This document shows, piece after piece, positions 1 through 64,000 of a stretch of DNA of 64,000 nt. Every line of letters begins with the position of its first letter. Position 1 is the first letter of the stretch. The notes under the pieces are model-generated. The model searched no databases. It was not told where the DNA came from and saw nothing but the letters and a program-made list of their open reading frames with translations. The position numbers were made by a program, and so were the translations under genes. This DNA is from Leucoraja ocellata (Eukaryota). The stretch is taken from the NCBI GenBank assembly GCA_036785375.1, contig JAWMAR010000008.1, forward strand, positions 11,966,001-12,030,000. The letters run 5' to 3'.

Positions 1-800
1 GATACGGTGAAAAACTGTTTTGTGTGCTATCCAATTAAATCATACTGTACCCAAGTACAATAAAATTATACACGTACAATAGGTAGTGCAAAGAGAAGAA
101 ATAAACCGAGTACAAAATACAATGTTATAGCTACTGAGAAGTGCAGACAAAGAAATAAAAAGTGCAAGGGTCACATAGTGGTAGGGTGGGAGATCAGGGC
201 TACACCTTATATTGTGAGAAGTCATTTCAGTAGTCTGATGATCCTGGGGAAGAAGCAGTTCCTGAATCTGGTGGTAGCACAGGAATACTGATCTCATCCA
301 TGTTCTTCTTGGTGTGGCTGATCCACAGAGCTGCCGTGAAGGCCATCTATGAGGGCTGGTGTAGGGCAGTCAGGACAAAAGATGTAGCTTCTCAGCCCTG
401 AGATCCATGGCTCAAGACCGCACAAAACCAATGTAATGACTGTGAGCCTGGAAAGGGCAGCAATGCTGCAACTTTTCATGGGTTGCTGAATCCTATGGTC
501 TCCCATCTGTTGGAAGTGATTGATGCTGCTGCTTCCCATCTCATTGCATTGCTGCCCCCAGGTGAAGATTTTTCTGTTGAAACACTCGACTGCCAATGCT
601 ACAATTACCCCCCCCCCCCCATTAGCGCTGATTCCAGTCTTTTGTGCCTGGGAAAACATCCTGAGCACCAGTAGGAATAACATGCAAGATGTTTAAAGCG
701 CAGCTGACACAGGAGCACACAAAGATCTGTTGCTCTTTCCAAGGAAGACGTGCTGATTCATTTTGAGGCTCAGACTGTATCTCACTGTTTCCTTCCTCAG

Positions 801-926
801 TGGCGATACTGTATCCGACTAGAGAACCTTGGGACTGAAGTGGTACAGCTTCGGGAGAGGCACTGGCGGATCTTTAGCCTGTCTGGGACGCTGGAGACAG
901 TGCGAGGAAGAGGCGTTGTGGGCAGG
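801..926 (+). CDS. POLDIP2: POLDIP2/PDIP38 internal coding exon (ApaG/DUF525 domain), phase 0/0
   Basis: ccttcctcag|TGG...GGCAGG|gtgagt. Translates WRYCIRLENLGTEVVQLRERHWRIFSLSGTLETVRGRGVVGR, recognisably vertebrate POLDIP2 including the ApaG GxGVVG motif. Confidence 0.96.
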
Positions 927-2744
927 GTGAGTACCATGTGATGCTGATTGATGCCATCTCACTCCCCACCACCCCAGTAATCCCAAGAATTTACTCTTTA
1001 AAAATAAAGTGCAAGAATAACTCGGTGTTTCAGGCAGCATCTCCGGAGAATGTGAATTGGTAATATTTCATGTTGTGAGCCTTCTTCAGACTGATGTTCT
1101 TTAAAATCATGCTTGATTTACTCTTTAAGCAACCTTTACAATATTTGATTATATTAAGCTCCCTATTCCATTTAACGCTCTGGTGTGCCCAAGGATTTTG
1201 TTAAGACTGGTAAAATAGAAGGGCTCGGTTTGAGCAATTAGCAGTTTGAAATGTGTATCTGATGTTGCTGTATCCCGAGGAATGTAAATATAAGTAAACA
1301 AAGTGTCTAGGGCACTTATTAATGGGATTAATGTGTTAATGGGTGACACTTAGCAAGTCTATCACTGGACAATGGTTGCAGATTGCAGATATACTGTCTG
1401 CCTAGTGACAGTGGCATTGTTATCACATAGTGCTCAGTACACAGGTGTACAGTCAAGATTCGGCTATCAGAGCTCCTAAACTCAGTTCTTGATGATCCTC
1501 TTGACAGATGTGTATTGCAAGAACTATGTTTACAGGGAACAATTTATTATTTTAAATGAGCAAGTCAAACTAAGTTGTGAACTGATTTGCTAACAAAGAC
1601 ATGGACTTATTTTTACCTGCAGGGGAGATCATTGCAAAGTGTCTTAAGTAAAGCCTTGGGTAAAGTTACTATGTCTATATGGTGATGATGAGGATTTGAA
1701 ATCTGCTTTCAAATTAGTGTTTTTGTTAACACTTGGCCTCATAGTGCAGCTATTTATTTACCAGATTTTCATCAGCAAGGATAATGCAGACTAGTTTCAA
1801 GAAATTTGGCATGGTATAGTAAATGAAATCTTGCTAACCTCTAATGCTCCCGTGTATCTGCTCCCAGGCATGCTGTGCTTGGAGGCATCTGCTGGTGTGG
1901 CTTGTTCAGTTCAGAATACCTTCTCCTCCACCTTCAGGAGAAATACTGCAGCAGTTCAGGAAATCAACTCATCAAACTCCCACCACAACCTTTTACAGAG
2001 GCAATTGCAGATGAGCAGTACGCAAACTTTCTGCAAATGAGTAAATTAAAATATACAAATAGTTGATGTGATATAACGCAATTAATTTGTTCTTGAGAGA
2101 TTTAAGAGGCTTCCTAAAATTTTGATTAGTTTATTATAATCTGTTTAAAGGTATCTTTCTTAGGATCAACGATGACTTATTTTCACTGCTTTTGTGCATT
2201 CTGGGGTGGCAAACTCATTCAAGATGGGGCAGTATGACTGAAGGGGTGGGTGGTTTTTAGTTTGTAAGATGGTGTAATTATTCTACCGCTAATACAGGGC
2301 TCCTGTATGTGCTCCCAAAGCATGGGCTTGAGGACTGGAGAAACACTGCTGGTCAGATTCAGTGGAACTCTTGCCAGAGTATATTAGAGCTGTGCTGTAA
2401 GACGGAGAACACTCGGGAGTGAAGTTGAAAGGGAGATCTGATCAGTTTCCAATTCAAAAATGAATGGAAAAGTTAAATAAGGAAATGTTATTGATGTGCT
2501 GATGGCTATATTAGAAGGTAATCACAAAGGGAAGATGAGATGAAATACTTTCATTCACAAATGTTTGCTGACGCTTAATAACCCAAATCATTTCTCAAGG
2601 ACCTACTTTACAGCAGGCTGACGGAGGTAACAAATGGTGAACAGAGTTCATTATTGTAATCTCACTGTTACAGGAAATTGGGATTCATGTCCCCAATATG
2701 GACAAGGACACATTGCCTGTGATGAGATCTCTCTTGCTTTCTCC

Positions 2745-3210
2745 ATGTTAATTCTAATGCGGATGACAGTGTTGCTGTATGTTGAAATCCATGCAGCCCA
2801 AGTTGTCTACCTGAGCTAGTCCCATTTGCCCATGTTTGGCTCATATCCCTCTCAACCTTTACCATCCATGTACCTGTCCAAACTTTGTAATTGTACCCGC
2901 CTCTACCACTACCTCTGGTAGCTCATTCTCCATACCCTCCACCCTCTGTGTGGAAAAAGTTGTCACTCAGATCCCCTTTAAATCTTCCACCACTCACCTT
3001 AAAATGTCCTCTACCCTAGGAACAAGAATGCTGTTATTCACCTCATCTATGCTTCTTGTGATTTTATGTATCTCCATAAGGTCACCCCTTGGCTTCAATG
3101 CACATGGGGGGAAAAGCACTAGCCTATCCAGGCTCACCTTATAACTCATACCCTCCAGTCACAATCACGTGAATCCCTTTTACACCCTTTCCAGCTCAAT
3201 GACATTGTAC
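2745..3210 (-). mobile_element. CR1 LINE 3' fragment
   Basis: Reverse-strand CR1 3' ORF2/UTR signature (gctagtcccatttgccc...catatccctctcaacc...accctctgtgtggaaaa), seen in many other copies in the window. Confidence 0.75.
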
Positions 3211-3411
3211 CTAGGGTGACCTTGACTGCTCTGCTATTAGGCCTCAGGCACTGAGAACTGAATTTAAACTGAGAGCAAGTGCTAACAGAACGCTGAATAT
3301 TCATGTCCTTCATTAACTTCAGCTCATAAAACACATACTCCACTCTATTCCCTCTTCTTTGTATTTTCTGATTAAAAGGTAAATGTATTTTCTTTTCTGC
3401 TCTCTGTTTAG

Positions 3412-3491
3412 GAGCCGGTTCTATCGAAGGAGCAGCCTGCATTTCAGTACAGCAGCCACGTCTCACTGCAGGCACCCAGTGGTCACATGTG
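3412..3491 (+). CDS. POLDIP2: POLDIP2 penultimate coding exon (80 nt, ends in phase 2)
   Basis: ctctgtttag|GAG...CACATGTG|gtgagt. Encodes EPVLSKEQPAFQYSSHVSLQAPSGHM plus TG, continuing the previous exon in frame. Confidence 0.96.
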
Positions 3492-4986
3492 GTGAGTAAG
3501 CCCGTTGCTGCAGTTAGATCCAGCTTTGTGATTGCCTCACTGTTTGCTGCATTGCCTGGTTTCTATGAAATGAAACCATTTGGAATGGAGTTGGTCTATC
3601 TGCACAAATATAGACCCTCTGTGTGGCACAGCAGGTAATCTGTGTGTTACAGACATACAAATGCAAAGGTCCCTGCTTTATCTAGTACTTGTATTTGCCA
3701 GGATGATTGGAGCAAGGTTGATACAATTGTCGGATTATCTAGCAGCATAATCAGCCAAGGTTCTTGTACTAATCACTGAAGGGGTGTTGCCATGTGTGTG
3801 TGTGTTTTTGTGTAAGTGTAAATTTGTGTGTAAATTTGTGCATATCCAGGGAGCGCCATCAGAGGGTTATGGCCTGTCCCATGATTGATTTCTTGTTTTT
3901 GTGTGCACTTTCGGCCCAAGAGAAACACATAAGGGATACTATTTCTCTGGGTGTTTGTAACAGCAGTGGAATGCTTTGACTTGACGTTAGAGATATCCAT
4001 TTTTAGCTTCCTGCTGCCTGTTAGCATCCTGAAGCCTGAAACAAATGTTTATCGCTTCCTGACCAGGTGTCATGCTGTTGTTTCTTCGCCACTACTTACT
4101 GCTCAAACCAACCAACATCTAACATTGTAATAATTGACAATCTTGTCAGACATTTTTACTTCCCCTACCCACCCCATACCAGCATGGAAAGCCATGTGCT
4201 TTTGTTTAAAGCTGCTGAAGCTTGTTTACTGTGAACCAAAGTTTGAGGTTCAAATCTCTGCTTTAACAATACAGCTTCGATCTATGGATAGAAAAATAGA
4301 GGTAATGTTTCAGGTTGAAGGTCCTCGGCATTTTCTGTTTTGTTATTTTTCTTTTTTTTTTTTAATAGATTTTCAAACTTCCTCCCACTATCTGTCACCA
4401 GGGTTTACAGTTAGTCACTACTGAAGTAGAGGTCCAGCCAGGAAGGCATGGGGGCCCCAGTGTCAAAACGGAACTATCCCAGAGACATATTCAGTGGGCA
4501 AAATTAGTATGCATTTGTTGTAGTTGTTAATTATATGGTCACTTTTTTGTGACCAAGTGGATAGATAGATAATAAGCAAGAGGGTGAGAGGTTGCCAAGT
4601 GTAGACAGGAATGTGGTACTGAGGTTACTATCACAGCATTGTCTTGTTGAATGATGGAGCTGGCCTGAGGGGGATAGCGTCTTACTTGTGCTCTTTATTC
4701 ATGTGTTCATATGTGCTGATTATAAATTTGTTGCTTGAAGGCCAAAACTAACTGAAGTATAAGGACATTCATGCACTGCTCACAAAGGAGGCCGGTGTTT
4801 TATTTAGCGGTCTAATTCACTGATCACAGATTCAACTATGCTTGCAGGCTGGACGAGGTCATTAGTTTTGAGGTGTTTACGTGACTGCTGACTCGTTGCT
4901 TTTTGACTAAAGTTACTGACGGACTTTTGTCTGCTACCTGACTTGCTTCACTGCTGCTTTTCCGTTCTGGCTTCTGTCTCTTGCAG

Positions 4987-5003
4987 TGATTGTCCAGGCT
5001 GAT
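4987..5003 (+). CDS. POLDIP2: Candidate POLDIP2 micro-exon giving a truncated ...SGHMCDCPG* end (alternative donor could extend it to 5036)
   Basis: Long pyrimidine tract, then ttgcag|TGATTGTCCAGGCTGAT|gtatgt. In phase with the upstream TG: TGT GAT TGT CCA GGC TGA. Splice signals only, no homology support. Confidence 0.4.
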
Positions 5004-5104
5004 GTATGTTTTTTAATCCTTATTCTTCTGCAGGATGTGAGTGTAGCTTGCATAGCTGGCACTTTTTGCCCTTCCGCTGTGGCCATTTCAGAAAGCAGTT
5101 TGGA

Positions 5105-5385
5105 GCATCCATGTCACAGCACCAGAGACGTGGTTCGATCCTGACCTCGGGTGCTGCCTGGAGTTTACATGTTTTCCCTGAGATCATTGGGGTTTCCTCC
5201 CACATCCCAAAGACTTGGAGAGTTGAAGGTTAATTGGCCTCTAAATTGACCCTGGTGTGTAGGGAATGGTGTGAAAGTGGAATAACGCGAATCAAGTGTG
5301 ATTGAGGAATCAATGATCAGCTTGGACTCAGTGAGTGAGGAGCCTGTTGCCATTCTGAATGAATGTTTATATCAATCAAATAAAA
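5105..5385 (+). mobile_element. Decayed V-SINE copy (further fragments near 45430-45525 -, 56640-56770 -, 63520-63640 +)
   Basis: ggttcgatcc B box and ggtttcctcccacatcccaaagac...ggttaattggcc, similar to the copy at 9102. Confidence 0.75.
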
Positions 5386-5389
5386 TTCC

Positions 5390-6900
5390 ATATACCATTG
5401 TTTTGCACAGTTTAACAGTTGATCAGTATTATCGTGTATTGTATGACCATCCTCTCATTATAAAAATCTTTGCTAATTTTCCTGTCATCTGCAACTTGCT
5501 AACTCCAGCATTTGCGTTCAAATTATTAAATGTATACAACATACAGGAAGGTTCCCAGTGCTGATCCTTTTGGTATCCCACGGGTCTCAAGCTTCCAAAT
5601 ACAGACACAGACCGTCTCTACCACCCTCTGCCTCATATTATAAAGCCAATGTTTTGATCAATTTTATCTTGGATCCCACGGGCTTTAACCATTAGGGACA
5701 GTTTCCCATGTTTGATCTTGTAAAAGGTCTTGCTGAAGTTTCATTTGTTATTGCCCACCAATATATTTTGTTATTTCTGAAAATTGCTGTCAAATTGTTC
5801 AGATGGGATTTTCCCTTTGCTCAAGCCATACTTACTACCTATCATTGATCCCTGCCTATTTAACTGCAGATTAATCATGTTCATTTGAATTATTTCCAAT
5901 AACCTGCCATTGGACTTGCAGATCTATATTTACCAGATATATCCCTGTTGCTCTTCTTGTGTATAGGTACCAAGTTTCCTGACCTCCAGGCATCTTGTTA
6001 CCTCCCCTGTGGTCAATGAAGAATGTAAATATCTGTTTGGGCCCTTCCTCCCTACCTCCCATAGCAACCTGGGGCACATCTTGTCTTCTTTAATGATAAC
6101 ATTTTCCAGAATGTTACCATCCCTCTTGCTGACTCCCACAGCTACAATTGGTAATATACATGGGAAGCATTAATTTAACTCCTTGCTTCCATTCTCTGGC
6201 TCAACACATACAGATTGCTGTTTTGATATCTAAATTTATGATTATTCGTTCCCCCCAAATATTACTTAAAATCAGCTTTGGGATCTTCTGTTATCATGTC
6301 CATCAGTGATAATTCACACCCTCTCTTTTCTTTCTGAATTTCTCTTTTAAATACCTCCCTACAATTCTGTACTCCTGAATGTCGGCCCCTATTTTCAGTT
6401 CTCTGTGCCTGCCTTATGGTTTTTTTTTTGTCCAGCCATCCAGAGTTCCATGACTTCCCTGATAGCAACATGCTGGCCCTGAACTCTCCTACAATTTCCC
6501 TTTTGAATAACTACTTGTCAGATATAAAACTGCCTTTATGTAACAGTTCCCAAGCTACTTTTGTCAGGTGGTGTGCTATTGAAATTGAACTCTTCCATTT
6601 CAGGACCCCTTTTTCCCCCAAACCATCCTCTTCCAACGCCCTTTCCATGACTACCTTGAAACTTAAAGACACATTGACTCAACCTCCAAAATGCTCTCTT
6701 ACTGACACTTTGACCATCTGCCATCGACAGACACTGATATTAGGTCAGGTTTTGCCCTTTTCCCATCTAAGTACTGCCTCAAACAGCTTGCATATGCACT
6801 TAAAAATTCCACCCCTGCTACTTCTTTCACACTAAAGCTATTCCATTTAATTTGGGGCATATTGAAATCCCCTATTATTATGGCACTGTTACTCTTGCAG
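5390..6900 (-). mobile_element. Highly decayed CR1-like LINE body
   Basis: Patchy similarity to CR1 RT/EN segments (tcatctgcaacttg...cccagtgctgatcc, aaaggtcttgctgaag). No intact ORF, boundaries approximate. Confidence 0.55.
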
Positions 6901-9101
6901 TTCTCTTTTATTTGTCAACCTTTCTACTCCTCCATCTTCTGGGTCTGTTACAAGGCCTGTTGTCTACTCCCAGCGGATTATTCATTCCCATTTTTATTCA
7001 ACCCCGGAGGGAAATTGGTCTGCCAATGATCACAACACACAAGGTCCATCTACCTGGCCTTGAGATATCCTACCTCTTTTTTTTTCTCAATAATGGATTC
7101 CCTAATCAACATTGCACTACTACCTCCTTTGCATGCTGCCCTTTCATGCGTGAGGATTTTACAGCTTGGAATGTTGAGCTACCAGTCCTGCCTGTATTTC
7201 AACCATGCATGCCTCTGTAATAGCAACTATCATACTTCCAGTTGTTGGGCAATGCTCCTTAAGTTTAACTTCTTTACCAGTCAGACTCCATGCTTTAACA
7301 TAGATGCAATTTAAACTCTCATATGCCTGATCTATCCATGTCTGATCTGCATTCTTGACTTTCGTACCTTTGACTGCATCCCACCGCACCACTCACCTCT
7401 TCCTCCCAACCTGTACATATATTCTGTTTCCCCATCCCTGAATACCTTAAGGTCCTGCTCTTTTATCTGTGATCTAGCTTTTTAAATTTATGTTGCAAGA
7501 ATGATCACATTTTTCTAAAGTTGTTGGTACAAAAGTTGCCTACAACTTCTGTTTGTTCACCCTCTCCCCTTAGATTTCCACACAACAGTCTTTTGACATC
7601 TTTGACCCTGGGGCACTAGAATGACAACATACAATCCGAGATTCATGTTTATGGCTTTAGAGATACCTGAACTTCCATTATTATCAAGTATCCTACCACC
7701 ATTGCCCTTGCAGCTTGCTCCTTCCTCGGCAGTTTAGTTGCCCATGTGCCAGGTTGGACTTTTCGGAGACCATCCCCCTCCCCCCCCCCCCCCTCCCCCA
7801 CTCCATCCACCACTATCATCATCATTGTCCAACACAGAAATGTTTTGGAGTTATATTCACTCTGATGTTTGCCTGACTACAGGCCTGCTTCTCTCCCTTT
7901 GCCTGGTGCTCACCCATTCATTTTTTGGCTGTCTTTCCTTAAGTTGCCGAGTGGCTACCTCCTAATACCTATCAGCCGTATAGATGCACTGTAGTTTTTG
8001 CAATGGTCATTCATTTCGTAAAACCCTGTGCTTAAACTGGCCCAACAGGAGGTACTTCCCACAGATGTGGTCATCCAGCCCACAAGGAGTGCCATGGAAT
8101 TCCCATGTGTTTCAAGTCATGCAACACACGGTGCTGCCATAGTTTTTAGTGTAGAAAGGACCCCTTAAAATGTAGCCTAATATGTACCTAGTTTCATATA
8201 AACTACAAAATACTCACCAACTACCTACCAGACTGGCACCAATGTCCAGCTAAGGGCCAATGACTAGAAAATTACACAGGTCCTGACACCAAAGCCCTCT
8301 TAATCTTTTCCCTCAATACCCTCAATATACACAACCACTGATCCGCTTCATTTCCTTGAGTCCAAGAGCCCTGGTCCTGAATATATGTTGTTTGTTTGAC
8401 GTCGTCGAGAGATCCCAGGAACCTTTGTTACAGTCTCTCGCAAATATCTTTCCTTGGTTAGGGAGACCAAACATTATTCCAGGTGCACTCTCATCAGGGC
8501 TTTATATACTTGAAGCAAAGCATATTCATATCTTCCAGCAATTAAGGCCAACATTTATTTTGCCTTTGTAATTGCTTGATGAACCTACTTGTTGACTGAC
8601 TAATATTCAGTGACATCTGGCTCCTCACAACACCCATGCATTTCATTTCCTCTCCGTTTGGAATATCCTCCATTTCAATTTTTTTAACTAAAGCAAATTA
8701 CTTCCCATTTTCCACATTACCTTGGGACAAGTGGGATGCAACAAAGGTTCACATGGAGTACTCGGTTTGAGAGGACATTCCTTTGAGAGATTAAGCACAC
8801 CACACCAGGCAATCTGATAATTTCTCTATTTATCCTTCAGCTTAATTTTTTTTAAATCGTGACATTTCACCAGGGAATTATAATATTGGTCATTGGGACA
8901 GATATGAGCCAGTGAACAAAGCTTCACACAAAAAGAGTTGTATGAAGCATCTTAAAGGATATATAAAGATTTGATGGGTGGCCCTTCACTTAGACATTGA
9001 CAGCCACTAACAGTGGAGTGGTGTAAGATGAGGATGCTCAGGAGGCTTTGGATGACTGGAAATAAAGATAGCTTGGAAGGTTGAGCTGAGAAGCTCCATG
9101 A

Positions 9102-9432
9102 AGGGCAGCACGCTGGCACAGCGGTAGAGTTGCTGCCTTACAGCGCTTGCAACGCCGTAGACCTGGGGTTCGATCCCGCTTACAGGTGCTGTCTGTAGGG
9201 AGTTTGTACGTTCTCCCCGTGACCTGCGTAAGTTTTCTCCGAGATCTTCGGTTTCCTCTCACACTCCAGAAGTACAGGTATGTAGGTTAATTGGCTTGGG
9301 AAATGTAAAAATTATCCCTTGTGTGTGTTGGATAGTGTTAATAATAGTGTTAATATGCGGAGATCACTGGTCGGCGCAGACCCGGTGGGCCGAAGGGCCT
9401 GTTTCCGCACTGTATCTCTAAACTAAACTAAA
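9102..9432 (+). mobile_element. Full-length tRNA-derived V-SINE (HE1-like) with CR1-type 3' tail
   Basis: A box tggcacagcggtaga (9114) and B box ggttcgatcc (9167). V-domain-like gagtttgtacgttctccccgtg...ggtttcct. 3' gggccgaagggcctgtttcc followed by (ctaaa)n. Confidence 0.85.
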
Positions 9433-12061
9433 AAGGTACACTGGTGTTGTCATAAGCTAATATGCAGGACTTTTTAAAAATAGAAACAAATTGGTTTAGA
9501 AGTTGGAAGATTGCCTGGTATGTCATTAGCTGGTGCTATTTCTCTGCCCTACTTTTTGGCAGCCTTGGGTTTGAGCCCGAGGGAGACTTTCCTCAATAGG
9601 AATAGACCAAAAGCATAATGGAGACCCGTCCATAGTTGGTGTCTCGGAAGTAAACTACAAAGCTCAGCTTGCTGCTGGTGTTGGCCTTACAAGTTCATGG
9701 TAAATCTAAATTGTTCCTGCTTAATGGCTCTAATGGGCTTCCCATGGAGCTGATGCCAGTTTTATGCTAGGTCACAGGCTAGCATGCCATCTGTTATATT
9801 GCTAAATCCAACCCTTCCTTCCCCTAGTAGAGTCTTCTGTTGAGGGTGGTGGCCACTGGTTTCAATGATGCGAATGCATTGGAAGCAGATGCACAGATAG
9901 TGAATGAATCTACCATGCCCACAGGCTGCTGGACATATCCTGTCCAGGTGATAAGGAGCTTATGTTTGCAGTGATTATGCTTCCTCTGCAGTACATGACT
10001 GGCTCCTAGTCATTTTAGGTATCTTTCTCAGCTCATGAGATGTATTTTTTCTCAATTGTTCAACTGATTTTGTGCATTTCTTAAAATCCTGCTCTCTAAA
10101 TTTCATTTGAGATTTTCATGCTCAGTCTTTGAATACAAGATGTATGAGATATTAGTTATGTTCTGGCATTTCCCCCCATGACCTTGTAATCTTCAATATG
10201 CGAATTGGGCTTCCCATATAATCCAGCCTAACTTTCACAACCCAATTATTCCTAACCACTTCAGTGCTCTCTGGTGGATTTATTCCCAGCTGTCCATGGG
10301 ATTCAGCCAACTCTTGCTCAAAATTAATCTGGTGAATGTGCACGAGGATTAAGAGCAGGGAGAGGATTTACTGAATGGCTGGAATGTAGTTATGCTATAC
10401 CATTGTTTAACAAGAGACGGGGCATCTGTGTAACTGGGTCTGTTGGGCTGCCAATGGCGGTGGGTAAAAGATGGATAAAATTCCAAGGGATGGCATAAAT
10501 TGAATATCGATACGGTTGCATTTGTGTGGATCGTAGCGTGATGTTTGGTAGAGTTGACACAGAGTTGACAGAGATCATCAAAGAGAAGGTCGATGGGATC
10601 TGGTTGAAAAATTGTCTTGGTTGAAAAATGAATTTGGTGGCCAAAAACAAAGATAATAGATGATAAAAGGTTTTAGTGATCAGAGGGCTGTATGTAATGG
10701 GCTTCCATAGAGTTCACTCATTTGTATTTTTGTAGTGCATTGGACTTGGATACAGTGGTCTATAATCAAGATGTTCGCTTCAGGTACCATAATGAGTGGT
10801 GCTGAGGAGGAACGTTTTGGGCTGTAGAGGAGATCAGTGGGACTGGTGTGCAGATTAGCAGATGGGATTCAGTGCAAGATACTGCACGCTGGAGCAGCTC
10901 GATCTCACTGGCACTGTCATCAATTGGCCAACAGCGTCAGTGGGAAGGATGTGACGGCACCAGAGGGGTGCAGAGGATGGTACCAAGATGGAAATTATGA
11001 TTGATGAGAAACTGTTTGTTTTTCTTGGTAGTAAAGATAGCAGTTACCCATGTCCCTTTACAGGAGGTAAGTGACAACGTTCATGAGAGGAGTTGGAGGA
11101 GGGAGAATGGCATGCAGAGTCTGAAGAAGGGCTCCCGACCGGAAATGTTACCTATCCATTCCCTCCAGAGATGCTGCCTGACCTACTGAGTTACTTCAGC
11201 AATTTGTGTTTTGCAGGCAGAGATTTGTTTATTGATTGAAGTGTTGTGAGTTGCTGAAATGGTGAGGGGGACCACACTCCTTGATGATAGTCACAACCTG
11301 CTGGGTTACTGACCGAGAGTTAGGAAATGCATCACAAAATCCAGTGGGTACAATGGGCTGAATGACCTCTGCCAGAGCTGTACACTTCAGTAATTATGAT
11401 GTCCACTGGGGATTGCTTTAGAGACCTATGTATTGGGACTCAGCAATTTCTGCCCTTAGGATTTCTCTCCCCCCCCACCCCCATTACCCAACTCCTGGAG
11501 CCCATGTAGGGAGTTGTCTAGGTCTCTGATTGCCTGCTTATGCTTTACTAAGTCAAAAAAACATACTTCGTGTGTGCTAGGGTCACCCATTGAGTTTGAT
11601 TCTCCTTTCCAGGAGGCTTGCTGCAGTTGGAGGTCTGTGTTAGACTTTCCCTTCCAGCCCCACACTTTCCAGCGGGGCCGAGCTCAGGACAGACAGGGAA
11701 CCCTCTCTTGAGTCTCAAGTGCAATATGTGGGGACTGCAAACATTTAGTGGTTCTCTGGTATCTCCTTAGGATCAGTGTCCTAATCATGTTTGCTCAAAC
11801 TTCTGAGAGTTGTCTTGGGGTATTTTATTATATTACAAACAGTGCATTAGTTCTGAGAAAGACTGATTTGGATGGGAATGTGTTAATAAGAGCATGTCCA
11901 TGGGTACTGTACTCACAAAAGTCTATGAATAAACCTTCCCTTTAGATTATATCCCAGCTAATCCCCTCCCTTCCCACTTCCCTAGCCTTGCTTCCATAGA
12001 TAATATAAATCAGTTGTTGGGGGCCATTTCCGGAGACTGATCTTGTCTCTGCATTCCACAG

Positions 12062-12191
12062 GGGTTCCTATCGCTTTGAGAGCACCAACCGGAGTCTCCT
12101 CGATGTTCGTATTCCACCATTCTCCCTCGAAAGCAAGAACGGCGACTCTCCCAATGGGTTCTTGCCAGGCCCATTCTCCTCCTTAACCTAA
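12062..12191 (+). CDS. POLDIP2: POLDIP2 alternative terminal exon A (paralog of the last exon)
   Basis: tctctgcattccacag|G completes TGG, then GSYRFESTNRSLLDVRIPPFSLESKNGDSPNGFLPGPFSSLT*. Colinear with the canonical last exon. ATTAAA at 12661. Confidence 0.88.
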
Positions 12192-13203
12192 GTATGAGGT
12201 AGTTACTGCAGTCTCTCACTACAATGATAACAAGTGTAAAGGTAGCAATAGACTTTGGGGAAATAGGTTTGTGCTGCCCCCATTCTATGATCTGCCTTCC
12301 ATGGTAAAGAAGTTCAGTTAGGCTCCACAATAACCAGGAGGAGAGGTATCTGTTCCTGTTGGATAGAACTGACTATCACTGCAGAATGATGAGAATTTCA
12401 CCAATTCATACTATGATGCTGTAATGATAGGTACATTTATGGCATTGCTGCAGCAGTTTGTGGACATGTATTACATGATTGGACAAGGGCATACCATATA
12501 GTTTGTTAGTGCAAGAGTGTGATTTTTTTATGTTCTCCTTCTTTCCGTATTTTAAATAATCGCACCGATTACCATGCCTCATTTACTGCCTCCCACCAAT
12601 ATTGAATGTACTAAGCAGTATGTCAGCCTATTATCTAGGATTGTTGTAGGTGATCTCTGAATTAAAATGTTGTCACCTTATTACTTCGAAGGAATATTGT
12701 AAGCAGTGGTACTGTTTCTTTAATTATTCCCCAATGTAGATGTCACCAGCAAGCCCACCATTTAATGCTCATCCCTAGTCACCTTTAGGAAAGTGATGGT
12801 GAGCACCTTCTCGAACTGTTGCTGTTCTTCTGGTGAAAATTCTGCCAGTTCTGTTGGGTTGGCCTCTTATTAAGGGCTTCCAGTCAGAAAGACATCCATC
12901 CAGCACTGCCCTCTGCGTTATATCACTAAACCAATTATATATCAATTTCATCAACACACCTTGGATCTCTTGTCCTATAACCTTCTGAGAGCCTACTATG
13001 CAGGATTTTGTCAAAAGCCTTAAACATGTCTATTGCTCTCCCTTCCTTGATTTTTTTTTTTAGTTACCTCCTCAAAATCATGGATTTGTGAGACACAATA
13101 TCCTCTGCAGAAAGTCATTCTAATTCATAATCACTCCCAGCCTGTAATTTCCAGGCTTATTTCCACTGCCTCTCTTGAATAGAGACAACATGAGCTTCCC
13201 TGC

Positions 13204-13286
13204 GTTTAAGAGGGAACTGCAGATGCTGGAGAATCGAAGGTTACACATTTTTGGAGAATCGAAGGTTACAGCATTTTTGTGTAACC
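13204..13286. mobile_element. 83-bp internally deleted Penelope-derived insertion with perfect 13-bp TSD
   Basis: tgagcttccctgc at 13191-13203 and 13287-13299 flanks gtttaagagggaactgcagatgctggagaatcgaagg...gcatttttgtgtaacc. Confidence 0.75.
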
Positions 13287-13714
13287 TGAGCTTCCCTGCA
13301 CTGCTCTGGTACTTGATCCATGGCAAATGAAGTTTCAAAATTCTCCATCAGTTCCCAAGCAACCCCACTTTCCCCCGCATCCCCCCTTTTCTTCCCTTTG
13401 TATCCTGAGATAGATTTTATCATGTTCTAGGGAATTTTCCACTCTGATGCAGCTCCAATATTTCTTCTGTCTTTCTGATACAGACATGCTCCAGAATATT
13501 AGTATTTCCCTCCCATCTCCAAATGGTGAGAGATTTAGGATTTCCAATGCATGATTTACAAATGTATCGTAAAACCATTAATCCAGCATTCTCAGGACTT
13601 TGGTGTCAGACTGGCAATTTTTCTGGACTATTGGACATCATTTCTATTGGCAATTTTACTTCTTTGTTAAGGTGTTAGAGTAATATAAAGATTCTAGTGT
13701 ACCGGGTAGGTTTA

Positions 13715-13945
13715 AAGGGAACCTGGAAAATGGGGCCCTAGTGTGTTTCAAGGGAGCATGGAAATCGGGCCCAGGTGAGTTTCAAGGGAACATGGGAATC
13801 GAGGCTTTGCTGCGATAAAGGGAGTGAGGGATTGGGCCCCGGTGAATCAAAAGAATGTGTAACAGGGCCCCAGTAAGTCAAAGGAAGTGAGGGAATTGGG
13901 TCCTGTGAGTCAAAGGGAATGTGGGAATCGGGCTGTAGTGAGTCA
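13715..13945. repeat. Degenerate ~33-bp minisatellite
   Basis: Repeated units resembling gggccccggtgagtcaaagggaatgtgggaatc. Confidence 0.7.
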
Positions 13946-14671
13946 GTGGCTGAAGTATCAGGATTTCTGAACAACAAGCTAGAGGATTAATGGGGTTTGG
14001 CAAATAACACTGTAAACTAACAATGTTATTGTTAATTGCTTTGGGAATTGTTTACATTAGTGGAGGTGTTATATTGATGTTGCTGAGACCACTTGGAATA
14101 TTGTGCACAGTACCAACCTTATTTAAGGAAGGATATTAATGAGTTGAAAGCAGTTCTGATAAAATTTGCTGGGCTGGTACAGAAATAGGCTGGTTACGCA
14201 AAGAGGAATAGTTGGACAGGTTGGACTTGTATTTCCTGGAATTTGGAAATGTGAAGCAATTTGACTGAAAAGATCTTCAGTGGACCCAACAGGATGGATG
14301 TGGTAAAAAAAATATTTCCTTTTGTTGAAAAATATAGAACTGGAGGCTACTGTTAAAAAGCAAGGAGAATTTTTTCTCTTAAAAGGTTGTGACTCGGCAA
14401 CTTTCTACCTCAAAGGTTTGTGAAAACAGAGTTTGTATATATTTACGACAGTCATGGGTGAATTCTTAATAAACAAGGGGGTGTTGATATGATTCATGTC
14501 CTGTGTTAAATGTGATTGGCTTGGGAGATGGGGTAAGAGGTTATAGAGGTTACCTTGTAAGGAAATGTGAAGAAGTGTTAGGAGGGGCAGGGTTGCTTGG
14601 TGTTTTGGGTGTGTTGTGGAGCTGTGCTAAAGCAGATTGCTGCTGCTTATTACTGTTTGCACCTTCCACAG

Positions 14672-14780
14672 GGGCTCGTTCACTTTCCGAAGGCCAGGCA
14701 GCAGCACCTTCGATGTTTCCATCCCATCCTTTTCTCTCGAGAGCAGTAGTGAGGACGGCGGGCCCTTCTCCCCGGTCTGA
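14672..14780 (+). CDS. POLDIP2: POLDIP2 alternative terminal exon B (paralog of the last exon)
   Basis: tttgcaccttccacag|G, then GSFTFRRPGSSTFDVSIPSFSLESSSEDGGPFSPV*. Same phase and core spacing as exons A and C. AATAAA at 16307 followed by a GT/T-rich tract. Confidence 0.82.
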
Positions 14781-15368
14781 ATATTTGCCTCCAGCAAATG
14801 ATGGAGTAACTAAACACAGTCTGCACTCAGGATCTTTCCTCGAACCAGAGCACCAGTGGACCCAACTCCAGGGGTGGTGCTGCCTGGACAAAGATGTGGC
14901 ACATACATCACCAGCCTACGCACAGGGACATGTGGCCAGTTCCGCTATAATATTCGCACTCACTCAGGCTTCTGTTGGGGGTTAGATTTGGATGGAGTTG
15001 TATGAGGTGAGTGGAAGCAGGTAGATTTGGATGGAGATGGATGAGGTGAATGGAAGCAGGGTAAATGTGGAGTTTGCTGGTGTTGAATTTAGGTTGGGGT
15101 TAATTAATAACATATTTATTAGGAGATTGATTACTTCTTGCTAATTGTCTTGTAGTCCAGGAGCACTTTTTTGGAGAAACAGTGCTGTGTGCTTTCTCCG
15201 TGTTACTTGGTTTTATGAAGTGTGCTGTGTTGTGAAGTTATATAGGAATCAAACTTCACTGGAGACAGGGCAATAGTGTACACCCGGTACTTGGGAGCCC
15301 AATATGTCTAACGGTATGGATGACCTGCCAATGCTACAAAACAGTTCCAGATTCTGTCTTTCAAACTT

Positions 15369-15382
15369 GTTGCCATGGCAAC
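15369..15382. promoter_or_regulatory. Perfect palindromic RFX X-box
   Basis: GTTGCCATGGCAAC, a 14-bp palindrome equal to the RFX consensus. Confidence 0.55.
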
Positions 15383-15394
15383 ATTATGTGTGAA

Positions 15395-15620
15395 GCACTG
15401 GGGTACTGTACTGATAGGGACGGCTCTGTCACTATAACACGGGTACAGTACTGGTGAGGACATCTGTCACTTATAACACTGGAGTACAGTACTGGTGGAG
15501 ACATGTCTGTCACTGTATAACACTGGGGTGCAGTACTGGTGGGGGGGGGGGGGGGGGCAGTCTGCCACAGTATAACGCTAGGGTGCAGTACTGGTGGAGA
15601 CTTCTGTCATTGAGTAACAT
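15395..15620. repeat. ~38-bp minisatellite (reverse-orientation copies at ~55445-55510 and ~55865-55990)
   Basis: Units resembling gtgcagtactggtggagacatgtctgtcactgtataacactggg. Confidence 0.75.
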
Positions 15621-16306
15621 TAGGCTATTGTCTGTTTAGTCTAGGTCCAGTCGTGGTAGATGCTGGTCTATTACTGTCTAAATTTGATTGGTACATGTCT
15701 CCCTATGTAGCACCAGGGGCAATATTGGGCTTGTCTCTACACCAGAAAGTGATAGGTATAATTCAGGTGGATTAATAAGCACAGAAATGTTTGATTTCTG
15801 TGCTTAGCAGTGACTCTAATTGGTTCTGCCACTGTTTACTGGCAGTATGGAATTACTTGTGTCTGAACGTCCATGCTGATTCGGATCCAACCCTGGTGAT
15901 TGCTGCTGTTGTCTTGCTCAGCTACAGAGCAATTGGATGCAGCAGATGATCTGCCAGGTGGGTCCTTAGTGCCTGGGTTTAGCAAGCAGTTGGGATTTAG
16001 ACAGTTCTGGACCCAGGAGTCAGGAGTGCTGCTCTTCAGCAGTTTGGTAAGGCCAGGGCTACCCTTGTTGTGAGGCCACACACAGTTACCAGCGATCACT
16101 GTATGAAAACCTACCCAAAGAGCACCTGAGTGAAATGTGCCACAGATTGTAACCTCCGCTTGCCTTGGAGATCTACATTTGGAATGGATGTACCAGGTGT
16201 TGTGTGTTACTGCTGGTGTCCCTGGTTCCATGGTGCATACTGTGCTTCATTATTTGCTGTGCCTATATCTGTGTGCTCCTGCTGCTGATGTTTTTTGACT
16301 AGTTTA

Positions 16307-16312
16307 AATAAA
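16307..16312 (+). terminator. Candidate polyadenylation signal for POLDIP2 exon B
   Basis: AATAAA followed by gatttttgtttggattatctgtttt, between exon B and exon C, outside recognisable repeats. Confidence 0.45.
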
Positions 16313-16886
16313 GATTTTTGTTTGGATTATCTGTTTTCCCCCTTATTCAATGTCAGTATATGTTATCCCAGTGTGAAATCTTCTACCCCCACGGAAAGCC
16401 TAGCACATAGTGGCAGGGCCCAGTGAAGGAGAGAAACCAGCTGCATTTCCTGCAGCATTGGACCTCTTCACCCATAAACATCTCGCCCCTGACTGGGGGC
16501 GTTCAGTCGTTCATGAATCAAAGCAAAACAATGCAAATGCTGGAGATACTTGGGAGATTGGGTATTGTGTGTGGAGAGAGGTACAAGAGTGAATAGGAAC
16601 TAGAACAGGTTTCCAGCATTGACTGAGCAGGAAGGTGGGGCAACAAGTGCTTGCGGCCCAAGAGAAGGCACCTGAAGGTGCAGCCTGTGGAGTATCTATT
16701 ACACGATGATAGGGCGCATCATTAAAGGCTGCACCTCGGGGAACCACCTGGGTGACTGGGAGAGCTGACACAACCTATCTGAGTGGAGAACTCAGACCCT
16801 AGTCGCTTTGTTCCTGTGCCAGGGACTGCGGCCTCAGGCGCAGTAGAGTTGTATCATTTAATCTGCTCCTTTCATCCTGTCTACAG

Positions 16887-17001
16887 GGGGACGTTTCGCT
16901 TTGAGAGGCCCGAGGGTTCACAGCTCGATGTGCGAATCCCACCCTTCTCCTTGGAGAGCAATAAGGATGACAAGGCTCCCCCTGCTGGCTACAGCTGGTA
17001 G
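16887..17001 (+). CDS. POLDIP2: POLDIP2 canonical terminal coding exon (C)
   Basis: cctgtctacag|G, then GTFRFERPEGSQLDVRIPPFSLESNKDDKAPPAGYSW*. Matches the mammalian C-terminus as I recall it (GTFRFERPDGSHFDVRIPPFSLESNKDEKTPPSGLHW). Confidence 0.96.
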
Positions 17002-20000
17002 ATGGCCATCTGCTGGACCCTGACCTCACAGGGGCTGCTGCTGCTGCTGCCGCCTGGAACTGATACGATTAGGGAGAAGCGAAGGAGAATGTCTTCGAGT
17101 CAGCCTGTTGCAAACGTCCTGGGTTTGCTGTGTAAAACATGATCACGTTGTTGTAAAGCTCCTTTGAAATTGGACTCTGGGACTGATGTATTATTGTATG
17201 AAGAAGTTATGGGTTGTAGGGGTTAAGGCGGGGAGCGATTGGGATGAAGGAAAGGTGGAATGGGAGCTGGAAATTCTTTGCTGCACATATTCAGATGTAG
17301 TCAGTCTTGGAAGGTGGAATGGAGTTGGGTTTCTCTGCTCATCTGCCCTTCCTGTCAAGTAACTATCCAACCCCTTTCCCTCCCAACCCTACCCGTGCAT
17401 ATTTGAAAAAAGCAGCATAAACGCAGGAAGAGGTGTCCATGAGAAGTGCGGCTCTCAGTGGCCAGACCCCAGCCAGCTAACCCAGTCTGATTGGTGTCTC
17501 ACCTGCTGAAAGTGTCCCCACTGGAGACATTGAAACACAACCTGCAGCAAAGGTGAATTTCCAGCATCTTCTGTCTCCTGTGTCTCTATTCTTCCACTGA
17601 GTCCTTGTCATCATCCTGCACATGGTGGCTGAATTTCCAGATAATCCGTGGCTGATACTGTGTGTTCACAGGATGAATGTTGCCGGCCCTGGTTTGTTCT
17701 GGTCTTTTCCTGCCTCCAGTGCTCCCCTTCCCCTCCACCTCCCCACTTCCAGTCTGAAGAAGAATTCTGACCTGTAACACCACTCATCCCTTTTCTCCAG
17801 AGATGCTGCATGACCCACTGAGTTACTCCAGCTATCTTTGGTATAAATGAGCATCTGCGGTTCCTTTAATGTGTGTCAGCCAGCTGGTGTCTGGAGAGGG
17901 CCAATTGGAGGTAAGAGGCATGGGTGCAGCCCATGGCTGCGGGCTACATCACCGACTCCAGTGCAGATCTCCTTGGCTGGCCTTGCCTCAGGTTGGCAGG
18001 CTGTTGGTATGTATGCTGTTGCCACTCTTGGCCACAATGCCGGTTGGTTTCTGCTCCACGCCGGGTGCTGCCCTGGCTGGGTGCACTGTCGGTAGATCGA
18101 CAGAGAGCTGTCAGTATGACCAGGTCTGATTCCTGCTTTCTCAGACTGGAGCCAAACGCACACTATTAGCTTAAGGAGCAAAGGAGCACGTCTGACACAG
18201 TGGGCGGTGGGGATGGCTGAAGTCCCTGAGCAGCCCTTGGACTGACGATAGATTCAGCTGCCCTTCCCATCCCTTAACTGAGAATACTGCTTTCTTCCTT
18301 GTGCTTCCTGCTTCCCTTTAAATATGAAACTGGGAAGGCATTTAAAGAGGGAAATCTTAAAAATATTTTTAGTACCAACAGAGGCAAGGCCGTTCAGCCC
18401 ATCGAGCTGATCCCCCGACCCATGTATTTGCTTCCCATGGTATGCAGTGCCCGTTTGAATGCTCCAATGGATGTGCTGTCCCTGTCCTGTCCTGAGAGGG
18501 CTGTGTCACTCAGTGACCAGTGGTTGTGGGGAGGTTGTAGGATTTCACTGGGATAAATAATTTCCTGCTGGGAATGGCAGGAATGTGCTCCACTGATCCT
18601 GGCACGAGACCAGCACTGGGGAATGTGCTGCCTTCCCCTTCAGCGACTGTGGAGCGCCGGAACTGGAATTTAGCCCTGTCCTTGCAATGAGCCAATGGGC
18701 TGCACACGGAGAATGTGGCACCCAACTCCTGCACTGACTCTGTTATTAATCTGCTTTAAAATCATTCCCAGATGGTGCAGGGCGAGGTTCGTTCCACAGT
18801 GTTTCAGTCTGTCTATACTTAACCCCTCAGCAACCTCCACCCCAGTCTGCAGGTTTATGCCCTGTGGTCCCGGTGGCTGACAGACGACAACTCCAACTTG
18901 TAGGCTTGTGGGACAAGATGGGACATTTCAGAGCTATGGGGCAGAGACTGCCTGGTGCCTGGACAATGATCCCATGCAGAGCATTCTTTCCTACCCTCCC
19001 CCAGTGCCAGAGCGAGCTGCACCAGTGACTGCTGGCCCAGAGCTTGCCCTGTCTGCACAACACCTGAACACCCACCATGTATCTGGTCAGCACCATGTCT
19101 GTGGGCACAATGGCTTCCAGTAAGTGTGAAGGCCCTGTCCTTAAGAAAATCCTGATCACATATCTGGGAGACCTGTGAAGACTTCCACGGTCAAAGACCG
19201 TGTCGGGCAGCCAATCCTATAAAATAAGGATATCTTTCAGTCAGTATGCGCACAGGATTCTCCTGCAAATAACAGTCACCATAGAACTGATGGGCCGAGG
19301 GGCCTGTGTCTGTGCGGTACAACTCTACAATTCCATAAGTATGTTAAATGATATAAATCGATAAATATTGGCCAGGATGGGGTTTAGTTTTTCACTTTCT
19401 GTTAGTGCTGTAGGATCCCTTATGTTCTCTTAATGCCCAGAAAGTTGGGAATCTACCCAGCTGTTAGCTTACCTGGGCAGGTACTTACTGCAAACCAGCC
19501 AGAAATGCCGAAACACGAAGGGTTGAGTGGGATTCAACAACTGAAGAAAATGTAATATTTTAAAATGTTACTCGTGAAACTGAGGCTGAGGGAGGTGGCT
19601 ACAGCATTGATGGACAATTGGTTATTGGCATCCCGCACCCTGATTGTTCTTGTGGATTGGAAGGCAGCAAATGTGATCTCACTGTAACAAAGGAAGGAGA
19701 GATACAGGGAATGACCAACCTGTTCCATAATGACAGAGGTGCAGGAAATGCTGAACTCTATAATGGGTAGAAAACCTAAAAAAAAAATAGGTTTGAACAG
19801 AGTCAACATGGTTTGATGACATTGAAATTATGTTTGACCTTTCCAATGGAAATCTTTGAGGATGTGATTGGTAGAATAGTTGAGGAGGAATCGGGTGTAT
19901 TGGATTTTTAGAAAGCTTTTCAATAAAGTCCCCTCGGGGAATTAGTCAAACAAAATTCCAGGCTTTGCCCCTTCTTCAGAACTGGACGAAGTGTCAGACC

Positions 20001-20264
20001 TACAATGGTGTGTATTTTTCTCACAAGCGCTCCCTTATTTTCTGATTTTTTTCAGCATTTTCTGCAAGCGATGAAGGCAACTGATACATTTGGAAAGGTT
20101 TGGAGTACATGAGTAGAGATGTCTTGCTGGGATAATGTAGGATCTTACTAACCCATTTACAGCACTGAAACCAGCTCTTCTGCCTAACGCATCCATGCCG
20201 ACCAAGATACCCCACCTACTTAGTCCCGTTTGCTCGCATTTGGCCCATATCCTTCAACACCTTA

Positions 20265-21200
20265 GACGCAGAGCTGGAGTAACTTAGGGGGTCAGATAGC
20301 ATCTCTGGAGAAAATGAATTGGTGACGTTTTGGGTTGCAACGCTTCTTCAGACCGAGTCAGGGGAAAGAGAGATATAGATAGTGTTATAAAGAGATATAG
20401 AGCAAATGAATGAAATGTGCACAAAAGTAACGATGATAAAGTGAGCAGGCCATTGTTGGCTGTGGCCTATGTTAAACTCAATAAGAATTGACACTAGGAC
20501 AACGACGGGTGGGGGAGGGACGGAGAGAGGGATACATGGGTTACCTGAAGTTAGAGAAATCCCTATTCACACCATTAGGTTGTTAGCTGCCCAAGCGAAA
20601 TATGAGGTGTTCCTCCAATCTGCGTTAGGCCTCACTCTGACAATAGGGGAGACCCAGGACAGAAACGTCAGCGTGGGAATGGGAAGGCAGGCCCAGGCAG
20701 ACTGGGCAAAGGGGTTCAGCAAAATGATCGCCTCGCCTAGTTTTGGTCTAGCAGATGTACAAGGGTCCACACCTTGAACGACTGATACAGTGGATGAGGT
20801 TGGAGGAGGTGCAAATGAATATCTGCCTAACCTGTAAGGTGTGCTGGGGTCCCTGGACAGAATCAAGGGATGAGGTAAAGGGTCAGGTGTTGCATCTCCT
20901 GCGGTTGCAGGGGAAGATACCTGGGGAGGGGGTGGTTTGGGTGGGAAGGGATAAGTTAACCAGGTTGTTGCGGAGGAGAAGATGGGAAGATGTGACTCGT
21001 GGTGGCATCCCGTTGGAAATGAAGAAAATGTGGTTGCATGCGATGGCTGATGGGGTGAAGAGTTAGAACTACCCAGTTGCGACTAGGGGGAGGGAGAGCA
21101 AGAGCGGAACTGCGGGGTACCGAGAAGGCACCTGTGAGGGCCTCGTCCTACGAGGAATGAGGAACATCTCGGATGTCCTGGTATGGAACACCTCATTTTG
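20265..21200 (-). mobile_element. Decayed Penelope-like retroelement 3' part (GIY-YIG endonuclease remnant plus 3' repeat)
   Basis: Minus strand reads ...GPLYIC*T... (degenerate YIG) and PSHSHADVSVLGLPYCQSEA*RRLEEHLIFRLGS*QPNGVNRDFSNFR*, typical of vertebrate Penelope C-termini. Followed by ctgaagaag...aaaacgtcacc...ccagagatgct. Confidence 0.85.
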
Positions 21201-21912
21201 GGCCCTCTCAGCTGCAGAGCCCTCTCCTGCCTAACTGCCTGGGCCTCCTGCCCACACCCTCCATCTGCGAATTATGCCTCTGGGCTGTGTTCCCTCTGAC
21301 TCACTGTCAGTTGTTCCCGGAGCCGCGCCGAGAGGGGCGGCTCACAGCGTCAACAAACAAAGTCATCTGCAGCTGAGCCTGACGTATTCCCCCAGCCCAG
21401 CCCCAGCCCCAGCCTCAGCCCAGCCGAACAACACAACACGATCTCAACCCAGACTCCTCATTCACAACGACACCCTGCCGCATTTTAAAGAACCAATCCC
21501 AGGGAACACGGGGCAAAAATAACACCGCTGGAAATCTGAAATAGAAACTAACTAACTGCCTTCAATTCTCAACCGGCCGGGCAGCGCCTGTGAGGAGAGA
21601 AATCTTCCCGTTCCGATGAAAAGTCTTCACCTAAAACATTTCGCTCTCCACAGATGCTGTCCGGCCTGTTGCATGTTTTCAGAATTTTCTGCTGTTAATA
21701 CAACTCCGGGAATAAATAACTGATTCTAACATTCAAACCGATCATAACCAATCGAACCAGCGACGAACTACACCGAGTGCTCTCTAACTAACCAGGGGCT
21801 AACTATATCCCAACGCTCTACAACTAACCGCTCTCCGACTAACCAGGGACTAATTAATTACAACCGCGAGCGCCCTAACTAACCAAAGTTTGACTGAAGA
21901 AGGGTCTGGAGT

Positions 21913-21940
21913 CTGAAGAAGGGTCTCGACCCGAAACGTC
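21913..21940 (+). ncRNA. Minimal hammerhead-ribozyme-like motif in a Penelope-derived repeat
   Basis: CTGAAGA-A-GGGT(CTCG)ACCC-GAAA-CG-TC: CUGANGA core, stem II, GAAA, palindromic ACGT and UC cleavage site. Activity untested. Confidence 0.55.
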
Positions 21941-22560
21941 ACCCATTCCTTCTCTCCGGAGATGCTGCTCCAGAGATCTCTCCATCTCTGAGTTACTCCA
22001 GTATTCTGTGTCTACCTTTGGCCAAACCTTTGTGTCTATCTCAGGGGCTAACTACACCCGACCGCCCTCCAACCAACCAGGGATTAATTACACCCACTGT
22101 CCTCTGGTTGGCGAGACTTTGCTGGGAACGTGCCTCGTATGATGGGGTGGCGGCTGCCCATGCCGGGGTTATGAAGAAACGTCACCCACTCCTTCTCTCC
22201 AGAGATGCTGCCTGTCCCGCTGTTACTCCAGCTTTTTGTGTCTATCCGGGGTTATGTGAAGCGGACTGGCCTTTTACCAGGTGACCCGGCCTTGGTGAGG
22301 TAGGTCGATGGCCCGGGCCTGTGCGACTGTGGCGCTCCGCTTCCCACTTCACTCGGGTACCAGCTTCCGAGCCCGCGCCGCCCACAAACCAAAGCAGGCT
22401 CTCGACTCGGGCCTCAGTCACGGCTTCGCTCGCTGGTCTGAACCGCACACCGAAACCCGAGCTCGGACCTAAACCCCTATAAATCCAGCCCAGCCGGAGG
22501 ATTCTTTGACTTTGACCAAAATGGCATCACGTTCCCTCGTTTCAAAGCATCAAACCTGGG

Positions 22561-22925
22561 CAGATGTTCCCTCAACCCGGCCAGGTGTTCCCTCAATCCG
22601 GCCAGATGTTCCCTCAACCCGGCCAGATGTTTCCTCAACCCGGCCAGGCGTTCCCTCAACCCGGCCAGGTGTTCCCTCAACCCGGCCAGATGTTCCCTCA
22701 ACCTGGCCAGGTGTTCCCTCAACCTGGCCAGGTGTTCCCTCAACCCGGCCAGGTGTTCCCTCAACCCGGCCAGGTGTTCCCTCAACCCGGCCAGGTGTTC
22801 CCTCAACCCGGCCAGGTGTTCCCTCAACCCGGCCAGGTGTTCCCTCAACCCGGTCAGGTGTTCCCTCAACCCGGTCAGGTGTTCCCTCAACCCGGCCAGG
22901 TGTTTCCTCAACCCGGCCAGATGTC
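22561..22925. repeat. Homogeneous 21-bp minisatellite, about 17 copies
   Basis: (caggtgttccctcaacccggc)n. Generates the repetitive ORFs FPQPGQV / PGVPSTR / HLAGLRE. Confidence 0.97.
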
Positions 22926-23559
22926 CATGAGCCCGAGCGAATCCCAGGCAGCTGGTGGGACGGCCCGCGGATGGCCAGCCCGGTGGGGGTGAGGTACCGG
23001 GGTCTGTCCTAAGACGGGCACCCCGAGCTCCCACTCCTTCCCCACCCGAGTTCAAAACGGCAGCTGCTGTGCGGGGGAGACAGGCGCCGGCTCATCTTTG
23101 GCAAAACCCAGTTAGCTCTCCGCCCGACCTCGGTGGGCCGAGCGGCCTCGTTTAGGAAGGAACTGCAGATGTTGATTTAAACCGAAGATAGACACAACAT
23201 GCTGGAGTAACTGTGAAGTAGGGTCTCGAAACGTCACCCATTCCTTCTCTCCAGAGATGCTGCCTGTCTCGTTGTGATACTTCAGCATTCTGTGTCTATC
23301 TGCTGTATCCCGTTTACCAGGGTAGAAGGGCTGAACGGCCTCCTGCTGCCCCTGTGTAACAGGGTGAAAGGGCTGAACGACCTCCTGCTGTCCCGGTGCG
23401 AAGGGCTGAACGGCCTCCTGACTGTGATCTAATTAAATTCGGCGGTACCCAGATTTTGACTCAAACAAATCGGCGGTTATCAGCCACTGCTCCTGCACAC
23501 AAACCCCGGTGAACGAGGGGAGCGGGCCGGTGCCGCGCTCCGAGGCGTCGCCTCCCGTT

Positions 23560-23713
23560 CGGTGTCCGGGGGATGCGCGGCGCCCCTGGCCCGGAGCGTG
23601 TGGGCGGGAACCCTTCTCCCTCTCAGCCACAGCCCAGCTATTTATAGCGGCTTAATATAAAGAGACTCCCGCCTGTGAGAGCGCGGCGGGACCGGAGCAG
23701 GATCTCGGTAGGT
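23560..23713 (+). promoter_or_regulatory. Putative Pol II promoter (MEF2 + TATA) with a short first exon; gene unidentified
   Basis: CpG-rich. CTATTTATAG (23638-23647, MEF2 consensus), TATAAAGA (23656), donor TCG|GTAGGT at 23708. Confidence 0.55.
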
Positions 23714-23759
23714 TGTTGTCTCCACTTCCCAAACAGTCTCGCCCTCTTCTTGCCAGTCA

Positions 23760-23872
23760 TCTCTGTCTGTCTGGCTCGCTGTGTTTCTCCCTCTCTCTTG
23801 CTCCATCTCTCTCTCCATCTCTCCCGGTCTTTCTGTCTTCACTATTTCGCTCTCTGTTTGTCTGTCTCTATG

Positions 23873-23907
<35 letters not shown>

Positions 23908-24022
23908 GTTTCTCTCTGCCTTTCCCTATCTCTCTCTCTCTCTCTCTACCCGTCTCTCTCTATCTCCCTCTCCCTCCCTCTATCCTAGTCTCTCTCTCTA
24001 TCCACCTCTGTTTTTTTCTCTC
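23760..24022. repeat. (CT)n-rich microsatellite
   Basis: Directly visible. Confidence 0.95.
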
Positions 24023-25929
24023 GTGGGGTTTAGGCATGACTGGTGCGATGTGTTGTGGATGGGCTGAATCGACGGGATTTAGTGCGAATCTGGGTTTCAA
24101 AGGGTCCCAGCCTGTTTCGGACGCCAGCGTGTTTCAGGCGGGTGAATCAGCTCAGTGGGGAGTGGCTGTGTTTGTATGGGGAGGGCGGGGGGGAGGGAGG
24201 GCGGTGGGAGTGGGACATGGGGGATGCTCCCGACTTTCACGTCCTCTACAAGGCACCAAAGATGGTGTACAACAGGCGAGGTATCTTTATTTTGGGCGGG
24301 GCGGCGTGTACCCCAGCGTTTGATCAGCAAGACCCTACGGCGAGGCTGGGGTGTGGGCAGAGCAACGGCCCCGGCGAGGGTGAGAGCGGCGGTCTCGGTT
24401 CGCCCAGCCCCGGGAAGGCCGCACCTGCCGTGGAGTCCGCGGGCAGGGGCAGCTGAAACAGCGGCTCTGGTGCCGGAGGTCAGTGGGAACGTGATGGCAC
24501 AGCCTCGGCGACCAGACCGGTGCAGGTCAGGGCGGTGGGTGAGACGAGGAAGCAGAGTGTTCAATCTCAGGCGGGACAATGGGAAGCGGTTGGCAGATGT
24601 GACAAGAGGTGATGTCGAGAAGGCGGCGGGGAGCAGACGGCTCACAGTCGGTGCTGCTGCTGATTTACACCAGGTATTGATCGCCCAGGGACACGCTCTG
24701 CGGTGGCGATGCTCCATCTTCACAACATTTGCACCCACTCATCCATCACAACAGGAACAATAGCAGCGAGGTTGCTGCAACCGAGGGAACCTCCCCGCTG
24801 ACAATGACCCTGACCCTGACCAAACAATGTATCTGTACAGTTACACAGTGACCATCGCCCTGAACGAACGGAGAGGGGTGGGTGCAGCTGGGCACGAGGT
24901 TGTGCCCAGCACTAGTGCTAGACAGTGTTGCAGGTGATGATCCAACTCCACCACCAGCCTCCCGCCACGGACACAGAGCCCAAGCTGGCGGGCCCCAGTT
25001 GCCTGATGCTCTCTGCCCCAACACCACCACGTCTGGGCAGGCAGCCCAACATACTGGCTCTGGGAGGGGGACATGTCTATGTTTTGTATTGGGATGTGTG
25101 TGGAGCTGGTGGCTTGCATTCTCGGATGTCTCCCGAGGAATGTTTTATGGTGCTGAGTTGCAGGGCGAAGTGTTGGTTGAGATGCGATGTTGGTGATGAA
25201 TGCTCCTGCAGGAGCCTGGTGTGTGTGTGTGTGTGTGTGTGTCTAGTCTATCCAGCATTGGCACAGGCTGGAAAAGTCAAAGAGGAGCCAGTCCTGGGGT
25301 GTTGACTCGTATTCCGGTGGGCTTGAGGTTTGGAATGACTCTCACACTTCCTGTTGTGCAGAACACTCTGTTCTTTTAGCTCAAGACTTGTTGGCAAATC
25401 AGGTCTCTGGCTGGACGAATCCACTTCACATTCCAGAGAGATTTCAGCTGTCTGTTTGCAGTCACTGGTTACACCCTCTGCTACACACGCACCACTCTTG
25501 CTCCTCTGTCGTGTTTACACCAACAGTGCATCAGGATAGTTAGTGCTTGCAGAAAATCCTGTTCAGATCAGCTGGTGTGTTTGTGTCAAGCCGTACGTAC
25601 CAACTCTAAGGCGTGTGATGTGTTTGTTCCTGATCCTCTCCTTGCCAGCTGACGTGTCAATGGTGTTGTTATCGAGTTAAGCTGTATGGAAACAGACCAT
25701 TCGGCCCACCACGTCAATGCCAAGCAGTGGGCTCCGAAATCTCCCAGCACTTGACCCGTCGCCTTGAATGCATGGGCGATTCAGGTGGTATCCATGTACC
25801 TAAATGCTGTCAGTGACTCTGCTTCCAGCACTCTCTCTAGCAGTCTGAAGAAGCGTCTCGACCCGAAACGTCACCCATTCATTCTCTCCAGAGATGCTGC
25901 CTGTCCCGCTGAGTTACTCCGGCATTTTA

Positions 25930-27700
25930 CATAGATACATAGACAATAGGTGCAGGAGTAGGCTATTCGGCCCTTCGAGCCAGCACAGCCATTCAATGTG
26001 ACCATGGCTGATCATCCACAATCAGTACCCCGTTTCTGCCTTCTCTCCATACCCCTTGATTCGGCAAGCCCTAAGAGCTCGAACTCTCTTTTGAAAGCAT
26101 CCAGTAAATCGGTCTCCACTGCCTTCCGAGGCAGAGAATTCCACAGATATTTTTGCGACTCTCTCGAGCAGTGTGTTCCAAGTACTCATCATTCTCTAGA
26201 CGAAGAAGGTCCCCCTCACACCCCCTCTGAATTTTGACCCTTTACCCCAAATCTATATCCCCTAGTTTTATCTGTCTCTGACATGGGAATGTTTGCTGCC
26301 TTCTGCCCTATTTATACCTCTCATATTTTATATGGAATAGTCATGCCCCTCTTAACCACCCCTGCTCCAGGGAGAACAGACCCAACCTCTCCAGGCTCCC
26401 CATGATGGAAACATTCCATCCTGGCAACGTCCTGGTCAATCTCCTCTGTGCCCTCTCTGTCACTATCTCATCTTTCCTGTTGTGTGATGAAACATTGGTC
26501 AGCTGAAATGGAACATTGGTCAGTTTTATAAAGTTGGAACATAAACTCCCTGCTCTTGCATTCAACCCTCAACTAACGAAGACAAGCATCTCATATGCCT
26601 TCCTAACCATGTTATCAACCTGCACTGCCCCCTTTAAGGACCTTTGCACTTGAACTTGTTCCTCTCCACGCCCTGAGACCCTGTCATCCACGGAGTCTGC
26701 CCTGGCCTCACTAGTGCTCCCAAAAAATGCACCACGGCAGGTTTGTGAACTGGCTGATCATGCCATCCACATCATTTATATATATATTACAAACTGCAAG
26801 GATTCCAGCACTGATCCTAATGGAAGACCACTAGTTATAAACATGCAATCGCATGGAGAATCCTCTAACATCACCCTACATTTCCTATTGCAAACAAATC
26901 AATTCTGGATCTAATTTACCAACTTTCCCTGGATCCTAAAGCCCTGACATTATGGACCAGCCTTGCCATGGTCCATATCAATAACATTTAATGCCCCATC
27001 CTCATCAATACACGTTGTTACCCCCATCAGGAAATGCAATTAACTTGGCCTGACAACATCTGGCTAGGTCTGCTTTCCCTGTTTCCATGTAATCATTAAT
27101 CCTGTCCCTCCCTCCCAAATCCCTCCTATCATATTAGGTTCACCATTTTCCTGTGTTTTTCGTGACAAGGAGGACCACATTTATCATCCTCTTATAATCT
27201 GGTACCCCATGTGTGTCCAGCCAAGTTGTGAAAATCTCAGCCATAGCCACAGCAATCACGATGTTGTCTCCCATAGCAGCTAAGGATGAATCTCATCCGG
27301 CCATGGGATTTAAGCCCACTGAGGCGTTGAGCACCTCCTCTTTTATTAGTTCCACAAGAATTTCACCTGCGCTGAATCATTTATGAATACAATTGAAAAG
27401 TATTAATTTACGACCCTGCCTCTACCATGTGGCTCCACACACACGATTGTTACTGGTGTCCATGATGGGCCTAACTCTTTCCTTGGTTATTCTTTTATTC
27501 TTAATATTCTGATAAAGCACCTTTGAATTTACATGAATCCTGTACATATCTAATTTTTTTGTGCCCATTGTTTCGCTAAGTGTGTCTTTAAGTGCCCCAC
27601 TACACTATTTTATACTGGGCTCTTCTGACTAGTTCCCAACACTTGGCACGTGCTTCCATCTTCTCTCTATATCTAACCCACAATATCCAGATTCCCGTGT
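25930..27700 (-). mobile_element. Stacked decayed CR1 LINE fragments
   Basis: CR1 3' end at ~25930-26150 (ggctattcggcccttcgagccagcac...gcagagaattccacaga), then degraded RT sequence (minus ORF with TERAQRRLTRTLPG...LERLGLFSLEQ). Confidence 0.7.
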
Positions 27701-29668
27701 ACATGTCTCAGAACACTTTCAGTCTCAGAACACTTTGACCCTGAACTCTCACTATTTCTCCTTTTAGGTAGTGAATTTTGGGGTGTGTTCATGCAAGGCC
27801 TACATGGCTGTCTGTGCTGGTTGTTTCCACTAGATTGCCCTCACTAGTGGGTCTGTGGGGGTATTTGAACAGGTCTTGTCAGCCAGCAGCAACACTTGTT
27901 CCCTTCAGCCTCTATCCACATTGTGCTTCTACAGGTGCCTGTTCACTCTTTATGGTAAGTCTGTGATGAGTTTGCAATAGATCTTGTACACACTCAAAAT
28001 ACGATTATAGAGAATGCAGTCACACTAGCTGGTGGGTATGTGGTACCAGATCTGTGCACTGTGTGCTAGAAAGATTTAAAGGGATATGGGCCAAACGTAT
28101 GCACGTGGTACTAGCTTAGATAAGACACCTTGGTCAGCATGGACTAGTTGCGCTGAATTGCCTGGTTCCATTACCTCTTGGAGTGTATTTCATTATTTTC
28201 CAAGGGCAGGTGAGTCTAGAATTGGAGGGCACAAGTTGAAAGTGAGAGTGAAGAATTTTAAAGGAGATCCGAGGGGCAATATTTTCACAAAGATAGTGGT
28301 GGTTATCATAACGGATGTGAGGAGAAAGCAGGAATGGGGAACTGATTCTGGAAGATCAGCAATGATCATATTGAATAGTGGTGCTGGCTCAAAGGACCGA
28401 ATGACTTACTCCTGCTTCTATTTTCTACGTTTATATAACACTGCCAGAGGAAGTAGTTGAGGCAGGTAGGAAAAACAGCATTTAAAAGACATTTGGACGT
28501 GCACGGGTATGAAATGTTTAGAGCTAAATGGGCCAAGCGCAGCAAAATGTGACTAGCATAAACAGGCATCGCAGCAAGCATAGACGAGGTGGGCCGAATA
28601 GCCTGTTTCTGCGCTGTACAGTTCTGTGATTCTATGCTGGTGTAATCTGACTGTGTTGGTACTGATCCCTGTTCACTAGACTGGCCTATGTGTGATGTCC
28701 CGGTACACACCTTGTTCACTCTCCTCCTCTTTCATGATGTGTCTCTGTGTTTGCACCAGGCTCTGTCACACTTGCCGTGTGATTGTGCCAACTGTATCCA
28801 AAGTGCACAGGCATGTCCCTACTCTGACCTTTGCCCCACGGTCATGATTCCGTCAGCCCCTTATTCTTTGCCCAACGGTTTACTGCTGCTGGCTGACCCC
28901 TCATCATCTGCTCCTCCTCAGTTAGTGGGAGTTCTCCCTCTCTGACATCAGCTCAGCCCCCAATGTCCCAGGGTCACCGGCCTGAGGCCACTAGTTGGAC
29001 ATCATCATTTCTGAGGTCAATGTTCCGGAATCACCATCCTAAGGTCACCAGCCCGGAGTCAACCGGATCACTCTGACCTCTTCCATCAAATGAGACCCAG
29101 AGTCTGCAGATGCTGGAATCTAGAACAAAACAAAGTACTGGAGGCACTCAGCAGGTCAGGCAGCATCTGTGGAGGAAATGGACAGATGGTATTTCAGGTC
29201 AGGGCTCCACACTGAGTGAAGGCTGTGACAAACTTGGCAAGTAACAGGTGGGTAAAAGTAAGAGGGGTTAGATTGGCAGATGAGTCCAGTGATTGGGGGG
29301 GGGGGGGGGGGATAGTGACCAAGTTTGAAAGGGGTTGTGGGGGGCAGTGAGGGGAGAGCAGTGTTGGAGGCAAGGGGTGGGGATGTAGGCAATTTCAGTG
29401 GAAAGTGAGTAGGGTCAGTTTCCTGGTGGGGTAGGGTGAGGGTGGATGAGCAATGATCGCTGAGCTTGGAGGGAGTAGCATCTGAGGAGAGATTGGGCCC
29501 AACTGGTAGTCTGGGTGCTCACAGTGAAGGGTGGGGGTGGGCAGTGTCTTTTCAGCTGCTGTATTTTGTGGAGATGGGAGTCCCTGTAGGGGGGTAGAGG
29601 GGTCTCTGGTGGGAAGGGGTTTTTACAGGGGAGAGGTCTCCACAGGGGAAGGGAGGTCTCTCTACGGT

Positions 29669-29807
29669 CTTCTTCTTCTTTCGTGTGGCGTGCACAGCCT
29701 AAAGTTGTTGGACAACTTGTTCTATTTGATCTTCCGTTTGTGCACGTCGAGTTGATTGCATTAGTCGAAACAGGGCGGTCCACGTGAAGGTTGCAATCTT
29801 CCACCCC
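29669..29807 (-). mobile_element. Short 5'-truncated non-LTR retroposon insertion with (GAA)n tail and 11-bp TSD
   Basis: Minus strand ends ...cgccacacgaaagaagaagaag. ctctctacggt at 29658-29668 and 29808-29818. Inserted in a 21-bp G-rich minisatellite. Confidence 0.8.
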
Positions 29808-30689
29808 CTCTCTACGGTGAAGAGGGGTCTCTGCACGGGGAAGAGGGGTCTCCCGATGGGGAAGAGGGGTCTCTCTATGGGGCGGGTGGTCTCTGGTGGG
29901 GAGGAGGAGGGTCTCTGCTGGGCAGGGTTCTGGGTGATTTCATGTACACGAGGAGCGAGGCGGAGGGGCCGGGGCCTGTCCACGCGTCGCTCCGGTGGAA
30001 AGACTTGATTCACAGAACAGTAAGAGTTTAAGTGCTGTGAGATGGGGTCAGCACGTAAACTTTTACAGTTGAGAGAGGCAAGTCACACAGTCACTGAGCC
30101 GGACAACAGGCGAGGACCCGGCCCGGACACCAAAAACGGCCGCTGCCCAGACAACGTGTGTGGCCGAAGACTGGACACTGACCCGACTGCAGCTCCGGAC
30201 ACCGGAAACGATCGCAGTTCGACGGCACAGGTAGGAGATACCATCGCACATCCCCCAGGGGCGGACACAGGGCGAAGACCCCTCTACACCGTCCTATCCC
30301 ACGCCCCAGGGTCGGGCAGGGTGAAGCTCCCTCCACACGCTCCGTCCCCTCACACCCTCCTCAACCTCCGCTAATGGTGAGATCGGGGAGAGGAAGAGAT
30401 TTTACTTTTCGAAACGTTATGGACATTTTTCTTGAATTACAGGCTGTGAGGTCACAGGGCGGGACTGCGAGAGCTGGGCGTTTGCAGAGGCTGCGATCTA
30501 GAGCAAAATACAAAGTGCTGGAGCAACTCAGCGGGTCAGGCGGCATCTGTGGTGGTCACGGACATTCGGTACCGTTCTTCGGACGGATTGAAAGAGTCAG
30601 CCGGAATCATGGTACCGCCCCCCCCCCCCCCCCTTCCCTCCCCGCGCGTCCACCCGATCCCCGCCGATGATCAGAGCTGGTGCGGTCTC

Positions 30690-31135
30690 CTCGGTGTGGT
30701 GGGACCACATCCCCCGTGCGGTGAGACCATCTCTCCATGTGGTGGGACCTCCTCTTCGTGTGGGGAGACCACCTCATCGTGGGAGGGACCACCCTCCTTG
30801 TGGTGAGGCCATCTCTGGGTGTGGTGGAACCGCCTCTCGGTGTGGTGGAAGGGGGTGGTGGCACCTCTCCGTGTGATGGAACCACCTCTCTTCCGTGATG
30901 GGACCATCTCTAGGTGTAGGGGACCACCTCTCCTCTAGGTTTGGTGAGACCACCTCTCGGAAGAAGTGTCTGAAGAAAGGTCCTGACCCTAAACGTTACC
31001 TATCCATGTTCTCCAGAGATGCTACTTGAGGTACTCTCGCACGTTGTATCCATTTCCCCTTCTAGGGATGATAGGATTACCTCTCGTGGTGGAACCACCT
31101 CTCGGTGTCGTGGAACCACCTGTCGGTCTGCCTCT
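30690..31135. repeat. ~20-bp degenerate minisatellite interrupted by a Penelope-derived fragment
   Basis: Units resembling ggtgtggtgggaccacctctc. Confidence 0.8.
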
Positions 31136-31494
31136 GGGTGGGAGCGACCCAGACTCCAGCGGGCCCGAGTTCCTGGAGGAGCTCAGGGAGGATTCCCCTG
31201 TCTTCATTCCGGCGGTGGTGGCGGCGGCTGGGCTCGACAGGGGCTCTCACCCGACAGTGTGGTTGGTGGCCAGTGACGGAGGACGGGTTCACTGCACAGT
31301 TCTCGGCAGTGAGCGTCGAGTAGTTGAAACGATATGTGGATCGTCCAAGCGGGGAAGGGGAAGGGGCCATACTATGGTCTGGATACATACATTGTCTGAA
31401 GAAGGGTCTCGACCAGAAATGGCAAATTTTCGTTTTCTCCAGAGAAGCTGTCTGACCCTGTCTGAGTTACTCCAGCCTTATGTGTATATCTTCA

Positions 31495-33270
31495 TACTGT
31501 ACCTGATATTGGGCAATAAGGCTGGCCAAGCCACCGGATATTCAATGGGGGAACATATCCCCAGGGATCATAACCCCGCATGACGGTTACGGATGAGGAC
31601 CTCAGAGGAAGTTCTAAATTGTGGGAGGATAATTACAACGGTATTAGACAGTTACTGAGAAAGTTGTTCGGAAGACTTCCATTGTGTAAATCCACATTTG
31701 ACATGTGGGATCCTCATAAAGACCAGGTGGGTGGCATTCAGGACCAGCATTTTCCTGAGAAGATAAAAGATAGAGATAGTAAGCTTGGATGACAAAAGAC
31801 GTTGTATGTTTAGTCAAAAAGGAATGAGAAATGTATATAAGGTTGAGCAGTTGAAATCGAACAAGGCCCTTGAGGTGTATAAAGGAAGCAGGAAAGAAGT
31901 AAGGTATCATGAGAGCTGGATGGAACATGAAATGTGCTTGGCAAGTGGAATTAAGCAATATCTCAAGGCATCTTATACATATATTATAAGTGAAAGGGTA
32001 GCTAGGGAGAGAGCAGATTCATTCAAGGATCAAAGAGATGAAATAATACAGTTAATGACAGGACCCTCTGAAGCAGGGGGATGTACAGGGGGATCTTGGG
32101 GTTCCTGAATGTGGCAACACAGTTGGCCGGGGTACAGAAGGTATACAATAGCTACTTCCCCACAGCCATCAGGCTATTAAACCTGGCTCTGATTATTAAT
32201 AACCCATTTTCTGTTATTTGCACTTTATCAGTTTATTTATTCATGTGTGTATATATTTATATTATGGTATATGGACACACTTATCTGTTTTGTAGTAAAT
32301 GCCTACTATGTTCTGTGTGCTGAAGCAAAGCAAGAATTTAATTGTGCTATACAGGGACACATGACATTAAACTCATTTGAACTTGTACTTGAACGAACTA
32401 CAGCATGCTTGCCTTCATCGGTTGGGTCATTGAGTTGAAATGTTAGCAAATCATTTGGCATAATGTTGTTGAATTGTTGAATACAATTTTGATTAGGCCA
32501 CTTTTGGAGTATTGTGTGCAGTACTGCTTGCTCTATTACAGGAAGGATGTGAAGGCTTTGGAAAAGGCGCAGAAGAAGTTCGCCAGGATGTTACCTGTAT
32601 TAGAGGGTATTAGCCATAATGGGAGGTTGGAAAAACATGGATTGTTTCCTGTGGAGCGTTGGAGGTTGAGGAGAGAGCTGATAGGAGTTTATAACATTAT
32701 CAGGGCATCACAAACATTCACAACCTTTATCCCATGACTAAAACTTGAAAAGCCAGAAGCCAAAGACACAAAACGCTGGAGTAACTCAGCGAGACAGGCA
32801 GCATCTCTGGGGGGAAGGAATAGGTGACGTTCCGGGTCGAGACCCTTCTTCTGACTGAGAAAGGTCTCGACCTGAAACGTCACCCATTCCTTCCCTCCAG
32901 AAATGCTGCCTGTCTCGCTGAGTTACTCCAGCTTTTTGTGTCTATCTTCCATTCAAACCAGCATCTGCAATTCCTTCCTACACAAAAGCTAGAGGCCATT
33001 GCTTTAGGGTGAGAGAGATAGGTTAAAGGTCTGCGGGGCAACGTTTTGTTTTTACACACAGACAGACAGAGTGGTGGGTGCCTGGAATGCGCTGCTATTG
33101 GAGGCAGATATGAAAGTGACGTTTAAGAAGCAACTAGACGAACAAATACATAAGGGAATAGAGGGATATAATGCAAACGTTGGAAGATGGTCTCAGATTA
33201 GATTGGTATCGTGTTCGGTATAGACATTGTGGGCCAAAGGACCCGTCCCTGTGCAATACTGTTCAGCGTT
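31495..33270 (+). mobile_element. Decayed CR1 LINE with nested insertions
   Basis: ORF LIRPLLEYCVQYCLLYYRKDVKALEKAQKKFARMLP...LEKHGLFPVERWRLRRELIGVYNII (CR1 ORF2 C-terminus). Interrupted by a Rex-like 3' end (~32130-32395) and a fold-back element. Confidence 0.8.
32763..32983. mobile_element. Penelope-derived fold-back element with imperfect 15-bp TSD
   Basis: Inverted arms around two opposed hammerhead-like motifs. aaaagccagaagcca (32748) and aaaagctagaggcca (32984) flank it. Confidence 0.8.
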
Positions 33271-33644
33271 CTATGTTCCACCCCCCCCCCCCCCCTCCCT
33301 TTCTTTTCCCCTCCATCCAAACCTTCTCTCCCCTCCCCTGCATCCGTCCCTTTTCCTCTCCATCAATCTGTTTCCTTCCCCTCCATTTGTCCCTCCTCTC
33401 CTCTTCCCCCCAACTCCGTTAAGCCCCCCTCTTGCGTAAATCTTATCCCCTCTCCCCCCTCTATCCATCCTACCTCTCCCCTCCCCTCCAGCCACCCCTC
33501 CTTTCCTCGCCCTCTCCATCCATCGCTCCTACGCTTCCACTTTCATATCCACCCCTGCCCCCCCATCCACTTACTCTCCCCAAGAATGGAGGCTGTGTTT
33601 CCGTGGCCAGGCCCGGTGGGGTCGGGACGGACTCCCTGGCTCAG

Positions 33645-33703
33645 CGACCATGGCTGTAGACTGTTACCACCCCGGACTCACAGTAACGATCTAAAGCCAC
33701 GGT
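33645..33703 (-). ncRNA. MIR132: pre-miR-132
   Basis: Minus strand: 5p ACCGUGGCUUUAGAUCGUUACU (33682-33703) and 3p UAACAGUCUACAGCCAUGGUCG (33645-33666, the canonical miR-132-3p). The arms form a hairpin. Confidence 0.97.
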
Positions 33704-34452
33704 CTCCGTGGGCAGGGCTGGTCAAGTCTCCCACTGCCTGGCCCAGGGCGGGTCACCTGAACCGCACAGTGACTGCACCTCCCACATCACCATTTCACCA
33801 ACCGAACCTCTCGCCACGTACACACCCACTCCAAACAAGGTAAGGGGTTGTGGGAACGGGCCAGGAACAGGGAAGGGGTGAATGATGAGATGATGCAGGT
33901 TGAGGGGAGGAATTGAGTGGATGGAGAAATTGAGGGAGGGTGTATGGGTGCGGTGTGGGCAGGGGTAGGTTGGGGAAGACGGGATGAGAGAGAGGGCTGG
34001 TGAGGATAAGACTGGCTAGGTGAGAATGGCACAGGGTGGGAATGGTGAGGGTGTGTGTGTGTGCTGAGGGGTTGGGTAGATGGGCCGGGATAAGGGTGAG
34101 GGAGAGAGGTGGTGAGCTTGGGAGTGGCTATGTGAGAGTGGGATGGGGTGTGGATGGTGAGAGGGGGGGGGGGGGGGTCGGTGCATGGGGTGGGGATGAG
34201 GGAGCAGGGTCGGTGGGGGACGCGAGGTGTCGACGGGGTGGGGAGGTGAGAGTGGGGTGGCGTGGGGATGATGAGGGTGTGTATGTGTGGACGTGGTGGG
34301 GAGGGGAGAGGGGGGAGGGTGGGCGGACAGGGTGTGGGAGCACGGTGGGTGGAGGACGCGGTGGGGTGGGGAGGTGAGGGTGGTGGCAGTGGGTGCTGAT
34401 GCTTCCCGTAGCACTGAGCGATGGACAGAACGGCGCATCCAAACAACATGGC

Positions 34453-34500
34453 GTACCCATGGCAACATCCGGGGTAACCACGGCAACAGTACACGGTAAC
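34453..34500. promoter_or_regulatory. Tandem RFX X-box-like sites
   Basis: GTACCCATGGCAAC (34453-34466), GTAACCACGGCAAC (34474-34487), then a further GGTAAC half-site. Confidence 0.5.
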
Positions 34501-34978
34501 CAAGGTAGTGGCAGCTCACGGTGTCGCCGCATTCCTTCCCCGGGTCCCTAACGTCGGCGGCCCCGGACCCGCTGTGTTGTGGGTGGGGGGGGGGGGGGGG
34601 GTCGGGGGCTCGTCAGTGACCCTCTGACCCTCACTGGGGGACGGGTCCCACACACACACTGACCCTCACTGGGGGAATGCGACTTGAATTGCAATAACCC
34701 TAGTGCGTCAGGCACTACTACGCCGGGAGGGCAGGGAGCAACGATGGTGTTAAAACAGCCATATAGGTTGCTGCGGGTCGGGAGATCGATCCAGGTTTCA
34801 CGGCCGCCGAGTCCTCGGTCCGAACTACACAGCCGGAGACACCGTGGAGTGAAGCCATGCAAACCGGGTCCATCTGCGATTCAGCAAGACGCCGCCACAC
34901 AGAGGCTCAGTCGCTCAAGCAGCGCTATCTTTTCATCTCACCGCTCTATAACCAATCCATCTCAAATGTCCCAAATCT

Positions 34979-34980
<2 letters not shown>

Positions 34981-35024
<44 letters not shown>

Positions 35025-35284
35025 CCCGTCCCCCAGTGGGGGCCAGTGTGTGTGTGTGACCCGTCCCCCAGTGGGGGCCAGTGTGTGTGTGGGACCCGTT
35101 ACCCAGTGGGGGCCAGTGTGTGTGTGGGACCCGTCCCCCAGTGGGGGCTAGTGTGTGTGTGGGACCCGTTACCCAGTGGGGGCCAGTGTGTGTGTGGGAC
35201 CCGTCCCCCAGTGGGGGCTAGTGTGTGTGTGGGACCCGTCCCCCAGTGGGGGCCAGTGTGTGTGTGGGACCCGTTCCCCAGTAA
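34981..35284. repeat. (GT)n microsatellite followed by a 35-bp minisatellite (~7.5 copies)
   Basis: (gtgtgtgtgtgggacccgtcccccagtgggggcca)n. An inverted copy lies at 34632-34676. Confidence 0.95.
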
Positions 35285-35551
35285 CCGCTGGAGGCGGGTT
35301 TATCTGTATTAAACCTCCATCTAACTGGCCCGCTGAGGCGGGTGGGCGAACGGCCCGGGAGCTGTATGAGGGTCTTGGTGATGCCGGGTCGAGTCGTCCC
35401 ACCCCCGTTGCATTCAGCTGCCGGTCTAGTCGCCCACGTGTGGGGATGGGGGCGGCAGACCGAAGGGGTGTTTGACTGCTCCCGGCGCTGCTCTGCTCTG
35501 CAGGGTCGGTGTGCCCACGGCGGCTCCTACTGCGGCTTGTGTCAGGCTCCA

Positions 35552-35610
35552 GTAGCCATGACTGTAGACTGTTACCCGGTAGCGCACAGTAATCAGTCCA
35601 CAGCCAAGGT
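35552..35610 (-). ncRNA. MIR212: pre-miR-212
   Basis: Minus strand: 5p ACCUUGGCUGUGGACUGAUUACU (35588-35610) and 3p UAACAGUCUACAGUCAUGGCU (35554-35574, fish-type miR-212). Lies upstream of miR-132 in transcript order, as in other vertebrates. Confidence 0.96.
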
Positions 35611-35619
35611 CTCGGCGGC

Positions 35620-35724
35620 TGACGCGCTCCCTCTGACGCAGGCGGGGGCGGGGGGTAAACCGCTCGCACATCCACGGCCTGACGCAGCGACTCTCGGCCA
35701 ACCGGCGCCTCGCTGCCTCCGTCA
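35620..35724. promoter_or_regulatory. CRE half-site cluster and EGR site just 5' of pre-miR-212
   Basis: TGACG at 35620, 35634, 35680; CGTCA at 35720; GCGGGGGCG at 35642-35650. The locus is a known CREB target in mammals. Confidence 0.65.
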
Positions 35725-37100
35725 GTCCCCGCTTAACCCCTCGCTTCCCACAGCCCTGCCCGCCCGGACTCCGCATTAACCCTGTAACCACCGCCGCTCA
35801 CAGTCCCCACCGGGATAGCGCGAAACACCGCCGGGGACCGAGGCAGCGCCGAGGGAGGGAGCGCTCTACTGCAGGCCCCCGGGGATTGCACACGGAGTGG
35901 GTGTCCTCACTGTCCGGGGCGGGAGGGCAGGTTGCAGGGACGGGGTGTCCCGTGGGAAGGGGGTGCGTTATCAGGGACTGTGTTTCCACAGGTTTTCACA
36001 GCCCATGTGAGTGTGAGGAGGCTCGCTGAAAGGTCCGCGTGGTTTCAGGGTCCTCGGGCTGTGGTCGTGCCCCTGGCCCGGAAGAGTCTCACAGATTGAC
36101 GGTCGGTGTATGGCATTGAGGTGCGGAGGAACACACAGAGACGCGCCGCTCCGTCCCGGGGTGGGTGTGTGCGAGGTGTCCGGGGGGCGCGCTGCACTCC
36201 CCCCGAGGTCTCCCATAGCGACCCCCCCCCCCCCCGCTATCTTAGTCCAACAACATCACGCGGAAAAAACACCTTCACATCCGCTGCTCGCTTCCCGGAT
36301 AATCGCCGTGCATCGCAATGGCTATCCAGTTTGGGACGTCTCCACATCCCCCTCCCACCCGCAGTCCCAGCTCTCCACTCACCCCTTCAATCATTCGGCC
36401 CGTCTCTGCAAACTCTGGACGTACCTGGACCTCAGCAGCCCACATGTACACGGGGTTCCCTTCCCGGAAATAACGGCGCCGTTGGAATAGTTGAAACCGG
36501 AGTGGAGTTACAGCCTGGCGCGGGTACGGGCGGGTGGGTGTGTCGGTGAGTTGGAGGCTTAGCCTGTCACACTGTCCCGAGGCAAGTGCCGACACTGTGG
36601 GAACACGCGGCTACCCGACCCAAACCTTAGACAGTGAAGACCAGAGACCGCAGAACGTGCCCGGGAGATACTCACGCGGTTCATCCCCACTCAGTCTCGC
36701 TCAGCCCCAACCACACCAGAGCAATCCCAACTCACCCCAACCCAACCCAGACTAAACTAAACCATGCCATTCCTCAACCCCATCCACACTTGGCCATCCC
36801 AACCCAAGGCACTGCCGACACGTTGAGTTCCAATACCAACCCAATCCGAATTCCACATCTCGACCCAGACACATCCGGCTTGAACCCAGACTCTAGATCC
36901 GTGCCCACTCGCTGACATCTCAGCCCAGTTCAAATCATCCCAACTCTGAGCGAATCCCACCTCAGTCCTCGCTCCACCTCGGGCACAGCTATTGGGGTCG
37001 GCCCGTCCGGTGGTGCCCACCGCGGTGCCCACGTGGTGATGCCGCGACTCCAGCTCGGGTTTTTTTGGGGGGGGGGGGAGATGCGGAGAACAAACCGCAG

Positions 37101-37680
37101 TCTTACCGTAGTCCACCGAGCTGCAACACCGCTTACATCCGAAGGGAACACGAAACAGACGGGATGACAGTGGATAGGCGGGCCGGTGCATCGGTGGTTC
37201 GGGTCGCTCCGGTCTGGCTGGTGGCTACATAGGCGGCTGAGTTGCTGCCGCGGCTGCTTTTATACGGAGGGGTGAGAGTGAGATCCCCGGGCGAGCGAAT
37301 CCCGAGCACCGACACACTGCGCACGCTCTACGTCACGACCGCACTCCGCAATGCTAGCGGGTTATTAATAAACAGGCTGCGCTGGGTGGGAGAGCGGCTC
37401 GGAGCCACACCAGCCGCCCGCCGACCCGCCGCCTCACTCAGCACCACTGACGGCACTGAGCCCAACACAATCGCACCGAGACGCCGGCAAATAGTGTTGA
37501 CCCCCCCCCCCCCCCCCCCCTCAGCTGCGGGCGGCGGGCGGTCGAGCCTCAGCCGGGCTCGCTTCTCTACATTTGGGCGGCGGAGAGGGTGGGCTGAGGG
37601 GACCCGGGATATTCGCCGTCCCAGTGGCGGGATGGAGAGGGCGAGGGGAATGCGGGAGGGACAGGATTAAATATAGCAGA
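37101..37680 (-). promoter_or_regulatory. Putative pri-miR-212/132 promoter and first exon
   Basis: Minus-strand TATAAAAG (37257-37264), TGACGTA (37329-37335), MEF2-type TTATTAATAA (37362) and TTAAATATAG (37667). Donors AT|GTAAGC (37136) and CG|GTAAGA (37106). CpG island. Confidence 0.7.
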
Positions 37681-39548
37681 AATCTCGGGGTGCGGGGAGA
37701 TGAAATGGTGGGTGGGGTGTGGGTGAAGGGGATGGGGGGGGGGGGGGGGTGCGGGGGTAGGGTGTGTGCTGTCAGGAACACAGACTGTGGCCGCCAGCGT
37801 GGGTCGGACGGACAGGGAGCTGGATGGTAACAGTGGAGTTTGGGAAATACCCGGGTAAAAGACGGCGCCAGATCCCGTCGTGAGTTGTTCCGCCACGTGA
37901 GACAGTGACATATCCACCGAGAATGACACAACGTACACGAGGGGAGTCTCAGTGCCCCAGAGGGAGCGATCTAAGTGCTGACTCTGTCGGCAGCACGGAT
38001 ACTCAGCGTGCGTGGCACATATACCAAGCGCACGATACTGACACCACACACAGGGCAAGTCTGGCGCTGGTATCCATTGTAGGAAGGCAGGTGTGAGAAT
38101 GATTGCAGTGCACACTGTGAGAGTAGTCCCAGTGCACACTGTAGAGGGAGACGGGGTGAAGTAATGGAGAGAAAGGATGGGGAGAAAGGGAAGGGAGAGA
38201 GATATGTGACTTGGTGTGGCACTTGGTGTGGCAGTCCCTCAAGGTGGTGCGAAATCAAGCCAAACAGCTCCTCGAACCCTTGGATGCTTTTTGCATCGAA
38301 CCTCATCAACTTTGATTATTCCAGTCCAAAAGCCCCAATGAACCTGTTTCCACAGCCCTCCCGATCACCCCCCCCCCCTCCCCCCTCCCTCCCTTCTTTC
38401 GGCTCGTCTGCAGGGACTTCGCTTCAGACACAGAGTGAAACTCCCTCTACTTGTCCCATCACACACTCCCTGAGTCAGAAACTGAGTGAAGCTCCCTCTA
38501 CACCATTCTATCGCCCAATCCCAGGATCGGAAGCAGAATGAAGCCCTCTCTATACTCTCCCATCACACACTCCCAGGGGAACAGGTGGAAGTCTCCTCTA
38601 TACTGTCCCGTCGCAGATTCATAGAGCAGTGACGAGCTGCTTCAGTCGGTGTGTTACAGGTTGAGATGAGAGGAAGAAACTGAGGTTGTTTATCCAACAG
38701 GTTTTGCTGGTGGACTGGAGAGCTGCCCAAATGACATGGGCAGTATTCAGTTGACCCGGGGAAGGACACCTCCTCCCGATAAATGCCGACCACTTACAGT
38801 ATATCCCCGAAACGCCAACATCTGGTGGAGTAGCGTTCACTTGCGCCGCCCTCCAGTCCCTTGACTCCATTCGGTGTTCACCTGTGGTCTCTTCTGAATT
38901 GGTGAGTCTAAAGTCAGATCTGGTGACTACGTTTACAGAGCTCCCCGTTACTTTAATCTCCCCACCTCACCGCCACCCTGATCTCAGTCTGTAACCTCCT
39001 GCACTGGTACAACGAGGTGTAACACCAGCGGGTGGAACAACACCTCATCTCCCAGCCTTGCACGTTGCAGCCGACCAGACTTGGCAATTCAGGGAACTTC
39101 AGGGAATCTCTTTTATATTAGAAGCACCCGCCTCTGCTGTGGTCATCCATCTATGACATGAAGTCAGTCTCCATGCTGCCATTGCCCGATCTGCTGGACA
39201 TTCCCCACAATTCTGACCTTTACTTCACACCTACTGCACAGTTAGATACGGGAGGAAACAAAAACAATGTTATTTGTTGATTTCTTTCTCGCTACCCTCA
39301 TTAATGGAGACGTAGAGTCACGGAGCTGCACAGCATGGAAACAGGCCCTTCGGCCAACATGTCCATGGCGCCCAAGTTGGCATTCTTCCCACTTGTCTAG
39401 ATCTGGCCCGGAGCTCTCTAAACCCGTCATACACACACAATATAAAGTTCTAATATATATATTTATATATAATATAGATATTAGAACTTTCAATTTTATT
39501 TCTATATTATTTCTAGTTTTATTATATATATAATTAGAACTATTAAAA

Positions 39549-39764
39549 NNNNNNNNNNNNNNNNNNNNNNNNNNNNNNNNNNNNNNNNNNNNNNNNNNNN
39601 NNNNNNNNNNNNNNNNNNNNNNNNNNNNNNNNNNNNNNNNNNNNNNNNNNNNNNNNNNNNNNNNNNNNNNNNNNNNNNNNNNNNNNNNNNNNNNNNNNNN
39701 NNNNNNNNNNNNNNNNNNNNNNNNNNNNNNNNNNNNNNNNNNNNNNNNNNNNNNNNNNNNNNNN
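39549..39764. other. Assembly gap (216 N)
   Basis: Run of n. Confidence 1.
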
Positions 39765-40419
39765 TTAACATTCTAATGGTATCCGTTTCAATGGCTTCCT
39801 CTGGCAGCTCATTCCAGATATGGGCTACCCTTTGACTGAAACTAAAATCAGAAGATCAATTTAACAATAGTTTTCTTTGGCAATCCGTCCGTTATCTTCC
39901 CATAGATAAAGCCTTTCCCCCAGCCATCTCCACCGCTGCAAGACGCAGTCATGGAGGCATGAAGCGCGGAAATAGGCCCTTCCGCTCAATTTGTCCATGT
40001 CCACCAAGGTACCCCGTGTAAACTAACCAATTTCACCAGTATTTGCCCCTGTTTGAGGGAGAGAAAGGCGACCTCTGGGAAGGGTAGACCTGGATAATAC
40101 CATCATCAACACTATAATCTATTCCAAATCCATCACCAAGAGACCTGAGCCTCTGTACCTCTGCAACCGAATCCTTGACCAATTCACCGACAGACCTCAA
40201 TCAGCGCAGCTCCAATGCCATCTATACATTCACTCACTATGGTGGTGCTGGTTCAGCATACAGGAGATATGAGGGGCATTTGGTTCAGTGCTGCAAGGAC
40301 TGCCTTTCACTACACGCTAACAAGTCTCAGGAACTAATCATTGACTTCAGAAATGGGCAGCTGGGAGACCACATGCCAGGTTTTGTTCAGTGGCCAGCCC
40401 TGGAGACACAGGTCACCTT

Positions 40420-40865
40420 AGCAAGGGGTTAGACAGGACTGTTGTGAGTCTCTGCAACAGGAGCCGAGCACGGGCCCTAAGCTAGCAGACTGCCAGTCTC
40501 CATGCTGTGGTCTGGCTGGGCAATTCGGGCCCTCTCCTTGCTTTTGCTGCTGTACTTCTTCTGGGGCAAGAGGAGGCACGGAGTACATGTGTGGTTCGAG
40601 GTATCCCAAGCGAAGAAGCCGTTCAGTCCCTGGTGGGGGAAACTCATGGTGCTTGGTCAGGCTGCTCCTGGGCCTGGCCAAGGAGGCCATTGGCAAGTTA
40701 AAACCGAGCTGTCCCCCTGAGCCCACTTGTTCGTGCCCGGGCGGCCCGAGAGAGGGAGCACGGCGTGTGTACCTCTCTCCGGAGGCCTCGCTGGACGGGT
40801 GGCCGCCGCAGGCACTGGAGTGGGTCCAGGGCAGATATGGTCACGTTTTAATTTGAATTTTAGTC
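40420..40865 (+). mobile_element. Tx1/L1-clade LINE 3' fragment, decayed
   Basis: Frameshifted pieces HVWFE...LVRLLLGLAKEAI...VRARAAREREH...WPPQALEW...VLI*, resembling the Tx1-like ORF2 C-terminus. Confidence 0.65.
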
Positions 40866-41364
40866 TGGTATATAGATATTGTAAATCTGTAAATACACCT
40901 TCATTGTAAATGAAAAGCGAGCGAGGGGAGGGCGCTGCGAGGCGCGTTATGTGCAGGGATGGGGGCGGCGGTCTCCACTGCACAGTCAGCCCAGCGATGG
41001 GGATCGTGCCGGGAACACAAGGGGCTGTGGTGGGCGAACGGTGGGCGAACAGTGGGCGGCCTTGCGCGGCGGGACCGGCGAGAGGAGGCGGACTATCCTC
41101 TCACAAAGGGGCCCGCCTACGCCGGCGTCGCGGGTTAGCGGTGAAATCCTCAGTCACTTTCATCCAGAGGTCTGTTGTTCACTCAAGGCCAAACTCAAGA
41201 AGAAGGAAGCCTCGGAAATCTGTTGCCACGAGCAACCGTCTTGCCGTGATGGCCAACTACTGAATTTGAAAGTTTTTAATCGTTGCGAAACTGAATTGTC
41301 CAAGGCCAGATACGTCAGCAACGCGCAAAACAGATCCGCTCGATAGGGCGCCTCGTCTCCCCTC

Positions 41365-42730
41365 ACCCCAATCCGGACCAACCCCACCCGGGCCTATCCC
41401 ACCCAAACCAACCCGGACCAATCCGGACCATACCCACCCGGGCCTATCCCACCTATATCAGTCCCACCCAAACCAACCCGGACCAATCCGGACCAAACCC
41501 ACCCGGTACAATCCCACCGACCCGACCCAGACCACCCCACCCCACCCGGGCCAATCCCACCCGGACCAAAGACCAAACCAACCTAACCAACCGGACCCGG
41601 ACCCAGACCCAGACCCAGACCCAGACCCAGACCCAGACCCAGACCCAGACCCAGACCCAGACCCAGACCCAGACCACCACCCCCCCCCCCCCCCCGACTT
41701 ATCCCACCTGGACCAATCCCATTTAAAACTAACCCGATCCACACCACCACACCCGGACCAATCCGGACCACCCCACCCGGGCCTATCCCACCTATATCAG
41801 TCCCACCCAAACCAACCCGGACCAATCCGGACCGGCCCATCCCACCCGGACCAAACCAACCCAAACCAATCTCACCCGGACCACCCACCCAGACCAATCC
41901 CACACGGACCAAACCAACCCAAACCAACCGGACCCAGACCACCCCTCCTCTGACATCCCACCTGGACCAATCCCATTTCAAACCAACCCGATCCACACCC
42001 GGACCAATCCCACCCAATCCAACACGACACACCCTGACGACCACCCCCCCCCCCGCGTCACCAAACCAACTATCTCATCATTCGCGACACCAACCCCGTC
42101 CAGACAAACATAGCTATCCCCACCCAGACAGCCCGCCACGACCCACCCACCCAAATCACGTTACACACACAACCCCACACAGATATCCCCACCTAGGTAG
42201 CCCACCCGAACCGACCTCACCTGAACCAACCCCACCCAAACCACCCCACACTGATCACCTCACACAGCCACCCAACCCAGCCAAATCCACCGAGCCAACC
42301 CCACCCGGCCAAACCCTCCAAGATCACTTCACATACACACACACATATCCAACCCTGACCACCACAGACCAACCCACCCTCCCAGACCACCCCAGCCCAG
42401 TCCAAACTCCAACCCCGCCCAGTCAACCCCACACAGATACCCGCACCTAGACAACCCCACACAGCCAACCACTCACACACAGCCAGACACACCCAGCTAG
42501 ACGAGCCCCTCACGATACCGCCGAAACAACCCTACACAAATACCCCTATCCAGACCACCCACCCGAACCCACCCCGCTCAGACACCTCACACTGATAACC
42601 CCTCATAGACAACCGCACACGGACATCAACCAGCCAATCCCACCTAGACAACCCAAAGGTGTTACAAACCCACTGGAACCAACACCACCTAGACAAGCCC
42701 ACCAAGACCGATCCCAACCAGACCACCCCA
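41365..42730. repeat. C/A-rich low-complexity satellite including (GACCCA)n at ~41593-41675
   Basis: Units resembling cccggaccaatcccac. Source of the WV/GS/GL repeat ORFs. Confidence 0.9.
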
Positions 42731-42734
42731 TCCA

Positions 42735-43500
42735 GGCAGTTAGGAAATATAGACAGTGAAACAACAGTTGGAGTGTGGACAAGTGTGAGATGTTGCACTT
42801 TGGAATGCAAATGTAAGAGGAAAGTATGCAGTAAATTACAGCAACGTGGGGACACTGTCCCACAGAGAGGACTTGGGTGCAAGTCCATAACACGCCGAAA
42901 ATGGCGACACAAGTAGATAGAGTGTTAAAGAATGCGTTTGGCATGCTTGACCATCGGTGAAGGTATAGTGTATAAGGACGTCATGTTGTAACACTATCAG
43001 TTCTGGTCGTCCCATTACAGGAACTGTGTGGAGGCTTTGAAGAGGACGCGGAGGATGTTTACATGAATGCTGCCTGGATTAGAGGGTATTATCTATAAGG
43101 AGAGTGGACAAACTTTAATGGTTTCCTTGGGAGGCCGAGTCGGAAGCTGAGGGATGATCTAGTCGAAGCATATACAGTGCAATTATGAGAGGAATTGATA
43201 AGGAAGATCGAACATTTTTTTCTCAGAGTGTAAATGACAATTACTAGAAGATGTAGGTTTAAGGCGAAAGTTTAAAGAAGATTTTATAAGGCATTTAACA
43301 GAGAGTGGCGGATGCCTGGAATATTCTACCAGACGAGCTGGTGGAAGGAGATACGATAGCATGGTTTAAGATGTTTTTAGGCAGACACAGGAGCAGACAG
43401 GGAATAGACCAAGTGTAGCTACTCATGCAGTTTCACTTTACATCATGGTCAGCATGGACATGGTGGGATGAATGGCCTGTACCTGAGCTGTACTGTCCAT
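42735..43500 (+). mobile_element. Decayed CR1 LINE 3' part
   Basis: aagtgtgagatgttgcactttgg...cagagaggacttggg...cagttctggtcgtcccattacaggaa... through to ggcctgt tail. Confidence 0.8.
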
Positions 43501-45871
43501 TGTTCCAGTAACAGGGCCTGACATGTAGGGCATTTCCGGCAACCCTGCATTTCCCAGTTTTGGCATTCCCATGTGTTTTTTCTCTCTCACAGAGACTCCA
43601 TTCAACTAACTCCATCAATAACTTGCCTCTACGCTCACCCAATAAGAGGTATTCAAGCTGAACTGTTTCAGATATACGACTTGGAATGGTGCCCTGCTTC
43701 TCCGTCCATAGATGTTGCCTAACATGGTGAGTAGACTATTCGGCCCTTCTCGCCAGACTATTATTGAATAAGACCTTTGTGATCGGGATGGGAACCGGCG
43801 GGCCAGGAGCCGATAGCGGGGCGGGGTAGAGCAGCCGCGCTAAGGTTGCGGCAGCCTCGCCTCCGGCACTGGGCTTCTTGTCCCCATGAAGCCGCGCCTC
43901 GCCCTGCTCTCAGCTGGGCTCTGGAGCATCGAAGAGGACATGTAGGGGCGAGGGTTGCTTCCGTAAGGAGAGGAAAGTGAGGCGAGAAACAGCGTCATTC
44001 AGCCGCAGACCGAATCAATCCCCACTCCACCCCTCCCCTGTTGTCAAAATGGTCTGTGGGAGTGTTGCACCACGCGAGCCCGACCCCGGCCATAGTATAC
44101 ACGGTGCCCCGCGGTTTCCCCGCGCCCGGGCCTGGGGCCATGGAGCTGACGGCAACACCCCATGCGTTCATCTCTCCAGAATCGCCATTCCCGCATCCCG
44201 AGGTGGGACATATTCAGAGATTGACTTGAACCGCAGGTCCTGACCCGAAACGTCGCCTATCTATATTCCCCCGTGATGTCGCCTGACCCATTAAGTTACT
44301 CACGCATTCTGTGTCATTTTTTTGTAAATCGGCAGCTGCAGGTGTCGTTTCTCTACATGTGGGGTGCGGGCCGCGGGCGGGCAATCCGCCACCTTCCGTG
44401 GATGCGTTGAAACCATGTTCACAGGGAGCTGGACTTCAGTCCCTGCCCCTACCCCCGCCCGCCCCGCTCTCACCTGGTGAGGCCCCTGCTCCCCGTCTCC
44501 TTTCAAAGCCGGTGAGACTTGTAGCAGACTTCCTTCTGGGTGGTAAGGACAGGTGCGACGTGAGGCTGATATCAGGGAGCTGATGGGGAGAAGGTTGGGC
44601 TGCGTTGGTTGCTGGCGAGGAGAAGGTGGATTGGATTGTCCCTGCACTCACACGGGTTGGAAGGAACAGACTGATCTTGTAACATGCGCGTTTTAGGTTT
44701 GACAGAGTAAATGTTGAGGAGAAGAGGAGGTATTCCCCATGAATGTTCCCTGTTAGTGATCCGTTCGTTCGTCAGACGCACAGTCCCGCTTCCCGGCTAC
44801 AGACAGTCCTCTCTCTGTAGTGAGCTCTTCACCCTCCTCTTCCCCTCCAACCTGCGGTCCCGTGTCAAATGACAATGAAGTGTTGGTCGGAGGTGGCGCC
44901 GTGTCCTCGCCTGCTTCCCTGGGCAGCTTGAGCTGCATTTTATCTGGGTCTGGCGATTTACTCACTTTTGAAAACCCACTGCCGATATTTCCAAGGACAT
45001 TTCGCACGGTGGCTCCTGTTTCTCTCTCTACGGACGCTGCCCAGCGTGGTGAGTAAGCCATTCGGCGCCTCCCGCCGAACTATCACTGTGTGAGATTTGA
45101 CCGCCTCCCCATTGACTCCGTGAATCTGCGGTCGTGGCGGGGTTCTATCTCAACATCGATCCCCGCGATGGCGGGGGACACCGGCGGACCAGGGGACGAA
45201 TGCGGGACGGGCTGAGAAAGCAGACCCAAATAATGTATTGAGGGTCACACCCATGTCTTGCCTCCATATCCGGGTTGCGCTTTGCTCTGCTGGTCACTTC
45301 TATTCCTCTTTAATCCATTTGCCCTTTATACACTAAAACTAACACCGGGTTTCTCTGAATCTACCAGCCAGCTTGCTGTTATCCTCGGGCTTTGAGCGCT
45401 GTTGAGCTCAGCTCCTCATGGAGTCTTTTTTGGAGAGTGAGGAAATCGGAGCACCCGGGGAAAACCCACGCAGTCAGAGAGAACGTACAAACTCCCACAG
45501 ACATCGAACCACTGTGCCTCCCTTAGTGGAATGTTAGGGACCTGGGGGGGGGGGGGGGGGGGGGGGGGGGCTGTGTGGCGACCTTGGAGAATCTGGGGTA
45601 CCGGGCAGTCCAGTGATGTGCCGCTGGGCCGTGACTGAGATGCTGGGCCGGGTCTGCGCTGCCGGACCGGGACTGAGCCGCCGAGCTGGGATCAACTGTG
45701 TGGAGAGGTCCACGCGGAGCATTGAATCTCTCACCCGATGCCAGGAGACGGGAGTCTCTCTCGCGATTTGTGAAACAGGGAAACCGCAAGGGACTGCGAA
45801 CTGAAACAGTCAGATATTTACTGCAAAATACTCAAACCATTACTTTCTAAAACTTCGTGCTTTGATTTCGT

Positions 45872-45899
45872 CTGAAGAAGGGTCTCGACCCGAAACGTC
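45872..45899 (+). ncRNA. Minimal hammerhead-ribozyme-like motif, second intact copy (a third at 50180-50207 on -)
   Basis: Identical CTGAAGAAGGGTCTCGACCCGAAACGTC. Confidence 0.55.
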
Positions 45900-47049
45900 A
45901 CCCATTCATTCTACCCAGAGATGTTGCCTGACCCGCTCTGAGTTACTCCAGCACTTTGTGTCTATCTTCGTTGTTTGATTGCTTAAAACGATGCTTGAAG
46001 ACGTTTATTAAATATTTATTGTTTATACTTTCTTTTAAGTTTTGAAAAGTTTCTCAACGTTTTGGAAACAGCCAGATTTCAAAAGATTTGAACCATTGGT
46101 AGTTCAATCTGTGTTTTTTGGTGTTTCATTTCACGAATGCATGTTCAGAAGTTATTTGAGTAGAATTAGGCCATTCGGCCCATCGCTTCTACTGCGCCAT
46201 TCAATCATGGTCGATCTCCGCCTCCTGATCCTATTTTCAGCCTTCTCCCCATAACCATTGACACCCGTTGTAATTGGTCTATCTCTGTCTTAAAAATATC
46301 CACGGACTTGAGGTGCACAAGATCATAAGAAGAATAGCTCGGGTAATTCACAGTATTTTACCCAGAGTAGGAGAATCGAGTACCAGAGTACAGAGGTTTT
46401 TGGGTGAGGAGGGAAAGACTTAATAGGAATTTGAGGGGTAACCTTTTCACACAAAGGGTAGTGGGTGGATGGAACAAGCTGCCACAGTGGGTAGTTGAAA
46501 CTTGTACTATCGCAACGTTTAAGAAACATTTTGACCTGTACAGTGATAGTACAACTTTTGAGGGATATGGGCCAAATGCAGGCACGTGGGACTAGTGTAG
46601 ATGGGGCATGTAGGTCGGCGTGGGCAAGTTGGGCTGAAATACCTGTGTCCATGCTATAGGATTCTACGACTCTATGACTAAGGTATATATATATATATAT
46701 ATATATATAAAGGAGGTGGATATATAGATTAGACTGCAGACACTTTCTCTGTATTAGAGCTAGCTAAAACTGAATCACAGGGATTTTGGGCAATGGGCAA
46801 GAGATTTGGAGAGGATCCAAGAGGAACCTTTTCATCTAGAGAGAGCCAGATTCATTTTACAGAAGGTCACACCTTTGGCAGGCAGGCCCACGGCACAGAA
46901 AGAGAAATGTTCTTCCTCTTTACCACTATACTTCTTCAAATGCTATGCAAAAGGAATAGCCAAGAAAGTACACCAATGCCTCTACTTACCTGCGAAGACT
47001 TGGGAAGTTCGGCATGTCCCCAATAAACTCTTACCAACTTGTACAGAAT

Positions 47050-48790
47050 GCGCATTTTATCGGGATGCGCTCATCGTTGCTACGTTGTACTGCTTCTCTT
47101 TTATTTTTATACTGTCCATGACGTCCCTTGTCAGCCACGGTTGCTCCTTACTCCCCTTGGAATCTTTCCTCCTCCTAGGAATGAACTGATCCTGCACCTT
47201 CTGTATTATTCCTAGAAATACCTGCCATTGTTGTTCCACTGTCATCCCTGCTATGTGTATCTTTCCAGTCAACTTTGGCCAGCTCGTCCCTCATGGCCCC
47301 AAAGTCTCCTTTGTTCAACTGTAACACTGACACCTCCGATCTATCTTCTCCCTCGCCAATTGTAGATTAAGCCTGACCATATTGTGGTCACTACCTCCTA
47401 ATGGCTCATTAACCTCGTTCCTTTATCAAATCCGGTTCATTACATAACACTAAATCCAAAATTGCCTTCTCCCTGGTAGGCTCCAATACAAGCTGCTCGA
47501 AGAATCCATCACGCACTCTACAAAGTCCCTTTCTTGGGGTCCAGTACCAACCTGATTTTCCCAGTCTACCTGCATGTTTAAATCTCCCATAACAACCACA
47601 GCATTACCTTTGCTCCATGCCAATTTAACTCCTGATTCAACTTGCACCCTATGTCCAGGCTACTGTTTGGGGCCGGTAGATAAGTCCCATCAGGGTCTTT
47701 TTACCCTTACAATTCCTTAGTTCTATCCATACTATATAACCATATAACCATATAACAATTAGAGCACGGAAACGGGCCATCTCGACCCTTCTAGTCCGTG
47801 CCGAACACGTATTCTCCCCTAGTCCCATATACCTGCGCTCAGACCATAACCATCCATTCCTTTCCCGTCCATATAACTATCCAATTTATTTTTAAATGAT
47901 AAAAACGAAACTGCCTCCACCACCTTCACTGGAAGCTCATTCCACACAGCCACCACTCTCTGAGTAAAGAGTTCCCCCTCATTTTACCCCTAAACTTCTG
48001 TCCCTTAATTCTCAAGTCATGTCCCCTTGTTTGAATCTTCCCTACTCTCAGTGGGAAAAGCTTATCCACGTCAACTCTGTCTATCCCTCTCATCATTTTA
48101 AAGACCTCTATCAAGTCCCCCTTAACCTTCTGCGCTCCAAAGAATAAAGTCCTAACTTGTTCAACCTTTCTCTGTAACTTAGTTGCTGAAACCCAGGCAA
48201 CATTCTAGTAAATCTCCTCTGTATATACTGTATACTGACTCCACATCTCCTGTTTGAATGTCACCCCTTGCAAGGGACTGAATTTCATTCCTCACCAACA
48301 GAGCTACCCCACCCCCTCTGCGCACCTGTCTGTCTTTTCGATAGAAGGCATACCCTTGAATATTCAGTTCCCAGCCCTGGCCCTCTTGCAGCCATGTCTC
48401 TGTAATTTCGACAACATCATACTTGCCAATTTCTAACTGAGCCTCAAGCTCGTCCACTTTATTTCGTATACTTCGCGCATTTATATACATAGAAACATAG
48501 AAACATAGAAAATAGTTGCAGGAGGAGGCCATTCGGCCCTTCGAGCCCGCACAGCCATTCATTGTGATCATGGCTGATCGCCCCCTATCTATAACCCGTG
48601 CCTGCCTTCTCCCCATATCCTTTGACTCCACAAACCCCTAGAGCTCTATCTAACCTCTCTTAAGTCCATCCAGTGACTTGGCCTCCACTGCCCTCTGTGG
48701 CAGGGAATTCCATAAATTCATAACTCCCTGGGTGAAAAAGTTTTTTCTCACCTCAGTCTTAAATGACCTCCCATTTATTCTAAGACTGTG
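47050..48790 (-). mobile_element. CR1 ORF2 endonuclease region with two CR1 3' ends (47735-48222 nested; 48487-48790 abutting)
   Basis: Minus ORF YINARSIRNKVDELEAQLEIGKYDVVEITETWL...RKDRQVRRGGGVALLV and VVVMGDLN (APE-type endonuclease). The 3' ends carry (GGTTATAT)n and (TTTCTATG)n tails. Confidence 0.9.
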
Positions 48791-48807
48791 GCAAGCGAGA
48801 TACAGTG

Positions 48808-50031
48808 TCTATATTACTAAAAGTCTGATCTTGACCACTTCCTGGTGTTCTGTATATTGATTTTAGAAAAACCGCTGCCACTTATGGCTGTGATTTTTGG
48901 TCATCTTACTCTGAGTCCCCTCCGCTGCGCAGGACAAGAGGATTTTTCCCATCGATAAAAAATAAAATAGTTAGTAATGTGTAAAAAATGTTAAGGTTCT
49001 CGCTCCTGAAGGCCACGCCCCTTCCGGAGGGACTTTAAAACCCGGAAGTGTTCAGTGCCTCAGTCAGTCTCTGCAAGATGGGGGAGCGAGTGTCTGAGCT
49101 GTGAATAACACTGAACACATGTCAACTAAACTGTGAGTGGTTTTACTGACCTGTCAGTGCCCTTAATGTGGTTTGAAAATATAGTTTGGAAATGCTAAAG
49201 CTGTGTTGCCTAATTAAAGTTACCTTGCCTAATTAAAGTTGTCTTGCCTAATTAAAATTGCCTTTCCTAATTAAAGTTGCCTTGCCTTCTATATAATTTA
49301 AAGTCTAATCTTGACCACTTCCTGTTTGCCCTTTACATTGATTTTAGAAAAACGCTACCACGTACTGCTCTGATTTTTGGCTATCTTACTCAGAGTCCCC
49401 CTCCGCTCATCAGGTGCAGAGGATTTTTCCCATCGATGAAATATAAAAGAGTTATTAGTGTTTAAAAAATGTTGAGATTCTCTCCTGTCAATCACGCCAT
49501 GAAGGCCACGCCCCTTCTGGTGGGAGGGGGGGGAGGGACTATAAAACCCAGGAGTGTGGGCGTGGTTCAGTCTCTGCAAGATGGAGGAGGGAGAGGTCAC
49601 GACTTGCTGTCTTCAGTGGCCTTGCACCCTACTTGAAATGGTATGAAACTGCACTTGAATTTGGTGGCTTAGCACCCTGCTTGAAGTGGTAAGAAACTGC
49701 ACTTGAATTTGGTGGCCTTGCACCCTGCTTGAAATGGAATTTCAAGGAATAGGCGTGAGTCAACTGCCAGCCCACCATCCGTGTGTGAGTGAGTTGCCAG
49801 CACAACAGGCTTGAGTGACTGAGCCGCCAGCCCAATAACCCATTCGGCCTACAATGTCCATACTAGCCCTCTGGAAACCAGTCCCTTCAGCCCACAACAC
49901 CCCGACTAGCGCTCCAGAAAGCCTCCCCCCACTAGCCACCAATATTGGAATTGGTGGAGAGGTGGAATATTGCGTTGGGGTACCAGCCCTCCCGTGTGAT
50001 GCTGGGACCCAATGGGTCCCACTTCATCTAG
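48808..50031 (+). mobile_element. Non-autonomous Helitron with duplicated 5' segment
   Basis: 5' TCTATATTACTAAAA (48808) and a second 5'-like start TCTATATAATTTAAA (49288) with homologous downstream sequence. 3' hairpin TGGGACCC-AAT-GGGTCCCA (50003-50021), then CTAG|T. Confidence 0.8.
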
Positions 50032-50062
<31 letters not shown>

Positions 50063-50104
50063 TCACACTCACACTCAGGCTCACACTCACGCTCGGCTTG
50101 TAGA

Positions 50105-50590
50105 AACAAAGAACTGATAGAGATAAAGTGCTGCAGTAACTCAGCAGGTTAGGCAGCATCTCTGAGAAAAAGGATGGGTGACGTTTCGGGTCGGGACCTT
50201 TCTTCAGGCCGAAGGTGGCGGGGAGGGAACTGGAGGGACCCTTTACTTTCAGTCTGAAGGATCCTGACCTAAAACGTCACCACCATTTTGCTTCAGAGAT
50301 GCTGCGTAAATCCACCAAGTTGTGTCTATCTTCGGTATAAACCAGCATCTGCAGTTCCTTTCTACACAAAGAACTGCAGATGCTGGTTAAAACACAAAAG
50401 GGCACAAAGTGCTGGAGTAACTCAGTGAGTCAGGCAGCATCTTTGGAGAATGTGGATCGGTGACGTTTCGTGTCGATATCCTTCTTCAGACATTCTTCAA
50501 AAGAAGGACCCAATACGTTACCAATCCACATTCTCCATTAATGCTGCCTGACCCGCTGAGTTACTCCAGCACTTTGTGTCCTTTTGCATA
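50105..50590. mobile_element. Two adjacent Penelope-derived fold-back elements (another cluster at ~51815-52240)
   Basis: Paired arms gtaactcagc...gcagcatc...gtgacgtttcg and aacgtcacc...gatgctgc...gagttactccagc. Confidence 0.75.
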
Positions 50591-50884
50591 CTTGGCTTGT
50601 AAACTTGTAAAAGAACTAGAAACCTTTTAATCTCAGCTGATTTGTTAAATATATATATAAATACATCAGCTGAGTATATCACGAACACACAGGGATATTA
50701 ATTTAGTGATCAACAATTTCCACCCACTAACACTCGTACTCGAGTTTTTGCCCAATAACGTTGCACCAAAAACAAGGAGAACGTAATGAGTTGCCCATTC
50801 TTACCTGGGGCAGCTAGGATGGGCGAGTGTCCAAATTGTGAGGCTGTTGTTCCCTGTACAACAACAATCAATAAAACATTTGTT

Positions 50885-51395
50885 AGTTTAGTTTAGTTTA
50901 GTTTATTGTCACGTGTACCGAGGTACTGTGGAGAGCCTTTGTGTCAGTGAAAGACAATATATGATTACAATCGAGCCATCCACAGTGTACAGATACATAA
51001 TAAAAGGAATAACTTGAATAAAGTTTAGTGCAAGATTAAGTCCAGGAAAGTCCACTCGAAGATAGTCCGAGGGTCTCCAATGAGTAGATATTAGCTCAGG
51101 ACTGCTCTCTATTTGTTGGCAGGGTGGTTCAGTTTCCTGATAACAGCTCGGAAGAAACTGTCCTTGAATTGGTGTGCTTTTGCACACCTACACCCTTTGC
51201 CTGATGAGAGAGGGGAGAAGATGGAGTGGCCGTGGAGCGACTCATCCTTGATTATGGCGGTGGCCTTGCAAGGTGGTGTGAGGTGTAAACTGAGTCAATG
51301 AAAGGGAGGTTGGATGGTGGGATGGTCTGGGCTACATCTTCAATTCTCTGCAATTTCTTGTGGTCTTGGATGTTGTTAAAGACCGTTTTGCAGAT
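50885..51395 (-). mobile_element. Rex1/Babar-like LINE 3' fragment (related pieces at 1-290, 40090-40370, 53240-53590)
   Basis: Minus-strand DHKKLQRIEDVAQTI and SFKFLGL...RLRRFGISPITLTSFY motifs. (CTAAA)n tail. Confidence 0.65.
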
Positions 51396-53967
51396 AATGA
51401 AGTGAGAAGAGTTTGTCTGTTCGCTACCTGACTGAGTCTGACTCAAGCTTGATGTTCGAGGCATAGAGTTGTACAGCACAGAGGCATGCCCTTCGGCCCA
51501 TTACGCCCATGCTGACCGTTACACTGACTCATCTGACCTCATAAAGCTATGTAAAATCATGAGGGACATAGATTAGGAAAATAGTTACAATGTTTATCCA
51601 AATGATAGGAGAGTATAAAACTAGAGGGCATTTAAGGTGGGAGGGGAAAGAATTTAAATGTGGGCCAGAGGGTTTTTCACAAACGGGGTGGTGGATATGT
51701 GGATGTAGCTGCCAGATAAAGTGGTAGAGGTGGATGCACTTGTGTGGTTTAAAAGGCATGTATGGATAGCAATAATTGAGGAATACGAACCAAACACAGG
51801 CAAGTGGGAATAAAAGGAACTGCAGATACTGGTTTACAAAATAAGATACAAAGTGCAGGAGTAACTCAGCAGGTCAGGCAGCATCGGTGAAGAACATGGT
51901 TGGGTGACATTTTGGGTTGAAATGCTTCTTTAATTTTAAGAAAGACACAAAGTGATGGAGTAACTCAGTGGGTCAGGCAGCATCACTGGAGTGAAGAAAT
52001 ATGTGACATTCTGGGTCAAAACCTTTCTTCAGTCTTCTTCAGGGTTCCAACCCGAAAGGTAGTCCCTTTCTCCAGAGATGCTGCCTGATCCACTGAAATA
52101 CTCCAGAATGTCGTGTCTATCGTTGGTAAAAACCAGCAGTTACTTCCTACACATTCAATCTGAGGAAGATGTCCTGGCCCAAAACGTCAAGTATCCATGT
52201 TCTCCAGAGACCCGCCGTGTTACTCTAACACGTTGTGTCACAAGCCAGTGGGACTAGCTCAGGTAGCCAACTTAGTTAGCATGGAAGAGTTGGACCGAGA
52301 GATGCACCTCCATGCCTATGATTCTGTACTTGTCTCAATTACCACCATAGCCTTGGCGATTCCAGTGTTCAACTAGATACTTCTTTAGTGTTGAGATAGT
52401 CTCTATGTGCCTTCAGTTTCCAACCATTCTCAGATCTCTAACATGTCCTGTTTGGATCAAGTCAAGTTTGTAAAAAAATCAGAGCGGGGGATCGCCCCAG
52501 CTGAGTGGTCTACCCAATTCGGAACAACTTGCCCAATGATAACACGCGTTCAGTGTTAGTTGTTTGAGATGGTTAAAGTATCAGTGATTCGTGGTTTAGA
52601 CGGCGTTGTGTCTGGGACAATCTCTGAGTCTCGGGACTTGGATCAACTCTTCAAGTCTCAAGTTTCTCTTTTGCTCAGGATTCATGCATCTGCATTCTCA
52701 TGCGTCCAGTTTGTCATCCGTTCAATAATCCACCATCTAGACTCATGCCTCCAGTTCGTCTTTTGCTCGGGATTCCGGCATCTGCAGTCGTTTCAGACTT
52801 TTGGTCATAAAATAGATGGTGCTGCCGAATCAGATAAGTACTGCCACACAGATGCTCCATGCTGTTGGAGGGGGGGGCGGTGAGTGAGGGAGCCCCACGC
52901 CGAGGGAGGGGTATAGCCACGAATGTTCCATGCAGTGGGGGGGGGGGGGGGGGGGGGGGCGGGCGCTGTGTCCTAATGGCTTATTATTGTCATGTGTACC
53001 GAGGTACAGTGAAAAATAAATGCCCATCAAATCATGCGTATGTCAGGTAGTGCTAACGGAATGCAGAATGTAGTTACCGCGTTATAGCGGTTCAATTACG
53101 GATAGACTTACAGAGAAAGTTCCGACAGTTAAAAACGTGCAACAACCAGTCAGGGATAAAATTAGTCCCCCCCCCCAGACCAATGTTAAGTGTAGAATGG
53201 GGTGGATGGGATGGGGATGGGGAAGGGGGGGGGGTAGTTTGAGTGATGGACTGGGCTGCGTCAACTCGCTGCAATTTATTGTGGTCATTGACAGTTGTCA
53301 AACCAAGTCGTGATGCATCTGGCAGAATGGTTTCTCTGGCACATCCGTAGAAGCTGGTAAGAGTTATTGGAGATATGCCAAACCTCCTGAGTCTAGAGAA
53401 GAAGGAGGGGCATCGGGGGTGCTTTCTTGGCCGTTGTGTTATTGTGGTTGGACCAGAACAAATTGCTGGTGTTAAGCCCAGGAACTTAAAGCTCCCAACC
53501 ATCTCCACTTTAGCACCACTAATGCTGATCGAGGCATGCCTGACCTGACGTCAATAATATGATCTTTCGGCTCTCTGACATTGAGGTAAAATGTGCGGGG
53601 ACCGTTGCTCGGTGCTGTTTCCGCGCTGCATCTCTAAACATACATATATATATATAGATATAGATATATATATATAGAACTTGTTTTTGTTTATTATATT
53701 AATTACAGATTGTGTTGTGCTGCTGCAAAGTAAGAATTATTTTGTTTCTGTCTGGGACATATGACAATCAACCACTCTTGACTCTCTGAACTGTTGCCAA
53801 GTCAGTTCGTAGCGCTTTGGAAATCCCACCACAACCTAAAGCCAGTCACCGCTGAACGGAATTCCCATGGTAGACGAGCAGCCGGCGAGAGTCCGTGTTC
53901 GCACTCAGTTGTCGATGATCACACACACCTCACCCGCCCACTGATTCTCCCACTCCTCTCTCATCAC

Positions 53968-54167
53968 NNNNNNNNNNNNNNNNNNNNNNNNNNNNNNNNN
54001 NNNNNNNNNNNNNNNNNNNNNNNNNNNNNNNNNNNNNNNNNNNNNNNNNNNNNNNNNNNNNNNNNNNNNNNNNNNNNNNNNNNNNNNNNNNNNNNNNNNN
54101 NNNNNNNNNNNNNNNNNNNNNNNNNNNNNNNNNNNNNNNNNNNNNNNNNNNNNNNNNNNNNNNNNNN
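53968..54167. other. Assembly gap (200 N)
   Basis: Run of n. Confidence 1.
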
Positions 54168-54624
54168 TGGCATTCATTCTGTTGATCCCTTCTGCATGAC
54201 AGCAAACCTCAGTGCTCCATTCTTAGTCCCCGTCTCCCACCAGACATGCCTCTCATTCCAGGAGTCAGAGCAGTGAATCAAGACTGAGCTGTCCCCAAGG
54301 CAGGTGTCTCTAGTGAGATGTCTCCATGGATACAGAGACCCAAATGGCATGCACTGCTTGAGATGTGGTTTTACTGAAGCACTGTGCAATTGCAATAAGA
54401 CCTTGCTAACCTTGTGCTTCAGTCTCCTTGTATTAAAAGCCAATGTTGTGGCAGCACCAAACGTGGTGAACAAACAGTTGCTTTATTCAGACATTACATG
54501 TACATGCACGTTTGGTCCTCTAACATATTGTCATTGCTGTTGCTGCTGAGCGAGGGTGTTGTCTTGAGCTCAGCTACCTGTCGACTTGTGATCTCAAGGT
54601 AAGATCTCCTTAAGTAGCAGGACA

Positions 54625-54885
54625 CTCCCCTTAACATCTTCAAATCCAGTGTTAAAACACATTTGTACTCCCTGGCTTTTGACCGTGCCTGAGACTTTGC
54701 TTCTGTTTTTGGTGTTTTTGATGTTTCTTTATTTTACATGTCTTTTCCTACTATTTCTTTTGATTGTTATTTTTGGTGTGTATTAACTTTTTTTTGTCAA
54801 TGATTAGTGATGTACAGCACTTTGTTGCAACTATGTTTGTTTTTAAAGTGCTCTATAAATAAAATTATTATTATTATTATTATAT
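54625..54885 (+). mobile_element. L2-like LINE/SINE 3' end
   Basis: ttcaaatcc...ttaaaacacatttgt...gtacagcactttg...aaagtgctctataaataaa(att)n. Confidence 0.65.
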
Positions 54886-55073
54886 TAACCCATAACGTCA
54901 CGTGACTGTCCTGAAGAGGGTTCGACCGTAAGTGGTCTGACCATCAGGTGACGCCTCAATGTTATGATTTACTTTAAATTGCTTGTAACTTAGTGACTGG
55001 TGAAAATATTGTTCATGTCCTACATGCCATCCTGGTCTTCAGCCTCAGAGCTATTTATTTACTTCCTTCATAG

Positions 55074-55184
55074 CCTGGGTGGTACGTCACGGTCCACATC
55101 TGCAACGTGCCGCTGTCAGTGATGGAGAGCTACAAGCCCCAGGCACCCCTGGTGCTCTTCACCTTGTTGCCACACGAACAGAAG
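55074..55184 (+). CDS. TSR1: TSR1 coding exon (first one visible)
   Basis: cttcatag|...GAAG|gtacgg. Encodes PGWYVTVHICNVPLSVMESYKPQAPLVLFTLLPHEQK. Confidence 0.93.
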
Positions 55185-55509
55185 GTACGGAGGGCGTGGA
55201 AGGGGGTAGAGCCCGGTTATGGAGGGCAGAGTCCATAGGTGCCAGGGCTGGTGAATGGGGGATGAGTTGGACAAGGACAGCAGGGCAGGACTTTGCATTA
55301 TTGGGTTATCTGACTGCAGTTGTAATGAGATTGTTGATATTTGTTCTATACTGAGTGATGAGATTATTTTGATCTTCAGTACCTTAAATTAGTTTTTCAT
55401 TTCATAGTTCTGGACTATGACAAATATGGGGACTGTGTATAGAGTGACACTGCAGTGTTATACAGTGACAGACCTGTCCCCATCAGTACTGCACCCCAGT
55501 GATATACAA

Positions 55510-55865
55510 TCATAAGGTCATAAGTGATAGGAGCAGAATTAGGCCATTCGACTCTGCCATTCAATCATGGCTGATCTATCTCTCGCTCCTAACCCCATTC
55601 TCCTGCCTTCTCCCCATAACTGGACATCCGTACTAATCAAGAATCTATCTATCGCTGCTTTAAAAATATCCATTGACTTGGCCTCCACAGCCTTCTGTGG
55701 CAAATAATTCCACAGATTCGCCACCCTTTGACTAAAGAAATTATTTTCATCTCCTTCCTAAAGGAATGTCCTTTAATTCTGAGGCTATGATCTCTAGTCT
55801 CTAGTCCTAGACTCTCCCACTAGTGGAAACATCCGCTCCACATCCATTCTATCCAAGCCTTTCAC
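55510..55865 (-). mobile_element. CR1 3' end in a TSR1 intron
   Basis: gaattaggccattcg...caatcatggctgatcta...ttccacagattc. Splits the 38-bp minisatellite. Confidence 0.85.
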
Positions 55866-56204
55866 TATACAGTGGCAGACCTGTCCCCACCAAGTCTCTA
55901 TCCCAGTGTTATACAGCAACAGATCTGCCTCCACTAGTACTATACCCCGGTGTTATACAGTGACAAAAACGTCCCCGCCCGTACTGTACCTTATTGTGAT
56001 GCAGTATCAGACCCATCCCACCATTACTGTGACAAACCTGAACCCACCAGTGCCGTAGATTCCCAATATTAGAGTGCTGGAGAGATGCAGCATGGAATAA
56101 GGTTCTTCGGCCTACCAAGTTTAAATGATCTCAAGTGTGTGAGGGAGACCTGGGTAACAATTGGTGGGTTGAGGGTGGTTGATTTTAATTGTTGATTAAA
56201 TCAA

Positions 56205-56635
56205 ATCTGGGCTTATATACTCCGAAGTTTAGGATGAGAATGGATCTTATTGAAACATATACGATTATTAAGGGTTTGGACACGCTAGAGGTAGAAAACA
56301 TGTTCCTGATTTTGGGGGAGTCCAGAGCCAGGGGCCACAGTTTAAGAATAAGGTGTAAGCCATTTAGAACGTAGACGAGAAAACACGTTTTTCTCAGAGA
56401 GTTGTGAGTCTGTAGAATTCTCTGTCTCAGAGGGCGGTGGGGGCCGGTTCTCTAGATACTTTCAAGAGAGAGCTAGATAGGGCTCTTAAAGATAACGGAG
56501 TCAGGGATATGGGGAGAAGGCAGGAACGGGGTACTGATTGGGGATAATCAGCCATGATCACATTTAATGGCGGTGCTGGCACGAAGGGCAGAATGGCCTA
56601 CTCCTGCACCTATTGTCTATTTTCTATTGTCTAAA
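56205..56635 (+). mobile_element. CR1 3' end in a TSR1 intron
   Basis: LGLYT...MDLIETYTIIKGLD...GHSLRI, then gaatggcctactcctgcacct(attgtct)n tail. Confidence 0.85.
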
Positions 56636-56919
56636 TCTAAACCAGACACCCAGGCGGTCCCACGTGATCACAGGGAGAACATGCAATCTCCCCACACGAG
56701 TGCCGGAGGTCAGGATTGAACCAGGGTCTCTGTGCTGTGAGGTAGTGGCTCTGCCCACTGTGCCTCTGCTGACCTGTGGCAATATGTGTACTCCAGTACA
56801 GCACAGAGAGTGACTTGAGGGAGGGGGGTTCCCGGAGGGATGGGGAGAACACGGGTAGAACTGAGGGTTTGAGGGCAGTATTACGATGAGGACTGTCAGA
56901 GTTGCCCTCTCTTTTCCAG

Positions 56920-57052
56920 CTATCGGTTGCCCATTTCTTGCTCAGGAGACATGCGAGCAACAGCGGACCGGTCAAGTCGAAAGAGGAGATGGTTTTCCAC
57001 TGTGGCTGCAGGCGGTTCCGCGCCCCACCTATGTACTCACAGCACACAGCCG
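56920..57052 (+). CDS. TSR1: TSR1 coding exon
   Basis: ttttccag|...GCCG|gtcagt. Encodes LSVAHFLLRRHASNSGPVKSKEEMVFHCGCRRFRAPPMYSQHTA. Confidence 0.94.
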
Positions 57053-57577
57053 GTCAGTGTCAGCTCCTGTCCTTGGACATCCTGTGTAGGGTGGGACTGG
57101 GATTGCTAGGGTTGGTTTCTCGGGCTAGTAGATCCCTGCCCAATGTGAAATTGCCCCATTGACCCACCACAGACTGCCCGCTGAAGGGTCTGCACTGTGC
57201 TGTCAGGGAGGGAGTTCCTGGACTTGCAGCCAGCAATGGTGAACTGTGACATCGAGCCAGAGGGGAAGCCACAGGAGATGGTGCCCTCTGTGCCTAATAT
57301 CCATGTCCTCCCTGGTACTGGCTGCAGGGTTGAGGATGCAGTTGGAGTAACTGTGTAAATAACGACGCTGAGAGTTGGTACTGAGGGCACGCCACCCTGG
57401 ATGAGGCCCCTCTGTAGAGGGTCCCGCGGAGCAGGGTTACTCGTCAGTCTTGGGCAGCTTTCCTTTCACTTGGTCAGCGCTGGGTCAGATGATCCCAAGG
57501 GCACGGTTGTAGACTGAGGGTTCTTGGTGTTGCGAGGCGTGTTTCTTCATTCACCATCTGCTTGATCCCCCCCACAG

Positions 57578-57694
57578 CCAACAAGTTCAAGTACGAGCGG
57601 TTTCTGCGCTCCAACGCCACTGTGGTGGCTACGGTCTACTGCCCCATTACCTTTCCCCCGGCATCTGTGCTGATGTTTAAACAAAGAGCCAACG
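57578..57694 (+). CDS. TSR1: TSR1 coding exon
   Basis: cccacag|...AACG|gtgggt. Encodes ANKFKYERFLRSNATVVATVYCPITFPPASVLMFKQRAN. Confidence 0.94.
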
Positions 57695-58408
57695 GTGGGT
57701 ACTGCTGATTCTTGCCAATATTGTTGGGGTGCGGGGCTGTTCTCCAGTGTGGTGGAGGAGGCGAGCCTGTATGGGCGTATATGGTAGAGCATGGGAAATG
57801 TGTGCATGCAAGGGAGGTGTGTGTGTAGTGGAAGGGGGAAGGGGGAGCACTCAGTGGAGCAGAGGGTGCGGGTATCTGTGCAGTGGAAGGATGTGCATGT
57901 GTATTTGTGCAATGGAAGGGGGATGGAGTGTGTGAGTGCTCACAGAAGAGAACATGTGTCTGTGCCGATGTAACATCAAGTGTTGCTGTGCCTTACTCTC
58001 TCACTGGGCTTGCAGTCAGTACAGATGGTCTGCCGGCGTGAAAGTTTCCTGTCAGTGAAATTCGGATAGATCTGGGCCTGTTACGCTGCAGGCAGTGACC
58101 GGACGGCCCAGAATGGCTGCAGCTTCCCTCCAGCGGAGCTGGGTTTGTTGGCAGGGCGAGTGCTCAGCTGGTTGTGTGCCCATGGCTGCCTGGTGTTGCT
58201 CGGGGGCCTGCTGCCAGGTGAGGCCTCCTTGCCCAGGGGCTGAGGACATCGTCTGTGGTGCCGCACGCAGTGGTATTGCCTGCCTGCACTTGCTATCAAA
58301 CATGATGTGGTGGGGTTGGGGTAAGCAGTAAGCCTGCAGTGCCCTGCTCTGGGGGTTTACTGGTGTCCTGCCCCGTCACTAACTGCCTGTCCCTCTGCTC
58401 TTCACCAG

Positions 58409-58549
58409 GTATGCAGGACCTGATAGCCACGGGCTCTGTGCTGAAGGTCGACCCTGACCGAGTGATCGTGAAACGGATCACCTTGAGCGGCCACCCTTTC
58501 AAGATCATGACCAAAACCTCGGTGGTTCGATACATGTTCTTTAACCGTG
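58409..58549 (+). CDS. TSR1: TSR1 coding exon
   Basis: ttcaccag|...CGTG|gtaagg. Encodes [47 protein letters not shown]. Confidence 0.96.
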
Positions 58550-59027
58550 GTAAGGGCTGGGCAAGGGGGGGTTGAATATGGAGGTGGCGGGGAGAGGAAA
58601 GATGGATAATGAGAGGGTGGGGGTGTAGTCATCAACGTGATCTTATTCATTAAAATGTGAAGAAACAACTGATGTGTTGGTCACCATGTCCAACGAGCAC
58701 TATCCCTGCCCTGAGAGCGAGCATCACTATGTCTGACCCCGGGAGTGTGTGATGGGACAGTGTAGAGGCAGCTTCACTCTGGGTCTCGCCCACTATCTCC
58801 TTCCAAACAATTTTATTGAATGTAATTCGTAAAAAAGTCCAGACCAAGCTCTTTTGCCTTTTTATTTCCTCCACCTCTTTGTCCTGGTTGGTCTGAAAAT
58901 AACTGAGCTACCTGCTGTCATTATGTGAAGCTGGTCTTACAAATTGTTCTTATTGAGTCATGCTGAGGTGTTCCATGAATCCCATTGAGCATCAGGGCTC
59001 AGAGGTAATAGTGATCTTACTCCTGTT

Positions 59028-59218
59028 TACGAAAGAACTGCAGATGCGGGAGAAATCGAAGGTAGACAAAAATGCTGGAGAAACTCAAGGGAGTGAGGCA
59101 GCATCTATGGAGTGAAGGAATAGGTGACGTTTCGGGTCTCGACCCGAAACGTCACCTATTCCTTCGCTCCATAGATGCTGCCTCACTCCCTTGAGTTCTC
59201 CAGCATTTTTGTCTGCCT
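59028..59218. mobile_element. Near-perfect Penelope-derived fold-back element in a TSR1 intron
   Basis: ~77-bp inverted arms centred on gggtc-tc-gaccc (59134-59145). Flanked by gtgatcttactcctgtt (59011) and gtgatcttactgctgct (59219). Confidence 0.85.
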
Positions 59219-59485
59219 GTGATCTTACTGCTGCTCTCCTCAGTTACCGCCTTGGTGCTGAGGAACTGCTCCAAGGTGGAAGAGCCCGTGATTCCACCTG
59301 GCATCTGTTGCCTTTGCCCTGGGAGGTGTGTGACGTGGAAGTGTAGAGGAAGCTTTACTTTGTACCCATACTGTTGATGCCCCTGCCCTGGTAATGTTTG
59401 ATGGAGGTACTGATTGCGGGGGTTAAGGGCATAAAGTAACTGTGCCGAGCATGTCTTGCCGATACCAAGTTTGTTTCTCTTTAAG

Positions 59486-59560
59486 ATGACGTGCTGTGGT
59501 TCAAGCCAGTGGAGCTTCGCACGAAGTGGGGTCGCAGAGGTCACATCAAGGAGCCTTTAG
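59486..59560 (+). CDS. TSR1: TSR1 coding exon
   Basis: ctctttaag|...TTAG|gtaagc. Encodes [25 protein letters not shown]. Confidence 0.96.
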
Positions 59561-60879
59561 GTAAGCAGTTGCCCAATCACACAGGTTTTACATGGGCCGA
59601 CATTGCTGTGGGATGATGCTCTCTGCAGGCTAATTATTGTCAGCTGAGGAGAGAGGTACTGCCTGTAACAGCAAGTCCACGATTGACTGAGTGTGGCATC
59701 AAGGAGCCCAGGTCAATGGTCAATGGACAGCAGTGGGGGGGAAACACCTCCAGTGGCTGGAGACCGAGCTCACACCGGGATGTAGACACAAGGAACTAGA
59801 GATGTTGGAGTATATATATTTTTTAAAAGACAGTGTTAGAGTAACCCAGCAGATCAAGCAGCATCCTTGGAGCACGTGGATACATGGAGCACGTGGATAC
59901 ATGTCGAACTACAGAAATGTCCCGACCCGAAAGGGCACCTATCCACGACCTCCGGTGTTGCTGCCTGGCCCGCTGAGTTACTCCAGCACTTGGTGTCTTT
60001 TTTTTCGTACACAGGGGGAGATGGTAGTTGGAGGTTACTCATCCCAGCCCCAGGACATCAATGTTGGAGTTGGTCAGGGCAAGATCCCAGACCCAGCCAC
60101 CTTCTGCTGCTCCATCAGTGACCTTCCATCCATCAGTATTGGGATGGTCATTAGCACAATCTTCAATTCACAGCTGCTCAGCAAGTGCAGCAATGCTTGC
60201 AAGTCCCAGAAAACGTCCAGGTACCGGCTGATAGGTGTCATGTAACGTTCATGCCACAAAGCTGCCAGGCGGTGATAATCTCGAACAAGAGTCTAACCAC
60301 CTATCCTCGACACTCAATGGTGTTGCTCTCCACCACCCTCAACACTCCCCCCCACCCTCAACACCCCCTTCCTCAGCCACCCTCAACACTCTCCCTCCAG
60401 CCCACACACCTCTGCCTGATAAACTTCATCTGCACCCTCTCCAAATCCTCCATATTCTTCCTGTAATGCGGTGCCCAGAGCCGCATGTAATGAGGAGAAA
60501 TTTCCTCGTGCAAAGGGTGATGAGTGTATAACGGAATGTAAAGTAAATCATCGTTAAATATATTTTAGAAAGAGGAAGAAGCATTGATGCTGAAGGGGTT
60601 AAAGAAACAGGGAGGAGGTGGGGACAGGGTACTGAAGTGGATGATCAGGTGCTGAATGGAGGAGCGTTGTGAAGGCTTAAATAGTCAACTGCTGCTGTCT
60701 GAAGATGGGTACTGACCCAAGCCGCCAACTATCCAGAGATGCTGCCTGACCTGCCGAATTACTCCAGCACTTTGTGTTTTATTTTGTAAACCAGCATCTG
60801 CAGTTCCTTGTTTCTGGAACAGCTGCTGTTTGCTGCTGCGCGTATGTCTCTGATCTGGTACGCACTGTGTTGTCTGCAG

Positions 60880-61016
60880 GGACACATGGACACATGAAGT
60901 GTTTGTTCGACGGGCAGCTGAAATCCCAGGACACCGTGCTGATGAACTTGTACAAGAGGGTTTTCCCACGGTGGGCGTATGATCCGCATGTTCCCGAGCC
61001 AGTGCCGTGGGAGTGA
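60880..61016 (+). CDS. TSR1: TSR1 terminal coding exon (pre-rRNA-processing protein TSR1 homolog)
   Basis: gtctgcag|, then GTHGHMKCLFDGQLKSQDTVLMNLYKRVFPRWAYDPHVPEPVPWE*. ATTAAA at 61096. Confidence 0.95.
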
Positions 61017-64000
61017 AGTGTGAGGACAGCATTGATATGCAGGAGGTGGCGATGGACTAGAGTGAGCACCAGCAGTTTGGAGTCTGTGCCTTTATATTAA
61101 AATGTTACTGTTAGCCACCCTCTGAATCCTGTTGGTGTGCCAATGCCCCGAATGCACTGCGATGTCTGGAGCCGTGTTTTACCTGTGAGGAGATTACTGC
61201 AGTTCCCAGGCCCTGCCACAGGGAGTCAGTGATGTGCTGTTGATGGAATGTGTGCTGCTGGAACCTGGGCTGTGACTCATAGTAACCACAGTCCTTCCCA
61301 CGATGTGCTCCCTTTCCAGATACTCCTTTCCTTCTTCAGGCTGTTCCTCGCCTGGTGTAGTTCCAGGGAGTAGGAAGTGGGTGTGTGCTGCTTGACTTTA
61401 TTGCCTAACGTACAGGCTTGGGAATGCTGGTGTTTGTGTCTGTAACAGGGGCCCAAGGCCACGCACATGCAGGGCTGTCTGTCTGTGTTTCAGCAGGGAG
61501 TGTACGAGGTGACATGAGTGAGAGCGGGGACGGGTACAGTGTGGCAGTGAAGAGAATTAAACCATGACCCATTCAGTGGTTGGGTTATGTCCGAGCTGAT
61601 CTCTGCATGCCACAAAGCAGCATCCAGGGGGAGAGGGAGTGGGAATCCCATTCATACACCTAACCTGGAGACTGTCCTGTCGGTCTCCAGCCACAGTGAA
61701 AACTCTTTTCCAGAACTCCGAGTTGTGCCCACTTCCTGCCCACATGACCCGTTCCCCTTGTGGTTTGGACCGGGTTTCACTGTCTGGTGCCACGCCCGTC
61801 CATTCAGAGCCCCAGTGATTGCACTGTGGATGGCAAGGGGTGAGTGCAGTGAGCTGTTCTCACCCTCTGTGGCCAGTGCCAGGCTGGGAGGAACAGCTTC
61901 TCTGCGAAGGGGCAATGAGCCTGCGCTGCACAGCAGGTGAAGGTGGGCGGGAAGATTGGGCTAAACGTGTTGCCCTGACAGAACAAGCATTGCTTTGGCT
62001 GGAACGTTAAGGGTGCCCCTGCTGAATGTTCCTGAACTCACTTCAGCATTGGGCGTGAAACAGTATGATGACACCTCCTAATGTCAAGGGTTTGCTGCAC
62101 GTCTCACACACCCTCACACCACTGCATGCTGCGCATGTCCAACCCCTGTGTCTAAACTCAGTTTCTGAGCACCCCATCATCTGCACAAACTAAGCAGAGT
62201 GTTGCGATACAGGATCAGGCCCTTTGGCCCACCGGGTCCATTCTGGCCACCATGTGCAGATTACACTGATCCTGTATTTGCCCCCATTCTATTCCTCCCG
62301 CATCTCACCAACTCCCCCAGATGTCCTGCGCACACACCAGGGGCATCTTTACTCATCCATCCACATGGATTTTGGGATGTGGGAAGGTAAATCAGAGCGG
62401 AAGGGGGAGGGGGGGGGCTGAAGAGGGGAACAGCCAAGTGGTCACAGGGAAAACACGGAACAACACACGAGCAGGCCCTTCGGCCCACTATATCCGTGCT
62501 GAACATGGCACCAGGTTAAAACGATATCAGGCCGGCACAATCCAGGTCCTAAAAATGCTGATGGTGAAGGGATTGGGAAGAGCATTGGGGTTTGGGGGAC
62601 AAGATGGGCGAACAGGGTTTGCCTTTGAACAGTTAGTAAAGGGACAAGGTCGGTTCACGATGATCTGTACGGAAAGCACGGGTTGAGCAATGACTGGAAC
62701 GCACCTACTTATAACGTTACTGGAGGAGTGATCTGCCAGAGGAGCCGTGCTGTCAGCACCATTCCCCCCACCACCGGGCTCTCGCACGCACACGCACACA
62801 CACGCCCCTCAATGCCACTTGGTTCTTTTGCCAGCGCCAACACTCGGGACAACTCGAGGTCCACAGGCGCAGGTCGCACACAGCCCGGGGCAGCAGCACA
62901 AACCGCTGCAGGGGTGGCAGTCTGTGTTGGAGGATTGGCCGATCTGAACCCGGCACCGCCCTGCACAGTCCCAGGAGAGCCATTCAGCATAACGGGCCGA
63001 GGTTTCATATTCTCTTTGTTGCAGAAGCAGGGCCAGTTTAAGAGCCGCAGTGACCCAGAGCTGGCCCCTGGCTGGCAGCTTGGAAACACCCTGACGTAAA
63101 CAATTAAACTCAGCCTGACCTGTCTGAGCCTCCGTGCGATGCCAAATAAACTGCCTGGCCTCGATCACCTTACTTGCTGTCAGCAAAGGGAGGAAAATAT
63201 GAAAGTAATCAGTAATTATTTTGGGAGCCAGCGTTACCAGACTAGATGCCAGCTGACATCGATTCAAGCACATAGGCCCTCGCTTAAGTGAAGCTCGCAA
63301 CATGTACTGAGTAACTGAAGAAGCGAAAAGTCACGGATCAAACAGGGCAAAGAGAGGGAAAGAGAATGAGCTGGAAGGGAGAATTACAGATGGTGGACAT
63401 CTGAAATAAGAACATATTGCGGGTGAGGGTCGATATGTGTAGCAGTGGCAGAGAGGGAGGAGGTGAAGCCCGATGAAGCTGCCTTCAGTGAGGGTTAGAA
63501 CACAGAGGAAAGCGCTCTGTCTTAGCAGCTGGCAGAGCTACTGCCTCACAACACCCGAGACCCGGGTTCGATCCTGAACTCGGGTGCTTTCAGTGTGGAG
63601 TTTGTCCGTTCTCCTTTGACCGTGTGTGACCCTTTCACTGGGAACATCTACAGTGGCAGTGACTTTGCATTTGCTCACGTTTCCTTACATGATAGAAGGC
63701 CATTCGGCCCGTTGAGCATGTGTCAACTCCCAGAGCAATCACATTCCCTTGCCAACTTCTGTGTAGTCTTTCTCAATTGCCCAGGTTCGCTTTGAAATTT
63801 TCCCCTCTCACAATAAACATGAGCTCTTTAGTTTTGGACTCTCCTACCCAGGGACAAAGACTGGCCATCCGATTTTATGATCCTGTCTTCAAGAAGGAGT
63901 TGCAGATGCTGGAAAATCGAAGGTACACAAAAATGCTGGAGAAACTCAGCGGGTGCAGCAGCATCTATGGAGCGAAGGAAATAGATAACGTTTCGGGCCG

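Follow-up and report, generated by a model that had tools for sequence, protein, structure and literature searches.

Duplicated C-terminal exons are a well-known class. Among 236 human tandem duplicated exon substitution events, 77 are C-terminal swaps, and TPM1 carries three 3′ exons (Martinez Gomez et al. 2022, PMC9741552). The POLDIP2 locus described here shares several features with these systems: tandem homologous exons; isoforms that differ in one region, at the C-terminus; an ancient vertebrate origin; and retention of core residues. It differs in that the swap spans two strands of a folded domain, and in that two of the alternative exons (A and B, below) can share one mRNA. POLDIP2 is absent from the text of PMC9741552 and from the supplement of its predecessor (PMC8373072). 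Both catalogues are human-based, and human POLDIP2 has only the ending here called C; such catalogues miss ancient vertebrate splice events seemingly lost by tetrapods. A literature search found no paper describing an alternative last-exon array in POLDIP2, although its isoforms are already predicted in databases.

Human POLDIP2 (PDIP38; PDB 6Z9C, 6ZLX), a mitochondrial CLPXP adaptor, contains a YccV-like and a DUF525 domain. CLPX docks on the N-terminal YccV-like part, and the distal sheet comprises strands b12-b11-b14-b15 (PMC7647994). Further sites are R282/R297 (PMC7913696), a GxGxxG motif at 298-303 (bioRxiv 2026.03.14.711777), and H225 (bioRxiv 2024.07.05.602318). The last of these reports describes POLDIP2 as the heme-sensing adaptor that delivers ALAS to CLPXP; another reports that flies require POLDIP2 for clearing sperm mtDNA (PMC11914606). 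As far as these sources extend, the role of the last two strands and the tail is not mapped.

The POLDIP2 analysed here, in a window of 64,000 nucleotides of Leucoraja ocellata DNA, has the same two domains in one protein (E 4e-187 to PDB 6Z9C). All features lie on the + strand. A shared coding exon (801..926; the ninth of 11, by our own count) encodes the counterparts of the R282/R297 arginines, a cluster, and of the GxGxxG motif. Its splice to the last shared coding exon (3412..3491), 926>3412, is present in 53 raw reads of run X23 and in contigs of runs X1 and X2. The last shared exon ends in a phase-2 donor within a Trp codon, ATGTG|GTGAGT, and three acceptors follow: cacag|G at 12062 (exon A), cacag|G at 14672 (exon B), and tacag|G at 16887 (exon C). 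Exon A (12062..12198) holds 42 codons, a stop at 12189-12191, and, 7 nt past that stop, a donor overlooked in the first-pass annotation of this DNA (GAG|GTAGTT at 12198/12199). Exon B (14672..16330, end approximate) has 35 codons, a stop at 14778-14780, and a 3′ UTR of about 1.5 kb. Exon C (16887..19500), with the human-type ending, has 37 codons, a stop at 16999-17001, and a 3′ UTR reaching to at least 19500; the next AATAAA lies at 19922. Donor, acceptors, and peptides all read exactly as that annotation gave them.

The three exons are tandem homologues within one gene, each in phase with the common donor. Their 24-residue core contains no stop and no gap in any copy, and is identical at 13-17 of 24 residues between copies. 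Core codons differ at 13-16 of 24 third positions versus 3-6 of 24 second positions, and pS is 0.59-0.86 versus pN 0.21-0.32. No further exon copy was detected by tblastn of the window (E 1e-5 to 4e-11 between copies, 0.2 for the next match) or by a whole-genome search (three matches from three candidates). The 600-nt flanks are unrelated except for one 16-nt match in six comparisons. Different synonymous codons and unrelated flanking DNA had both been noted before, and both stand. The intact, in-phase copies, the synonymous excess, and the cross-species conservation described below bear out the accompanying proposal of old exon duplication under purifying selection.

We think it probable that selection has kept three copies of the last POLDIP2 coding exon, from which the common donor picks A, B, or C; that A is a cassette spliced onto B; and that B has its own poly(A) site. 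RNA bears on each of these points. The source is a close relative that differs from the window at about 1 position in 100. No run listed by the run search is recorded as RNA; that X1 and X2 are RNA is a guess, and both hold a spliced joint. Numerous high-depth bins and joints are repeats and were left out of the reading, and single-cell run X21 covers these exons at a depth too low for use.

Contigs begin at all three acceptors (A in X2, B in X1, C in X1 and X2), in agreement with the alternative use proposed earlier. Each starts with 26 extra letters, which together with one G and the common GGG make a 30-letter overlap. This is as expected for an assembly branch point past the shared exon, and indicates that 3491 joins A, B, and C. 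The observed depth of the bin with the shared exon is 4.43 in X2 (predicted 4.43; 3.69 without the extra letters) and 2.49 in X1 (predicted 2.48; 1.92 without). The match is obtained only when the extra letters sit there. Of the junction evidence that the first-pass annotation had suggested seeking, contig starts and depth thus supply 3491>A, 3491>B, and 3491>C, as deduced rather than directly read joints.

Raw reads of X23 cover the shared exon at 66x, C at 44-51x, B at 15-27x, and A, if its reads all fall within the exon, at about 13x. C is the main form. B contigs (X1 records 1-3, X2 records 9-12) extend to 16299, X23 depth sinks to about 2 or less between B and C, and C is covered by X1 records 4-8 and X2 records 13-15. 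In X1, B and C are present and the depth on A is zero; X2 has A>B and C; contigs of this kind speak for presence, not absence. Taken together, the contig starts and the depth calculation put every copy in use in RNA, each providing the coding end by itself.

One contig of one run (X2 record 9, depth 7.6) consists of 26 nt, 12061-12196, and 14670-15028, joining A to B (136 + 359 letters). B is coding if joined to 3491, and UTR if joined to A. With A and B together in one contig, the exons are not strictly mutually exclusive: exclusivity is limited to protein, not mRNA. In RefSeq, two or three transcript models encode 6 of the 15 A-type proteins of cartilaginous fishes, versus 0 of 20 B- or C-type, which fits variable downstream UTR exons of A. 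For nonsense-mediated decay, the distance from the stop to the last junction downstream has to exceed about 50 nt. The stop of A is too near its junction, so by this rule decay is not expected, and A does not qualify as a poison exon.

The first-pass annotation had taken A for a terminal exon polyadenylated at a site of its own, and had proposed hexamers at 12661 and 16307. Both hexamers are present, and RNA backs only the second. AATAAA at 16307..16312 is the likely poly(A) signal of B-ending transcripts: B coverage stops just before it, and a U/GU-rich stretch follows. Use of ATTAAA at 12661..12666 is without such backing, and 11 hexamers of this kind lie between 3.4 and 25 kb, so mere presence means little. 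It is very improbable that all three copies are true terminal exons, each polyadenylated at its own site, with A ending near 12661. The ATTAAA would suit such an arrangement, as would the X23 bin depth (which fits a 137-nt exon at 13x or a longer exon at 3-4x) and the several RefSeq A proteins with multiple transcript models, since a model of this kind could end near 12661. However, the sole X2 contig over A splices to B, with no X2 contig depth past the donor, and wholly explains the depth of that bin (1.63 predicted, 1.63 observed); the GT donor just past the stop of A also argues against a terminal A.

Dscam-type clusters have a single docking sequence downstream of the shared donor, and it pairs with a selector ahead of each exon. 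Here, pairing between the shared donor and the three acceptors (300-nt flanks) was at the null level for all three pairs, with 4-16 of 20 shuffles as strong. TGCATG, an RBFOX-type motif, is absent within 300 nt of A, B, and C. A predicted, unproven long-range RNA pairing has its 5′ arm downstream of the A donor (12320..12358) and its 3′ arm 48-90 nt upstream of the B acceptor (14582..14624).

Beyond this skate, the comparison is with predicted proteins. Sorted by ending, 418 of them comprise 64 A, 31 B, 265 C, 4 lamprey alternative, 25 invertebrate/paralog type, and 29 other. All three endings occur as predicted isoforms in skates, sharks, chimaera, sturgeon, and several teleosts, as had been surmised of automated fish annotations. 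RefSeq/UniRef examples are Rhinoraja X1-X5, Heterodontus X1-X3, Callorhinchus X1-X3, and Acipenser X1-X3, with the lamprey alternative among Petromyzon X1-X3. Such entries are automated and uninterpreted, and we found no text linking them as one ancient exon array. B-type proteins were gathered from cluster listings; a homolog search with B alone gave two candidates and no match, and a profile search of 50% representatives (79 matches) gave no new ending class.

Each copy is anciently conserved among these predicted proteins. Window A is identical at 31 of 42 positions to chimaera, 29/42 to sturgeon, and 30/42 to herring, and window C at 29 of 37 to the cow C ending. Window B matches chimaera at 25 of 35 positions, sturgeon at 14/35, and anchovy at 17/35, a weak conservation (14-17/35) between skate and bony fishes. 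The idea that A and B are duplicates in decay, or mere splicing noise that selection does not maintain, has almost no probability left. Some A tails are indeed altered in sharks and rays (shifted or shortened in 3 of 18 cartilaginous-fish A entries: P0035, P0045, and P0003), and large lineages appear to manage without A and B. Already contradicted by conservation across lineages (A is about 70% identical between skate and herring or sturgeon), it also has against it saturated synonymous sites with intact frames and unrelated flanks, and the sizeable portion of reads on A and B.

Neither A nor B occurs among 116 tetrapod entries, nor among 54 percomorph entries; the entries examined included no coelacanth and no main lungfish orthologue. 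All 101 classified tetrapod entries end in C, consistent with the earlier statement that the human protein has only the C-type end. Judged from these entries, tetrapods and percomorph fishes have likely lost A and B. An exon tree of 37 columns separates C and the invertebrate type from A, B, and the lamprey alternative (support 100/97), and lamprey and hagfish C cluster with gnathostome C. C is the ancestral ending. A does not form one side of any branch (10% of bootstraps), and the grouping of the lamprey alternative with B has only 87/75. The sequences place A and B as already separate in the ancestor common to all jawed vertebrates; the earliest duplication is likely older than the divergence of lampreys and gnathostomes. 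Since lampreys also have an alternative ending, A/B-like in character, the array has a greater age and a wider distribution than first proposed.

Separation of splice isoforms after gene duplication is known for CALU, U2AF1, and MARVELD3 (Abascal et al. 2015, PMC4494069). Similarly, in teleost entries one POLDIP2 paralog has C only and the other has A, B, and sometimes a diverged C; every "-like" entry seen for Centroberyx and Myripristis has the B ending. Unlike the published cases, this pattern is known from predicted proteins alone, and the paralogy is putative.

The endings themselves are short: Pfam matched none of the three isolated exon peptides. AlphaFold2 places two strands on the exon core (pLDDT 82-86 for A, 73-85 for B) and gives tails below 50, in models of A and B that are poor overall (mean pLDDT 46 and 43). 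Foldseek TM scores to ApaG and FBXO3 domains are 0.72-0.78. Each of A, B, and C is predicted to complete the ApaG/DUF525 sandwich, which would likely yield three proteins with the same body and a different final β-hairpin and tail. A retains most of the C core and swaps the conserved tail. In B, four residues that hardly vary elsewhere are replaced (human R335, E337, R347, and P350); 347 and 350 belong to the motif that defines class B, so that their state in B follows from the definition. None of the 24 distinct B tails has Arg at position 335; it is present there in 45/51 C, 25/27 A, and 14/14 invertebrate-type endings. Position 337 is not Glu in 24/24 B tails, and is Glu in 50/51 C, 27/27 A, and 14/14 invertebrate-type endings. 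Three of the four replaced residues are charged and likely lie on the outer face of the distal sheet, an orientation drawn from strand alternation, not coordinates.

Conceivably, the swap works solely through free C-terminal tails that set half-life or location (for example as protease degrons), with hairpin differences incidental. The A core differs from C at few fixed positions, and the 18-residue A tail is as conserved as the core between skate and herring (13/18 and 17/24 identical), though predicted disordered. A, B, and the lamprey alternative also have in common a GPF/PY motif and hydrophobic ends. Nevertheless, B lacks Arg335 and Glu337 from sharks to teleosts, which looks like selection on the hairpin too, and its tail is poorly conserved between those groups. 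We regard a tails-only mechanism as unlikely. Less probable still, the exons might be kept to swap 3′ UTRs controlling mRNA level or location, with the three proteins equivalent. B and C do carry different long UTRs, and shared exons contain every published functional site (CLPX, heme, PrimPol, and CHCHD2). However, class-specific residues are retained across cartilaginous and bony fishes, and A and B, with one UTR, have different conserved peptides, so UTR choice cannot account for keeping both.

On the reading favoured here, that the three copies are selected as endings, B is an alternative last exon polyadenylated at its own site. A is a cassette whose stop, 7 nt before a donor that splices onto B, would escape nonsense-mediated decay. 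With the published sites in shared exons, CLPX docking is likely unchanged, contrary to the bearing on CLPX binding once suggested for the swap. The heme ligand would likely be spared as well, as would the PrimPol and CHCHD2 motifs, and the swap would alter which further clients or regulators bind. A might act mainly through its conserved disordered tail (PNGFLPGPF), and B through a similar tail plus loss of the four residues. Judged from the predicted sequences, adaptor versions that differ in surface and tail are likely produced in skates, sharks, sturgeons, and many bony fishes. These three natural, long-selected variants are ready probes of the POLDIP2 end, with four residues to mutate in the human protein.

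More tentatively, and with the balance somewhat against it, early vertebrates may have evolved splice-switched CLPXP adaptors. B would dock CLPX and sense heme without the charged face conserved since invertebrates, and so take other substrates or act as a decoy; the A tail would be a new binding motif. Fishes would thereby tune mitochondrial proteolysis, and hence heme synthesis, by tissue, a capacity lost in tetrapods and percomorphs. Were this true, R335/E337/R347/P350 would mark an unmapped client-binding surface on human POLDIP2.

As a separate observation, with no equivalence claimed, c.895C>T (codon 299) replaces a DUF525 proline with serine in EMS-23, a loss-of-function allele in flies, and B has Pro350-to-Ser.

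The 3′ end of the POLDIP2 gene, located in the window, carries a real, ancient and transcribed array of three alternative last coding exons (A, B, and C, names used also for the protein endings); the functions of the isoforms are putative. Exons in the window and the 20 kb upstream agree with the predicted Amblyraja radiata protein P0001 wherever coding positions could be aligned, which marks the animal as a skate; a single small exon, some 10 codons long, did not turn up in that span. A phase-2 donor at 3491, inside a Trp codon, closes the shared exon (3412–3491) and serves three acceptors: 12062 (A), 14672 (B), and 16887 (C). Each completes the Trp codon and opens the peptide previously assigned to it. 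The window holds no further copies, and a genome search for exon copies gave three matches among three candidates. Pairwise divergence is 0.59–0.86 for pS versus 0.21–0.32 for pN, and the flanks are unrelated save one 16-nt match in six comparisons. By these sequence measures, the array is an old duplication under constraint, with chance excluded.

Reading through the shared donor (3487–3495) gives Met-Trp-stop immediately. Database isoforms ending at or just before that Trp come from basking shark, gar, lamprey, and chicken (P0054, P0301, P0220, P0224, and P0406). Two tandem repeat arrays (22540–22920 and 15400–15620) have units, judged by eye, of about 21 nt and 40–60 nt.

Four of 24 listed sequencing runs were compared with positions 600–19500. 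X1 and X2 are contig sets guessed to be RNA assemblies, and X23 is raw RNA reads; all come from a close relative, which differs from the window at roughly one position per 100. The shared splice from 926 to 3412 is supported by 53 raw X23 reads and by X1 and X2 contigs. None of the junction rows listed starts at 3491, with 339 rows, chiefly repeats, beyond the listing. Record 9 of X2 consists of 26 letters, then 12061–12196, then 14670–15028, implying that GT-AG splicing between 12198 and 14672 joins A to B. Record 1 of X1 begins at B, and record 4 of X1 and record 13 of X2 begin at C; each of the three carries 26 additional letters. Added to a single matching G and a GGG common to A, B, and C, these letters make a 30-letter overlap, a leftover of assembly graph branching after the shared exon. 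With the 26 letters counted, the predicted depth of the shared-exon bin is 4.43 in X2 (observed, 4.43; without them, 3.69) and 2.48 in X1 (observed, 2.49; without them, 1.92). From these contig starts and this depth arithmetic, we infer that all three acceptors are used from the 3491 donor. The essentials of the first-pass annotation, which had proposed swappable terminal exons, are upheld: the acceptors and peptides, the old constrained duplication, and use of all three in RNA.

Depth in X23 is about 66× over the shared exon, 13× over A, 15–27× over B, and 44–51× over C, suggesting very roughly that C makes up two thirds or more of transcripts and A about a fifth. Depth over A is zero in X1 and present in X2, which hints at regulation. 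Abundant SINE-like repeats with very high RNA depth lie at 9100–9430, 11120–11210, 13200–13300, and 17790–17835.

The first-pass annotation had ended A at a poly(A) hexamer at 12661. Instead, A is a cassette exon spliced onto B: its stop codon lies 7 nt upstream of a donor (GAG/GTAGTT), and the A-bin depth in X2 (1.63) comes wholly from the A-to-B contig, leaving none toward the hexamer. The cassette design is supported by the number of transcript models: among the matches listed, two to three models accompany 6 of 15 A-type cartilaginous-fish RefSeq proteins versus 0 of 20 of B or C type. The B UTR is covered up to 16299, consistent with an AATAAA at 16307, and depth falls before C; the C UTR extends to at least 19500.

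The best of seven region pairs tried for intronic pairing, and the only one to exceed shuffles, joins 12320–12358, just 3′ of A, with 14582–14624, 5′ of the B acceptor (−40.7 kcal/mol); none of 60 shuffles or 39 real intron pieces pairs as strongly. This predicted pairing would draw the A donor close to the B acceptor. In three region pairs, docking/selector pairing that starts at the shared donor stayed within the range of shuffles. The intron frame 5′ of A (12018–12061) reads WGP...VSA; a similar motif precedes the A exon in three fish ORF fragments (P0005, P0007, and P0029), not in P0006, a slight indication that an element of the intron is conserved there.

With A as the query, 29 of 36 candidate proteins were matches, spanning skates to salmon. 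A set of 418 proteins, combining this search, a full-length search (best 120 of 858), and three cluster listings (at most 15 members per cluster), holds 64 A, 31 B, 265 C, 4 lamprey alternative, 25 invertebrate/paralog type, and 29 other endings. Entries from Rhinoraja, Heterodontus, chimaera, sterlet, Colossoma, and Coregonus include all three endings, as do those from anchovy, drawn from either two Engraulidae species or P0086–P0088. The window A matches chimaera at 31, sturgeon at 29, and herring at 30 of 42 residues; B matches chimaera at 25 and bony fishes at 14–17 of 35. On these identities, B evolves faster than A.

The lamprey alternative ending, with a GPF tail, appears in four entries from three genera, alongside a lamprey C ending. 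An exon tree (45 rows, 37 columns) places C and the invertebrate type on one side and A, B, and the lamprey alternative on the other (support 100/97); support is 89/85 for B as one side of a branch and 87/75 for lamprey plus B, and A is not resolved. Together, these splits and the lamprey ending suggest that the first exon duplication likely predates the lamprey–gnathostome split, about 500 million years ago. A and B were already distinct in the gnathostome ancestor. Among the matches listed, neither occurs in 116 tetrapod-labelled entries (101 C, 4 separate paralog, 11 other) or 54 percomorph entries (53 C, 1 other), an absence that concerns annotation rather than genomes.

In lungfish and salamanders, a second and divergent POLDIP2-like gene is present (P0196, P0200, and P0227–P0231); by its last exon, it clusters with sequences from amphioxus and hemichordates. 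The accessible text of Kulik et al. (PMC8138528) describes most holozoan clades as having just one orthologue. Every "-like" entry listed for Centroberyx and Myripristis ends in B, and the clupeiform "-like" gene has a strongly diverged C ending (jointly P0182, P0198, P0373–P0376, P0088, P0110, and P0112); the teleost "-like" entries may reflect splice-isoform separation. Horn shark, cloudy catshark, and Narcine entries have frameshifted or shortened A tails, and two gene models join A and C in frame (jointly P0035, P0045, P0003, P0049, and P0002), possibly through assembly or annotation errors.

The swapped exon corresponds to human G332–W368 (numbering from alignment). The accessible part of Strack et al. 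(PMC7647994) describes a distal sheet, b12-b11-b14-b15, and a hydrophobic groove between sheets; most of b14 and b15, together with the tail, is attributed here to the exon. In the accessible part of Kulik et al., whose strand numbering differs, b15 touches b0, an N-terminal strand, and lies at the edge of the cleft. Overall quality is poor in the structure models for A (P0001) and B (P0030), with mean pLDDT of 46 and 43, but two strands fall on the exon at 73–86, with tails below 50; the models align to ApaG and FBXO3 domains with TM scores of 0.72–0.78. Alternating hydrophobic positions are preserved in all classes. What sets A apart from C is a few fixed substitutions (T333S, F334Y, and N356K) and a longer tail, which is as well conserved as the A core. 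R335, E337, R347, and P350 hardly vary across A, C, and the invertebrate type. In B, R335 and E337 are missing from 24 of 24 distinct tails; R347 and P350 are missing too, two losses fixed by the class-B definition.

The first-pass annotation had tied the swap to CLPX. The published sites, as given in the accessible parts of their sources, all lie outside the swapped exon: the CLPX binding site, in the N-terminal YccV-like part (PMC7647994); H225, linked to heme-ALAS recognition (bioRxiv 2024.07.05.602318); R282 and R297, required for PrimPol stimulation (PMC7913696); and GxGxxG 298–303, required for CHCHD2 (bioRxiv 2026.03.14.711777). The swap therefore likely affects neighbouring surfaces and further partners rather than CLPX docking.

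C-terminal swaps through duplicated exons are common, accounting for 77 of 236 human events in the accessible text of PMC9741552, where POLDIP2 has no occurrences. The supplement of PMC8373072 likewise contains no mention of POLDIP2, nor do the text and two of three supplements of PMC4494069. The A, B, and C isoforms are already implicit in databases; no description of them was found in the literature searched, a scope outside which most subscription papers fall. A fly paper (PMC11914606), in its accessible part, reports N-terminal POLDIP2 isoforms only.

Follow-up and report, generated by a model that had tools for sequence, protein, structure and literature searches.

A dispersed repeat of Leucoraja ocellata, probably the pseudo-LTR end of a Penelope-like retrotransposon, carries a sequence-complete minimal type I hammerhead motif

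Minimal hammerhead ribozymes of metazoan Penelope-like elements (PLEs) have been a published class since 2014 (PMC4209133). Their recurring features include a base between positions 9 and 10.1, a G10.1-C11.1 pair and palindromic positions 15.2-16.2, and the consensus in Fig. S3 of that paper includes stems I of 2 bp in Culex, D. virilis and Oikopleura. According to the published model, two motifs pair through ACGU, which serves as stem III, and cut after GUC (PMC4209133, PMC6765202). In the anole Poseidon element PAc, a pseudo-LTR hammerhead is followed by an optional tail and the insertions keep uncut sequence; this hammerhead cuts only with its protein, while ribozyme mutations left insertion in vitro unaffected and a search for RNA ends at the cut site found none (PMC11167929). 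In addition, type I hammerhead units that go back to PLE pseudo-LTRs have been described as animal non-LTR retrozymes, including in the one chondrichthyan genome sampled, and one of nine Xenopus dimers tested was cleaved (bioRxiv 10.64898/2026.07.22.740005).

The motif reported here lies in a 64-kb window, that is, the whole stretch of Leucoraja ocellata DNA that was analysed. It shares with the metazoan PLE motifs of PMC4209133 the type I topology, CUGANGA with one unpaired base, G10.1-C11.1, GAAA, the palindromic 15.2-16.2 without loop III, the GUC site, the short stem I, the position 3' of the endonuclease and the occurrence as mostly solitary, dispersed copies. It fits the Fig. S3 consensus, and its segment lengths and geometry are those of the Acropora Neptune row, whereas stem II has 4 bp compared with 7-8 bp in S. 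mansoni, and stem I, with 2 bp, stands at the low end of the range given there. An earlier, preliminary description of this DNA had raised as caveats an extra A after CUGANGA and a stem I of only 2-3 bp. The first is a base of the published consensus; in the second the lengths were right, but they are no anomaly, since 2-bp stems I are listed in the same source (PMC4209133).

The other two systems resemble the locus in part. PAc belongs to the Poseidon clade, its active protein has been purified and cleavage with the help of that protein has been shown (PMC11167929), whereas the window holds only a dead Neptune-like remnant. Unlike the non-LTR retrozymes, the window copies are dispersed monomers, inverted pairs and short tandems with broken motifs (bioRxiv 10.64898/2026.07.22.740005); two or more successive units whose hammerheads are complete, as expected of a retrozyme, were found nowhere in the window, as the motifs are broken in the tandems 51930/52029 and 52041/52167 and the duplicate at 21894 lacks GAAA. 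No cartilaginous fish was seen in Table S1 or Fig. S3 of PMC4209133, and no published description of this chondrichthyan hammerhead family was found in the literature searched, which included these two items. With this family the 2014 class gains a skate- or ray-type, very high-copy member whose stem I lies at the lower extreme of length. Together with the near-identical invertebrate Neptune motif, it makes a natural test pair for the purpose of PLE hammerheads and for their need of the element's protein. The present data give no support to a host function.

The motif and its copies in the window

The 28-nt motif has seven matches with three or fewer mismatches in the window, a number reached in none of 100 shuffles, in which the maximum was 0, and a strict descriptor was matched at two places compared with none in 100 block shuffles. 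The motif forms only the 5' end of a repeat unit of about 90-140 nt. In self-comparison no other interspersed repeat of the window is as deep as this hammerhead-headed one (depth up to 24, compared with 8 for the highest listed segment elsewhere), in agreement with the earlier claim that it is the commonest short repeat. A profile search found 32 copies of the repeat in the 64 kb and none in the reversed window; each copy named in the preliminary description is real, including all the degenerate ones (with position 31395 corrected to 31396), but its list was an undercount.

A copy was scored as complete if it kept the core, GAAA, UH and the 15.2-16.2 pair, had four pairs in stem II with G10.1-C11.1 among them, and had a stem I of at least 2 bp. 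All scored features are kept in only two of the 32 copies, those with exact 28-nt motifs at 21913(+) and 45872(+), and the CUGANGA...GAAA...UH core is complete in 2 of 32 copies as well as in the column consensus. A third copy that had been called intact, at 50180-50207(-), has lost stem I and bears two mismatches, one of which, G10.1>A, disrupts the G10.1-C11.1 pair; intactness thus holds for the first two only. The copy at 25845, previously termed nearly intact, indeed differs by a single change, G10.2>C, a stem II mismatch. Stem I has 2 bp in both complete copies and in the common form, which has an A-C mismatch at 2.3-1.3, and 3 bp at 20351(-) and 17754(+). No tandem pair of intact or complete motifs occurs within the window. 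The features are listed in Table 1, among them a partial duplicate at 21894-21907 that the interval of the preliminary description, starting at 21893, takes in.

Table 1. Positions of the hammerhead motif, of selected repeat copies and of the Penelope-like remnant in the window
Feature	Position	Strand	Remarks
Sequence-complete minimal type I hammerhead	21911..21942	+	Based on sequence, descriptor and published consensus
Stem I of this motif	21911-12/21941-42	+	2 bp
Core C3-A9 of this motif	21913-19	+	Unpaired A at 21920
Stem II of this motif	21921-24/21929-32	+	4-nt loop; G10.1-C11.1 is G21921-C21932
GAAA of this motif	21933-36	+	Followed by palindromic 15.2-16.2 CG (21937-38) and UC (21939-40)
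ACGU palindrome	21936-21939	+	Helix III absent
Predicted cut site	between 21940 and 21941	+	
Partial tandem duplicate of motif 5' half	21894..21907	+	14 nt; core and 5' arm of stem II, without GAAA
Whole dispersed repeat copy (PLE pseudo-LTR fragment)	21910..22018	+	Small internal insertion; tail absent
Second copy with sequence-complete motif	45870..45968	+	C3 at 45872
Near-complete copy	25841..25928	+	G10.2>C breaks one stem II pair; reference for public-contig comparison
Repeat copy at 3' end of Penelope-like remnant	20266..20355	-	Motif 20324-20351; 3-bp stem I, G12>A, G10.2>C
Spacer (3' UTR/pseudo-LTR), stop codon to C3	20352..20540	-	189 nt; pyrimidine-rich 3' end
Decayed Penelope-like ORF C-terminus	20541..21197	-	CxxxxCxx(C) linker and GIY-YIG endonuclease; several in-frame stops, frameshift
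Four damaged copies in two head-to-head pairs	50104..50585	both	50204-/50256+ and 50486-/50504+; includes the copies earlier placed at 50180 and 50462
Head-to-head pair of damaged copies	32764..32984	both	Plus-strand copy bears optional 3' tail
Two head-to-tail pairs joined head-to-head	51814..52239	both	51930-/52029- and 52041+/52167+; 4/4 motifs broken
Head-to-head pair inverted within self-complementary stem II	59025..59214	both	Long near-perfect hairpin; 5' core absent

The near-perfect hairpin at 59081-59199 produces below-threshold Rfam miRNA matches and could form double-stranded RNA if transcribed.

Element of origin and independent relatives

Read through its stops, the minus-strand remnant (Table 1) contains a Cys-rich linker and a GIY-YIG-type C-terminus. 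A full HMMER scan with it found 687 relatives, the best named protein matches being from Leucoraja and Hypanus, a skate and a ray. Among the relatives are proteins of 813-891 aa with RT and, C-terminally, a GIY-YIG domain (12 of the 150 listed matches were domain-scanned); one of them, P0072, scored above both Pfam cut-offs and most other scanned relatives fell below. The window itself holds the C-terminal remnant only, RT and GIY-YIG both being present in the full-length relatives. The remnant gave no Pfam match, a word-indexed protein search recognized it in 0 of 15 candidates, and PDB sequences gave no recognition. Its linker reads CNRRRCNTx, and a Cys-rich, Zn-finger-like linker is conserved in alignments A1 and A3. 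Such a linker before the endonuclease is a trait of the Neptune clade, shared with Nematis (PMC8557442), and because it precedes the endonuclease here, the element of the remnant was probably of Neptune type.

The preliminary description had placed one repeat copy directly 3' of this remnant and had derived the repeat from a Penelope 3' end. Both claims held: one of the 32 copies, with its motif at 20324-20351(-), follows the GIY-YIG remnant 189 nt past the stop codon (this copy carries G12>A), and the derivation is in line with the position after the ORF, the PLE-type insertions and a homologous motif in relatives. Seven head-to-head junctions occur among the window copies, short tandems are also present, and in 12 of 30 copies the score for a tail passed the cut-off, which was at times reached by shuffled controls as well. 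PLEs have been described to insert head-to-head or as partial tandems and to bear an optional tail of 30-40 bp (PMC8557442, PMC3846280), and the junctions and tails found here agree with them. In public contigs of four runs from four organisms, 140,320-163,237 matching records were found per run, inverted and tandem joints included; these records are not copy numbers, but they indicate that the repeat family is very abundant. A search for RNA data sets containing the stretch listed none, a result with no bearing on expression. As a separate observation, in four of six folded tail-bearing copies (32883-32982, 50365-50461(-), 29095-29185(-) and 63890-63986(-)) an internal conserved block and the tail formed a helix of 8-9 bp, which by this folding is a candidate site for protein binding or for the start of reverse transcription.

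Independent evidence came from metagenome loci chosen by their endonuclease protein only, of which the best 80 of 523 were used. A homologous motif was found in 58 of these 80, and among the 64 loci with at least 250 nt downstream the strict motif lay 98-150 nt past the protein match in 18, compared with 0/64 on the antisense strand and 0/64 after shuffling. Between the window and a relative motif, 11 of 11 core positions are identical compared with 12 of 23 other positions (Fisher p 0.006), and the 3' flank agrees at only 8 of 37. Two pairs, one per stem, have changed in a compensatory manner, namely 2.2-1.2 (G-C in the window, C-G in the relative) and 10.4-11.4 (U-A versus C-G); this test is one contrast of two lineages, the descriptor for pairing had selected 18 of the 24 rows in it, and its 0/500 shuffles cannot be read as a probability. 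A covariance model for which only 17 relatives were used ranked window copies as the top seven of 22 hits, with a best E of 0.0005 under rough calibration, and detected the 21911..21942 motif at E 0.0067. In sixteen of the 58 relatives, position 4 is C (CCGACGA) and the motif lies about 100 nt past the protein match; they apparently form a subfamily with a changed core. The exact degenerate pattern matched 0 stretches in metagenome contigs, viral contigs yielded no confirmed relative (0/2 and 0/22 candidates), and Rfam reported no hammerhead among 11 matches on the window.

These results led us to assign the repeat to a Penelope-like retrotransposon, probably of Neptune type, as its pseudo-LTR end, and to see in the motif the minimal type I hammerhead of that element; we give this full explanation a probability of roughly 0.85. 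That the motif is a PLE minimal hammerhead is in itself highly probable. The earlier reading of the motif as a minimal type I hammerhead whose palindromic stem III is ACGU agrees with the published consensus, with the same motif in relatives and with the descriptor, which matched in 0 of 100 shuffles.

Folding, decay and competing explanations

In predicted folds of both complete copies the hammerhead is the minor form, with a stem II probability of at most 0.22 (21913) and 0.14 (45872) in 21 of 21 folding frames each, and an alternative helix usually wins. In the monomer the 5' arm of stem II mostly pairs with the bases just 3' of the cut site, and the double hammerhead is calculated at -6.1 kcal/mol versus -24.4 for two monomers, in a model without tertiary contacts. 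The monomer is thus predicted to be an inactive hairpin and the dimer weak, so that unaided cleavage would be unfavourable and the protein of the element would probably be required for any cutting. We rejected a selected off-switch as the role of the inactive hairpin: for 14 of 15 copies, over 5% of the 3' segments paired equally well after shuffling, and the fifteenth stood at 5%. The competing helix does not exceed shuffled ones in strength and is therefore no evidence for a designed switch.

The duplicate at 21894 can extend stem I. In one test the structure of minimum energy resembled a hammerhead in two of two frames, and in a separate calculation the dimer with the duplicate stood at -33.1 versus -41.2 kcal/mol. 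Activation of the 21913 copy by this duplicate was nevertheless weakened as a candidate, since the fold wins in 0 of 21 other frames and depends on the frame ends, with a z of 0.15 against shuffles.

What fits best is protein-assisted cleavage in the source element together with silent dispersed copies. In an active tandem element RNA, as the literature would have it, two motifs would pair via ACGU and form the missing stem III, each core would cut the partner motif after GUC, and the element's own protein would probably be required to refold the RNA. The dispersed copies of 90-140 nt would be short reverse-transcription products of uncut RNA, as we infer from the retention of sequence 5' of the cut site, and would then have decayed neutrally. 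The 21913 copy, although sequence-complete, is most likely silent in place. We lean towards the view that the motif of the source element cleaves under some condition, and regard meaningful cleavage at the 21913 locus as very improbable.

The dispersed copies look like neutral relics. Among 16 window copies covariation is absent, 270 of 500 shuffles reaching the score; the check on stems I and II that the preliminary description had proposed thus gave a divided answer, with two compensatory pairs between lineages in a single contrast and none above shuffles within the window. Conservation of the core was assessed in 27 of the 32 copies, five poorly aligned ones being left out. G12 is altered in 8 of 27 copies, a rate like that of other CpG columns, and the non-CpG 3' core is changed in 10 of 108 cells, compared with 84 of 824 in the conserved downstream blocks (p 0.87) and 211 of 1321 at all downstream positions (p 0.07, marginally better kept). 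An earlier test in favour of preferential core conservation (12/179 versus 126/873 non-CpG cells, p 0.005) was dropped as biased, because its 18 of 32 copies had been picked for having the 5' core. In public contigs, G12>A accounts for about 4-8% of depth, G16.2>A for 8-13% and changes at a downstream CpG for 9-10% (40 of the 73 rows, none of them 5' of 25864). The preliminary description had named lack of preferential core conservation across copies as an observation against the hammerhead. The window copies indeed lack it, whereas between lineages the core is kept at 11 of 11 positions; a copy-level test is not valid here because dispersed copies decay neutrally after insertion, and such decay leaves the hammerhead reading standing because it is the source elements that are under selection, not the fragments that have been inserted.

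The strongest competitor accepts the descent from a PLE hammerhead and takes the motif to be catalytically dead even in source elements, where it would be kept as promoter or initiator, as protein-binding site or within the start of an ORF. The 2-bp stem I, the dominant alternative fold and the weak dimer would all be expected of such a relic, as would the retention of sequence 5' of the cut site and the absence of that site among the 5' loose ends listed in the public contigs (six per run). Anole ribozyme mutants that still insert in vitro, with no RNA ends at the cut site (PMC11167929), and Naiad PLEs that thrive without canonical hammerheads (PMC8557442) point the same way. However, distant lineages keep both stems and all 11 core positions next to an unrelated 3' flank, 2-bp stems I occur in other PLE motifs (PMC4209133), and the anole motif does cut when its protein is present (PMC11167929), so that we consider a dead relic possible and yet unlikely.

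It has even less in its favour to suppose that host transcripts are cut by complete dispersed copies such as 21913, each paired with another copy in cis or trans, with stem I extended by the 21894 duplicate in the case of 21913. Two complete motifs do occur within 64 kb, the public contigs hold 140,320-163,237 records per run in four runs (again no copy number), and with the duplicate the hammerhead-like fold had minimum energy in both frames of one test while the dimer gap shrank to -33.1 versus -41.2 kcal/mol. Against this, the fold depends on the frame ends (stem II at most 0.22 in the 21 others, z 0.15), G12 is changed in 8 of 27 copies, complete motifs are never in tandem, and no host exon was found nearby, the Pfam search matching one of 148 frames with a LINE-type endonuclease; activity of this kind appears most improbable. 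That the hammerhead likeness is a chance property of an abundant non-ribozyme repeat might be suspected from the shortness of the motif, the missing Rfam hammerhead match and the missing covariation within the window. This suspicion is contradicted by the descriptor, with 0 matches in 100 shuffles, by the same placement relative to the endonuclease in relatives, by the core identity and compensatory pairs between lineages and by the top ranking of window copies under a model from relatives alone, which leaves it a negligible likelihood.

Copy edges and other features of the window

In most copies with a 5' core, unrelated flanks begin within about 4 nt of C3 and not at random points of the 3' UTR, and the commonest 5' loose ends among those listed in the public contigs are at 25841-25843. 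Most copies have CAGT just 5' of the core, and a pyrimidine tract (at least 21 in 26 nt) lies upstream in only 3 of 17 copies. TCAGT before the core resembles the initiator consensus, its A being position 2.3 of stem I. At 20541-20547(-) the end of the ORF, CAG/GTAA, resembles a splice donor, and there is a pyrimidine tract ahead of the motif at 20352-20380(-), so that an intron or an initiator-like start is possible. In D. virilis, helix I marks the end of an intron (PMC4209133), and an initiator-like TCACT has been described in rotifer pseudo-LTRs (PMC3846280). A 3' splice site, with its pyrimidine tract and CAG, would explain the copy edge just as well as a transcription start at TCAGT; AG is absent at the corresponding place in the related loci.

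One speculative and rather improbable extension is that the 5' end of the Penelope transcript has been copied to extreme abundance as a SINE-like unit. Its transcription would start at TCAGT and its reverse transcription at the tail, about 100-140 nt further downstream. In that case the promoter would have worn stem I down to 2 bp, making the hammerhead a switch able to cut only once the protein refolds it. If this were true, there would be, by extrapolation, many thousands of sequence-complete motifs able to cut host RNAs upon expression of the element.

The window contains further features apart from the repeat. Assembly gaps (runs of N) occupy 39549-39764 and 53968-54167. An open frame at 48182-48637(-) matches Pfam Exo_endo_phos (E 7.9e-06) and is probably a LINE endonuclease remnant. 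A young tandem array at 22553-22924 (21-nt unit, 17.7 copies, 94% matches) is open over long frames on either strand. At 33635-33713 and 35543-35620 on the minus strand, two precursors of the Rfam mir-132 family scored above the gathering score (72 and 61.8 bits) and are consistent with a miR-212/132 pair. Another young tandem array, at 35011-35282 (35-nt unit, 7.8 copies), lies between these two miRNA precursors.
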